From Vezdaea acicularis (taxonomy: Eukaryota): 64,000 nucleotides of DNA. Where the stretch lies: positions 310,001 through 374,000 of the forward strand of contig JAPEUI010000002.1 of NCBI GenBank assembly GCA_026025075.1, read 5' to 3'. A model generated the notes under the pieces. That model was not told the DNA's origin, ran no database searches, and saw only the letters and a program-made list of their open reading frames with translations. Shown piece after piece: positions 1 to 64,000 of this stretch. Within the stretch, counting starts at the first letter, position 1. Every line of letters begins with the position of its first letter. The position numbers were made by a program, and so were the translations under genes.

Positions 1-732
1 ATGCATTTATTGATTATAGAACGTGTTCTTGCTACAGACAACGGTTGGACTAGCACATAACTATCAGTCAAAAAACCTTTGGCTTGCTTTGTACTTCTCA
101 CCTTTATCGACTAAAGGAGAGGTTGGTAAGGGTTTCCCTGAGCTCTTGGTCCCGGCTTCTTTATCTGCATCGTCCTTTGGCGGATTCGTCTCCATCGGTT
201 TCAGGTCATTAATAGTAAGACATACCTGACACCGAAATGTTTGCAGAATCTTCGGCCAATGTACTGTACTATTGCAGGTGATGCATTTGCCCGCTGTAAA
301 GTTTGGGTCTTGAGCTTTCGAACCCTTTCCTTGCACCCCTTTTGGCGGACTGTCTTGCAGGGGACTTCCAGCCTCGATAGTATCATCATCTGTAGAATTA
401 AAGTCTCCGCCATCATAATTAGAACGCAAATTCCTGTTTGATTTTCTACCACCGCCAAAGAAAGAGGGGAAAGGATGACTCAAAGATCTACTATGCCGTG
501 GGATGTTTCGAGGCTGAGTTGATGTTAGATGAGAATTCTGCCGTGGTGGTGGGTACAGCGTTGGAACGATAGGATTGCTTGCCGACCCAAAGGGTAGCTG
601 CGGCCTTTGATGCAGCGAGTCTTCAAAAGGGGATATTCGTGAAGAGTTAGAGGGGTTAGGACGGTTAGGACGGTTAGAACTGTCAGAAGAATTGGGATTC
701 TTAGGAGCCAAACGCGCGGACCAAGGAGGCAT
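1..732 (-). CDS. HUL4: HECT-type E3 ubiquitin ligase (Hul4/HERC4-like), 5' part only; runs off window start
   Basis: ATG at 732; N-terminus with HSRSLSHPFPSFFG and the Cys motif CITCNSTVHWPKILQTFRCQVCLTINDL recalled from Pezizomycotina Hul4-like proteins; intron 50-101 (GTGAGA..CTGAT..TAG) continues the frame as VQPLSVARTRSIINKC. The HECT domain itself is outside the window. Confidence 0.7.
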
Positions 733-2034
733 CGAAATGGCGCCTATTGAGCAGTCGACGCTGCTCGAATGATGGCATCAAGAATTGGCGGGGAGAATTC
801 ATAAGGTTCAGGCGTACAGCAATCAAGGAGAAGGAAAGAGCTTAATGCATGGCCGTAAGAAAAGTAACTGTCAAGGAGCGTTTCAACGATATGGAGTGTA
901 AAAGGTTATGAACGTTGATTGCGGTCAAAGTCAAGAGACAGTGGCACTGCCCAGTTGAACCGAAGTGACGATTGCCAAGACTGAAAAGGCGCGTTCAATC
1001 TTCTCCGAACCTTACGCGAATTATCCAGTGCTTTCATAGGTTCTCAGGGATCTCCTGAAAACTCAAGGGAGTTTCAGACTTTGTATCAAGCGTTTTTCTG
1101 TCTTTCACGGCTACACTAAAGTAAGCAGTCATTGAAAGTCGGAGCTTTTTGCAGAGTTGACGAATCCGGGGTTCTGCGATTGGCGACAACTAAATTCTGC
1201 AAGCTAAAGTTACAGGGGTGGGGAGGGAACCAACGCCTTCCCATGGCCGATCTTCCTGGAACGAGGTACCCTCCACTACGTGACATGCGTTCTCCTCTAA
1301 CCCGTCAACTACATTTTCTGACAATTGGATGGTGATGCCAATTTCTTATCTAAAATGGTCGAATCGCTCTCCAGCTGCCAAGCTCATCGGTTACGCTCCG
1401 ATACCGCGTCTTTCACTTGATCAAGTCCTACATTAAGAGATCTGGAGTACAAAGACGTTTTCTCTTGCTCTGAACTATTGTGAGAGTGAGTGTTGTGGTC
1501 GTGTCCGCGACAAGTCAGTAAGAGATCCGTCAAATATTGGAGACATAAAGACAGTCATACACCTTGTATAGAGGCCATTTCGGACGCATTGGCGCTACTT
1601 TGTTAATCTGTTTGCTGCCCTGCTGGTTAAGCATCATCTTCTCCGGGATTGCAGGACTTCAGCGGTAGGCGTAAAGTTTTCTTATCATCGAGGCTGTATT
1701 TCACAAAAATCCGTTTTCAGTCTGGGCCAATTATGTTTTCGACGCATTCGATCGGGGACTTTCGTAAATGTGCTGTGTTACCGCAGGGATCCGGAGAAAG
1801 CAGAGCCAGTAGCAATGATCCTATCTGGAAACTACCAGCCAAAAGGACCAGGACCCCGGTTGATCTAGCGCGTTGGTCGTAAAACCTCGCCTCGTGAGCT
1901 GCAAAGAGAATTCATGTCTATGAATTGATGGCATGAACATAAAAGAAAAGAGGAGAATGACCTGTAGAAGAGCAAGAAGCAACAAAAATCACAGTCAGCT
2001 GACCTTCTGATTGGTCGAGAAAACTTGGGGAAAC

Positions 2035-2124
2035 CCCCACCTTGCCCCACGAACGGCCGAAGGCTTAGCGGAAGTATTCTGCTGCATCGTGACCGACCCC
2101 ACCATCGCTTGGTGCCTGCCCCAC
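2035..2124 (-). promoter_or_regulatory. Four CreA/Mig1-type SYGGRG sites (GTGGGG) upstream of the polyol dehydrogenase
   Basis: CCCCAC at 2035, 2045, 2097 and 2119, about 200-290 bp before the ATG. Confidence 0.45.
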
Positions 2125-2326
2125 CAGGCATCCGAAAGAGCGCAGACCAGGTACTGGGTTCGCCCTAACCTCCACCGTATATCCACGGACTTCCGCCAGC
2201 TTCCTGTCTTTCGACACAGGCTTCCCGTTCATCAATTGACTCACTAAAGCTAAACCGTGAAGTATTTCACTCTCAACCCAAAATATCTACTCTCTAGCTA
2301 GTCAAAGCAAACAGAACTATATCAAA

Positions 2327-3965
2327 ATGACGGGCATTCCGACCACATTGCCGAAGACCATGAAGGCGCTCCGGTAGGATCCCCTCTCATTCTTCAGTTC
2401 TGATCCCAAAGCCATCATTTTCCTTTGAGTTTATCATCTTTCAATCTATCATCCTGGTCTATCGTCTTTTGCGATTTTTGAGATCGAATGAGCTGCAGGC
2501 TAATTTGACGTCATGCCTAAAGGTACGAAAAGCCTGAAGATTACTCCATCGTCGAAGTTCCCTTGCCAACGCTGCGAGACAATGATGTTCTCGTGAGTTT
2601 CTAGAAGGGTCGATAGTCAAGTGGGTGAATACTGAAAGCTTCTTAGATCAAAGTCAAGTGCTGTGGAGTTTGCGGAACCGATCTGTAAGCTTTCGCCTCA
2701 ATCACTTCACGGGTAGTACTAATTGAATTTAGCCATATCCACGAGGGTGAATTCATCGCCAAGGTACATAATGTGCGCACCAAAATCAGTCTGTGTACGA
2801 CTGATTTCATCCCAGTTTCCCCTTATTCCAGGCCATGAGACCGTCGGCGTTGTTGCTGCCATTGGGAAGGGTGAGAATCTACTCCTTTACTCAACTATAT
2901 CAACTAAAGTTGCTCTAGATGTCAAGAATTTCACAATTGGTCGGTTTGCTCAAACCGGACTTGGAATGTAAGTTTTTAACGTGGATCAACAGGGGAACGA
3001 GTGGTCGCAGACAATTCGGAGTTATGCATGGAGTGCTTCTACTGTCGTCGCGGCAAGCTCCTACTCTGCGAGAAGTTTGAAGCTCATGGGGTCACAAGTG
3101 AGCATTGAGGCCTGAGATACAGAAGATCTGTTGTTGACGCTCTTGCAAGTGAATGGTGGTTTTGCCGACTACTGCGCCTACCCGGCAGGCAAAGTCTTTA
3201 AGATTAAGAACCTCTCTGACGTTGATGCCACCCTTCTCGAACCAGCGTCCTGCGCCGCCCATGGTCTAGACAAGATTCGTCCCGCTCTCGGCTCCTCCGT
3301 TCTCATGTTCGGCGCAGGACCCACTGGTCTCGTTCTTGCTCAGCTATTGCGTCATAACGGAGGTAAGCCCCCCTAATCACCTCCAATGCAAGTCTCTGCC
3401 CATCTCACACAGACTCCTAGGCTCTCATGTTGTCATCGCCGCCCCTGAAGGCCTGAAGATGGACCTCGCGAAAAAGCTCGGCGCCGGCGACGTCTACGTT
3501 CCTTTGTCGCGCAAGAATCCCCAAGAGCAGTTCGACCAGATCAAGAAAGACAACCCCTACGGTTTCGACATCGTTGTCGAGGCGACCGGGCAGGCCAAGA
3601 TTCTCGAAGACGCGATCCACTATGTGCGCCGTGGGGGCAAGCTCGTTGTTTACGGAGTTTATTCAAATGCTGCTCGTGTCTCTTGGCCACCTAGCAAGAT
3701 ATTTGGGGACGAGATTGAGATTTTGGGAAGTGTGAGTGGGATCTTGGAAAAGTTGTGATGACTCAGGGAGAACCTTGTGGGCTGACTAAGTAATTAGTTT
3801 TCCGAGACGTTCATGTTCCCAGCTGCGATCGAGTATCTGGATTCAGGGAAAGTGAAGGTTGAGGGCATTGTCAACAAGACGTTCAAGCTTGAGCAGTGGA
3901 AGGAGTGTCTCGAGTCGATGAAGAACAAGTCTGCTATCAAGGCCGCGATTGTCTTCGATGACTAG
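2327..3965 (+). CDS. Zinc-dependent medium-chain alcohol/polyol dehydrogenase (D-arabinitol dehydrogenase-like), 10 exons
   Basis: Hand-spliced MTGIPTTLPKTMKALRYEKPEDYSIVEVPLP...CGVCGTDLHIHEGEF..GHETVG (catalytic Zn), CMECFYCRRGKLLLC (structural Zn), GAGPTG (Rossmann), ending KSAIKAAIVFDD*; nine GT-AG introns keep the frame. Confidence 0.9.
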
Positions 3966-4385
3966 ACGTGAGCTTTTGTGAGGCAATAACAGCACCAACG
4001 GGAAAAGTAACAGTGGCTATTATACATATCACAGCTTAGTTGGCTACAAGGTCGGGGATTGGTGGGCCTTAAATGTCGGCAAGTTGATGCCGTGTATTTG
4101 TATATGATCTGCAAGGAAAAGTACAATACATCGATTGACCCGCTCGCTGGTTCGGTGGTCTGAAGCCTGTGTCTCACGGATAGTCCCATAATGTAATACT
4201 CAGAGTGAAGCCACTTGCAAGCAGCAATTCATTTTCTGCCTGCCTATCGTCCAGTATGAGGTGTCAACCTCCCCCGTCGACCTATACGTCCCCGGCAGTT
4301 ACTGTCACCCAGACTTGACACGCTACCGTCAAGCCCCGCCCAGTGAGTCCAGTCAAAGCAGCGAACGCAACGCATGCTCCACCAT

Positions 4386-5112
4386 CTAGGACGGCGGTGC
4401 AGCACCACGCCCCCTTCCAAACCCGCCCCTGAACTGTGGCGCAAATTCTCCTGGCGCACCTCCCTCCTTCTCACCAGCGTCGCGTCGTCGATACCCGCCC
4501 TCACGGTCTCCACGATCCCCGCCACCACGACCACCACGCCCGCCACCACGTCGTTCACGGTCGTCGCCGCCCATCATGCCGCGCGGAGGAGCGTGGCTGC
4601 GCTGCTGCTTGATGTGCGTTGCGGGAACAATCTCGGCAGGAAGGTGCAACCATTCGCGGAGGTAGTCGAGGCCTTCAGGCGTGAGTGTATAGTAGTACCA
4701 TTGCCAGCTGAACTGAGTCTTCAGGTAGCCGCGGGAGGTTAGGGATTGGCATGCTTTGACAACCTGAAATAAAGGATATTAGTGACACCGTAGATGGGCG
4801 AAAGGAGCGGTACAAAGGGGGGCCGGTGCGGGAAAGTGACGTACATAGAGGTTCTTGGTGTCGATTTCATTGTGCTTGGGAAGGTTGTAGTCTTTCTTGG
4901 CGACGAGCACGCCCTCTGTAATAAGATTAGTAGGGCTTTGCAGATGAGGGGTGTGATTGACGTCTCGGAGAATCTTGGGGATTTGCTCACCTCGGAACAG
5001 GTACTCGTGAATCTTCTTTCGATCAGCCTTGGGGATGAGCCTACAATTTACACATCAGTATGGTTCCTGTCACCGGATATAAAAAGCTTCTTCTCAATTT
5101 ACACACGTACAT
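4386..5112 (-). CDS. RPS10: 40S ribosomal protein eS10
   Basis: Spliced [91 protein letters not shown]...RGGFGRGRG; introns 5041-5110 (splits the ATG), 4916-4990 and ~4764-4844. Confidence 0.96.
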
Positions 5113-5506
5113 TTTGGCGGCTTTCGTGGGATACGAATTTGCCTGTGACTCCTTGATGCTCGTCGTTCGAAGTCGACGTGGAGAGAAAGAAGGCTCGCTC
5201 AATAAGGCTCGCAAACTTTCGCTTCCGTTGACAGTGGGATTTCATGGCCCAGCCCTAGCGAAGATCTGACCTGCGACGGGGTTTGCCGAAATCACGTGAA
5301 AGATTCCGTGGCGGGAGTTTTGGAGTCTCTAAGACCCGCCATCTTTCTTACTTATTGGCATCTTTCAATCCACCTCTGCAAGCAAAACACAAATCTTCTA
5401 ATCACAGTACTACTCTGGTACTACGACTCACCTCTATCTAGCCGTAACTTCTTCCAACCACCTTTCTTATCGCCAGTCGCCAGTGCGTTGGCTTGTACCT
5501 TCAACA

Positions 5507-6385
5507 ATGGTCAACGTTCTGGTCACGACATTTGAAGGCCTAGGCCTGCCGAAGACGTTGAATTTCCCGACTCCACCTTCTTCCACTATCGGAGATCTCC
5601 TCTATGCCATTTCTGGGCGCTTACCTCAGTCAGATGCTCAGCTAAGACTTATCATAAGAACAACCGGCGGCAAGAACATCGTATCACTAGCAGACGAAGC
5701 GATTTCGAGCCTCCTTGATTCGAAAAATGACACATTACTTCCTCTACATCTCTCAGTGCCATTATGTGGCGGCAAGGGCGGATTCGGATCCCAGTTACGT
5801 GCCGCAGGCGGCCGAATGTCCTCGAAGCGAAAGCGAAATCAAGGCGAAAATAATGGATCAAATCGAAATCTTGATGGGCGACGTCTACGCACAGTCCACG
5901 AAGCGAAAGCATTAGCAGAATACCTGGCTGTAAAGCCTGAAATGGATAAGAAAGAGAAGGAAGCTCGAAGGAAACGATGGGAACAAGTGATGGAACTTGC
6001 GGAGAGGAAAGAAGCTGAGGTTAAGAGTGGATCAAAGGGAAAGGTTGATGGACAGTGGGTAGAGGATAAGGAGGAGGCAGGAGAGCGAACTCGGGAAGCT
6101 GTTCTCACGGCATTAAAATCTGGCAACTATAAGGACAACCTATTATCAACCTCAAGTGGCAGCTCAGGAAGTGGGGTGACTGCAAAGGCTGGAAGTAGTG
6201 AGGATGAAAACGTAGATCGGCCTGCATCAAAGGGAACGACACCTCCATCACAGGCGGAATCAAAGGATGGAAAAGGGAAGGCAAAGGCCTTTTTCGGGTT
6301 CGATGAAGACGACGAGTTCATGAGTGATAGTTCTGATGATGATGGGATGGAGCAGGAACGGAACGAGGCTACTGTCATGACATAA
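5507..6385 (+). CDS. SDE2: Sde2 ubiquitin-fold splicing/silencing factor
   Basis: N-terminal ubiquitin-like fold followed by the diagnostic [14 protein letters not shown] processing site and [12 protein letters not shown] motif; first ATG at 5507. Confidence 0.92.
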
Positions 6386-6604
6386 TTATGATGAATTCAG
6401 CATCTCTTAGAAGGCGCTTTTTGGAGTACTGGAGCTAAGAAGCGAATTCTGCAAAGGTAAAATTCTGGGGGTTTCCTGGCTGATATCCTAAAAGTTGTGG
6501 CATATTTGCGGGAGCGGCTAGATCTGACCGCCGGAGAAATTCTCGGGAAATAACTTCAGACAGTTCTCTACAATGAACGTTTGACTATCCATGTTGAATA
6601 ACTT

Positions 6605-8666
6605 ATGACTTGTAACTTCAATGTCTGCTCTCGCAGAGCAAGTGGGCTCTTACGTGCCGAAGCTCGAGGAAATCATGGAAGGATACCAGCTTTTCTTTGC
6701 CCAGTGTTGCTGCGACCTTCAGCCGCAGTCTTGCGATGCTCACATCAGCGCCCTAGTTCCAGCCATACACTGAGCAGTCCCCCTCACTCACCAGCGCCAC
6801 AGCTTATAAGTCGAACATTCCTCCCTCTTTCTTGCCCAGGATGTGGTGCCCTCACGCAGTCAGTCAACGCCGACGAAGCAGGCTACTACACAATCACCAG
6901 GCATTCAGTGAGGCGATATGGCGCAGGAAAACGAGAAAGGGATAGTAAGAGACATATGGGATCGGATGAAGGATCTCGAAAAGAAAGGGGTGAATTCCTT
7001 AAAAGAGTTAACTCTTATAATCGCTTTCTTGTCAGGGATCTAGAGCTGAACGAAGGCCAACCCAATGGTGGTAATCGCACTCAATTTCCTTGTCTTCTAG
7101 CTATTGCTAATTACTCCTGATAAAGACGATCAAGTTTCCCAGACTCCCTTTTGCGATCGTTGCCATAATCTTATGCATCATCATACAGGTGTGCCCATCG
7201 TCCACCCAACAATCGAAGCAATTGAGAACACCATTGAGGAGTCCCCTCACAAGTACAACCACGTCTATCATGTCCTCGACGCTGCTGACTTCCCAATGTC
7301 ACTGATATCTGGGCTACAACGATCGTTGGAGCTCATGCCCCAGCGCTCGCAGAATCGTCGAGCTAGACATAAGACTCATTATCGCGGACGAGCAGCAGAT
7401 ATGAGTTTCATCATTACACGCGCGGATCTGCTGTTGTCGGAAAAGAAAAAGGTAGATTCTTTAATGCCATATTTAGTAGAGGTTTTAAGAGAGGCCCTCG
7501 GCCGTAGGAGCAGGGACCTTAGGTTGGGCAACGTTCGCTGCGTAAGTGCGAAAAGGGGATGGTGGACGAAGGAAGTCAAAGAGGAAATATGGAAAAGGGG
7601 TGGGGGAGGGTGGATGGTTGGGAAAGTCAATGTTGGTAAAAGCAACCTCTTCGAGGTTGTCTTTCCAAAAGGTAGGAGCGAGTCTATGGATATTCAAACT
7701 GTGAGAAATCGGGCGCGACAGGGGACGCTGGACGTCTTAGATGACATGGATACAAAGAACGCCTTGGAGGCGCAGCAATGCTCGAAAACGGAAGGGACTG
7801 AGCAGGAGAACATACCTCAAAAAGATGAGATTTTCTTTGATGAGGACTCTCTTCTCCCGCCACCTCAACCAGAGACAGCCTATCCTGTTATGCCTCTTGT
7901 TTCCGCTCTTCCTGGCACTACCGCATCCCCTATTCGAGTCCCGTTTGGTAACGGCAGAGGAGAGCTCATTGATCTCCCTGGTCTCTCGCGTGGCAACCTC
8001 GCAGACTACGTTCTTGAGGAGCACAGGCCATCCCTTATCATGAAATCACGCATCAAGCCAGAACAACACGTCGTGAAGCCTAAGCAATCTCTTCTCTTAG
8101 GCGGACTAATTCGCATCACGCCCGTGACACCAGACATGGTATTTCTAGCGTACCCATTTGTGCCACTGGAGCCACATCTATCAGCTACCGAGAAAGCAAT
8201 AGATATTCAGACACAATCTAAGGAATCTGGGGTTAGGAGCATTGCTGCTCCAGGTACGGGAGAGAGCATCAAATCCGCAGGTATATTCGGGTTGAATTGG
8301 GATGTCACAAAGGCACGATCTGGACCGCTCACAGCAAAGGACGCAGTAGGGATGAAAGCTGAAAACTTGCCCTACAAGGTCCTCTCCACAGATATCTTAA
8401 TTGAAGGGGTGGGCTGGGTAGAACTAGTAGCTCAAGTGAGAAAAAGGGCATTGGAAGATGCACGCAATGGAGCTCAGTCGGACTGGCCAGAGGTAGAAAT
8501 TTTCAGTCCGGAGGGCAAATTTATAGGTGCACGCCGACCGATGGGTGCATGGGTGAGGAGCGAATTGGGTAAGAAAGAAAGGACTAAGAGACCCCGGAGG
8601 AGCGTGAAAGGAGAAAAGAAGGCAACTAAGAAGGCAATGCGGGTGGCGGCCACACCTCTTGCATAG
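6605..8666 (+). CDS. GEP3: Mitochondrial circularly permuted GTPase Gep3/Mtg3 (NOA1/YqeH family)
   Basis: CPGCG and CDRCH zinc knuckles, VLDAADFP, TRADLL (G4-like), GKVNVGKSNL (G1), PGTT (G2), DLPG (G3); intron 7071-7125 joins ORFs 6605 and 7104 in frame. Confidence 0.9.
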
Positions 8667-8828
8667 ACTAGGAAAGGCAGAATAACTTTCTAGAATCATT
8701 GGGATTACTTTACTGATATGTTTCATGTGAGACTTCTTTTATCTATACACAAGTTTACCTGTAGCGTCTTCCAACATGACCTTTGCGCCATTGACGGGTC
8801 TCATATTAGCCATCTCCGCACAACTGCT

Positions 8829-9388
8829 CTATTGATCTAGCTTCACAGGAAAATTGCCGTTTTCTGGATTTGTATTAGCCTCCATATGGTCAAATCATGA
8901 GCTTGACGTACCTCGCTGGTCATCCCATCGCTCTTTCCACGCTCCGGGGCAAAGGGATTGATAGGCCAAGAAGAACTTCGCGCCCTTTATAAGCTGTGAT
9001 CTCAATGACAGGCCTGACAATCTTACCTGGCGGCAAGGCGGAAAATCCTCGCCCTTTGCGATGATACACTTGTGATAATCGACATAGTTTTGCCAGCAGT
9101 GCTTCGTTCTACGCATGAATCAGTCCGTATCCCCCAAGATCGCAGGGCCTATGGATCCATACTGGTTCTGATTCGGAAAGCGGGCATCAAAGCCTAAGAG
9201 CCAAGTTCCAGTCAGCAAAGAACCCTTTCAACGATCTACTATCATTCACAGCGATTGGATACGAAGGAGGCCCACATACCAGCTACACAAAGACGTTAGT
9301 AGAAGTACAATGACTGCAATTGCAGGATGTTCTAAGGCTCACCTGTTACAAACTTGAAAGGCTTCGTTTCGCGATCGTCGTCAGACAT
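8829..9388 (-). CDS. COX12: Cytochrome c oxidase subunit 6B (Cox12), 6 exons including a 3-nt microexon
   Basis: Spliced MSDDDRETKPFKFVTAGFDARFPNQNQTKHCWQNYVDYHKCIIAKGEDFPPCRQFFLAYQSLCPGAWKERWDDQRENGNFPVKLDQ*; exons 9343-9388, 9280-9282, 9163-9193, 9027-9108, 8912-8975, 8829-8863. Confidence 0.95.
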
Positions 9389-9626
9389 TGTTGCAATGCT
9401 GTATAAGATAGTTAAGACAAAGCGTGGATCCTATGGAGTGCGAGGTAGCTGGCCGAATTGATCTTGTCGTAAGGTTGATGACTTTAGAACGGATCCTCTC
9501 GTTAAATGAGTCGCTTAATCGCCAGCTAGGAGAGGCCGGAAGAGCCGCCACAACCTCTAACATACTCGCTGATTCCTGCAGCTCAAAACAAAACTTCGAA
9601 GCATACCCTCCTTACCCGCAGCGATC

Positions 9627-10092
9627 ATGTATCCGTCACGCAGACTGATGATGCAGCCGAGTCGCAGGTTCATGATGCCGGTCCCAGTGAGTTCCCGCCA
9701 TGCGTTTTCTTTGACTTCGAGCATTAGCTGATATGTTGTCGCATTTATAGAGGGAGGACCAAAGCGGTACGCCTGTTTTCTACAATCTCCGATGGTGTTC
9801 TATAGATCGCCCGAAGCAATCTTGGATCAAGTGATGAACATGCTAACATCTGTCACTTAGCACATACCATCTCACAACGTCTTCGGACCCTGAAGAGAAT
9901 TCCGCCTGAGTTGATACCCCTCGGTACGTATGGATGATATACTCGAATCACGATCACAACTCTAATAAAAGTAATTCGTGCACAGGGCTAGTTCTGGGTG
10001 TCGCAATTGGAGCTGCAGTCTACTCGATGGGAAACAAGCTTGTTTCGGACAAAACGCTCCGACTGAACAAATCGTCGCCAAGGGACCATTAA
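9627..10092 (+). CDS. Small single-pass mitochondrial protein, MLRQ/NDUFA4 (COXFA4, B12D)-like, 81 aa, 4 exons; absent from ORF track
   Basis: Exons 9627-9686, 9751-9766, 9861-9923, 9986-10092 (246 nt, canonical GT..AG with branch sites) give MYPSRRLMMQPSRRFMMPVPREDQSAHTISQRLRTLKRIPPELIPLGLVLGVAIGAAVYSMGNKLVSDKTLRLNKSSPRDH*; PELIPL plus a hydrophobic helix matches the MLRQ pattern. Confidence 0.85.
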
Positions 10093-10352
10093 GTTATGGA
10101 CGTTGTATTATAGGAGAGCGTGGAACAATTCATCACTTCCATTCAAAAGACTTGTGGGGCTTACACAGCCAGGCAATCAATCTAGTGGGCAGGACCAGAA
10201 TAATAAGTTCTTGGCACTTTGAGAATCTTAGCCTATCGCTACAATTTTTTTGTGCACTTAGTGTTTGGGTATATCTAACTCCTTTGATGCATCAATACCT
10301 GAATGTACCAGTTAGACGCCGAACCCATGAAAGCCTTTGATCTTCAGTCCTT

Positions 10353-10865
10353 TCACTCCGGTTTAGGGCCTGCTACATCCAAGCCTTCGAGCCCTTCCAT
10401 GGGATCCAACGGCCTCTCCTCTGCCTCAGCCCTAGCCTTCCCTACAGTATCCCTATCCTCTTCGCTCACCGCATTTCTGGCAAGCCAGCCCTCCTGATAC
10501 GAACATGTGAGAAACCATCGGACTACCCAAGTAAAATGACATACCTGCTCCCAAACAGCGGTCTTGCTACCTAATCCTTCGCTGACATCCTTCTGCGGCT
10601 TTGCTGCAGCGACCTTGATCACCCGTCCATACAGCTCGCTCTGATCCATGTTGTCTATTGCTTCTCTTGCATCTTCCGGTAGTTCGAATTCCACATAGCC
10701 AAAGCCTCGATGAGGGTCTTTCGATGACGGCGCTTCGGGGGTTGGTAGGGAAATGTCGACTATTTCGCCAAATGGGACAAAAGCGCCATGTAGGGTTGGG
10801 GCAGTAACAGCGTTATCAAGCCCACCCACGTAGATTGTGGATTTAAGGCGCGATGCATCCGTCAT
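10353..10865 (-). CDS. RRM-only homologue of cyclophilin E/Cyp33 N-terminal domain
   Basis: RNP2 IYVGGL, RNP1 RGFGYVEF, AIDNMDQSELYGRVIKV; 51-nt intron 10494-10544; no cyclophilin domain follows. Confidence 0.85.
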   Translation of the reverse strand: MTDASRLKSTIYVGGLDNAVTAPTLHGAFVPFGEIVDISLPTPEAPSSKDPHRGFGYVEFELPEDAREAIDNMDQSELYGRVIKVAAAKPQKDVSEGLGSKTAVWEQVCHFTWVVRWFLTCSYQEGWLARNAVSEEDRDTVGKARAEAEERPLDPMEGLEGLDVAGPKPE

Positions 10866-11047
10866 ATTTTATACTGAGCTATCCAATTGGGAAATGTAGA
10901 CCGAGGCAGTGATATATCTCGGTTCCACGTGACGCAGACAAACCAATCAAACAATTTTGGCCAGATGGAAAAAGTGCATGGACCAACCTATTCTTTTGGC
11001 GAGCACTCAAAACTCTCCAGCAATTGTGCCCCAATCTACAAGACACT

Positions 11048-14000
11048 ATGGTCCGGCTTAGAGAAATTCCAAGAACAGCAGCGTTTGCCTGGTCGCCAGG
11101 CACAGGCTTGCCTTTGATTGCTACAGGCACTCGTGCAGGGGCTGTTGATGCCGACTTCTCGGACGAGACCAAGTTAGAGCTCTGGAATCTCTATCTGGAG
11201 AACCCAGAGCAAGGGGTAGAGCTGAGCCCTGTTAAGAGTATCAAGACCGACTCAAGGTATGTCAAACGTCAGCATTAATGATTGCGATACTGATAATCTG
11301 AACTAGATTCCATGATATTGCTTGGGGCCGAATAAACAATCAGCACCCCTGGGGCGTTATTGCTGGAGCATTAGAAAATGGATCTCTGGATCTCTGGGAT
11401 GTGGATGCGCTTCTGAAGGGCTCTGAGTAATTTTCTCGAAGAGAGTGTTTGATAGCATGCTGATCGTGTAACAGCGACTCATTCTTGTCGAGGACTACCA
11501 AACACAGCGGGGCAATCAAGTCATTACAATTCAATCCATTCAAGCCAGAGCTACTTGCGACTGCTGGAGCAAAGGGCGAGGTATGGACTGGAGTGTGAGA
11601 CTGCGGAAGATTCCCACACTTACATGGCGTAGATCTTCATCTCTGACCTGAATAATGTTGACAATCCATTTCGATTAGGCGGGAGCGCTGCGCGAGCGGA
11701 TGACTTCGATGCGTTAGACTGGAACAAGAAGGTTGCTCACATTTTAGCCACTGGTTCAAGTGGTGGTTTTGTGACTGTGTGGGACGTCCGCGCAAAGAAA
11801 GAAAACTTAACTTTGAACAATTCTGGGAGAAAGGCCGTCAGCGCGATCGCGTGGGACCCGGAGCAGGTAGGTTGGCGCCCGAGCAAGAAACGTGACACTG
11901 TGACGGTCTGCTCTGCTAATACAAAATCAGTCGACCAAACTTATCACCGCGGTGCCGGATGATACGAATCCATTGATCTTAGTCTGGGACCTACGGAATT
12001 CCCAAGCTCCGGAGAAGACACTCAAAGGTCACGATCAAGGCGTCCTTTCTTTGTCTTGGTGTCAACAGGACAGTAACCTCTTATTATCATGCGGAAAGGA
12101 TAATCGCACGATATGCTGGAACCCTCGAACAGGTCAGCCTTACGGCGACTTCCCAGTAGTTACGAATTGGACATTCCAGACATCGTGGAACCCTCGGAAT
12201 CCTAGCATGCTTGCAACCGCATCATTTGACGGCAAGATAGCGATTCAAACAATCCAGAATACAAATTCCTCTGCAAAGGAAAGTGCAGGTGCTCAGAAGC
12301 AGGCACTCGACGACGAAGACTTCTTCAACAACGCCCAAACGCAACCACAAGGAGCTTCCTTTAGCTTACCAGTGCCACCCAGATGGCTTGAACGACCCGT
12401 AGGAGTCTCTTTTGGATTTGGTGGCAAAGTCGTTAGCTTTGGACTGGTAGAACCAAATGTACGGAAGTCTAAGATACAAATTAGTCAATTCGAGGTCGAT
12501 GCAAGCGTGGGGGAAGCCACTGAAGGGTTTGAGAAAGCGCTCCAAGAAGGTAACCTTGCCGGATTTTGTGATACTCAAATCGCGGAAGCAAAGACCGATG
12601 AGGAGAAATCAGACTGGAAAGTGATCAAGGCCTTGACGTTGGCCGATCCAAAAAAGGAGCTGGTGAGCTATCTAGGATTCTCGTTCTTGAACGAGGAAGC
12701 CTCGAGTGATGCGGCGATACCATTGACTAATGAAGGCGAGGAAGAGCTATCTTCAGGCGAGGCTCTCAAAGGAATCAATGGAGGGAACAAGTCAAATCGT
12801 CTATCGTCGTTTTTCGATAAGAGCGGCGAGGATACCTTTCTTTCTGATCTTGCCGCAACGAAAGAAGCAAAAACAAATAACCCTTTCAAGATCTATACTG
12901 GCACCGAGACTGGTCCTGACAAGCAAATCACTAGAGCCCTGCTGACAGGTAGCTTTGAGAGTGCACTGGAGACGTGTCTCAAGAAAGATAGAATGTCTGA
13001 TGCATTCATGATTGCCATATGTGGTGGACCAAAGTGTATCGAAAAGGCCCAAACTGCTTATTTCAACAAGAAATCTGAAGGCCCTAACTATCTTCGTTTG
13101 CTTGCTTCTATCGCAGGCAAGAATATGTGGGATGTTGTGCATAATGCAGATCTAAAGGACTGGAAAGAGACTATGGCCATGATCTGCACCTACGCCAAAC
13201 AAAGCGAGTTTGCAGACCTCTGTGAAGCACTAGGCGACCGCCTTGAAGATGGAGTTGAGCTGGCCAGCCAAAGTTCAGACCTTCGTAAGAACGCCTCATT
13301 TTGCTACCTTGCTGGCTCAAAACTTGAGAAAGTCGTTAGCATTTGGATACAAGAGCTTAAAGAAATTGAGGAATCTGGAGTTCAGGACGGCACAGATGAT
13401 TCAGCCTTTTCCATACACACTAAGTCACTGCAGGACTTGATCGAAAAGGTGACCATTTTCCGTCAAGTCACGGGATTCAAAGATACAGAGCGCAGTCAGA
13501 CATCTGGCTGGAAACTTGCTCCGCTATACGACAAATATACTGAATATGCGGATGTCGTTGCAGCACATGGAAAACTCGACATCGCAGAGAAATATCTGGA
13601 TTTAGTTCCTGCGCAGTTCCCTGCGGCTGAGGTCGCAAGGAATCGAGTCAAGCAAGCTTCGCGGAAGGCTGCCCCACAGACATCCTTGAGACAGCCAACA
13701 TCAGCATCTCGAGCGCCTCAAAGAGTCCAGCCTCTAGCAGGAGGCTACCAAGCTCCACTTCCGGCAGCGCCAGCTGCACCAGCTGTGTCAAATCCATATG
13801 CCCCTCAAACAATAAATCAGCCCCAAAATCCATATGCTTCTGCAAATGCAAGTCCATATACCCCGGCAGGCTATCAGGCTCCACAGCAAGCCGCAGCTCC
13901 GCCACAACCATACGGTGGATATTCACAGCCCTCAAATCCAAAAGCATTTGGTATTCCCCCACCGCCTAGAGCAGGAGCCTCATCACCAAGTATACCGCCA

Positions 14001-15113
14001 CCTTCGAAGGCGACTAACATGACGAACTGGAACGATACGCCTATTGTAACCAAACCACCAACATCTAGACGAGGCACTCCGAGCACAGGATATGGACCGC
14101 CGGCCACTGGATACCCTGGGCATCAAGGCACTCCAGGGCCGTACTCTCAAATTCCACCAGCTACGGCTTACAGCATGCCACAACGAACCACTTCACCACT
14201 GCCGCCTCCTCCGAAGGGATCGGCTCCCCCTCGAGTAAGCTCGCCCCTAGTAAGCAGTGGATATCCGCCTCAACAACCAGAACGGCCGCCCTCTACCACT
14301 GCTACGAATGCGTACGCCCCACCAGTATCTGCTGCAGGGCACCTTTCTGGCAACGTACCGCAGATACCCCGTGGCCCATCGCCATACAACCCTCCACCGT
14401 CAGCTCCTCCGCCATCAAATCGCTATGCCCCAACTCCAACTCAAGAATACGCGCCTTCCGCACAACCTGGCCCGCCCCCACCTCAGGGCCGTCCCTCAAA
14501 TGCATACGCTCCACCTCAAGCGCAACAAGTCGGGCAACAATACCCGTCTAATTCTTATGCACCAAGCGCTCCGCCTTCACAACCGAGACAACTTCCACCG
14601 CAAGGGCCACCACAAGCCCAAGCTCCGGTATCTAGGCCTGGAACTGCACAGTCCCAACTGAGCAACAGCACACCTACTCAGCCCGCCCCGGCGCCAAAGC
14701 ACCCTGCTGGTGATCGATCACATATATCGAGCACCGCACAACCGATTTACCATATCCTTGACACCGAGTTGCAGAGAGTCAGTGCACGAGCGCCTCCCTC
14801 GTTCAAACCCAAGGTCGAAGATGTTGCCAAGCGGCTGAACATACTTTTTGACCATCTAAACAATGACGACCTCCTGCAGCCAGGCACGGTCAATCGCATG
14901 CTGGAGCTTTCACGAGCAGTAGAATCGAAAGATTTCGATTTAGCTTCGGCTATCCAAGTTGACATACATACGGAGAAGCCGGAGGAGTGCCGTTTGTGGA
15001 TGGTGAGTGACTGTTTCCCCTCAGTGACTATTTAGCAGCTGGAAATCCAATCGCTGACCATGTCAAAGGCGGGTGTGAAACGTCTACTTTTGATGGGGAA
15101 AGCAACCCCCTAG
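11048..15113 (+). CDS. SEC31: COPII outer coat protein Sec31
   Basis: [17 protein letters not shown] start, WD40 repeats, alpha-solenoid, long Pro-rich region, C-terminal helical domain ending [16 protein letters not shown]; four 5' introns plus intron 15003-15068. Confidence 0.96.
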
Positions 15114-15538
15114 TTTACGTAGCCGTACCTTCGGCCCCATTGCATGAATACAACTGCTTCCTGCATCGCTCGACGATGTGCACATGTTTAAACGCTTAAG
15201 TGACTAGAATTGTGATGTTTGGTACACCCGACATTTTTTGCCCGTGTTCTGACCGGCGTTCTATCGATAAGAAAGACTCCATAAGCTCATAGCTATGCGC
15301 AAGCGTCATATACAAACAAAGGGCTAAATATAATATTTGTCGAATACTCCGAGTAGCTTAGTACACGTCTGAAATTCTCCATTTTGATTGGCGCGTAAAT
15401 TCCTTCGGTTGTTTCTGCTATGCGTAAAGTTCCCGACCTTAAACTTCAACCCAATGCATCGTTCAAGCTCGTCCTAAGCTCTCCACTGCTACAAACACTT
15501 CTCTAGGAGCTAATTGCATCCTGATACAACTCTGCGAT

Positions 15539-16589
15539 ATGGAGGCCCCTTCGGTTCCCTCCTCCTCTTCGCCTCCCACCCCGACTTCGAGCGCTGCTGA
15601 ACAAGCCCGTCTCCGCAAAGAACGCCGCGAAGCTAAGATACGAGCTGGCGGCTCCGCGCGATTGAGCAAAATCACTTCCATGAGCGGACGGGCTGCTGAG
15701 CCTGGTAGCCCTCCTTACCTCATTCCCTAGGCTCAGGAGGCATCCAAGCTAATGTCCCGGTTTAATAGCACCAACTCCAAGCACTGACGCCTTACCCTCC
15801 ACCGCCGCACCGAGCCTGCCTGACACTACCTCAGCCCCGGGACATGCAACAGCCCACGATGACCCTGAAGAAGTCGACATCAGCACGCACGCCCCCGCCT
15901 CTTCCCGCCGTGGTAATGACCCTCGAGAAGATATAGACGAGGCAACGCTACGCAGCATGATGCTCGACTTCCAGCGGCAGACGCAGGACTCGCCCTTCGC
16001 CCGCGGGCCGGGAACGGGGCCTGATACCGCGATGCCAATGCAAGGCCCAGGCGAGGACGACCCTATAATGCAGATGATGCAGCAGATGCTTGGTACTGGG
16101 GGTATGCCCGGTTTGCCTGGTATGCCAGGCGGCAACGATAGCCTCCCTCCAGGTATTGCGAGCATGCTGGGCCAGGGGAACGCGCAACCCGACGCTGTAG
16201 ACAACTATAGCTATATATGGCGCCTCGTTCATGCCCTCTTCGCCCTCATATTAGCGGTCTATGCAGCGAGCTCAACTGCTTTCAACGGGAGCAAAATTAG
16301 CCGCACGCTAAGCGTTGCAGGGGACGAGGCAAGGCTAGCAAGGACGGAGTTCTTCTGGATCTTCGCCACGTGCGAGCTGGTGCTACAAAGCTCGCGGTTC
16401 TTGTTGGAAAGGGGACGCACGCCAAAGGGAGGCTTGCTGATGGGACTTGCGAGGTTCCTGCCGCAGCCATATAGTGGGTATCTTGCGGTTTTGAGTAGGT
16501 ACAGCGTTATTTACACCACTGTCACTACGGATGCATTTGTCGTCGTCTTTGCGCTAGGGGTAGTAGCGTGGTGGAGAGGGCAAGTTTGA
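15539..16589 (+). CDS. GET2: GET complex subunit Get2 / CAML-like ER insertase
   Basis: AAEQARLRKERREAKIRAGGSARLSKIT N-terminal motif, disordered linker, three C-terminal hydrophobic segments; intron 15705-15768. Confidence 0.85.
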
Positions 16590-16664
16590 GCATGGAGCAT
16601 GAAGCGTCTATAGTTTGCTACAATGATACTATACAGTATTTACATGATATCTGATGTCTGATGT

Positions 16665-17432
16665 CTATGACGCCAACTTCCGCGCACCAGCCAACATGTT
16701 AGCCTTGTACTTCCGCCGCTCAAGCACTTCTCGCATTTGCCTACTATCCTCCTCGCTCCTTGCACGCTTCACAGCCAGCGCCTCCATCTCCGCCCTCTCG
16801 TCGGCCGACGGCTCGACTTGTACGGCATTCGTAGCTTTCATGAGCGCATCAAGAATCTCACTGTCTCTTTTGTTCTTCATATCGATCTCGACGACTTTAT
16901 CCGTGCTCGGCGCGTCTGTAGATGTCTTCGTCGTCGCGGCTGTAGATAGTGTCGGATCTGCAGTCGAAGCGACGGGCGCAACGACGTCCGAAGGGCTAGA
17001 AGGTGAGGCGAAATGGATTGATAATATAGACGGGCTGGCTTGGTCCTCTATCCTGTCGATAGTCATGGGTATGGCGGGGTTGTGGTATTTGAGGCGTGGG
17101 AGGCAGGAGCGCCAGAATTTCCTTCGAACATCTCATCAGTGGAAGCTAGGACGCAGATGGCTAGTGGTATACCGTGGACCCATGTGCCCGCCATTATACT
17201 TCTTTGCGAAGGTCAGGTGGAGCCGCTTTACATCGCGAGGGAGCGTTGCGGCGCCGGGACCGAAGCGTATGTCGAAGAGCTATTGGGAACGTGTCAGTAC
17301 GGTGAATGGGAGGTTGCCGTGTTAATTGACGTACTTTCTACAGGGTGAAACGTTAGCATCTCCTATCTAATATATTTGAGAGGGGCGCATTACGGTTTTC
17401 AGCTTCGTCATGCGCCGTATGACGGTCACCAT
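16665..17432 (-). CDS. MRP49: Mitochondrial large-subunit ribosomal protein Mrp49-like (L51/S25/CI-B8 fold), 4 exons including a 3-nt microexon
   Basis: Exons 17394-17432, 17335-17337, 17173-17279, 16665-17121 give MVTVIRRMTKLKT-K-LFDIRFGPGAATLPRDVKRLHLTFAKKYNGGHMGPRKFWRSCLPRLKYHNPAIPMTIDR... Confidence 0.85.
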
Positions 17433-18477
17433 TGCTATGATGGGGCTCCTATGGGAGCAATCGGGATGTGGACTTTTCGGAGTTTGTCCGGCGCGAGAAA
17501 GTTTCGAGACCGCGCTTCGGGAGTAGCCGAGCGGGATGGGCCAACGGTGCACTGATTCATTAGGACAGGGGGAGTTTTATGGAATGGAGAGTAACATATC
17601 CTATCATGTCTACAGATAGCCCGAGGGCAAATCACGTATTCTACTCAGAATTCCTTGCACGCTGGCCAGCGGTGATTTCTGAACCTCCATAACTTAGCGT
17701 ACCTTCCAACGCTTTTCGCCAATTCTATCTCGAAGCTATCCCGCTCATGTGGCAGTCCTTTTCGAAAAGGAAAGATCAGTTGGAAGACTTACAGGACGAT
17801 CTGTAAAGGGTCTGCCAACCACGGCAGAGTCGGCGAAATGATTATAGCGCCTAGCCAGAGGAGTCCCCTCCATGCCGCAATCTCCAAAAAGGGGAAACAC
17901 AAGGAGTACCCCTCAAGGCAAAAGTCGATGTTCAGGACCAGGTCCACGATCTGCAGGTAAATGGATATCATTTTCGTTTTCTGTTGTTTCATTTTACTGT
18001 AGAACCTGGAGTGATGGCCCTGGACAAGGGGCCCCATTTGGAGGGTTTTTATAACCTGTGATGTTGTGTTTGTGGAGTTCAGTAGGTGGATCAGTACACC
18101 TTTGAGGCATGAACAACTCAATAATCTGATCAGCGTTTTATTCCGGCTCGCATAATTCGAGAGGTTGATAAAGGCGATGCTGAGACTTAGATAGTCCAAG
18201 CCGTGAATGAAACAGGTGCTTTAGTAGCATCGTTCAACGATAATGAAACTTTTCCTGTAACTTTTTTGGCTTGTTCCCTCATACGATTGATAACAACCCC
18301 CTCACGCTCCATCAGCCTGACTACTCCTCCAAACCATAAATGCAATGCATGCAGTAATCAAAGGGCCAAGTATGCGATGCAGTAGACCATACCTAATAGC
18401 AGGAGCTTCCAGAAAGATAGGAAAAGATATTCCAAAGGAGTGCTCGGACATTTAGAAATTGATTCTTTTCAGGGTGC

Positions 18478-19228
18478 TTAAACACCCTCACTCGCCAACC
18501 CCAAGTCAATTCCAATCTCCTTCTTTACTAGGTCCACCAACCTTGTTCCATCCCGGAGATAAACCCATTCTCCGCGACCACTACCTTCCTTTTCATGCTG
18601 ACCCTCACCACTAACAACGTAGTCGTAGCGCTTGGGTCCCGATAGTGGAGAGCTAAGCCAGATCTGCTTGTTAGGGGGCTGCTTGTTTAGAACATAGGTC
18701 CCATGCGGCGGAAAGAGAAGCGTGAGGACGCCAGCCTATTGGTGTAAGTCAAAAGAGTCTTGGAGCAGGGTATAGAGGAAATGGACACCGGGGCAATTTG
18801 GGTAAGCCAGTGAGCAAGAGCAAGGAACTTACGCTATACTCAACATCGCAGTCCTCTCTTTCTTCGCAGACTTCTTCCAGCCTGTTAAGCAGACCTTCAA
18901 AGAAAATTTCTGAGAGCTCCTGAAACTCTTCGACTGTGACTTCGGCTGCCTCCGTGGCGCTGTTGTGGGGCTCTCGAGGCGTGGGTTCCGGGTTCGATGT
19001 TTCAGGTCTAATGCCCTGGAACGTGGGGGCTGACACGTGGAGATGGCGTGTGAGGCTATGGCTAGAGTTCTCGCGTGATTTCGGGGTTGTAACAACAGCA
19101 CTGCCGCGTAAGGAGCTGGATTCAATATAGCTCGAGCTAGTAAATGTGGCGCGGGCCGTAGGAATGCAAGAAGGGCGTTTCAAGCATCGTCGAGCAATTG
19201 CTGAAGACGAGGAGGGTTTGAAAAGCAT
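18478..19228 (-). CDS. YFH1: Frataxin (mitochondrial iron chaperone)
   Basis: Arg/Ser-rich presequence, acidic helix, then after intron 18736-18832 [44 protein letters not shown] frataxin signature. Confidence 0.95.
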
Positions 19229-19673
19229 CTTAGAAGCTGTGGCAATGACGAAACAGGAGACAACGCCCTTGTCAGAAAGTTATGGAGAGTTGTACGATGA
19301 GGAGCTCGCAATTATGGATAGAAGACGAGCTTAAGAGATGGATCGTTAACCTTTGTCGGTTAATCTTAAGGCGCAGAACGCCAAGATGACGCAATACGTC
19401 AGCTGTGTCTTGCAAAGGCGTAGAGGATTAGAATCAATAGGTTTAGAATCCTAAGAGCGTTTTTTGGAGTTTCACGTATTGGATCGCAGTGTTTCTGTTG
19501 AGTAATGGGCTTGGCCTCATGATGCCGAATAGTCCGGGGTACTGCAGGGTTTAAGCGCCAAAGGCGGTGAAGGGGGTTTAGGCGATTTCATTGGATGATC
19601 AACCCTTGGCTCGCATCATGCTTCAAGGAACGTACAGCGAATCTAGGTTACAGAGCATCTTGAGATCTTCAAG

Positions 19674-20307
19674 ATGATAAATGCGGTACTCGTGTTCAAC
19701 AGTTCGGGAGAGCCCCGGCTAACGAAGTTTTATACCCAATTGGTACCCTAGACAGCGCAATCTACCTGGGGAGGACTATTACTAATTCAAGTAGGAAACC
19801 AGCGTCCAGCAACGCCTGATATCAGAGATCTTCGCACTGGTTTCCCCACGGCCCAACTCAGCCTGTAATTTCCTCCCTCTTCCGCCGCTCCTTGCTTCCT
19901 CCTCGCGTTCAACCTCAGCCTCCGAACCCCACAATGATACGCCTTCGATTGTGACTTATCGACGCTATGCGACCCTATGCTTCATCATGATCTCAACCTC
20001 TACAGAATCACCACTCGCATTGATTGACCTGATCCACGTGTTTGTGGAAGCGCTTGATAAGCTGTTTGATCCCGTGAGAGAGTATGACCTGATCTTCAAC
20101 TTCGAGACGTTCCACGCAACTCTGGCAGAGATGATTGTAGGAGGGATCGTGGTAGAAACGAACAGGGACGCCGTGATTGCCGGGGTGAAGAGTCAGGGAG
20201 TAGTGGTCAAGAGACCAGTCAACAATGGTGGAACAACCAGGGGGGGAGGGGTGGGCAGGTTGGGCAACTTTAGGGTTGCCGGTGATATGGTATGGAGTGG
20301 AAGATGA
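19674..20307 (+). CDS. APS3: AP-3 adaptor complex sigma subunit
   Basis: MINAVLVFNSSGEPRLTKFYTQL, intron 19743-19794, then YRRYATLCF...LIDLIHVFVEALDKLF...DLIFNF...EMIVGGIVVETN. Confidence 0.92.
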
Positions 20308-21378
20308 CATACGAGTTTACTTGCATTGGGGGAGTGACAATTACACATTCGGAGTTCTGCATCATTGAGCAGCTGTTATTCATTAAGGCTCAGTGGATGT
20401 ACGGAAGTGCTAAAGCATTAAACCTAGCCAACCATGGTAGTGTCCAATGTAACATATCTTCCATTGCACCGGAGCATATACCAACATATAAAGAAGACTC
20501 TATGCATTGGTGATCATCATTCACTACAGCCATTTGATCTGAATAGCATAAGCCACGCATGTGCAGCTAAGGCTAAAACCTTTGGCACTCTGTTCGATGA
20601 AGTATTCCGTCCAAAAGGGTACTAAAGATACAGCACCTCTCATTTCGTATAGGCTGCATCATAGCTTGTCACGTGCGTTCTAGTGGTTTTGCAGGTTTGA
20701 GCACTCAACGACGTCTTGTTCGTGCGGGAAGATCAACCGACAATGCCCCAGAATTATAAGTTTCTCGTGAGCCATTTGCGCTCTGCTTCACAGCCCTGAA
20801 GCTCCGCCCTCCGTCTACAAGAGTCCAACCTGACAAATTCGCATGGGCCATGTTAGCATAGGGAGCTCTTGAGGCAACGCAGATCGTCCCGTGATGTGCA
20901 TCTTGACGTGATACGCAAACTCATCTTGAAAGCTGGAAGACTGTTTGAGCTGCGCTGTAGGGCAGGAGCACAAGTCTTGTCACCCTCCTTGCCAGAGTAT
21001 TATTAACAGAGGCGGCATGGACGATGATCATCGTGTAGACGAGTCTCTAATGTCCATTGAGTGTCGGGTGAGGATGTCTTTAGATATTCCTGATAAGGCG
21101 GCCCCTATCCATGAAAGCGCTAAGCCCTCGCTATCAGGGGCTCCACACATTCAGGTGGTTTGACGCTAAGCGGACGCGAAAGCCTTGTCTTACAGGGGCT
21201 GTGGCAATCGCGAGGGAGGTTTTCGACATAGCGCGGCAGAAACATCCAGCCCGACCCCTCCTGTTGGGCTGTGAATCGAGTCCTCCCTAATACGGACATG
21301 TTCGAGACTTCATAAGGCCAATAGCCCCATCAGTTCGTGTTGCATCTCCTTCTCCTCTTTCTCGCAGATAGATTCAAC

Positions 21379-22725
21379 ATGATGGCGCTTCTTGCGTTCA
21401 TATTGGCACCGGTTGCTCTTTTCGCGTGCGTTTCTGCCGCGGCGTATGTTCCAGGGAAGGCTTTCGACCGGTTCATCACAATTTGGTTGGAGAATCAGGT
21501 ATGCAGTACCTCTGATTCCGGGGTTAATTAAACGGTGGGCTGACGGTTCCCATAGGATTTCTTCAAATCAACAATGAACCCAGATCTCAAGAACCTGACC
21601 GAGCAGGGCATTCTACTGACATCATTCTACGCCCTCACACACCCGTCACAACCCAACTACATTGCTTCTGTCGGCGGAGACTATTTCGGGCTGAACAATG
21701 ACAGTGACGTGGAGATACCGAGTAATGTCTCCACTGTTGTCGATTTGTTCGACACCCAGGGGATTGCGTGGAAAGAATACCTCGAGGGTATCCCCTCTGC
21801 GGGCTTTGAAGGGACAGGCGCAAATGCTCCGGGAGGCAAGCTTGAATATGTCAGGAAGCACAAGTATGTTGCTAATTCTTTTGGTGTTCACTCTCAATAC
21901 TAATGCCTTGCTTTCTTCAGTCCCTTGATCAGCTTCCAAAGCGTTTCCAAGAATTCGACACGCATAAGTAATATACAATCATTTGACGATTTCAAGTCGG
22001 ATCTGGCTAGCCAGAGTCTACCGCAGTGGGCACATATGTCGCCTTCTATGACGGATGATGGCCATGATACCTCTCTCGCTTACGCGACGAATTGGTCAAG
22101 GACCTTCTTAACTCCACTCCTTCAGAACCCTTATTTCATGAACAATACTCTGATACTACTCACCTACGATGAAAGCGAAACATATTCACAGCCAAACAAG
22201 ATCGCCTCTATACTTCTTGGTGGAGCGATCTCCTCAGAACTGGCGAACACAACGGATGATACCTTCTATACCCATTATTCAGTACTCTCGACCCTTGAGA
22301 ATAACTGGGGTCTCCCCAACCTTGGGCGCTACGATGCTGGTTCAAACGTCTTTAGTCCTGTGGCCAACAAGACTCAGTATCAGAACCAGAAAGTGGATGC
22401 TTCTAAGCTTCTCCTGAATCAGAGCTACCCCGGCTTTCTCAATGCAAAGAACTATCTACCAATACCGCCCCCGAACCTATCGCTTATAGGGGCTGGAGGG
22501 AAAGGCGTTCTGTCATCAATCAATGATACCTGGTTCTCTGCAGCGGCAGACCATCTCCAAACGCCATACAACGGCACCGCTCAAGCTTACGACGGTTTCA
22601 AATCGCTACCAACGTATGCTACAGAGCCGGCGCCAACGACGACGAAGAAATCAGGCGCGGAGCAGGTCTCCCCAGCCATTGCGGCGCTTGTGATTGTCAT
22701 GTGTGCGGCGTTTGTTCTGCTTTAG
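21379..22725 (+). CDS. Secreted, probably GPI-anchored acid phosphatase (phosphoesterase family)
   Basis: Signal peptide, IWLENQD, THPSQPNY, RKHNP, DGHDT, TYDE, YTHYS motifs; C-terminal Thr-rich spacer plus hydrophobic tail; introns 21499-21555 and 21864-21920. Confidence 0.9.
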
Positions 22726-23797
22726 AATAGATGCGTTTAGGAAGCGGCGTTTAGGAGGATGCATATGACAGGTGTTTGCGGTTGGCTTCGATGGGATCTC
22801 GAGATGCATGGAGTCTGCATATCGGACTGTACGGCGTCGGTAGGTCGGCTTTGAGTTTCGAAGCACTGTTTCAGAGGGTTCATTGGGGCGCAAGGGGCAT
22901 TCTGGTCGGTCGTTTGCCTGTAGAGAATCATTATAAAACGTCGGAGAGTCTTGCAATTTCTGAAACTTCCAGAACGTCGTGCTTCGTCGATTTGCATGAT
23001 GGCTAAGGCGAATCCGGATTGGGCAGGCGGCAGACGTGGGCGAGTTCAGGGGTCCGGCTAAGCGAGATGCGGCCAAAAAGTTGTGTGACTGATAGTGGGA
23101 GCGAATGGCACAGAAGGATTTGCCGGACTGACACTGGACCAAGCTTAATCGTAGATCTACAGCGCCCCTCGACCCTCAGAGACATTTCGATTCTCCACTG
23201 GTACTCCGCCTCCTTAGTATTTTTTACCTTTCAATTCACTCTCCACATCTCCTTCGTGACTTTCTCTACGGCGGTAGACCCTCCGCGACGCTCTTTGCTA
23301 TATATCCCCATCACCTTCAACCTTTTTCATCCGGGTCCCTCGGTACCTTGCAGGAAGAGCCATAATTCTCTTCGGCACGGTCCGTTACTCCGGTCGAGCT
23401 AGGGCACGGTCATTGTCGCTGTCATAACAGTGTCGCAAGACGTCTGTAACATTCGTTAATCACCTGAGATCCGCCTTGCGATCCATGCTCCCTGTCGCGT
23501 CCGAGTTGTCCAGCCTTGACTTCTCGAGCTTCTTTTTCTCGGTACGCGCATTTCTTCCAGGAACCAGATGAAATTTTTCTCCGCACTTCTGTACAAAAGA
23601 CTTTTTCCCCTCGCGTTCGCAATACTACAATTGGTGTTTCGAGTGTGCACGCAACATTATCTAGACATCTGCTGATCTGTTCGCAGAAATACCTGTAATG
23701 CGCTCCCAACAACGTATCTTGTTCAGGAAGTGAACGGGTACCGCGACGACCAAATCAGTTCAACTCACTCCCTTCCACAGCTTGATTCAAGCCAGGC

Positions 23798-26700
23798 ATG
23801 CCGTGGGAACCTCTTCCCCAGATAGCCTTCGCTGTCGCCACATATCCTTTCCAACCTTCAGCACCCTCCGACCTTCCCTTAGAACTTGGCGATGAATTGT
23901 ATATAATAGAACAGGGCGGGAAGGATGGGCAATGGTATCGAGGATATCTAGTCGCGCCACCATCGCTTCTTGCTGGCCTTACCAGCGTGAAAGGTCAGAC
24001 ACTGGAGGCAAGGGTGTTCTCGGGGATCTTTCCAAAGTGCTGCGTGGACGTTCGGGAAGTTCTTGGAAACGCTGGTTCGCGAGAGGGGCCTTTTGAAGAG
24101 GATGAAGATGAAGAGCTAGCTGAATTCATCCAGGCTAACGGCCTTACAAATGGACACCTAGGAGACGATCTAAGCCGAGATGGATCTCGAAAAGGCTCAA
24201 GAAAGGGTTCATCTTTGTCAAAACGAGCTGTCACGAAGAAAGTTTCCGAGGAACCACCACTTTCTCCAACAAAGTCTCTCTCCAGAGATGGGTCACACAA
24301 GAAGAACAGACTCATGAAGGCGCCCTCACATCGATCGAATCGATCTAAAAGTTCCCAACATTCTATTCTTACTCGACCTAGCAGGACAAGAGATCCAGAC
24401 GCGCCCCAGCCACCAGCACCTGTCCCCATGCTAAAGATTGGTGACGAGACACCTACATCTCTACAAGAACCTCTAGTCGATGAGATAGCGTCTTGCTTAA
24501 GAGAATGGCACTCATGCAACTTACATGAGCTGCTCTTGGCTCGACAATACCCTCTACTGGAGAAATTCTCGAGTCTGGTCCAAGACGTCGATCTTTCACG
24601 TCGACAACTTCTTCATAATGTTCTTACAAATCACGAGCTTCGGGGTCTTCGCGAAAGGACGGTATGGGATCTCGTTCGTGGAAATAAGATGCTAAGTGGT
24701 GAAGTTATCGTCCGAGATCCGGCGGAAAGAGGGAGAATGCTTACTGGAGATGACTCTGCTGTCGACATCACAAGGCTTCAGTCAATGATGAGTCTGCTAG
24801 ACGCGCCACCTATTCAACCACCAGACACTGTCTCTTTACATCATGTTCTCGTCAACATCAAATCTGTTTCGGGGACGCCAAAGGATCCTACAACCTTAGT
24901 GTGTTTCCTCAGCTCAAAAACTCCTGGTACAGCACCTCGCCCAGTATCAGAGGCATTTACTGTCGACCTTCCATCCAATGGTTCTCTCCATAATCTTGGT
25001 CAGCTCGAAAATATGAAGACCCTTTTTATTGATTTGAGTGCAGCCGACATTGGCGAGTCGACTGGTCGAGATGCGGAACTATTCCTTGTCGTCAAGGTCT
25101 TATCAAAGAAGGTCGCCCAGAGCGTGCTTCCCGGAGGTATGGAAAGGCAGCCCTCAAGAGATGGTCCACCGAGCCGAAGTGATTCGAGAGGGGGACTGAC
25201 GACGACTGGGAAGAGCGGAAGAATGAGCCTGATGTGGGGACGCAACAACACGTTCGGTAGTTCATCAAACTCTACGGCCACTCAAGGTTCGATCAGAGGA
25301 GCTCAAAAATTACAACCTCTAACCGAAAACGCAGGGTCTTCACTTGTAACAAACGGCCACCCGCAAGCTGCTCCAACAGGTGCAAAATGGTTTGTCAAGC
25401 GGCCGGTCGCAGTTGGTGTACTAAGATTAGGGCCTCTAGCTAGGCAGGAGAAGGAAACAGAACAAACTATGCGTTTCTGGACTCCTGCTGGGTCTGCCGT
25501 AGGCGATCAAGACACTGTAGAAGGATGGGACGATATCATCAAAGAATTACTGCAAAGCCGCTCTGGTCAATTTGATAAATCTACGGAAGTTGAACAAATG
25601 CAACTCCACGTTGCACCGTTTATCAGCCCCGACGCAGATTCACTCATCAAGAAAACACCCACTCTCCTTCAAAATATTATTACCACAAGCAAAATTGGAT
25701 TCTCCGGAGCGCCTACCAAACCTCGATCCGACATCTATCTCACAATATCGGAAGCCTTCTTACCTCGCCATGCTCTCTTGTCACATCCAAGGAGTGGTAG
25801 CACACCAATATCTCAGAATCTTGCGACATCTAATCTGCAATTAACTCTCGAAGTACGAAATGGAATCGGAGACAGGATTGAAAACTGCATCATTCCATCC
25901 TCAAACGGGACTGGTGTTACTACCTGGCGCTCGAACGCAGTCGAGCGAGGACAACCATTTTGTCAGACAATACGTCTCGCAATCAGCCCTGACGAGGTTC
26001 CAGGCAGCCACGTCTTTATGAGCCTTGCTGACGCCCCTGATGGTCCATTCGCTCTCGCTTGGATGCCGTTATGGGATCAGCAGGCTTTCATGCGAGATGG
26101 ACATCACTCTTTACTCCTATACAAGTATGACGAATTGACCTCCAGCCCCACTTCAACAAGCTCCGCAAAAGGAGGGTATTTGTCTTTACCCTGGAACTCA
26201 AGAGGTAAGGACGACGTTTCAAAGGACGAAGCTGTTACAGGTCCCGTTGCGACGCTACGAATGCACAGCTTTTTATGCAGCACCAAATTTTCCCAAGACA
26301 AGGTGCTCCTGGGTCTACTAAGATGGCGCGAGAAGTCGACTGATGAGGTTGGAAACCTCCTTCGCCAAGTCGTATTCGTTCCAGAAATTGAGCTTGTTAA
26401 GCTGTTGAGCGACGTTTTCGACGCCCTCTTCGGCATCCTGGTTGAGCAAGCTGGCAATGAAGAGTACGAGGATCTAGTCTTTAATGCTTTGACGACAGTC
26501 CTTGGCATAGTGCACGATCGAAGATTTAATCTCGGGCCACTGGTTGATCAATACGCGGGGTATCGTTTTAATTATCCGTTCGCCACGCCCTGTCTTATAC
26601 GAAGCTTCCAGCGTTTACTATCGAACCCGACGGATTCTAACAGTTCTCGGAAGCTCCGCGCAACCTTCAAAGTTGGCAAGCATATCCTGAAGTTCATTAT

Positions 26701-29700
26701 CAATGCGCGAGCGCAACAAAAGGTCAAGGAAGCCGGTATCGGAATAACAAGCACTCAACCAACTTTTACCCGCGAGCTGCAGAACATCTTCAAGGCTCTC
26801 GAATCCCTCATGAGGAACCCTTCTCCAATATTAGTCGGTAGTCAAACTCTCGCAGTGCAGCATTTCCACACTTGGCTTCCCGAACTCAACGGCCTCTTGA
26901 GCACCGAAGATATCCTCCACATAGCAGTTGACTTTATCGATTCATGCTCAACCGTCAAGGGTAAACTGATTCTTTACAAACTTATCTTAATCATCCATTA
27001 CTCAAAGCTCGACCTATTCTCACAAGCCGAAACACGGCGGGCCCTTATCGTGAACACAGTCAGATGGCTTGCATCATACTGGGGTAAAACTGATTCCGTC
27101 ACACAACAGTGGCGCGACCAAGTGCGATTATGCTGTTCAGTCGTTTCTACCCAGATTCATCAACTAGGTGCTGAGGTTTCTGATTATATTCAAAAGGTGG
27201 TCGAATCGTATCGAGCGATTCAAGCAACGGAGCGTAAGGAGAAAGACACTCTTTCACTTCTGTTTCCAACTGCATACCCCTTTCCCACAAAGCAAGCTGC
27301 TGGACAGCCAGTCTTTGATGAGGCATTGATCGAGCTAGCGGCCATTCTTGCTGCAATGTCCAGCCTACCTACAGGCATTCATTTAGATCTGCATGAAGAT
27401 GAACTGTCAGAGTTTCTATCGGAAGCCCTCGAGGTTCACAAGTCCATCATTAGTGGTGAAGCTTTCCCAAACAGCTGGCTCAGCGTTCACGTCTTCCATC
27501 ACAAGTCCACAATGCAGACCTTGGAGCATCTGGCCGGTATCTTAGTAGATTCATTCCTCCCTCACCCCGACGATGCGGATAATTTCAACACCGACCTTTG
27601 GCGCACATTCTTCACCACACTCCTCAGACTGGTTGGAAGTGATGCACTTGCATTAGAGACCTTCCCTGAACAGAAGCGTCGTGCAGTGTGGAAGATTGCT
27701 GGTGATGTGCGAGAGCACGGAGCCGATCTCTTACGCCGTACCTGGGAATCTATTGGCTGGGAGACAAGCGCTGAGGACCGTCGAAGGTACGGACTGGAGA
27801 AGATGGGTGGCTACCAGGTACAATACGTCCCTGCGCTCGTTGCTCCAATCGTTGAGCTATGCCTCAGCGTCCATGAAGGCCTCCGCAGTGTTGCCGTTGA
27901 AGTGCTGCAAACTATGATAGTGAGCGAATGGACCTTGAGCCAGGATCTCTCGGTAGTGCAAGCGGAAATGATCGATTGCCTCGATAAGTTATTCAAATCT
28001 AAGAATCTCACGGAAAGCATCACCCAAAAGCGCTTCCTCACAGAGTTGAACGAACTTTTCGACCCACTTTCACATCTTCCTGAAGATTCACTCTACGTCG
28101 CCTTCAAGGACCTCACCGCAACCATGGACGAATTTCTGGGCCTTCTCGTTGCTGTGCATAGCACGGACAATTCCAGTGAAGTCTTTCATATTACTCACAC
28201 CCTTCGCTTGATGGAGTTCCTGCGTGATATGCAGAAAGAAGATATATTTATTCGCTACGTGCATCAACTCGCACGTATCCAGAGTGACTCCAGGAACCCG
28301 GTTGAAGCCGGACTTGCACTCAAATTACATGCAGATCTTTACGAATGGGATTCATCTAAGAACGTACCTGCCCTAGAAGACCCTCCGTACGCAGAACAGA
28401 CTGCATTTGAGCGAAAAGAGCTGATATACTTCGAGATGATTCGGTTCTATGAAGATGGCAAATGTTGGGACAACGCTCTCGTAGCGTACAAAGAGCTTGC
28501 CAATGAATATGAGCACAATGTATTCGAATTCGCCAAACTGGCTAGGACGCAAAAGGCAATGGCAAAAATCCACGAAGCTATTGCCAAAGGAGAGCGACAA
28601 ATACCTCGATACTTCCGTGTCGTCTACCGCGGGCTGGGCTTCCCATTGGGACTCAGAGACAAACAGTTCATCTTTGAGGGATCTCCGTCCGAGAGAATGG
28701 CCGCTTTTACTGATCGGATGCAACAACAACACCCTTCGGCTCGGATCATCAAGTCTGGAGATATTGAAGATGTTGAGGGACAATATCTAGAGATTTCGCC
28801 TGTCTCGCCGCATAAAGACTTGTTCCATCCAGTCTATCAACGAGCCAAGATTCCCCAGCCGATTCGAGAGCACATGCTTTCTGTACGGCCAAAGTACTTC
28901 TCTATCACGTCTAGGCGTATGGCCAACAGCCCTGAAGTCAAGGACCATTTCGTGGAGAAGACTATCTATACGACGGCAGAGAATTTCCCAACAATCCTTC
29001 AACGGAGCGAAATTGTAGCTGCCGAAGAGGTGCGCCTCTCACCGATCCAGAGCGCCATCGAACGTACCGTCCGAAAAACACAAGAACTCGCTGGCTTCGA
29101 GAAGAAGATCAATGAGGGCTCAGAAGACTTCTCGCCGCTCACAGACGCCCTCAGCACTTCCGTCGATCCGCTCACACCAACAAGTGTAGCTCGCTATCGT
29201 GAGCTCCTCCCCCAAAAGCGCGAAATCAACGAGTACGATGATGACGACACTGGGGAGGATGACGAGCTCCCGATAGACCCGCTCGAGAACGCTCTCAGAA
29301 TTGCTCTCCTCGACCATGCCATGGTGATAAAGCGCTGCCTAGGCCTCTACGCTAAGAGCACAAGTCCATCGCTGCAAGTCGCCTCAGAGGACTTAACGCA
29401 GAGTAAGCCTGCATTTCATAGATATTCCTACGTTCACCCTACTAAATCCCTTCACTTTGCCCCTGGTCCCCTTATAAACCCTTTTCTAAGTCGTACCCAA
29501 TATCTTCCCTCGCACCTCAAGCCCCTTTATCTTAGGACCCACACTAACCCTTCCCCCCACTCCAGAATTCGAGATCTCATTCGCTGCCGAACTCGCCTCC
29601 CTTACTCCACCCCCACAATCTCCTGCCTCTCCAACTCCACCGTGGGGTCTCTTCAGCCCCACCTTCTCTCTTCCCGCCATCAATAACCCCGCCTCCCCGC

Positions 29701-30452
29701 CCCAAATTGCCAACATTGATGGGGTCTCCGAAAAACCAACCACCACCAACTCTGGCTCTGGCAGCAACCCCGCCCTCCACTCCAAGCGGCAGTCCCGCCA
29801 CGAGAAGAACCGCCTCTCCCTCTCTTTCCTCAAGCGCGGCACCAGCGACTCAAACAACAACGCCACCTCGCCCACTAACACTCCTGCTGTCGCAGACGCC
29901 TCCCCATCCAACCTTAACATCAAACTGCCCTTCCAGCCAAATGGCACTGGCGCCGGCGCAAGCACCACCGCGGCCGTCACTCCCGCGATGGCGAGTCCGA
30001 CGACCAGCATGGACGTAGTAAGCCACACGCGCACCAGCAGCCGGAGCCGCTCAGCGAACCGCCGATCCTGGATCGGTGGCGGACCTGGCAGGAGCGGGAG
30101 TATTGCTGAAGAGCGAGACGACGGGGACATGGAACAGACGCCAAGAGCTGGGCCGAGCGGCCATGGAGGCGGCAAGGTCAAGCAGCTGATGGGGTATGAC
30201 GTTGGAGCTGGAGCAACACAGCCGAAGCAAAGACCCGGAAGCAGGAACGAGAGTCGCGAACCTCCTCGGAGGAGCGAGAGTTCGAGAAGGCCTGGTACGA
30301 GCGACGAGTCGTTTGCGGGGGACAGAGAAATTGGCGTGGCGGAGCGCATGGGGAGTGTGAAGAAGAGGTTCAGCTTGCTGAAGATGGGGGGGATGGGGAT
30401 TGGCGGTGGGAGGAAAAAGGTCAGGGGGGTGGAAGCCGTGGTGGAGGAGTAA
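23798..30452 (+). CDS. DOCK-family Rac/Cdc42 GEF (SH3, DHR-1/C2, DHR-2)
   Basis: N-terminal SH3 (AFAVATYPF..DLPLELGDELYIIEQ..WYRGY), RSDIYLT C2 start, YFRVVYRGLGFP DHR-2; intron 29403-29565 joins in frame to the ORF ending at 30452. Confidence 0.93.
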
Positions 30453-31463
30453 CAGGAAGAGACGGGTTTTGTATGTGTGAGCATGTAAGTGTGATATGGA
30501 GATGGGATTGTCTCTATATGCAACAGCGACTATCTAGCAACTGGAATAGTTGGGTCTGCATACCATTTCTGGTACTGCGGTTGATGGTGGATATCCTGGA
30601 CATTGCACCGGAATCTCTTTGTTTCCCCCCCCCCCTTACTACTTCTCTTGTGTCTTTGCTACTAAGGAAGCGAGCGTCTGCTTTTTGTCTAGGTTTGATA
30701 TACCTCCTTGTCCTTCTTCCTTCTCCTTTCTCCGTGTATTATGCTCCACCGAGTGGAGGGGACTCTGTCTTGTTCTATAACTAGCGGGTGCGCTCGCAAA
30801 GCCAATAAGCATAGTGGATTGTACCACAGTAGTAATCGATGTGCAGTTGTGACCAACTCCATGACCAATCTACTTCCTGAACCGCCAAGAATCCTCCGAG
30901 GGCGTGGTTGGGAGGATAAGCCAAGAACGCAGAAGGCAGGCCGTCTTACCAAAGTTAGGGGAAAGAGGAGCGCGCCCATTATCTCGCACATCGTACGGGA
31001 AATCTGTCTAGTCATGTGAGATCATGGAGGTTGAAGATTCCGCATCACGCCATTGTTTACATTGTCTGGGTGTTCATGTACTGTTAGTTGCTATGCAAAA
31101 TATGGAACACAAAAAGTTCCGCGCCCGTCATGTGAGGTCATGTGAGTTGGAGATTTCACGTCATGGTGGTGTTTTGATATGTCTTGATAGGGTTAGGGCT
31201 ACTACAACCGGAGGCACCATAGCCAGGGGCTGCAACTCGAGCCCCGTGGGTGATGATCGACTCCAACAAATGCATGACGCAAAGACTTTTTTAAGCTCGC
31301 TGCGATGCAAAACAATTAGCAGAATTGCACAAACTCCGTTACGCGCTGAATGCTCGCTCAAATCAAGAATTTCCCTGGCGAAGAGCCCTTGTCCTACCCT
31401 CCTTTGAATAATAACCGAACTTGGGGCTCAATGGCATTTCCTGCTGCTGATAGAGACGCCAGC

Positions 31464-34400
31464 TCAAACTATGAGCTCGGCCAGCATCTTCCTGCGGACC
31501 GTCGCATCTTCCTCCTTTCCCCCATCGCCCCCGAAGACAGCAGTGCGAGAGACCTCCCTTAGCAAGTCCTCCTCCGCTTGTCTGTGGGCTTCCTGTGTTT
31601 CCTCCAAGCTCGAGGCCTGGACTTCAACTCTACGCCTCATGTTCCCTCTGGAAAAGTAGTAGACTCCTTTCTTATCCATCGCCCAGCTCTTGGTAGTAGC
31701 GATGAACTCTTTCCGACAGAAGACACGTGTGGTTAAAAATGAATGCGCCAGCTCTTTAGGGATAAACGGCTCCTGCCTGTCGGAAGAAGCGACAGGCAGG
31801 AAATTCGAAATGATCTGCTTGATGCAGTTGATGGCAGTGTCTGCACTGTAACCTTGTTGGAGGATGACATGAAGAGGTTTAACACAGGTGCTGACAATGC
31901 TCAAAAGGAGGCTTGTCGTCTCATAGTAGCGCCTGGGAGTGTCGAAGTCACCTTCATAAGCTTCAAATACCTGCTGTTTGAATCTCTCTATGTTGTTCAT
32001 TGCCGTACAACAAGCCCAAAGAATCTCGTTGAGGACTTGAATCGCGTTGTTGACAGAACAGGTGCTTCCCCAATTGAATGAATAGACCATGTCTTGGATC
32101 ACTATTCGCGCGACCTCGAGCATTGGCCTGACAACTATCCAGGCCCCTTGATCTTTCCAGTTCAATTCCATGAATGTAGGGATGACTGCCTGCATTAGGA
32201 ATGATCGAAGCGTGAGCTCGCCTGGGCCGCCAAGGTCTTCGCTCTCCAACATTGACTCGGATAGCTGCGCTATGAGCCCACATTGCTTCTGGTTGATAGC
32301 GGCCGCTTCAGATAACGAAAATATGAAGCTAACAAGCTGTTTCTGAACGCTGGTGCTTGAGAGATTGAATTCGTAGCTTTTTATTCGTGACATGACATAG
32401 GTAGGATTGTCCATCAAAGAAGAGAACATGCCCGATTCAGTGAAATAACGGTCGATAGGGCAAATATGATTCACTGTGAATTGTTCCATGTACCCGAGTA
32501 CGCTCTGGACGAAGCTCAGATAGACACCCTGAGCAAGACTTTCTTGGTTTAGCTCCTGGCAATTAATTTTCATCGAATGCATCATCTCTTCGAGAAGAGA
32601 AATGCAATCTTCGCGAAGGAGCTTCGCTTGTTTAGATTCGAGGGTTGGGCTGCTAGCAACAATATCTCTCATGCTTGTCAAAAGGGCTATCAAAAGTTAG
32701 AGCTATTCGGCAAGAGGCAAAGTTGAACCCACCTTTGATTAAATTCAATCGTCCTTCTCTAAAGCCCTCAGCGTCTATACTGAAGCTGTTGTGTCCCTTG
32801 GGGATTGCAGATCTCAGTCGCTGTAGGAGAGGGTTCTCAAAGTCATACTTCAAGAGCATGGAAGTGAAGTTGTGGTGGTAGGAGAGCCTCGAGTCCCTAT
32901 CAACTAGACACCTCATCCAGATCTGGAGAAATGTCTGCGTATTTTCTTGGCAGGCATCTGGGTCCTTTTCTAGAACCTGGGACATGAAGTAAGGAGTGAA
33001 CTTCCGAGTCTGCTCTGTCTTGCGTAGACGTAACCATGAGCCATGCGTATAATTTTCCACTTTCTGACTCCATTTCATAATGTCCTGCCTTACGAGTAGC
33101 CGAGTTAGGTTGATGTCACAGTCGATCATCTTTAGCAGTAGAACTTCTTCCGGCACCTGGTCGTCTCCGAAAGCATTGGACATGAGTTTTGAGAGAGGCT
33201 CGTAAGTCTTCCCCTGTAACTGTTCTACTATGTTACGGTTAACTTCAGCTTTTTCGTTGTTTTCAATTTCTGTCCAGTCTCCATACTCTTGGCTTTCTTC
33301 GCTCGTTGGCTGTGAGATCCCCCCGCCAGCTTTCAGTTGACAGAGCCGACAAATATGCTCCAAGATTTCTAATGCTAATAGGACAAGCTGGTTAACACTT
33401 GGTTTCTTGGCATCATACAGCTGAAAAACACCATTGATCGAGGATGCACTTAGTATTGCTATCGCATGTAGTGGGTCCTCAGTTGACCGTAAAGCGTTTC
33501 TCATCGAGGTCAAGGCATCATTCATGACAGCCTCGACTTGCTGCTGATTGTTCTTCACTACCGATTCGACGAAGGAAGATTGCCCGTCAAGATTCGGATC
33601 CACTCTAGCGTAAAGCTGAGCTTCACTTCTAGCCGCGTGGTGTTGCCTCAATGCTTGCGTCACTATCTCATCATACCAAGCCGCAAATGGCTCGAGCGTA
33701 GAATGACTCTCATGAGTAGAGAGCTGAAACTTAGCCAAAATGTACCACGCACGAATATTGATATGGCAAGCTTCCCTATGAGAATTCTCATGGTCGACAA
33801 GATCTCGAAGGCCACCAAGAGATGGCCGAGAAGATGCCGGCGACGCCCAGTAGAGTGTACACAGGAGGTAGTGGTGATGTCTGAGCGCATCAAGATCTTC
33901 TTGCCTGACCCCCTTCTCCTTATGATATTGTCGACCATGATTTGGCATCAGTCTAAAAGCAATATTACGGATCTTTCTGTCTGCGTAAACACCACGCATT
34001 CCGATTAAACTCATGCCCACTATCTTCAAAAAGACATGGTATGTTCGGTCATTTGGTTCGACTAACGAGAATTCTTCAATGTTAAGAGTGTCTAGGAATT
34101 GAGGAGTTCCGAAGCTTTCCTCGTTCCGCAAATGGGCTAAACCCCGAGAAGCAAAGAAATCAAATAGAGTTCCGACAATAGTATCTGATCTACGCCAACC
34201 CCAACTTTTTATAAGATGGTGGCACCTAGTAAGAAGAGACCGGCAGTAACTATTAAAAGTGGCCTTTTGACCTCTCGAGTCAGCTAGGTAGATACGCAGG
34301 ACAACGTTCACCAGCCTGGTCACTAATTTCCAATTATCGAACGGCCGTCGAAACCGGCTTCCAATTTCGAGTGCACCGAATTCGTTGAACTCAACTAGAG

Positions 34401-37400
34401 GAATGATGGTCAACATTTTTTGCCAAACAGAATCAAGAGCATGCGCATCAGGGATGTTTTCAAGATTTGCTGGCGCAACCTCGGAGTTAAAAGCGTCCCA
34501 GAAGGCAATGCCAAGAGATCGTACTCTCTCTGAAACGTGTATCGCAACTACCCAGTCTTGGACGAAAGGGTACTGGTCCTTTATCCCAGCGTCGCGCTTC
34601 GCATGATGATGCTGATCCTCGTAGAATTCGCGAAGGTTAGCTAGACCCTCCCTTATTAATCTCTTAACGAGCGCCTGGGTGAATCTCTCAAGGAGTGTCT
34701 GAGCCTGAGCTTTCGAGACTGCGTCAACGACATCATGCTGGCTTATCACTCGCGCCTGATAGGCAAGCACAACGCCAAAAGTTTGTATGTCTCGCGCTAT
34801 ACCGACTCGCACTTCGGGATTCTGCTCAATGGATGACTTGATTGCAAGAGACTCGTTGGTGCGTTCAAGTAGAGTTGAGAGAGATCCCAGAAGTTGTTGG
34901 ACCAGAGCAACACGATCAACAGGATTCGAGAATCGAACACCTGATGCAAGATATCGGATAACGAAACGAAGAAGTGATTTCAACTCGGGGAAGACGATAA
35001 GCCGCTGGTGCAGCAGTAAACCTGGATCCTGTGCCCTATTGAGATGCTCCTCTAGCCATCGGAAGCCAATATTGAGCTCTGAGGATACCGTGCTATTCCA
35101 CACACTCCATCGGAAGGTTCGCGAACCCAAGCTGAAGATACTGTTTCCTCTCGTTGTTTCACCAACTTGAGAGGTCGCTCTAAGTGCTTTCGAAAACTCG
35201 CCGCTGCCGATGAATGTGCTCTCATGAAAGTAGGTTCCAGCCTGCATTGGCACAATCCCAAAATCCACGGTGTAGTGCGTTCCATAATGGCCCAGACCCT
35301 GTAGCACGGATTGGTCTCTACTTTCAGGGGTTGCTAACTCAACAGCTGCAACATCCACAATTACTGGTTCGAGAGGCTGGCGATATTGAATCGCTTGTAT
35401 GTCCAGTCGTCTAGGCACTTGTTTGCGTGGACGAATCTGAGAACTGGCATCTTTTCCTGTACTGCACAGTCCTTCGTCCCCAGGTGTTCGGGTATGGTTT
35501 CGTGTGTTGGGCGACAAATCGTGACACTCGCTGTGTAAGAACCTGAAGAGTTGAGGTTTCTGCCCGAGAGAAGCTATTCCTAGCTGTCGTTCATAAAGTT
35601 GATCTATGTCGAAGAGGTTTTGTCTGAACAACTCGCTCGGCTTCTTCCCGGCAGCCTCTGACTCAAGTGACTCGAGTTGAGCAGACCTTGGGCCGAGCGG
35701 TCTCTGAGTTATAGCGCCTTTTGGTCTACGTACCCTAACGCCTGAGGATGGCTTCACGATATCAGTTCCCACTACAGCACGGTTCGAGCGGCTTGCCGCA
35801 TGTTCTTGATCGTGCCTGGCGGGTTGGTTCAGTGTTGATCCACTTGAGGTTCGCAGCTTTGTAGCTCGAGACCGCGAAGGTACATTTACCACCTCTGCTT
35901 GGATATTGTGATGTCTCTCCATGAGCGGCTGCCGGGTTCTACTTGGCCCAATCAACCCTTGGCGCCAATGTTGAAGCACACTCAGAACTTCGTCTGTATC
36001 TTCTCGACGTGCAAGCTTTAGGGTTTTTTTCGTGGGGCTGTGTCGGCCCTGATCTTTTCTTGCTTTTGCTTGTCGCGCAGCTATTTTCAAGAAGTCTGGA
36101 ATCCGGGAGGTTTCTCTCTCATCCCGCGCTAAGACATCAAGGACACTCAGACGTAAAGCTTGGGGTTTCACATCTTTTGCGCGCCGTTGCTTCCTCTTTG
36201 GTAGCACCCGGGCATGCTCCGTATTTCTTGGTTGAAAATGAGTTTTTTTTCTTTGTGGTATCGAATTCTCAACTGTTTTGGGAGATTTGGGCGGCCTTAC
36301 TCGAAAGTCTGTCAATCTCAATTGACGCTTCCTAGAAAGAGTCGGAGGAGCTTTCCTACTTCTAGACTTCGATGGTAGCATCTCATCGATCCGATTATCT
36401 TCCCACACATCTTCCTGGCTATCGTGGATTCGAAAAGCTTGATCGTCATCAAGGTTGAAATCATCTTGGGAGTCTGACGGCTCAAGTGCAACATGAGGAG
36501 CCCCGCCATCAGAACTGCAATCTGATGATCGTAGACCATCCAATTCCTCGTCTTTGCGAAACAGTAGTCTCCGAGAAGGCTCTATCCTTTGCGCTACGCC
36601 AGGCCTTGGCAGGGCCTTTCGTGCTGACGCACGTGTCCCGTCCTTTGCGGGGGTGTGTGACTTCCTCGGGCGTTGTTGTCGATGTTGGTCTAATCTGAGC
36701 CATGACGCGGGCAGTACCCCACGTATACGTTTGGAGACAATGTGAAGCTTCTCGGAGTCTTCAGACTCTGACAAAGCGCTTGATGAGGACTCGGATACCA
36801 CCCTTGATGAAGCAGCCCTTCGATGAACCTGGACATTGTCTTCAGAGGAAGACTGGATCAATATAACAGGTGCTGGAGAAGCCGATTTTCTATCGTCTAC
36901 CTGAGGTGTGCAAGTCTCAATGCTGGGACCAAATGGATTCCGAAACCCGAAATTAAGTTGAGATCTGGGCTTTGAGCCTGCTATAACCAGCGGAGAAGAC
37001 GAAGGCTGGGATCTAATTGAGATTTCATCGTGTCCTTGCTGCGACCGCAATACATCATCATCTCCTAAAAGTCTACTCTCCTGCTGATCTTTAGTCCCAG
37101 TGTACACATGAGCCAATTTACGGCGTTTGTTGCTTTGGGATCTCAAGGTAGAGCCATTCTGTAGGAGTGCAGCGACATCCGGCAAATCGTCCTGGTCTCC
37201 TCCAACAAAGTCGCTTCTCTCTTCCAACGAGTTCTGGCTTGGACGTGTTGGTCCTTGTTGCAGCTCACGATCCCCTAGACTCTGCGTTTGAGGCCTGTCG
37301 ATATGTTCATATTGATGATTTGATAGCATTGCCTGTGACTCGTCGTCTCCCTCATAATCCCAGTCCTGCGAATCATCCTCGTGTTCAAAAGCCCGCGCGC

Positions 37401-38241
37401 CTTCATCTTGTGCTTGAGTAAGCCTGACAGGTCTCAACCCACGGTCCTTCAAGGTCTTCCGATATCTCTCCCCTTCAACAACGTAGGGGTGTAGCTGAAT
37501 CGGCCTTCTAGATCGCAAAGCACGTCCTGCTTTTCCGGTATTATCTATCCGTGGTTCCTGTTCCTCAACAACTGGATAAGCGTGCGTGTCAGAGTTGCTG
37601 GAGATGAAGACTCCTGCGAAGGTAGATCTAACATCTGATGCGGCGACTTTCTGTTGACCTTCGGAGTTCAATTCTAGCCAAAAAGCATTTGAAATGGATG
37701 ACGGTGGTGATGAGAGTGGTGATGAGGCCTCTGGCGAGGGTAGCACAGAATGTCTCACCGTCTCTAAAGGATTGGTTGACCTCTTAACCTTTTGGAACCC
37801 GAAAAGTTCCTGCTCAAGTTGAGCTCCCGGATCTGCGGAAATCTGGCTAAGGGGATACCTGGCAATGGCTTGGCCAAAAGACCGGGCTGAGGCAAGTCGA
37901 CTTTGAAAACTTCTCGATGCGTTTGGGGAAATGTCAAAGATGTGAACCATATCAACATCTTCTGTTGCCCTAATGTTGGACTCTGATCGCCCTAATAGAA
38001 AGTTTGGTGTTCTATTCCTTTTACTTCTCTGGAGATCTTCCTCGTTATCAGCTTCCTCTCCCTCATCTTTGCCCTCACTGATATTGGCAGCACCCCCCAC
38101 GACATCTCTCAAGATAGGGTCCCGTAGCCCATTCCAAGCGTCATCTTGAATCGGACATCGTCCCTCACTCGTAATGCTAATAGCAGATTCGTCTTCCTCG
38201 TCTGAATCCGGGACAAAGCCCCGGTTCCTCCAGTCTGCCAT
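31464..38241 (-). CDS. MMS22: Mus7/Mms22 family replication-fork repair protein
   Basis: MADWRNRGFVPDSDEEDE start, RALRSRRPIQLHPY, IRGVLPASWLRLD, HESTFIGSG, FRLMPNHGR, LLCTLYWASP motifs; intron 32687-32732 joins the 1862-aa and 409-aa ORFs. Confidence 0.88.
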
Positions 38242-38436
38242 CTGTCTTGAACTTCATGTCGCGTCGAATTAAAGTCTAAAGTACAGTGGGGCAACTCAAG
38301 CGTGTTCGACACAATTCTGAGCTCCGGGGTGACGCGACGTGCATAATTGCATAAATTTGCTTATGAAATGCCAAGATTTCGCGACAGGGTATTTATGGTC
38401 GGATCTGCGACACTCTCTCAAACCATCATCGATGTG

Positions 38437-38822
38437 ATGAGACTTCGAAATGCAGCTCCACTGCTGTTAGCAGTTGGCTTCGGAATTGCGAATGGTAGTT
38501 CGCCTTTGATAATTGCTTTCGAGGTATAAGCTCACAACATTCAAGGTGTGGCAACGTTCGGACCGGCCTTCGAGCAGCAAGCCAGAGAAAGGGCGCTTGA
38601 AAGGTTCGCAATCCTCCGATGACCTTACGAAGGATTTCCGTTATTGATAGCTTTCCCAGGACGAAGGAGGAAGACGGCACAGGAGATTCCGAAAGGGAGT
38701 ACAGCGCTAAGGAAACAGATGGAAGGGGCAAATTCATAGAGGGTTCCTCGGATGCGACTTCAGACCATAGATCGACGAAGATAAATGCTCAGGCTCAAGA
38801 AGCATTAAGCCCCAAGAAGTGA
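38437..38822 (+). CDS. Small N-terminally anchored membrane protein, PIGBOS1-like (95 aa if both introns spliced; 44 aa if intron 2 retained)
   Basis: Exons 38437-38494, 38546-38603, 38651-38822 give MRLRNAAPLLLAVGFGIANGVATFGPAFEQQARERALESFPRTKEEDG...; intron 2 has a weak branch site. Confidence 0.65.
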
Positions 38823-38972
38823 AGTACGATAATATGCGGCACGTTAACTAGTGCCAGTAATACCAATGAAAACTGACGTAGGTTAGTCTTTCAAAAGAAG
38901 CTATCCACGACATGGAAAGACTCCACAAAGTACGATCCATCGAAAACCCCCAAAATGAGCGCTATCCGCAGT

Positions 38973-40087
38973 CTATGAGAAGTCCTCTCCCGCTTCCTCG
39001 ATGCTATTTTTGACTCGTAACATGATTGTTGTCTTCCATTTATCAAGCTTGCTCAGCTTATCGTACTGGAATAAGTGATCAGCGAAGAGCTCTTGGTCCC
39101 CTTGTTCGACAGCTCCAGCAAGGTTTAGTAACAGCTGGCATTCCCGCGTAGGCTCAAAGGTATTATCAAGCTCCCGGTATTGTTCAAGAGCTCGGTTCGT
39201 AGCTACCATATCCTATTAAAAATAAGCAGAGATCTATATTGGAGACACGGGGTACATACGTTTGCTGCCAGATGGCACATTCCTGCTTTCAGGAAGTATT
39301 CCTTGACCGACCACTTCATTAGATTGCTATTGAGGGAGGACTTTGCAACTTTCTCGTAGTTCTCGGTCGCTTTATAGTAGTCGCCTTCCAGCGCCGCAAG
39401 ATCTGCTACCTTTAGATAAAGTTTGTTGGCTAATCTGACGGTTTCCAACGTGGAGATTAGCTCCTTTCACTCGGATTTAGGCTGCGCTCACTCACGCTTC
39501 TGCGTTATCATTTTCAAACCACCCAGCGGCTGTCTCGTATGAATCAATAGCCCGCTTCTGATCTCCAAGCTCAATTTCGTAGACTTCCGCAAGATTTTGT
39601 TTGTGCGTAGCCGCTCTCCTGAAGTTGCCCTTCAAAGTATAATGGTTGATGGCTTGATCTAACACTCTTGCCGCATCTTCTGGATCCGTCTTTCGGTAGG
39701 TCTTGAATGCTTCAACAAGCGTATTTGCTGCATCGTCGGGTTCGTTGAGGTTTTTCGACTGTATTGAAGCAGCTCTTTCAAATGCCATACCGGCTTCCTT
39801 GCCTACAACCGGATTAACTCAGACATGGCGCTCACAACCTTCTGCCGAAATGATTATTCGTCTTGGGTACCTTGCTTCTGCATTCGAAAGGCGTTCGCCG
39901 CCTGTGTATAGAGCTCCGTTGCATTCTCCCATTTCTCCGTACGCCCTCCAAACAGACTAAAGCCACCTCCAGCACCTTGCGCGGCTTTATCTGCCTTTCA
40001 AGCTCAAGTCAGCAGGTATCATAGCGATGGAGGGGTAGGGGGACGGGGGTCTACCTTCTGGAGAAGGACTCGAGGGTCTTGTGCCAT
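38973..40087 (-). CDS. SEC17: Alpha-SNAP vesicular fusion protein Sec17
   Basis: MAQDPRVLLQK|ADKAAQGAGGGFSLFGGRTEKWENATELYTQAANAFRMQK, GNFRRAATHKQNLAEVYE, MKWSVKEYFLKAGMCHLA, KLDKWKTT..EAGEDFS*; four introns. Confidence 0.96.
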
Positions 40088-40352
40088 GCTTACGGCAGAT
40101 ATAGAATCTTAGAGTGAGATATAACGACCTAGAGCAATCACAAAACAATGTCAACAGGCGCTCTGTTGTGTTGTAAAACTATATTTATAGGTTCGGACTT
40201 CATGTACTTCCAGTGATGAAGCAACCTACAGTAAGCGAGGGGCAGCTCCGCGAATAGCCTTTGACCTCTACCAACTAGGATGAAGTAAAGGTTCGCCGCC
40301 CACGAAGTTTGGTGACATAGAATGCTTTCTAATACTGATTAGGTTCACCGAA

Positions 40353-40952
40353 ATGAGAGCGCCAAATTGCCGGGTGTGGAACAAGAAGCCGTTTAATAGA
40401 GCGCGGAGCTCTCCCCGTCTCATAGGCCAAAGATTGGCGCCGCGGTACAGCTCTTCCTCCCCCAAGGAATCAGAAGACATATCGGCGATGCTCTCGAGGC
40501 CAAGTTGGTCGGTCCAGTCGCTGCTTCCATCATCTTTGGAAGCTTCCGAAGCTCCACCTGTCACATCGAAGCAGCTGCATCACCTTCTTCAATTATCAGC
40601 TCTACCGCTCCCCAAAGACCAGGCCGAGGAAGAAGAGATGCTTCTGACTTTAAGATCGCAGCTTCACTTTGTCAAGGAGATCCAGAAAGTCGATACGAAA
40701 GGAGTAGAACCTTTGCAGAGTATTCGGGACGAAACTGAGGTAGCACGGAAGGAGAGCGAAGTCACATATGAGGATTTAAAGCACATCCTAGATAAAGAGG
40801 AACGAATAGCTGGAGGCTGGCTCATTCGGCGAAAAGAGAAGGACGCAGTCAACGCGAGCGAGGCAGAGGATTGGGACGTCTTGGGACAGGCATCAAGAAA
40901 AGTCGGCAGGTTTTTCGTTGTCAAGAAGGGAGCTAATAGCGATCTTGCATGA
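40353..40952 (+). CDS. Mitochondrial Glu-tRNA(Gln) amidotransferase small subunit (GatC/GatF, Gta3-like)
   Basis: Presequence-like N-terminus; PSWSVQSLL, LHHLLQLSALP, QLHFVKEIQKVDTKGVEPLQSIRDET, GRFFVV motifs. Confidence 0.8.
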   Translation: MRAPNCRVWNKKPFNRARSSPRLIGQRLAPRYSSSSPKESEDISAMLSRPSWSVQSLLPSSLEASEAPPVTSKQLHHLLQLSALPLPKDQAEEEEMLLTLRSQLHFVKEIQKVDTKGVEPLQSIRDETEVARKESEVTYEDLKHILDKEERIAGGWLIRRKEKDAVNASEAEDWDVLGQASRKVGRFFVVKKGANSDLA

Positions 40953-41154
40953 AACCCTCTACATTACGAGCGATTATTCAGGGTGAGAGACCGTTCAAAT
41001 AAATAGATATAAGGCCTTCCTCCTCCCCTTTTCGCAAGGTGCAAAACGAGGCTCCATGATCAGATACAGCTCCCAATAGATATCCCGCCTGCTACCTGTC
41101 GCTCTATGCTAGATATCTCCCAAACGCCAATGCTTCACACGCTAATCTCTATAT

Positions 41155-41952
41155 TCAAAAGGTGACTCGCAGGACCGAAAAGAGTAGGTTGATGCAAAAT
41201 CCTGTCAACACTGCCATCTGTCTTCGACGAGTCCATACCCCCTCTTCTCGTAAGAGCCATAGCCCTGCACCGAGTGGCCAGAAGAATCCCATAATGTTGC
41301 CCCATATTAGGTCATCGTATCCGCTACCTTCAATATCAAAGGCTCCTCCTGACCCATCAATCGTGTCAGAACCTCCCTCATTGAGCCATTGTTCTTCTAA
41401 AACACGAATTTCGGCTGGTGATGGCATATTATCCGGCGTATGGGAGTGTGCGAGGACAGACATGAACTGAGCCCGTAAGGCAGAGATTTCGGTTGGGGTA
41501 AAAGACGCCGTGAGGAGACGATCAAATCCGAGTAGAGGCGGCGGTATCGTCGTGCCATGGGGACGCGGGGATGTGTTACGAGTAGATACTGTTGAGCTTG
41601 CAATTTCCGTAGCAAGCTCGTCGGGGCTCAATGTATCTCCAATTGAGCAATGAATCCAGAACTGAGAGGGCCCCATAGTGTCGACGGCTTTTGCCTTTCC
41701 CTTTCCCTTTGGATCATGATTTCGTGACGGCAATCTTAGAGCTTCACTAATCAAGACGTCATCTGTAAGAACTTTGCCATTATATATGAGCCTAAGCCGC
41801 TGAGTCCCAGTTTCTGCAGGCCTTGATTTGCGAATCTCTTGCTTCAACGATAGCGGCGTGCTTGTATAAGCTGAACTAAGGGTGATCGGGAGGTCGGGGA
41901 GAGCAGATGCAAAACGTATGACAACTTGTATCGGCGTGGTTTCGGACTCCAT
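41155..41952 (-). CDS. DSC3: DSC E3 ligase complex subunit Dsc3 (ubiquitin-like N-terminus, C-terminal TM hairpin)
   Basis: VVIRFASALPDL, LRLIYNGKVL, IHCSIGD, GFDRLL..FTPTEISALRAQF, LEEQW, GFFWP, WTRRRQMAV. Confidence 0.88.
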   Translation of the reverse strand: MESETTPIQVVIRFASALPDLPITLSSAYTSTPLSLKQEIRKSRPAETGTQRLRLIYNGKVLTDDVLISEALRLPSRNHDPKGKGKAKAVDTMGPSQFWIHCSIGDTLSPDELATEIASSTVSTRNTSPRPHGTTIPPPLLGFDRLLTASFTPTEISALRAQFMSVLAHSHTPDNMPSPAEIRVLEEQWLNEGGSDTIDGSGGAFDIEGSGYDDLIWGNIMGFFWPLGAGLWLLREEGVWTRRRQMAVLTGFCINLLFSVLRVTF

Positions 41953-42414
41953 TCCTGGTGCTCCGGTGACTTTGGGGCATTGCGATATTAAAAGGTGACG
42001 TAAACGCTAGGTGCATTCGTATGTGAGAAATGTCTCTCGAAACTGCATAAAAGTTCTTCCAAGCGGGAAAATCCCCCACTCTCACGTGTCAGCTTTAATT
42101 TAACAGATATGGATCCAGCATAACATAAGAAAGCTAGTGTACTGAGTGGACGGGAGGGCCGGAAGAGTTGAAAGTGTTTATAAGCTACGTTACGCTGGAC
42201 CCCAACGTAATATCGCTGCGTGAAATATGATTCCAGTGGTCATCATATCCATCTTCGCAAGGCTACGCCCGTAACTTTCTCATTCACGTATGAGCGAGTA
42301 TATGTAATATATCGGTAGCGTCAGCACATTATTAACATCAGCGCCGCTGAGAGCCTTCAGCTTGTCCTACATCGCTCCTCCCTCTCACTACGCGAACCTA
42401 ATTTCTTAGCCAAC

Positions 42415-42849
42415 ATGACTATTGTACACATTCTATTGATACAGTTCAAGCCGACAACGGAGCTCGCAATAATTGAAGAGGTGAGCTTTAGTTTCACTCT
42501 TTTTGTCAAGACTGATGGGTATCCAGCGATGCCGAGCCATGCTGGCTTTGAGCAGCTTATGCGTACGACCAGACAGCGGGGCATCATACATCAAGTCAGT
42601 AACGGGGGGGAGGAATAACAGTCGAGAGGGGCGTCAAGTAGTCGAGACCCTCTTCGATCATTCAGATAAAGTCCGACGCTGACGATACCCTAGGGAGGCA
42701 TGTCCCATGCTTTCGTCGTTGAGTTTGAGTCGGAAGAGGACAGGATTTATTATCTCGAGAAAGACCATGCCCACCTAGATTTCACAGAAAAGACAATACC
42801 TCACACGCAGAGGATAATGGTGGTAGATTATACACTAGGCGTGATCTAG
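42415..42849 (+). CDS. Stress-responsive A/B barrel (Dabb) protein, 3 exons
   Basis: MTIVHILLIQFKP|RCRAMLALSSLCVRPDSGASYIKSVTGGRNNSREGRQ|GGMSHAFVVEFESEEDRIYYLEKDHAHLDF..VVDYTLGVI*. Confidence 0.85.
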
Positions 42850-42982
42850 AAAGGGGCGGTAGTCCACTCACCCAGGAGGTACTCTGTAATGTGCACTTCC
42901 AAAATTCAATGCCTTCTCCAAAATGCCGCTCATGGTGATTAATACCCCCGTCGCTATGCAAGACGAATCTGTAAAACTGCTA

Positions 42983-43811
42983 TTAAACCATAAAGGATTC
43001 TCCACAGCCACATTGTTCTTCTGATCCAAAGTCAGTATAGCCCATGACAGCCAGTCTTGTACGTGAACTCACTAATATTTGGATTCCGAAAGACGAACCG
43101 CCTATTAAGCTTGTCCTCAATCCAGTCCATCTCGCTTCCAATGATGCTAAATAAGGCTTTCGAATCTATAAGGACTTTGACTCCGTCTTGTTCAACTGAT
43201 TCGTCGAAGGCGCCTGGCTTCTCCACATATTCCAAATGGTAGGCTAAACCGCTGCATCCTCGATTCTTTACTCCTACCCGGATCATCTTAGGTTCGGGTT
43301 GCGAGAGCAGGGAGCGTAATTGTAATGTAGCGGAGGGCGTGAGAGTCATAGCTGCCTTTCTAGGGCGAAGCTTTGTCCTGCGTTGAGGCTTGGATGGGCT
43401 AGTTGATAATTCGGGTGATTGTGCTGTTAACGTTGGCTTGGATTCCTGTGCTTTGAGTTCTGGTAAATTGACGCTTGGTAGTTCATGTTGATCGTTTATT
43501 GCATCGCTTGTACCACGACCGATTATATTTGGCGCCCGTGTCTCATTCACCTCAGGAATCCCCCCAGCGATGGAGGTGTTAGGAATGCCGCTGTTTCGTG
43601 GCGGCACAGGTAGCGAGTCGAGGGTATGAGGCCGATGAGCGGTTATGGTTTGCAGTTGCCTCCTTGAAGATGTTGATACCGGCTGTGAGGAAGAGAATGT
43701 GCGCAGCGCATGTGTGCATGGCCTTGAGCAAGAGGTTGTGGATGCGGAGGCGAACCGAGAAAGCAGAGGCTGCGATGATGTCAAGGGTAATAGAAAGCGA
43801 GGAATAGACAT
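42983..43811 (-). CDS. ISA1: A-type Fe-S cluster assembly protein Isa1
   Basis: RVGVKNRGCSGLAYHLEY, LFSIIGSEMDW, FRNPNI then intron 43021-43072 and KEQCGCGESFMV*. Confidence 0.95.
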
Positions 43812-43975
43812 GTTTAGAGAGAGTCTCTAGATCTCAAGGGTTTCTGAAAGGCTTATAAGGTGAAGAAAACAAAAGGCAACCACTTCTGCATATGATCACA
43901 CAGATATTAGAAAAGTCGAGAAGAATAGGAACTTCGATCCTTATGGCACTGCCGAGCGGCGGATGTTCCCACGGT

Positions 43976-43997
43976 CCAATCACGTCAATGGTGTTAC
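43976..43997 (+). promoter_or_regulatory. Candidate CBC:HapX bipartite site upstream of ISA1
   Basis: CCAAT(43976-80)-N12-GTT(43993-95) with overlapping TTAC, 165 bp from the ISA1 ATG. Confidence 0.4.
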
Positions 43998-44306
43998 TAC
44001 TCCAGTCTTCCGAGGCTGAAGTGTAACTCAATCACGGAATATTCACAGCTACCTTGAGTCTCAAAATGCGAACGTGATTTATGATTGTACCTTGAGCCTC
44101 GAGAATTATTCATAGTGCTTTCCATCCGTACCATGCTGTGACCCGCCAAAACAAATCGCACGTGAGCCTTTTAAGAGCTGCCTTCGCTTCATTTGATTTC
44201 TTGTAAAAGCAGAGTCTTGATGCACCCGTTCAAAGTCACCCTTTAATCTTTTGAAAGTTGCGATGTTCCGGAGTTCTCCCCTATAGCAGTCATGCTGGTC
44301 TGAGAG

Positions 44307-46563
44307 ATGGAACCATCTCCACTGACCCAACAGGTCAGACCAGAGGCTTTCCAACAAAAGGTCGTTCAGCTCTACGAAGATTTATTCAAGGTAACACCAA
44401 CTTGTCAAGAGTGAACTACTTCTCAGCCTCAACTTCGTTCTGATGGCCTATACAGAACGTTGACGACGCAGATAAATCGGAGGGTTTTTGGCGCGAGCTT
44501 TTTCTCCTTCGACCTGACCCCAGCAGTCTTCGGCGCATACTTGTGGACCTCACAGCAGATGACCTTCTCGATCTCCAGGTACCTCGAGGGAATCTTTCTT
44601 TCAGAGTGATGTATATTTGATCTAACGCCCCTTAGTACCGCACACATTCTCTTTTCTCCCGTGCGATAGATCATATCAAAGCCAGCAATGCGCCTTCGGA
44701 TGAGATTGCTCTGGATGTAAGATAATATCCATTAGTACGAGCACACACCCACAAGCTCACAAACCAGACCTTAACGGTTTTCTTAGGGGGCGTCTTGACA
44801 AAGAAATTTACGAATCCCAGCTCCGACGTAATTGCAATATTAGCAGGTCTGGACGAGATTGATGCGGTCTTCGCCGATTTTGTCGCAGCACTGGACAACG
44901 TGATACGTAATGGAAGAAGCTGTGCGTCTGTCATTCCTACGGTGTTTTCCCAGGTCTGGCTGATTCAAATCATAGTGGAGCTGCGCAAGAAAGCCGTACA
45001 GACGACTCTCTCGGTCGTTGCTGGCGCTTACCAGACAGGCCTACTCTCTTACTTCACTCATCGTGATTTATTCCCTTCTCTTATGAAGGTAGGCGCCCGC
45101 GACCTGTTTTTGATTCCCTTCCTAATGAAGCCTTTAGTACATACAGGAATGCACAGTCTCTAGCAACGCGGAGGAGCCTTTCACTCTTCTAGGATTACTA
45201 GTAAATTACAACAAATTCGAGTTCCAAAACCCCTATAGGCTGAGGTTGGACGACTTCGTCAATGAGAAGATTATTCAGAAGATCGTCAATTGTGTCGGAG
45301 AGGTCTGTGCCTCAAGCAGGGATCAGTATGTTGCTACGCAAGATGATGCGCCTGAGAGCTGGGGTATTGGGAGTACGTTGACCTCGATTGGCCTTGGAGT
45401 TTTGGTTCCGGGTGCAAGGGCTGCCCCACAGGTAATGAGCCCAGAAGCTGCAAAGGCGATATTCATGAAATTGTGAGTTCCACATATTTTCACTTAATTT
45501 CCACCCCGCTAACCATCCTCGAGACCCAAGCATTCTGCGGCCATTCTACTTGCAACCTATGATTTCACTAACGCCAACAAACTCTTTTGCTTCAATTTTG
45601 CTACTCAAGTGGCACAAAAGCCATCCCGAGAGCCACCATTCTCCTCTTTCCTTTCCCTTACATCATATCTTCTCCAACATGCCCACCGCCATAATCGAAC
45701 GGCTTTCTACGCGTATCTCAATATCATCATCATCCGCATACTTTTAGAAGATCAAATCCTTTGCAAGCGAATATGCGAAGACGGTAGCAAGACCATTGTA
45801 AGGCTATGTCGCCAACGGCAGCCATACCTTCCTGTCGTAAGTGGCGAGCGTGTCTTAGCAACTGTGATATTAGACTTAATGATTGACTGCATCAATCACA
45901 ATTTGCGACGCCGTTTAGATGTTGAACTGTATATGTAAGCTGCTACCCTGTAAGTGATTATCAATGTTACCTCTGACAAGTATTAGTATCTGCCTCGGCA
46001 TTCTCCAGCGTTTGATATCACATCTGTCTCGCTCACGCACAAGGCTATTGTATCACTGGTCGGAGCTCTGGCGGACTCTCTTATCTTTTATTCGCTTCCT
46101 CACGTCATATACGGACGATCTACGAAAGATCTCGGGCATCTACACTCTTCTCGACTCGCTCATCAACCTGATTGCGCTTTCTCTGTCCTCAGGAGATGCG
46201 TTCCTTCCTGGCCCATCCGATTACGATGACCTGTTCTACAAACTCGTGGAAACAGGCGACACTTTATCTACTTTCCGCGACGCCTATGAGTTGGAGAATC
46301 GGCAAGGGAGCAGTTTGCCGACCTTGATAAATGTGAGTAGTCATTATCACGAATTACTACAGAGCAGCAAGGAGAAAGCCCGAAACAAGCATATGAGTCC
46401 AAAGCAGGTGTCGGAGGTGATCAAGAATGGGTATGAAACTCTTTCAATCAAGGCCAAGGAAGGGCTAGACCAGTGGGATCGGTACAGGGAGGCAGATTTC
46501 AAGCCAGTGCTAAAGAAGATAGCTAGAGTTGCTGTAACGGATGTCCGCAATTTAGATCATTGA
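44307..46563 (+). CDS. Armadillo-like helical domain protein (ARMH3/UPF0668/DUF1741), 8 exons
   Basis: MEPSPLTQQVRPEAFQQKVVQLYEDLF, FWRELFLLRP, NYNKFEFQNPYRLRL, LCRQRQPYLP, INHNLRRRLD, YHWSELWRTL, YDDLFYKLVE, IKNGYETLSI. Confidence 0.85.
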
Positions 46564-46771
46564 GTGGATACCAGCGGTGGCGTTAGGTGTAAGCATTGCG
46601 TATGAATTTAGCGACTACTAGCTACCGCCTGCGGACGTTCGCAAAGTTAAGATACCTCAAGTAGAAGCCGGCGATGTCAATGGTGATTTTATGATACACG
46701 AGGATTATGAGTCTCTCTTTTGCGCTGCCGCAACCTCTCCAACGCCATTCCAGCCAAAACCGCGCGTTCAC

Positions 46772-47576
46772 TCAGCGAAACTTGCTAACGACAACCGCGA
46801 TGATCAAAAGCACCAAAACTGTGATGATCGCTATTGTTATAATCCGATTTGTAGCCATCCTGTAATCGATGTTAGTAAAGACCTTCACTCCAGACCACAA
46901 GGGTGATTGCGTAGGAGGTCTCAGTACCTACGCGCCATTCCTCTCAATGTCTTCACACTCCTGTCTACGTAGCCCTCACTCTCTAATAGGCCTTCTCTCG
47001 TATGTGTAATTACTTCCCTCTGCCGGTGTAAGTCTGCTAGTGTCCCTGCCCCAATGCCTTCCGTTTCTAGTGCCAGCCGGTGGCTCTCCTCGAGCCGGCC
47101 TGTACTGCGCTGCAATCGTTCTGTGCCAGAGAGCAGCTGTTGCCGACGTTCTAGCTCTGCATCATTAGGCGGTGTGTCTGTGTACCGGTCCCCAAAAAGA
47201 GCAGCACGGTTGGATGATTGCAGCTTGAGTTTGCGCTTCGCCGCGTCGATGTCGGTTTGGTGGTTCCGGAAACGGGCGTTGATCTGAGGTCGGGTAGATG
47301 AGGGTATATTCTGCTTTTCTAGACGCATTTGATCAAGCTATGTACTTGTCAGTAGTCTAGAAGTATGTATCCGTCATCCAAGCTTAATAAGCATACAATT
47401 TCATTTGCTTCATCAAGCGCTCGTTCAGCTTGTCCGATGGCAGCTTTTCTGGGCTCGCCAGTCAGTTCTGGGATTTGATCGAGCTTTTGTGAGAGGTCAG
47501 CTTGGATAAGCTTTAGCTCTGCTTCGTAACTGGAAAAGAGCTCAGAGCCTGCATCTGTGTCGAGAGGGTTCGACAT
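46772..47576 (-). CDS. VTI1: Qb-SNARE Vti1
   Basis: MSNPLDTDAGSELFSSYEAE Habc start, SNARE coil (RQQLLSGTERL..ETEGIG..DLHRQRE), final exon MATNRIITIAIITVLVLLIIAVVVSKFR*. Confidence 0.95.
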
Positions 47577-48176
47577 AATGATATGGGAAGTCGTAGAATG
47601 CCCGGGCTCTAAGATACTAAAGGCTGGTATATCTTGAAGCTATTGAAAAAAGGCGCCAAGCGAACAGAACAAGCGGGCTCCGCTGACAGCCAGGTAGATT
47701 ATGTTGGTCACGGGTCGAGATATGATTTATGAGGCAGAAAGCGAATAGACTTATAAAGGCAGAGGCGGAAGGTCGTGGCTTGATGGTAATCTAAAGTCGA
47801 GTCGATGCGACTGCGTAACCAGTTGATCGTTTCGTCAGCCTTCGTCAGCCTCGTGACTTTCTTTCGACCTTGGCACCCGCCACCACCTTGTTCTACCCAA
47901 CAAAGCATTGTATCAAATCTACAGGAGCGAATTAATTTCCTTTATATTTTTGTGGAAATAATTGTACACATAGGATTTTCCTCAGTGAAAGGTTTCATTT
48001 ATGATATGAAATCCATTCTTTGCCGCGTTCTCATGTTCATACTCGTCATTGATGGTTCCTTCGGGCAAGTGTCTACCAAGTCACTTTTCAAGGTCTTATT
48101 AGGGCCTGTGAAGAACGGTCCATTTCTTGTTAAGAATACGAAACCATCACTTCTCCTAAGAGCTCTATCTTAAACA

Positions 48177-49845
48177 ATGCCACGTAAGAGGGTCGCAGTG
48201 ATTGGGAGCGGCTGTTCTGGTCTCGGAGCATTATGGGCTCTCAAAAGTACTAACCATGAAGTGCATCTCTTCGAGGCGAATGACCGTTTTGGTGGCCATA
48301 CCAACACTGTGGCGTTCAAATACAACGGAAATGAAACGCCAGTAGATACAGGATTTATTGTTATGAACTCCGCTACATACCGTCAGTCCTGACAATCGGG
48401 TTTTCAATCATATTGGGTTCTAATGATATGTAGCAAATTTTATATCCTTTCTCAAGGAACTTGATGTTCCAACAGTCCCTACTGAGATGACCTTTGGAGT
48501 CTCAAGGGACGATGGATTGTTCGAGTGGGCCGGCACCTCGCTATCATCAGTGTTTGCTTTGCGTTCCAATATATTCAGTCTTCGGATGTGGCGCATGATT
48601 TTCGACGTTCTCCGCTTCAATCTCTTTGCCTTAGACCTCTTACGGGAAGAGAACAAGATTGAACATGTAGATCAGAGAGCTAGCCCTAAGGAAATCTCCA
48701 AATCACGACAGGAACTGAGTATTGGCACGTACTTGGAACAAAACCATTATTCAGACGCTTTTCGCGATGATTACTTGATACCCATGACTGCCGCAGTATG
48801 GAGCACGAGCCCAGACAAATGCTCACTGGAGTTTCCAGCAGTGACATTAATCCGCTTCATGTGAGGGGGAACCTGTCATGTTAGGGAATACGAGTGCTGA
48901 CCTTCCTTATAGGTGGAACCATCACCTCTTAACAGCGATAAGCGCGAGACCAACCTGGATGACGATCCCGGGAGGGTCCAAGAATTATGTTAACAAAGTA
49001 CTCAAGGGATTTCCTGAAGAGAGACTTCATCTATCTACGAAGGTCGAATCAATAGAACAGCTCCAAAGTCAGGTTTGGCAGCTGAAAACCTCAGAGGGGC
49101 CGATGGAGGGTTTCGACCATGTAATCCTTGCTACCCATGGTGATCAGGCACTAGCTATACTTGGCGAGAATGCGGCTCCCAAAGAGCAAGAAATACTTGC
49201 CGGCTTTACAACAAACAAGAATACTGCAATACTTCACTCTGATCTGAGCGTAATGTGAACCCAAGCCAAGAAATTTTGTCGGAGAGCTGACAAACTTAGC
49301 TGATGCCAAAACGAAGAGTAGCATGGTCTGCTTGGAATTATATCACAAAGTCTTCTCCGACTTCCGCAAACATCGATCAAGTATGTCTGACATATTGGAT
49401 GAACTGCCTCCAACATATTTCCAATGAGAACTTCGGGCCAGTCCTCGTTACGCTAAATCCTTTACATCGGCCTTCACCTTCATTGATCCAAGGGGAGTGG
49501 TCGTATTCACATCCTCTTTATAATGCTTCTGCCATTCGTTCACAGTCCCTGCTGCCTGAAATCCAAAATGCTCGAGGCATCAGCTATGCTGGCGCTTGGA
49601 CCAAATATGGCTTCCATGAAGACGGATTTTCAAGTGGTCTTAAGGCTGCCATCGAGCATTTAGATGCTAAGATACCCTGGGAATTTGTCGATTCAACATT
49701 CTCGAGGGGCCGCAGTCCTGTCTTGACTCTAAAGGATAGAGCACTTAGGACGGTCCTGTCTCTCATTCAAGCCATCATTGTGTCGATGATCTTCTTGAAG
49801 TGGTATAGCGGGCAAATGCTCGTACGACACAAGAAAGTCGATTAA
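48177..49845 (+). CDS. FAD-dependent oxidoreductase, amine-oxidase fold (COG2907-like), 4 exons
   Basis: RVAVIGSGCSGL, FEANDRFGGHTNT, VDTGFIVMNSATYPNF, EMTFGVSRD, WSAWNY, LTYWMNCLQ, YSHP, AGAWTKYGFHEDGFSSG. Confidence 0.88.
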
Positions 49846-49979
49846 GCTCGTTGCCTTTCCTATAAACGTTGTACAACTTTGAAGGGGTATTAGCGTTTTA
49901 GCGACAAAACTAGATCTGAGTGCTTGGCATCTAAAGGATTGGCGTTGAAGTATATAGACAAGGCACAAACATATCATCT

Positions 49980-50632
49980 TCAATTTCGCTCAAGCCCGTC
50001 GCAGACCTCTCGTAGGCCCTTCAACCCCTCCAGAACGTCTTGGCTAAGGCCTTCTCCAGCACTGCTAGTTCTGCTGAATTTTCCATATCTTAGATCGGAA
50101 AGATCACCAACAATGGTTTTCATATCTGTCAAGGTAGATTCGGCTTCGGCTTCCATCGCAGCAATCTCGGCTTCCAGGTCTGCATGGGCCGTTGCCATTT
50201 CTGGCAAGATACTCTGCAGCGTGTGAGATTTATTGGTGGGGAGATTGGAAGTTTGGCCAAACAGCTACAGGACACAAAATCAGAACCATACGCTTCATCG
50301 GTTATATCACAACAGACCTCGATTTCCATATCAATCTCTCTCCCATCATCAGGATCCAAGCCGAAATTGTCCTGTTCCGCCTTCCGTCTGGCTCTGGCTA
50401 CCTCACGCTGCAATTTCTGCCCGCGCTTAGTTTCGGCCGTGATCTCTTTCTTGACCTGATCTATCACCAGAGCTCGTTGATATTGGAGTTCGCGATAGAG
50501 GAACTTGATTTGCGGGTTACCTCGCTGAGTACGGGGAAACAGCGCTGTGAATTGCTCCAGGGTCATGAAAGTTTGCAATGATGCCGGATTTAGTAGGAAT
50601 GTGCTTAAAATAGAATGTTCTGTTGGTGCCAT
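49980..50632 (-). CDS. NKP2: Kinetochore protein Cnl2/Nkp2
   Basis: MAPTEHSILSTFLLNPASL..TLEQFTALFP..LYRELQYQR; intron 50265-50317; C-terminal IVGDLSDLRYGKF. Confidence 0.85.
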
Positions 50633-51336
50633 CTTGAAGCACTCCCTGAAGCCGAAGTATAGGGCAATGTCCTTTACTACGTCGGAATACAGATGGTTAG
50701 AGTGAGTTTGACGCGTATCCCGACAGGTCGGAGACGATGCACGCGAAGCGTTAGCGTTCACTCTCTTCCCTTGAACTTATCAGACGCTGCATATCTTATT
50801 ATCATCTGACCTGAGCATACAATATAGAGTATCTAACACAGTCGCAATCCAGGTGCGCTGGAGGTATGCAATGCAAAAACGCCTCAAAGACCAAGGGCCA
50901 TTTCACACATCGCTGGATGACAGGTAATGGAGCGTATATTGACGAGTTGGGTGTTTGTACTCCTTTCATTAGCTTTTAGCTCTCAAATGCTGAGACGGTA
51001 TAGTCTTGAGTGGCTTCAGCATTGTCAGAAAGCTCCTCTTGCGGTATTTGCGGCTACCAAAGGTTAGTGTGACGTCTTTGAACCCCTACTCAAAGCTTTA
51101 GTGACCAAGCTGTCTGACTGACAGATGCTTTCAAGCGTACTCTTGGGAAAAGTGAATTTTCGCTTATGGTCGATGACCGTCGCGTCTTCGTCCTCGAAAA
51201 CCGCGTTGTGCCCCGCCTATTCACCTACCTCCATCCCATCCAGTACAAATCAGCTAATTTTCGCTTCGCGTAAATGATCTTTCTAATTCATCTCCACTCG
51301 ATGCAGTGAACGTTCAATAATCAACTGATCGCAGCC

Positions 51337-53502
51337 ATGCCTTCCGCCGCTGAAAAGCCGATGTTTGCTAAGGACGAGAAAGTTCTTTGTTTTCATATGG
51401 CCTTCCTCTACGAAGCAAAGATCCTCGACGTAAGGACAACTTCGGGAGCTGAGAAGCGAGGTGAATGGGAGTATAAAGTCCACTACAAAGGCTGGAAGAA
51501 TACGTAAGTTAAGCAGATCCGATTGGTTCCCTCTGCAAGCTTCCTGCTTGCGTCTTAGTTTGTTCCTGTCATCGTTTCTTTGTACATATCTCTTTCAGAA
51601 TCTTTTACTTTGGGCCGTCTCCATAGATAGCGCGCATAGTGCCCATGTGATTAGCACATGGGCTACTTCTCTTAAAGTCAGGTGGCTATTGTATGAAAGA
51701 TCCCCTCAGAGTCTATCAAATCTGGTCGATTGATCTACTGCAGATGAAGTCAATCTCATCATAGACGAATATCACTGGATAGGGCCTGGAGGCTTACAAA
51801 GACTAATACTGATGTCGCGTATTTCTAGCTGGGATGATTGGGTTCCACAAGATCGCGTGCGAAAGTATTCGGAGGAGAATATCGAGCTCGCTCGTAATAT
51901 CAAGAAGGATGCGGAGAGGAACGATCGAGCAAAAAGGGCCGCTGCGAAGAAAACCCGAGGTGGCGGCTCTGAGTTGAGCTCCACGCGTGGTAGTGAAGAG
52001 AGGCATTCCTCCGTACAAGCGTACAGTGGTCGAGGCCACAAAAGGGGGCGTGACTATGAGATCGAGAAGGTTAGCAGTCCAATGTCTATTTCCTCCGATA
52101 TAGCAGCTGTCGTAAGTCGTTCTTCGTCGAAGTCGAAGAACGAATCCTCTATTTCTTCTGTTTTCCAAAAAATGCGGACCGCAATTGGATCCGAGGACCA
52201 AGAAGTTAGTGACGCGGACATCATTCCTCTGAGCTCTGCGACGGATGAAGGCTGCGACGGACTTGGAGACTTGGCCTCGAACGATGCTAGCAAGGGCAAG
52301 ACGGTTCCCCAGCTAACCCTGAATGGTGGCCCTGAACCAATCATCTTCGGCTCATCGCGTGCCGCCTCCAGGGTACCCCCCCAATTTGTTTTCAGCACGA
52401 CTAGGGCAACAAACCTCTTCGCCGTGGCACAGTCGGCGCTTTCGTCACCTGCGTCGACTCCACCGCGAAGCTCTCAACTGTCTGACCCTTCTGGATTTGA
52501 AGCTCCAATTTCCCCGGATACTCAACCCTCCCCAAGCCTTCGTTATCCACGACAACCCTACCGTCTCCGCTGCACCGTGGAAGGCCGTCACGAGCTACCA
52601 TCTCCAAACAGCCATAACGGCCCGCGTATCATTCACTCCAAGCTCAGCACATCTTCTAACTCTGTACATCCCAAGCTCATTCGTCTCGGCAAAGAGGATT
52701 CTTACAACGTCGCCAAACGGGCCTTTTTCCAGGACCAGGATCCAAAAGCCGTAATCATGATTGCCGGACGAGCCCGCGAACGCCGGATGAACGGGCGAAA
52801 TGGCCATAGGTCTGGATTTACGAGTGCCGGCCGAGCCAGCGAAAGAAGAGTGAACCAACAAATCGCTAATATGTCTGATTCTCAGGAAGATGGATTTCAT
52901 ATTCGCCCATCCGTCCGTCTTGTGATCCCTGATCACCTCAAGGCTCTTCTGGTCGATGACTGGGAGAATGTTACTAAGAATCTCCAACTTGCTCCGTTGC
53001 CTTCCAAGACACCGGTCAACTTCATTCTTTCTGCGTACTATGAGGAAGAGCTGCCAAAGCGTGCTCCTGGGTCTGGCGAAGCAGATACTCTCGAGGAAAC
53101 GGTGCAAGGAGTGAAGGACTATTTCGCAGCTTGTATCGGCCGCATCTTGCTCTACCGCTTCGAGCGTGAACAATTTTTTGAGTTCCGCAAGCTCTGGGAG
53201 GCTGGTGTGGGTGAGTGGGAGAATAAGGGACCGGGTGATGTCTATGGTGCTGAGCATCTGTGCCGCCTCTTCGGTGGGTTCTTTTCTTCTCTCATCATCT
53301 TTCTCTCAACCCTAACGTTGGCTTCCTAGTGAGCATGCCAGAACTCATTGCCCAAACCAATATGGACGCCCAGTCAACCTTCCGCCTCAAGGAGGAACTC
53401 GCCCGTCTGACCACCTGGCTTGGAAAGAACAGCAAGAAATTCTTCACTGAAGAGTACGAGAGTGCCAGCCAGGACTACATTGAAAAGGCTCGTGGCAACT
53501 AA
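51337..53502 (+). CDS. EAF3: Chromodomain/MRG protein Eaf3 (NuA4/Rpd3S); 322 aa fully spliced
   Basis: Chromo barrel [38 protein letters not shown] domain [30 protein letters not shown]; introns 51504-51828, 52070-52885, 53274-53329. Confidence 0.95.
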
Positions 53503-53826
53503 GGCTTTGGTCTCCTTGGTGAGCTAGTGATTGCTTTTTCCTTTTCCTTGGTATTTTGAACAACGGGACTAGGGATGGATATGCATTTCAGCCATTCCAG
53601 CGATTTCAGCATGGGACAGCCCTTTCTTTGGCGGGTGGGATGCATCTTTCTCTGCGGGATTGGAATTCGGTGGACTTCAGCAAGGGAAGTGGATAAATGA
53701 GAGTAGGGTTGTCATAGTATTCAAAGCTCACGCATCCTTAAGATGGAATGACATATCTCGCTCTCTAAACACCTCATCATCGCCAGTCACTGCACCCGTC
53801 TGAAACCCATCTCGGATTATCTTGTT

Positions 53827-56001
53827 CTACCTCACTCTAACCATCTCCCCAACCTCAAACCCCACCCGCCGTAACACCCTCTCCTCGATCTCTCTCCCCT
53901 CCCCATCTCCCCTCTTGATCAACACGGCCCCAACCCCATTCCTCTCCCGATTCTTGACCTCCACCTCCCCACCCTGTCTAGTCCGCTGTCCACTCTCCCC
54001 CACATTCTCCCCATCCCCACTTCCACTCCCATCCCCTTCGTCAGGCCCCTCCCTCTTCCCCGCCACGCCCCCAACCCACACAACCACATCCGGCCCTACA
54101 ACCCCTCTCCACAGCGTCGCCGCCCACTGCCAATGATCCAGCGCCGAGTAATTATCCTTGATGGGGGCGGAGCTCGCGAAGGCGTTCGCCCGCGTCAATT
54201 GGTACCCTGGAATAAGGAGAACCGGCGTCTTCGGCGACTCCGCCTGCACCACCGGCGGCGCGACCGTCTTCGGACTGATCCCAGAGGAGGGCGTTGGTGG
54301 CGGAGAGGGCGCGCGGGTGATGTAGCTGATGAGTGAGGGTGTGAGGGCGTGCCATTCGCTGATTTCGAGGAGGTAGGCGTGGATTGAGGAGTTGCGGGGC
54401 GTTTCGATATGTCGTGGGGGATACCCTGCGAGGGGCACCGAGGCGGGTGAGTTCGGAGAGAGGGTGGTTCGCTCGCGGGGGGTATCCGGCTTGGGCTCTG
54501 CGAGGTTGTGGATGGCGCATTCGCCGGAGGTGCGGAGGGTTTTTTCGAGGTAGGCGGTTACGGTGGCGATGCAGGATTCGTCTTCGCCGTCGATGGCGAC
54601 GATGCAGCCGCGGGGTTTGGGGTTGGGCGGACTGGTGCTGGGAGCGGCGAGAGGGGGGGAGACTTTGGAGAGGAGGCGGATCTTGTTGATGACGGGGATG
54701 GTCTTGATCATTGCTTCGATGCTGCGGGGTTGGGTTCCGTCGAAGGGGCTGCTTAGGGGGGAGGTTCGGATGGGGGGGAGCGTGACGGATGATGTGGAGG
54801 TATAGGGCGGGCGGGGTGGTGGGCCCATGCCGTGCTGGATTCGGAGGGGGGACTCGCTCCTGACGGGTGATGGGTAGGGCAGGTTGGTGCTCAGACGGCG
54901 GCGCTTGGGGTCGGGGGATGTTGGGGGTAGCTCTCCTGAGGAAGTGGAGTTGCGGAAGGACGACTTGAAGGGTGAGATCTGGGGAAGGCCCATGTCGGAT
55001 GAGTGGTGGAGCGTACCATATCCCGCCCAGGGCCGAGTGCGCGGGAAGGGAGTGCGGGGGGTGTTCACTGAGGGGATATAGCGGGGTGTAGACATGCTGG
55101 AGCGGGGAATGGAGGTCTGCTGAGGGGTGAAGGGGGTCACCGGGGTGTTTGGGTCCCGGACGCGCTTTCCGCACTTCTCGCACATAGGGTGGTTGGCCTC
55201 GTCTGTAGGGCCGTCGGCGGCGTTAGGAATAGTTATGAAGGCGAGTGCTTTTTTGCTCTTGCGTTTAGGTTGATATTTGTAGTCCGGGTATTGCTGATTG
55301 TGGCGCGATTTCTCCTCCTTGGTCATGTGAGGCTTTTGGTGATATGAGAAAGGGGGAACGGCATACCTCTGCCAGGGAGTCCCATTGCTCACGTACTTCC
55401 GCGGGTTCTTCCCGCCACTGTTTCCCGATGATCTTGGATACCTCTGGGTTCGCTAGCCCCGGATTCTGCGCCACTATGGCTGACTGGAAATGCTGTCGAT
55501 ATAACATGAAAGCTGGGGTGAATGTGAGCATGGGATGGGGTTTCTGATAGCATATTCGATAAGAAAGTAACATAGTCCGCCCGAACCACGAAGATGCTAG
55601 ACTGAGAAGAACACAGGATGCTAAATATCTAACATACCGTTTCGCGGTCGGGGGACCTTCCGCTCAGGGGCGCAAATACAGATGTTACTCGCAGGTTCCG
55701 CTATTCCAGCACTGGAAGGAGTCTTCGGGGATGATATTGAGGCCTCGAGCTGCCTCTTACTACCTGCAACCGCTGAGCTCGTGGTTGCCGCTGATTGGGT
55801 CGTGGTCAAATGGAGAGGAGGAGGCTTCGAGGCTGGTGAGGCCGAGTTGGCTCTCCTCTGAGGTTGAATGGACGACCGCTGCTCAGAATCCGTAATCGTT
55901 ATTTTGCTGAACTCAGACGGCTTCGGTCCTTCTTGTGCCTGTCTCTCCGAGCTTGAAGCGGCGCTAGATGAGGCCGGTGCTCTCCCTTCCTTTGCAGGCA
56001 T
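53827..56001 (-). CDS. MATA-type HMG-box transcription factor, Rox1/Rfg1-like (not MAT1-2-1)
   Basis: KVPRPRN|AFMLYRQH..NPEVSKIIGKQWREEP..EEEKSRHNQQYPDYKYQPKR after introns 55513-55637 and 55318-55366; long Pro/Ser-rich middle and C-terminal DHWQWAATLWRGVVGPD block. Confidence 0.88.
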
Positions 56002-56260
56002 GGCTTCTATGTCAAATCCCAGGCTCTACTCTATATCACAGTAAGGAGATTCAGAGGAAAGAGCGACTTGTGAAACGTATGCAACTCAATGGGAGAATTA
56101 CAAAAGTGTTGTCAACGACAGACTCAAGGGGTGAAGTAAAGCTTTATCTGTCCAGGTGGACACTAGACCAGACTCGGGAGAACGTGAAAGAAGGGAAGTG
56201 CCCATAGTGGCGGTTTTGTTGTTTGAATCTAGTCATTAGGCTTTTGCCTCAACTTGGCTC

Positions 56261-56468
56261 TTTCTTTGTTCAAAGGATCAAAGAAAATAGTATGCAATTG
56301 TTGCAAAGTATGGCGAGGCACCTCGTGGAAGAGATCGACAAGAAATCCCTTTGTCAATTGTTGCGGTATCTTAACGAAAATGGTCAAGTGCCATCCGTCA
56401 GCGTATTTTCGCATAGAACAAACGCATGCAAGGAGCCGAGGAGGAATGTAGCCGCAAGCAGAAACAAT
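56261..56468. promoter_or_regulatory. Cluster of HMG-box binding sites upstream of the HMG gene
   Basis: TTTCTTTGTT 56261-70, ATTGTT 56297 and 56357, CTTTGT 56349, AACAAT 56463. Confidence 0.45.
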
Positions 56469-56851
56469 AGAATAAGGAGGCTCAAACCACATGAAATCGC
56501 ACAGGCGTTTTATGAACGCAGTGGAGCCTTCCGACTGACAGAATGTAGCGAAAATCATCCGAATGGCTAATAGGCAGCAAATGCTCCCATGCTATCCAAG
56601 CCAAAACGCCGCCTTCTTGCTTCGAAATGACGCCAGGATATCTTGATGCATCGAGCGCAATCCACAATAGGAGAACGTCACCGCGCACTCTTGTCCTCAT
56701 GCAGATAACGACAAAAGACTCCTGCCCTTATGCTTCCTCTTGACACTCGAAATGCATGATATCAAAATGTTCCAGAATAAGGTATACGCAAGAAAAAGAT
56801 TCGTTCAGAAGATTTCTCTTGCTCAGCGTTGAGTCCCTAGAGGGGAGTTTC

Positions 56852-58147
56852 CTAATAGACCCCTAACTTTCGCTTTAAGGTGGTAGGGCGCTTTTTGGGT
56901 GGCATCTCTATTTCGCTTTCGACATCTTCGCCATCCTCCTCCTCCTCCTCAGCTTCGTAATCGATGCTATCCTCCTCGAGCTCGTCACTGTCGTCATCCT
57001 CGGTATCCTCTGCCTCATCATCTATCAAGTCATCATCGTCTTCATCGTCTTCGCTCTCTTCGTTGGGCTCAGCGGTGACTCCATTCGTGGTCGGCATGTC
57101 CTCGCTTTCATCATCACTCTCGCCAGCAATACCGATAGCTGCTTTGCCTTTAGGCGATATTTGTTGCACTGAATCACCATTGACCGTTACTTCATGATGG
57201 TGGGTTGTTTCTGGCTCACTGTCATCATCGTCATCCTCGCCTTCGACGTATATCACTCTAGGGTCCTCCGCTTCATCGATATATGTTGGGCGAGACGAGG
57301 CCTGCATGCTCTTCCTTAGCTGCATCTGTGCCTCTAGCATATCAAGTTTTCCCTTTAGCGCGAGTAAGGGCTGTAAGCCACTTGCACGTTCCTTGATGAC
57401 TCGTTGAAGAGATGCGAGGTTCTGCACAAGCTTTGGTTGCGTTGCCAGATAACCACCATGAGAGACGATCGTCCATTGAATCCATACCATCAGACTTCCT
57501 GCCCTGCCTGGTCGGCGGTGTAATCGCTCCGCCAACTTTTGAAGGAGTGCTGTTGCCAGAGGGGAATCGAGACGTTCGATAGTCGCTCGGATGATGGCGA
57601 CATCAGTAGTATTGAGACAAGTATCGAAGAGGGAAGTATCGTTTGTTCTCAATGCCTGAGTCAGAACAGTGCCTAAGGAAGTAGCTGAAGGCGTCTGTAG
57701 CGATTGGAGGGCCTTTGTCCCGTGGGTAGTATCAACTGGAGCGGCATCATCGGCGTCGTCGGAAAATGCTGCCTCGACATCAACGGGCACAGCAGCATTG
57801 GCCTTCAAAATCTCGCCAAATGTTGGCTCTTCTAGATTCTCGTCGTCAAGTGCGACCGACCCGGCTCTTTCGATGTCATCGTCTCGGGGACTCGATCGAT
57901 CCAACTCCATCTTGTCCTCCTTTTCCATATCATGATCAGCAGCCTCGTCACCACTCAGTTCTTCACTAAATTGACTATCTGCCACTTCTTCCCTCACACC
58001 CTCTCCATCACTATCGTCTTCGCTCTCCTCGTCACTATCGCTGCTGATCTCGACGACTTGTGGTTTGTTGTAGGATGTGCGCACATCCTTTGTATCTGCA
58101 CGCGCAACAACCTCCGCATGAGAATCGTCCACCCTGCTCTTACTCAT
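56852..58147 (-). CDS. UTP5: SSU processome t-UTP subunit Utp5 (Dip2/Utp12 domain)
   Basis: SLGTVLTQALRTNDTSL, RLHRRPGRAGSLMVWIQWTIVSHGG, LLALKGKLDML, acidic tail; first ATG at 58147 (ORF-track start 58288 is TTG). Confidence 0.88.
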   Translation of the reverse strand: MSKSRVDDSHAEVVARADTKDVRTSYNKPQVVEISSDSDEESEDDSDGEGVREEVADSQFSEELSGDEAADHDMEKEDKMELDRSSPRDDDIERAGSVALDDENLEEPTFGEILKANAAVPVDVEAAFSDDADDAAPVDTTHGTKALQSLQTPSATSLGTVLTQALRTNDTSLFDTCLNTTDVAIIRATIERLDSPLATALLQKLAERLHRRPGRAGSLMVWIQWTIVSHGGYLATQPKLVQNLASLQRVIKERASGLQPLLALKGKLDMLEAQMQLRKSMQASSRPTYIDEAEDPRVIYVEGEDDDDDSEPETTHHHEVTVNGDSVQQISPKGKAAIGIAGESDDESEDMPTTNGVTAEPNEESEDDEDDDDLIDDEAEDTEDDDSDELEEDSIDYEAEEEEEDGEDVESEIEMPPKKRPTTLKRKLGVY

Positions 58148-59337
58148 GCTATCGGTGTTTACTCTGCTTGCGGGGCTGACTGATGGGGCAGCACAGGGAC
58201 CAGAGAGCGGCTGCGAGAGGCAGAGTGGACGGAGCTGCGGGAACGAATGTGACGTTGATTGTCGATAGATGTGCTTTGCTTGGGACAAGAGACCGAATCG
58301 ACTTCACGCAACTTTTTTCCTAGGCGGTGTCGGATTGGGAATTTTACGCGGGCTCGGCACGTGTATTCTTGCCTGCTCCATGGACAGCTCCCAAACGTAC
58401 CACCGGAAATGGGAACCCTAGGGTTGGGCTCCGCCGTGGTCACGACAGAGCTACCCCAAGTTCTGCGCTCAGCGGCTAGCAATCACGCTCGTGGGATGCG
58501 TGCGGCGCAGATCGACACTCCACTATCAAAGGCCCAGCAACGACGTCCCAGACCCGCGGCTTTCATTGCCCGGCCGTGTTTTGACGGTCACAGCTTCTTA
58601 CGGAGGCCTGTGAACGGCGCCGATGGTCCGTCGCGGCCGCCGGGCGCCACCCCTGCGGCGCAATTTCGCCTAGGCCGCAAGCGGCGTAGGCTCGCTCCAC
58701 GGGCCAATCGCCCTCGAAGTGGCCGGTCTGGCCTCTTGGTGCCGGGCTCGCTCCGCCGCGGGCCATACATAAACGTTCGGCTTTCCTCCTGCAAACCTAC
58801 GAAGCTTGAAGCTTGTCGTCCGATCTTTTTCGCGCTGAGGTCATCCGCCAGACACACCCAGATCCATCGCGCCCTCTGATTCGCCACCACCCGCCACAAA
58901 GAAAGCTCGATAAATATTCGACGCGTAGCAGCTTTCTCGACCGCTCGACCCTCTCGACCTTTCCACTTTCTTCCGCGCTCTCCTCGGCCCCTCCACAACC
59001 GCGTCGTGTTTGCTCGACTGCACGCGCGACTGCCGGTCCGTCGCACCATCCGACGCGTTTTGAGACAGCTCGTCTTAGCGCCGAGGTCACGCTCCTCGCC
59101 TCCGGCCAACCCTGCCCAACTCTGCCCTACTCTTGTTGTGAGCGGAGCCGCACATCGCGTCGTCCAAGCCACAACATCCGGACGCATCCCTCAACTCTGA
59201 GCGCGCAAACTCTCTGCGCTCGAGGGTGAAGGGCACCGGCAGCTGCTGGACAGAACCAACCCTTTCTTCTCCCTCGACACCTGTCGCTACTCGGTGGTTA
59301 GGCAACAACACAAGTATTCAAGCTGAGCGCGAACGAG

Positions 59338-59345
59338 TATAAAAA
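59338..59345 (+). promoter_or_regulatory. TATA-like box upstream of BDF1
   Basis: TATAAAAA 220 bp before the ATG, followed by a pyrimidine-rich tract. Confidence 0.4.
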
Positions 59346-59557
59346 GCTCACCTCACTCGCTTGAACTCTCACCCTCACTTCTTCTCATCTCTACATTATC
59401 GCCCCTCACCGCACCGTAAAATTCAACTCGCCACGCATAGTAACTTGAGCGTCTCAATCCTGAGCCGTGTAGGCCCGCATATATTCGAGGAGGTGAGGAT
59501 ACAGAGAGCATTTGCGCTTCAGCGAAAAAAACGGGACAGGGCACTGACGCCTCTTTC

Positions 59558-62419
59558 ATGGCAGTGATGGCCTCGCCCTTGACGCAGCCGCGTGACGGGA
59601 ACCCATCTGACCTGAGGTCGGCCGAAAAGATGTCTCATCTTGATCTCAACGGGTGAGTCTCTACTTTTTGAAGCTTCGCCGGGACCTCTGGTCCCCTCTT
59701 CCTGTGACCATATATTTATTTTCGCTCGTTCGCGCAGGATCGCAAAACAGCCCACTTCTGAACCTATACATCTTTCATTTGAAACTCCGACAGCATCCGG
59801 CGGAGGGACGGCGCCCTCGCATGCTTCCGCTCTTGCTATAAATGGCGAGCTGTCGAATGGAAATGCTACAAAGGCGGCGAATGGCGAGCTTGGCGAAGGT
59901 TCTCAAGAAGATGCAACTCAAATAGAGAACACTCTGCCAGCCCAGCAATTCTCCGGTTCGATCGTTGATGCGACACCCACTGCTTTTACTCAATCCTCCG
60001 ACCCCGACGCCTTCGCCGGTGGATCTGTTCTTTCTCCATTCTCCACTGCGCCTGCCGTAGTCGAGCCCCAAATATCGAACCTCCGAGGCGAGAGCGACCC
60101 CTCTCCACCGGTAACATCACAAACCCAAATTGCCGAGTCCATAGACCAGCCGATGGTTATGGAAGACAAGGAGCAGAGCAATGGTCAAACAACAGAGTCG
60201 GCTGTTACAGGGTCGGAGGCGCACCTGGTCGAGGAACCTATAATAAGTAAAGAAGAGAAAATGGAAGTAGCAGACGAAAATATGGACGAGTGGGAAGTTA
60301 TTGATGAGAAGGATGCTGGCACACTGGAAGTTCCAAGTGTGCAAGAGGCAGCGCCACTGTCGAACGATCCGATCAAGGCTGAAGAGGCTGTCACAGATCC
60401 AGCTACGTCGGCGCCAGCTCCTTTGACCGTTGATACCGACATGGCAGACGCCCCTGTCTCTTCAAGCAAGGTTGCTCGCGAGAGATCAGACGAAGGCTCA
60501 GACGACGAACGTGCTCCGAAGAGAACAAGAACCGATGATGATGGGTCCGCCCCCCCCGAATTCAAAGTTCCCGATATTCCTTCAGCCTCTACTCCAAACT
60601 CGAATGCGGAGAGAATACCTTCGGCCTTCGAGGCAAAGGATGGATCGAAAAGTCTCACGAAAGCGCAGAACAAGTACTTGTCAATGGCGGTCAGGAACTT
60701 AAAGCGTACAAAAGATGCTCCCGCGTTCGCAAATCCCGTCGATCCTGTCAAGCTTAATATTCCAACATATCCTGACATTGTCAAAAATCCTATGGATCTT
60801 TCGACGATGGAGCAGAAACTAAAGAACGATCAATACTCGTCAGTAGATGACGTTGTCGCAGATATTGACCTTATCGTGGAGAACGCAAAGAAGTTTAATG
60901 GCCCCGATCATGCAGTGTCACAGTCAGCAGTCAATCTAAGGGCTTCATTTGAGAAGGCGCTCCCCAACGTTCCGAAAGATGATGTCGTAGAGCTCAGCGC
61001 TGCTGAAAAGAAAGCTAAAAAGATGGCTCAAGCTGCACCGAAAACAACGGCTGCTCGCCGGCAGTCTCGATCAGCAGCAACGGCGGGTTCGCCTACTGAT
61101 GGCCAACGCTTTGCACTCGTATCGGCGGGTGTGCCACTGATCCGACGTGACTCTACTGCAAACGACGGACGGCCAAAACGAGAGATCAAGCCATCCCAGC
61201 CTCGTGATCTCCCATACACCTCCACTAAGCCCAAGAAGAAGAAGTACCAATGGGAATTGAAGTTCTGTCAGATGGTGATAGATGAGATGAACAAACAAAA
61301 GCATTTCCCTTATGGATCCCCTTTCTACAACCCCGTCGACCCCGTTGCCCTCAATATTCCTACCTACTTCCAAGTAATCAAGAAGCCTATGGATCTCAGT
61401 CACATACAAAGGAAGCTTAGAGAAGGTCAATACGAGAATGCGAAAGAGTTTGAAGCGGACGTGCGACTTATGTTCAATAATTGCTACAAGTTCAACCCTC
61501 CAAGCGATGGTGTCTATCAACTAGGGAAGAGGTTCGAAGAAGTGTTCAATAAGAAGTGGGAGACGAAGAAGGAGTGGCTTGACTCCCATGTACCTCCTTC
61601 TGCTCCTCCAAGCGCTGCAACAACCCCAGAGCCAGAAGAAGAAGAGGCGGATTCGGAGGAAGAAGAAGACGAAGAGCAAGCAATCCAAGGGAAGAATCTG
61701 CAGCTGCAGATTGAATTGATGCAGAAGCAATTGGAACTTCTACAACAAGCGGCGAGCTCGAAGACTTCCCCTCCACCCGGGAAAAGGGGCGGCAAGGCTG
61801 GCAAAATGGCCAAAAAGAGTAGCAAGAAGGTCTCCACTGTGCCAACTTCGGCGCTTACAGGTCGTACAGAGAAGAAGAAGCGACCGGCAAAGAAGGAACA
61901 GCAGCCGGCATACGTCACTTTCGAACAGAAACAAGAGATTTCCAATCGCATCAACAGTCTCCCTCAGGATAGGATGAGCGAGGCACTCAATATCATCAAG
62001 CAGAGCATGCCGAACCTCAACAATCCCGATGACGAAGAGATGGAATTGGATATTGACGAACTCTCCCAAGATACTCTGAGAAAGCTCCTTAGTTTCGTCC
62101 AGAAGTATACGCCTGGCGCGACACATTCAAACAAATCAGCTTCACGTCCAAAAGCGTCAAGGATGGAGAGCGACCACGTTCCCCGTGCAAAGAAGAAGAA
62201 TAAGCCAATGAGCAAGACAGAGCAAGATGCACGTATCTCCGAACTGGAAGGAAAGTTGAAGAATTACCAGAACCCGGGATCTCCGTCAGATCAAGGTTAG
62301 TTCTATCCTGCTTCGTCAACTTATCACTCGCTAACATTGCCAAAGACCCTCGCAACGCAGATGATGGCGAGTCTAGTGGCGATGACCCCGAGACTGGCTC
62401 TGAGAGTGAGGAAGACTAA
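59558..62419 (+). CDS. BDF1: BET double-bromodomain + ET protein Bdf1
   Basis: Exon 1 59558-59652 (MAVMASPL...), intron 59653-59737; two bromodomains (PVDPVKLNIPTYPDIVKNPMDL; PVDPVALNIPTYFQVIKKPMDL), ET domain (ELDIDEL), intron 62296-62345, acidic end GSESEED*. Confidence 0.96.
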
Positions 62420-64000
62420 GCGCATCTTAGCTCGCACACCTCGACCATTTCTCATTTCCTGAGATCCTGATTCGCCTTCGTTCACCGTCGATGCTTCAAT
62501 GGTCACAACCATTTAGTATATCCTTTTACGGCTTTAGCACCTTTGAAGTGAGCTCCAGCGCGATGAAACCCTACCTTCTTGCGTACTCCTTTAATCGCAC
62601 CATTTCTATGGTCAAACTTTCGAGTTTTCTTGGTCTACAGACCTTCTCCTGGACGTTCTCAGCTCATCATAGACCCACCACTTCTCTGTATACCGTCGAT
62701 CTCGCTCAATCGAGCACGCGCTGCATTTAGAAAGTTGGGGCTTTCCTGACCAGGCCCTCCCTGTCCTCTACCTTAGACCACTTGCGACGGATTGGCAGCT
62801 TCTCATCTCACGACCGACATGATTGTGGCGGATTGCTTGCGTGAGGGAATACTTCGGCAATTATATTTCTTGCCTGGCGGATTGCCTATAAAATTGTAAT
62901 CACTTCATTGCGAGGAGCGATCTTGCTGCATTTCCATGCGTGCGTGCTGGCATTGTATATAGCTCCGAATGACCTCGGCGTGAAGCTACCCAAACGGATG
63001 AGCTATGGCGTTGTTACGCTGCGAAGAGTGAACCCATGTCATGAGGGGCACTCATGTGATGAACTGCGTCGCCGGCTATGGGCGTACTTGAGTGATCCGC
63101 TCAGGGCAACTGGCCAGTTGATTTGGTGCCGCTCTCACTGCCACTCTGTTCGAAGTGCTTCCTATTCCAGTTATGACTACCGCCATGTAAGAGCTTATGA
63201 AGATGATGCTTAGAAGTTATGATATGCACACCGTGGTATAATGTTTCCTCAAGCTTAGAAAGCACAGGACTCAAAGCAACTCCCTCGGACGTATATAGGA
63301 AGTGAAGTAAACAGTTCATGACGTCCTTCCACTAGAGATGACAAGGGGAAGTACGATAGACGCTTCAGAAGAGGATCTAACCGTACGTGAAACAATGAAC
63401 TAGCAATGTAGAGCAAAGAGAAGTTCTATATGTAGAACTTTGTGATTGCCACTTGTTAATGAACCTCAGAGGTTTCTTTGAGATATCAGGTAAAGTGTGA
63501 AGTTCTGATCTAGGGTCTAGATTTCTATTCCTCAGTAGTAAGTGGAAAAGAGGAAGGTGGATAAATCCTTTGCTATTTGGTGGAGATCCTTATGTGAGAA
63601 TCAATTTGTGGAATAATGTGATGCTTGTATTGCAAATATGTATAGTCTTTAACCTCTGTATGTAAATGTTCATGACACTCCAGTCGACGATGCCGAAACG
63701 CAGTTTCATGACCTCAGGTGATGTGGGGGGTTTAAGCCCGCGATAAATTAACAGAGTATTTAATGTGTATCAAGCAAATAATAATATGGGAAAGATATGT
63801 AGGTGAAACAAAAGTAAAAGGAATTCCTTATTTTGCGTGCGGAGTGTGATGTCGTAGGGTTTCTAGAATCTGGAGCAGAGAATCCAAATGGCTTTTGTCG
63901 CGTCAAAAATATTTCTGCCGACAAGCCAGAATAATCGTGTTTCGCTTTCACCGCGATTTCTCCCTCAGCCTTCCCACTCCGACTTGCCGTGCTAGGTCCA

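Follow-up and report, generated by a model that had tools for sequence, protein, structure and literature searches.

The EAF3 gene of Vezdaea acicularis, which lies in the 64,000-nucleotide stretch of contig JAPEUI010000002.1 analysed here (hereafter the window), probably specifies both a normal and a long protein, since an 816-nt stretch of the gene combines a real intron site, an open coding frame and a conserved peptide. On balance we favour the reading that this stretch is an exitron-like, translatable intron, the removal of which would yield a canonical Eaf3 of 322 amino acids and the retention of which a long form of 594.

Members of the Eaf3/MRG15 family are readers of H3K36me and subunits of Rpd3S and NuA4, roles which the Vezdaea protein would be expected to share by analogy. 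They are among the best-studied chromatin readers, and their biology is known mainly from animals and from the budding and fission yeasts. A splicing-gated conserved segment beside the MRG domain, ranging over the Leotiomycetes, the Xylariales and the lichen-forming fungi, would mean that Rpd3S/NuA4-type complexes in the largest group of filamentous fungi are subject to a further, unrecognised layer of control, and would make EAF3 a definite example, open to testing, of a fungal intron that is both translatable and deeply conserved.

Gene model and the open stretch

The features of the gene are collected in Table 1. The exon 1 peptide (window:51337-51501) contains the PF22732 (MSL3_chromo-like; E 4.7e-12) and PF11717 (Tudor-knot; E 1.7e-5) domains, and the 3' end of the exon reads ...AAT AC before the donor GTAAGT. 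A weak match to the tail of the chromo barrel (Pfam, E 0.053) is found at the start of exon 2, the first part of which specifies an 80-aa piece. In translation comparisons orthologues align along the whole length of this piece, and beyond it comes either an insert or, without a break, the MRG domain. The second part of exon 2 possesses an MRG domain (PF05712, E 1.6e-39) that is completed in the last exon (profile positions 146-190, E 1.2e-10), and the position of intron 3 is that at which orthologue models splice ...CRLF onto VSMPELIAQ. The best named relatives of the MRG exon are in Candelina, Pycnora and Xylona (78% identity), and 556 relatives with E<=1e-20 are named Esa1p-associated factor or EAF3. 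A relative's model also matched the MRG domains of Eaf3, Alp13 and MRG15 in the Rpd3S, Clr6S, Eaf3-Eaf7 and MRG15 complexes (E 1e-12 to 1e-9). The N-terminal chromo barrel and C-terminal MRG domain that define the family are both present, as in other fungal Eaf3 proteins, Alp13 of S. pombe and human MRG15.

Table 1. Positions in the window of the EAF3 exons, introns and candidate signals
Feature	Position	Strand	Remarks
EAF3 exon 1	51337..51503	+	ATG at 51337; chromo barrel, N-terminal part
Intron 1	51504..51828	+	325 nt, GTAAGT...TAG; ordinary, closed
Exon 2, first part	51829..52069	+	Chromo barrel end and basic linker; last residues ...RDYEIEK
In-frame stop-free stretch (translatable intron / exitron candidate)	52070..52885	+	816 nt = 272 codons, phase 0
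Candidate 5' splice site GTTAGC	52070-52075	+	Directly 3' of ...GAG AAG (E K); reads as Val-Ser
Module core	52667..52768	+	34 residues; motif profile, BLASTP, codon pattern
Branch-point-like GCTAAT	52865-52870	+	Second A 16 nt from acceptor
Candidate 3' splice site CAG (Gln codon)	52883..52885	+	TCTCAG, then GAA GAT GGA (E D G)
Exon 2, second part	52886..53273	+	MRG domain, N-terminal two thirds; begins EDGFHIRPS
Intron 3	53274..53329	+	56 nt, GTGGGT...TAG; G+C 0.446
Last exon	53330..53502	+	MRG domain, C-terminal part; stop TAA 53500-53502

The initial annotation of this DNA had described a stop-free, in-frame stretch with a GTTAGC donor, a GCTAAT branch and a CTCAG acceptor, giving products of 322 and 594 aa according to whether a Ser/Pro/Arg-rich insert is removed or kept. 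All of its coordinates and signal positions are correct, translation returned both product sizes, and the insert consists of 17.6% Ser, 8.5% Arg and 8.1% Pro. The junction of the predicted spliced product matches those of short orthologues, as expected of a canonical Eaf3; the predicted retained form differs in its additional 272 aa between the two domains. The donor differs from that of intron 1.

The EAF3 frame of the stretch contains no stops, compared with 9 and 14 in the other forward frames and 4, 8 and 16 in the reverse frames; intron 1 has 7, 9 and 1 over its three frames. The chance of such a frame had been put at 2e-6 on the assumption of uniform composition, a value roughly a hundredfold too extreme: three of 20000 dinucleotide-preserving shuffles were open (about 1.5e-4), while the stretch's own base composition gave 3e-5. 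For a single frame specified in advance, openness at these odds still goes well beyond chance.

The composition of the stretch is likewise that of an exon: at 0.537, its G+C content falls within the 0.52-0.54 range of the exons on either side and above the 0.43-0.45 of introns 1 and 3 (0.434 in the former). By codon score, frame 0 alone is positive (0.027, against -0.034 and -0.086 in the other frames), a weak signal beside the 0.10-0.16 of exons; intron 1 scored about -0.02 in every frame.

Age of the intron site and openness of the insert

Distinct related loci were collected from metagenome contigs by means of the MRG exon alone, in a sample not selected for openness. An intron lies exactly between ...EK and EE... 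in 48 of 49 of these loci, its donor being GT in 46 of the 48 and its acceptor CAG (42) or TAG (6) in every case. Of 52 distinct related 3' ends, 42 possess a CTRAY box 9-50 nt ahead of the acceptor. In many fungi the intron at this site is only 63-127 nt long. The phase-0 site between the linker exon and the MRG exon is evidently ancient, and the proposal that the Vezdaea stretch is a real intron is borne out by its genuine splice site pair, by the occurrence of the intron across the sampled loci and by the retention of splice-compatible ends.

Openness is limited to some lineages and is not general. Of the sampled introns of at least 150 nt, only three (L001, L009 and L012) were open and 31 closed (n=34), and the 13 with lengths divisible by three represent no excess; several relatives from lichen metagenomes have 14-16 stops or lengths not divisible by three. 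An ordinary intron is under no constraint as to stops or length modulo 3, and by this measure the general sample is neutral, whereas the window copy, with its length divisible by three, its open frame and its conserved peptide, does not fit.

Of the proteins whose identity to the window MRG exon is 70% or more, 86 in all, 55 read open from the chromo exon across the insert; the remainder comprise 10 canonical short forms, 11 partly open and 10 closed or cut. L009 and L012, which have related open inserts, differ by three indels of 24, 3 and 33 nt, all multiples of three, and show a dN/dS of 0.41 in the insert against 0.023 in the flanking exons.

A search of protein databases revealed 122 proteins in which this position of EAF3 is occupied by an insert of 95-743 aa, open and in frame, although insert counts from this source are inflated by length windows and clustering. 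The first residue of these inserts is Val in 101 and the first two are Ala-Ser in 11, the latter being consistent with a GC-AG donor, so that 112 begin with a donor-compatible codon; 118 end in Gln, an acceptor-compatible codon. The Val start and Gln end are the splice signals in translation. The window insert has only one close match in the databases, P0001 (99% identical), which in protein comparison differs at three of the 272 residues and, by eye, at none in the flanks. One difference is an Ile-to-Thr change beside the branch box.

That the spliced form exists in relatives is indicated by three contigs found only in Logan (P0103, P0249 and P0251; 969-1441 nt), each specifying a complete, intronless Eaf3 of 323 aa. 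Their flanks are 94-98% identical to those of the long Alectoria model P0110, and the short form P0037 stands in the same relation to the long Sticta model P0039 (94-96% identity). Intronless short-form contigs are thus known from two families in which the genomic copies have open inserts.

These observations bear on the possibility that the stretch is a constitutive coding insertion which is never spliced here; Eaf3 would then simply have an enlarged linker and a length of 594 aa, and the GT...CAG termini of the stretch would be relics of an ancestral intron. Such an insertion would account for the open frame, the exon-like G+C content and codon use, and the conserved module described below, as well as for the departure of the donor from GTAAGT and for the many annotators that read through the insert. 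It would not account for the Val and Gln ends and the CTRAY box, which are kept across inserts otherwise nearly unrelated and call for continued selection for splicing; even P0001, at the protein level, retains beside its substitution the Ala-Asn that GCTAAT encodes in the window. GTTAG donors also occur at the same site in L044, L050, L052 and L055, the introns of which are not divisible by three in length and must therefore be spliced. Taken with the short-form contigs, this makes a constitutive insertion decidedly unlikely.

A conserved peptide ahead of the MRG domain

Comparison of the window insert with other inserts by BLASTP gave alignments only around a short module (E down to 3e-11), and no similarity was found by this program outside it. 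Among 173 extracted inserts the module was detected in 21 by regular expression and in 109 by an iterated motif profile, and it is present in models from Lecanoromycetes, Leotiomycetes and Xylariales. All but two of the 55 open close relatives possess it. Over the core, the window differs from L001 at 11, 10 and 20 first, second and third codon positions, respectively, and from L002 at 12, 9 and 20, while L001 and L002 differ from one another at 5, 3 and 20 and share 26 of 34 residues. With an exon-like codon score of 0.106 and this bias toward third-position substitutions, the module is evidently conserved at the protein level. This supports the proposal that the stretch is also coding.

The initial annotation had overlooked both the module and the extent of the feature, which extends over entire lineages and not a single species. 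An intronic snoRNA or other RNA was considered as the cause of the conservation and rejected, since nothing in 51300-53550 matched Rfam at E<=1 and the substitutions are codon-like.

The module is predicted to form two short helices over about 35 residues, some 40 residues before the MRG domain. In two AlphaFold2 models (P0008 and P0091) pLDDT is 84-94 in the module and below 50 in the rest of the insert. The module falls within no Pfam family, a sub-threshold match to PH_trem (E 0.045) having been disregarded, and a PDB sequence search gave no match to it at E<=10. ESM Atlas scores for the module reached at most 0.78 and serve as leads only, and in Foldseek the MRG domain was the only part matched. 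A complex prediction for docking of the module on the MRG domain, pairing residues 368-553 of P0008 with residues 240-335, scored 0.01 in a run made without controls and counts neither for nor against such docking.

The MRG-binding ligands Pf1, MRGBP and PALB2 use an FxLP motif. The core of the module reads ...VIMIAG and has no F-x-L-P, and reading by eye found that motif nowhere in the 272-aa translation; more distant relatives possess an L-x-L-P-like block upstream.

The module weighs against the view that the stretch is a plain intron, always removed, with a frame left open by chance or as a decaying relic and a long protein that is never made. A sequence of that kind would hardly be expected to match distant relatives with third-position bias, to be kept by nearly all open close relatives, to contain a module with an exon-like codon score, to have a G+C content above that of the other introns, or to lie open where so few shuffles do. 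This view is in keeping with the general sample, mostly closed and with no excess of lengths divisible by three, and with the finding of intronless contigs for the short form only, yet we rate it as highly improbable. Stopless introns of length divisible by three are, according to PMC3898260, a known source of ambiguity in the gene models of filamentous fungi, which also speaks for a plain intron; EAF3 resembles the introns treated there in that pipelines disagree, and differs from them in that the stretch is long (816 nt) and carries a conserved peptide, so that it is not merely an annotation toss-up. Public EAF3 models conflict in giving a spliced protein of about 325 aa, a read-through protein of 430-860 aa or two split genes, a disagreement which we ascribe to the dual nature of the segment.

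Proposed products of the locus and known counterparts

Under the translatable-intron reading, an ancient phase-0 spliceosomal intron would have become, or stayed, translatable in this lineage of lichen-type ascomycetes. Removal at GTTAGC...CAG would give the mRNA for the canonical protein; with retention, a Ser/Pro/Arg-rich and mostly disordered linker would part the chromo barrel from the MRG domain. Both mRNAs would be produced in V. acicularis, and the suboptimal donor could allow splicing efficiency to set the ratio of the isoforms. By virtue of the module the long form may interact differently, be it with a partner or with the MRG domain of the same protein.

Among 355 collected proteins no long-form transcript was identified. 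Those insert-keeping models in which exon 1 is joined to exon 2 are all NCBI gene models or of unknown source, and the intronless contigs found all specify the short form; the argument for a retained mRNA is accordingly one from selection.

A second product could also arise from a transcript that begins inside the intron and specifies the module and MRG domain without a chromodomain, canonical Eaf3 being made by splicing and the 594-aa read-through being incidental. The frame that enters from the chromo exon is interrupted in L002 (589 nt, not divisible by three), L005 (two stops close to the 5' end) and L021 (3020 nt), yet 198-268 codons are open up to the acceptor, with the module in frame with the MRG exon and with internal ATGs. 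Annotated models consisting of the module and MRG domain without a chromodomain are found in many Leotiomycetes and Xylariales, including Sclerotinia trifoliorum, Lachnellula, Hymenoscyphus fraxineus, Cadophora, Xylaria grammica, Camillea and Drepanopeziza, and further in Tricladium and Claussenomyces. Together the broken frames and these models fit an internal start better than they fit retention, and codons 5 and 35 of the window insert are themselves ATG. On the other hand, the chromodomain-less models are gene predictions, and the gene that is divided into two models in H. fraxineus is a single fused model of 607 aa in H. albidus. By itself an internal start would give no reason for the beginning of the insert to remain open and in frame with the chromo exon, as it does in 55 of the 86 close relatives, or for the Val of the donor to be the first residue in 101 of the 122 open inserts. 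We judge an internal start unlikely, though still a serious alternative.

The proposed translatable intron of V. acicularis may form part of a wider pattern. It is conceivable, though we put it forward only tentatively, that many Pezizomycotina EAF3 genes hide an ancient second product, in which an intron-encoded regulatory module is joined to the MRG domain when splicing is withheld (chromo-linker-module-MRG, in lichen-type fungi) or, perhaps, when transcription starts inside the intron (chromodomain-less and MRGX-like, in Leotiomycetes and Xylariales), the module altering the choice of MRG partners between Rco1-type and Eaf7-type. If true, this would represent a splicing-controlled switch in an H3K36me reader which is missing from the model yeasts.

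A full-text search of the non-subscription literature found no fungal Eaf3 long isoform, exitron or linker module. Exitrons, or exonic introns, were reportedly described in Arabidopsis and human by Marquez and colleagues in 2015. The EAF3 segment resembles them as a putatively removable internal segment with coding flanks, GT-AG ends and a suboptimal donor, free of stops and of a length divisible by three, exon-like in composition and with a coding signal, both products being in frame. It differs from them in lying at an ancient, widely shared intron position, whereas exitrons lie inside an ancestral exon, and in carrying a peptide module conserved across fungal classes.

The mammalian MRGX and MORF4 proteins are chromodomain-less MRG proteins specified by separate genes. 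The models from several Leotiomycetes and Xylariales that join an N-terminal region to the MRG domain without a chromodomain are similar in architecture and come from the EAF3 locus itself; unlike the mammalian proteins, their counterpart here would be an isoform of EAF3, and the frame in the window is also open from the chromodomain exon.

The in-frame stretch of EAF3 and its coding signal

The 816-nt stretch lying between the chromo-barrel and MRG exons of EAF3 opens with GTTAGC, directly after the codons for ...DYEIEK, and closes with a GCTAAT box (52865-52870) and a CAG ending at 52885. The next residues, EDGFHIRPS, are the start of the MRG domain (PF05712, E-value=1.6e-39). These signals and the lack of an in-frame stop were re-read exactly as in the initial annotation, and translation returned the Eaf3 sizes proposed there, 322 amino acids with the stretch removed and 594 with it kept. 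The 272-residue insert is, as had been noted, rich in Ser (17.6%), Arg (8.5%) and Pro (8.1%); its net charge is +8. On the sequence evidence the stretch is probably an exitron-type intron that can be translated: splicing would give canonical Eaf3, and retention a 594-aa protein with a 272-aa linker that carries a conserved peptide module some 40 residues before the MRG domain.

Features of the EAF3 region in the window
Feature	Position	Strand	Remarks
EAF3 gene	51337-53502	+	
Exon 1	51337-51503	+	N-terminal chromo barrel part, PF22732, E-value 4.7e-12
Intron 1	51504-51828	+	325 nt, GTAAGT...TAG
Long open stretch	51829-53273	+	contains 52070-52885
In-frame stretch	52070-52885	+	816 nt, phase 0, zero stops in frame
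Module core	52667-52768	+	motif from alignment consensus
Intron 3	53274-53329	+	56 nt
Last exon	53330-53502	+	MRG domain end, E-value 1.2e-10
236-aa antisense frame	52595-53305	-	overlaps insert 3' end and MRG exon
541-aa stop-to-stop frame	53827-55452	-	Pro/Ser-rich, tail to tail with EAF3

The five other frames of the stretch contain 4 to 16 stops. The chance of openness had been put at about 2e-6, a figure which assumes uniform composition and proved too small; with the base composition of the stretch itself it is 3e-5, and frame 0 was open in 3 of 20000 dinucleotide-preserving shuffles. The G+C content is 0.537 in the stretch, 0.52-0.54 in the exons and 0.43-0.45 in introns 1 and 3. A codon-usage log-odds score, with six long ORFs from other parts of the window as training set and stops ignored, was positive in frame 0 only (0.027 vs -0.034 and -0.086); the flanking exons scored 0.10 and 0.16, and intron 1 about -0.02 in all frames.

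Intron 1 is long by ascomycete standards and closed in every frame (7, 9 and 1 stops; G+C 0.434). The antisense frame most likely arises as a shadow of coding on the sense strand. The 541-aa frame lies about 325 nt beyond the EAF3 stop codon, and several overlapping long frames on both strands suggest G+C-rich, stop-poor sequence.

The intron site in proteins and metagenome loci

A single close database match was found for the insert peptide: P0001, an ORF-type prediction from a 14-kb ENA contig, at 99% identity. The MRG exon matches lichen-forming and allied ascomycetes, with a top identity of 78% (Candelina, Pycnora, Xylona), and many of the matched Eaf3 proteins are 430-860 aa long vs the usual ~325 aa. 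BLASTP of both flanks placed the extra residues of every match at one constant point, ...RDYEIEK / EE.FH.RP. In 122 proteins that have both flanks, the insert is open and 60 aa or longer (range 95-743 aa, median 239). Of these inserts, 101 start with Val, followed mostly by Gly, Arg, Ser or Cys, and 118 end with Gln; these are the residues that the GTN of a donor and the CAG of an acceptor encode. Eleven inserts, all from a Parmeliaceae-type group (P0102, P0107-P0109, P0112-P0116, P0118, P0119), start with Ala-Ser, which would fit a GC-AG donor read as codons (GCA AGT). That the Val and Gln ends are kept while the insert body diverges past recognition argues against a constitutive coding insertion, which we regard as unlikely. 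Among 86 close relatives (at least 70% identity to the MRG exon of the window), the frame is open from the chromo exon onward in 55, another 10 are canonical short forms, 11 partly open and 10 closed or cut; such protein counts are raised by search length windows and clustering, and mean "many" rather than a frequency.

Three proteins (P0103, P0249, P0251), found only in Logan contigs of 969-1441 nt, are each full-length Eaf3 (323 aa), the coding sequence being joined across all three intron sites. Since the ORF caller cannot otherwise join introns, these contigs read as cDNA-like. Their flanks are 94-98% identical to those of the Alectoria long model P0110; P0037 is likewise paired with the Sticta long model P0039 (94-96%), and the annotated 325-aa Lasallia protein P0034 with Umbilicariaceae-type open ORFs (95-98%). 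We infer that the intronless short-form contigs are transcripts; together with the kept end signals they speak indirectly for splicing. No long-form transcript was identified among the 355 proteins examined, in which all insert-keeping proteins with exons 1 and 2 joined were NCBI gene models or of unknown source.

DNA not selected for openness was obtained by scanning metagenomes with the MRG-exon alignment, the 80 loci (L001-L080) being picked blind to upstream sequence. The upstream exon was missing in 12, mostly at contig ends, and 49 distinct loci remained after duplicate removal. In 48 of these an intron of 63-3020 nt occupies exactly the site of the stretch, with a GT donor in 46 (the boundary projections of the other two look off) and CAG (42) or TAG (6) acceptors; of 52 distinct 3' ends, 42 have a CTRAY box 9-50 nt before the acceptor. 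The phase-0 intron is therefore old and shared widely. The sole locus without it is L039 (660-661), where chromo-linker and MRG coding are contiguous. GTTAG donors occur at the same site in loci with a non-3n intron, and the GTTAGC of the window is suboptimal yet usable. Stopless 3n introns are a known ambiguity of fungal gene models (PMC3898260). The EAF3 stretch is exitron-like but, unlike exitrons, is sited at an ancient intron position.

Among 34 introns of at least 150 nt, 3n lengths show no excess (13 introns), and only three introns are open: L001 (483 nt), L009 (789 nt) and L012 (777 nt), the last two related to each other. Several relatives from lichen metagenomes are clearly closed (L010 and L013, 14-16 stops; L017, 602 nt; L023, 625 nt; L024, 623 nt; L032, 1220 nt), and openness therefore belongs to some lineages, not to the site. 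It is common among the closest relatives of the window. The counts for the 34 introns favour a plain intron that is always removed; the shuffling result and the third-position bias of the module speak against it, and we consider it very improbable. Between L009 and L012 dN/dS is 0.41 in the insert vs 0.023 in the flanking exons, with three indels, all multiples of three (24, 3 and 33 nt). The constraint is weak but real, as is typical of disordered linkers.

The inserts of this pair (L009:3212-4000, L012:1872-2648; 263 and 259 aa) are of a second kind, Lys/Ala/Pro-rich and without the module, suggesting a frame-preserved, fast-evolving linker. Their counterpart of intron 1 (~235 nt) is ~4% divergent vs 12% for the open insert.

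A conserved peptide module within the insert

BLASTP of the window insert against other inserts gave alignments around the module only, with E-values down to 3e-11. Of 173 extracted inserts, a regular expression detected this ~35-aa peptide in 21, and an iterated profile built from those matches detected it in 109. Between L001 and L002, 26 of 34 residues are identical and the nucleotide differences at codon positions one to three number 5, 3 and 20; the window differs from L001 by 11, 10 and 20 and from L002 by 12, 9 and 20. Such third-position bias looks like the mark of protein-level selection. An RNA element was considered as the source of the conservation and is countered by these codon-like differences; Rfam gave no match.

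Leotiomycetes and Xylariales possess a longer form, W..P.S.EWDV.R.L..D..LA.D.L.KLP....Y.D..G.LK.P..Y...HPKL....NGT.T....YY......P.AG, and the module thus extends past lichens. Pfam families, PDB sequences and Atlas clusters supplied no name for it, and an F-x-L-P motif is absent from the 272-aa insert translation of the window. AlphaFold2 predicted the module as short helices, with pLDDT 84-90 at residues 241-255 and 281-310 of P0008 (alignment A2) and 91-94 at residues 151-170 of P0091 (alignment A3); the remainder of both inserts fell below 50. A full-text literature search found no description of a translatable EAF3 intron or of the module. What would be new here is the exitron-like element, placed at an ancient intron site, and the conserved module that it adds to a well-known chromatin reader.

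Lineage-specific routes to the MRG domain

The insert of L002 (589 nt) has no stop in the MRG frame over its whole length and is one base off the chromo-exon frame, through either a real indel or an assembly error. L005 carries two stops close to its 5' end, and L021 measures 3020 nt. In these two loci the 242-268 codons before the acceptor are free of stops, and this open part includes the module and internal ATGs. Annotated models with module and MRG domain and no chromodomain occur in Sclerotinia trifoliorum, Lachnellula, Cadophora, Xylaria, Camillea and others. These broken frames and models favour an internal-start isoform without the chromodomain, a serious rival to the translatable intron, or an additional product, to which we give a small but appreciable probability. 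The module lies in another frame in L041, L070 and L075. In L075 its ORF stops at a GTATGT donor ~250 nt 5' of the acceptor, and the module lies in a separate large exon followed by the ordinary intron; the open frame there (668-2470) is 601 aa, with the module near residue 200. From the broken-frame loci, the separate exon and the chromodomain-less models it follows that the module reaches MRG by lineage-specific routes. The Hymenoscyphus models (P0159, P0357, P0358) exemplify how the segment confuses annotation: H. fraxineus has two adjacent models of 141 aa and 477 aa, the latter with module and MRG, and H. albidus one fused model of 607 aa.
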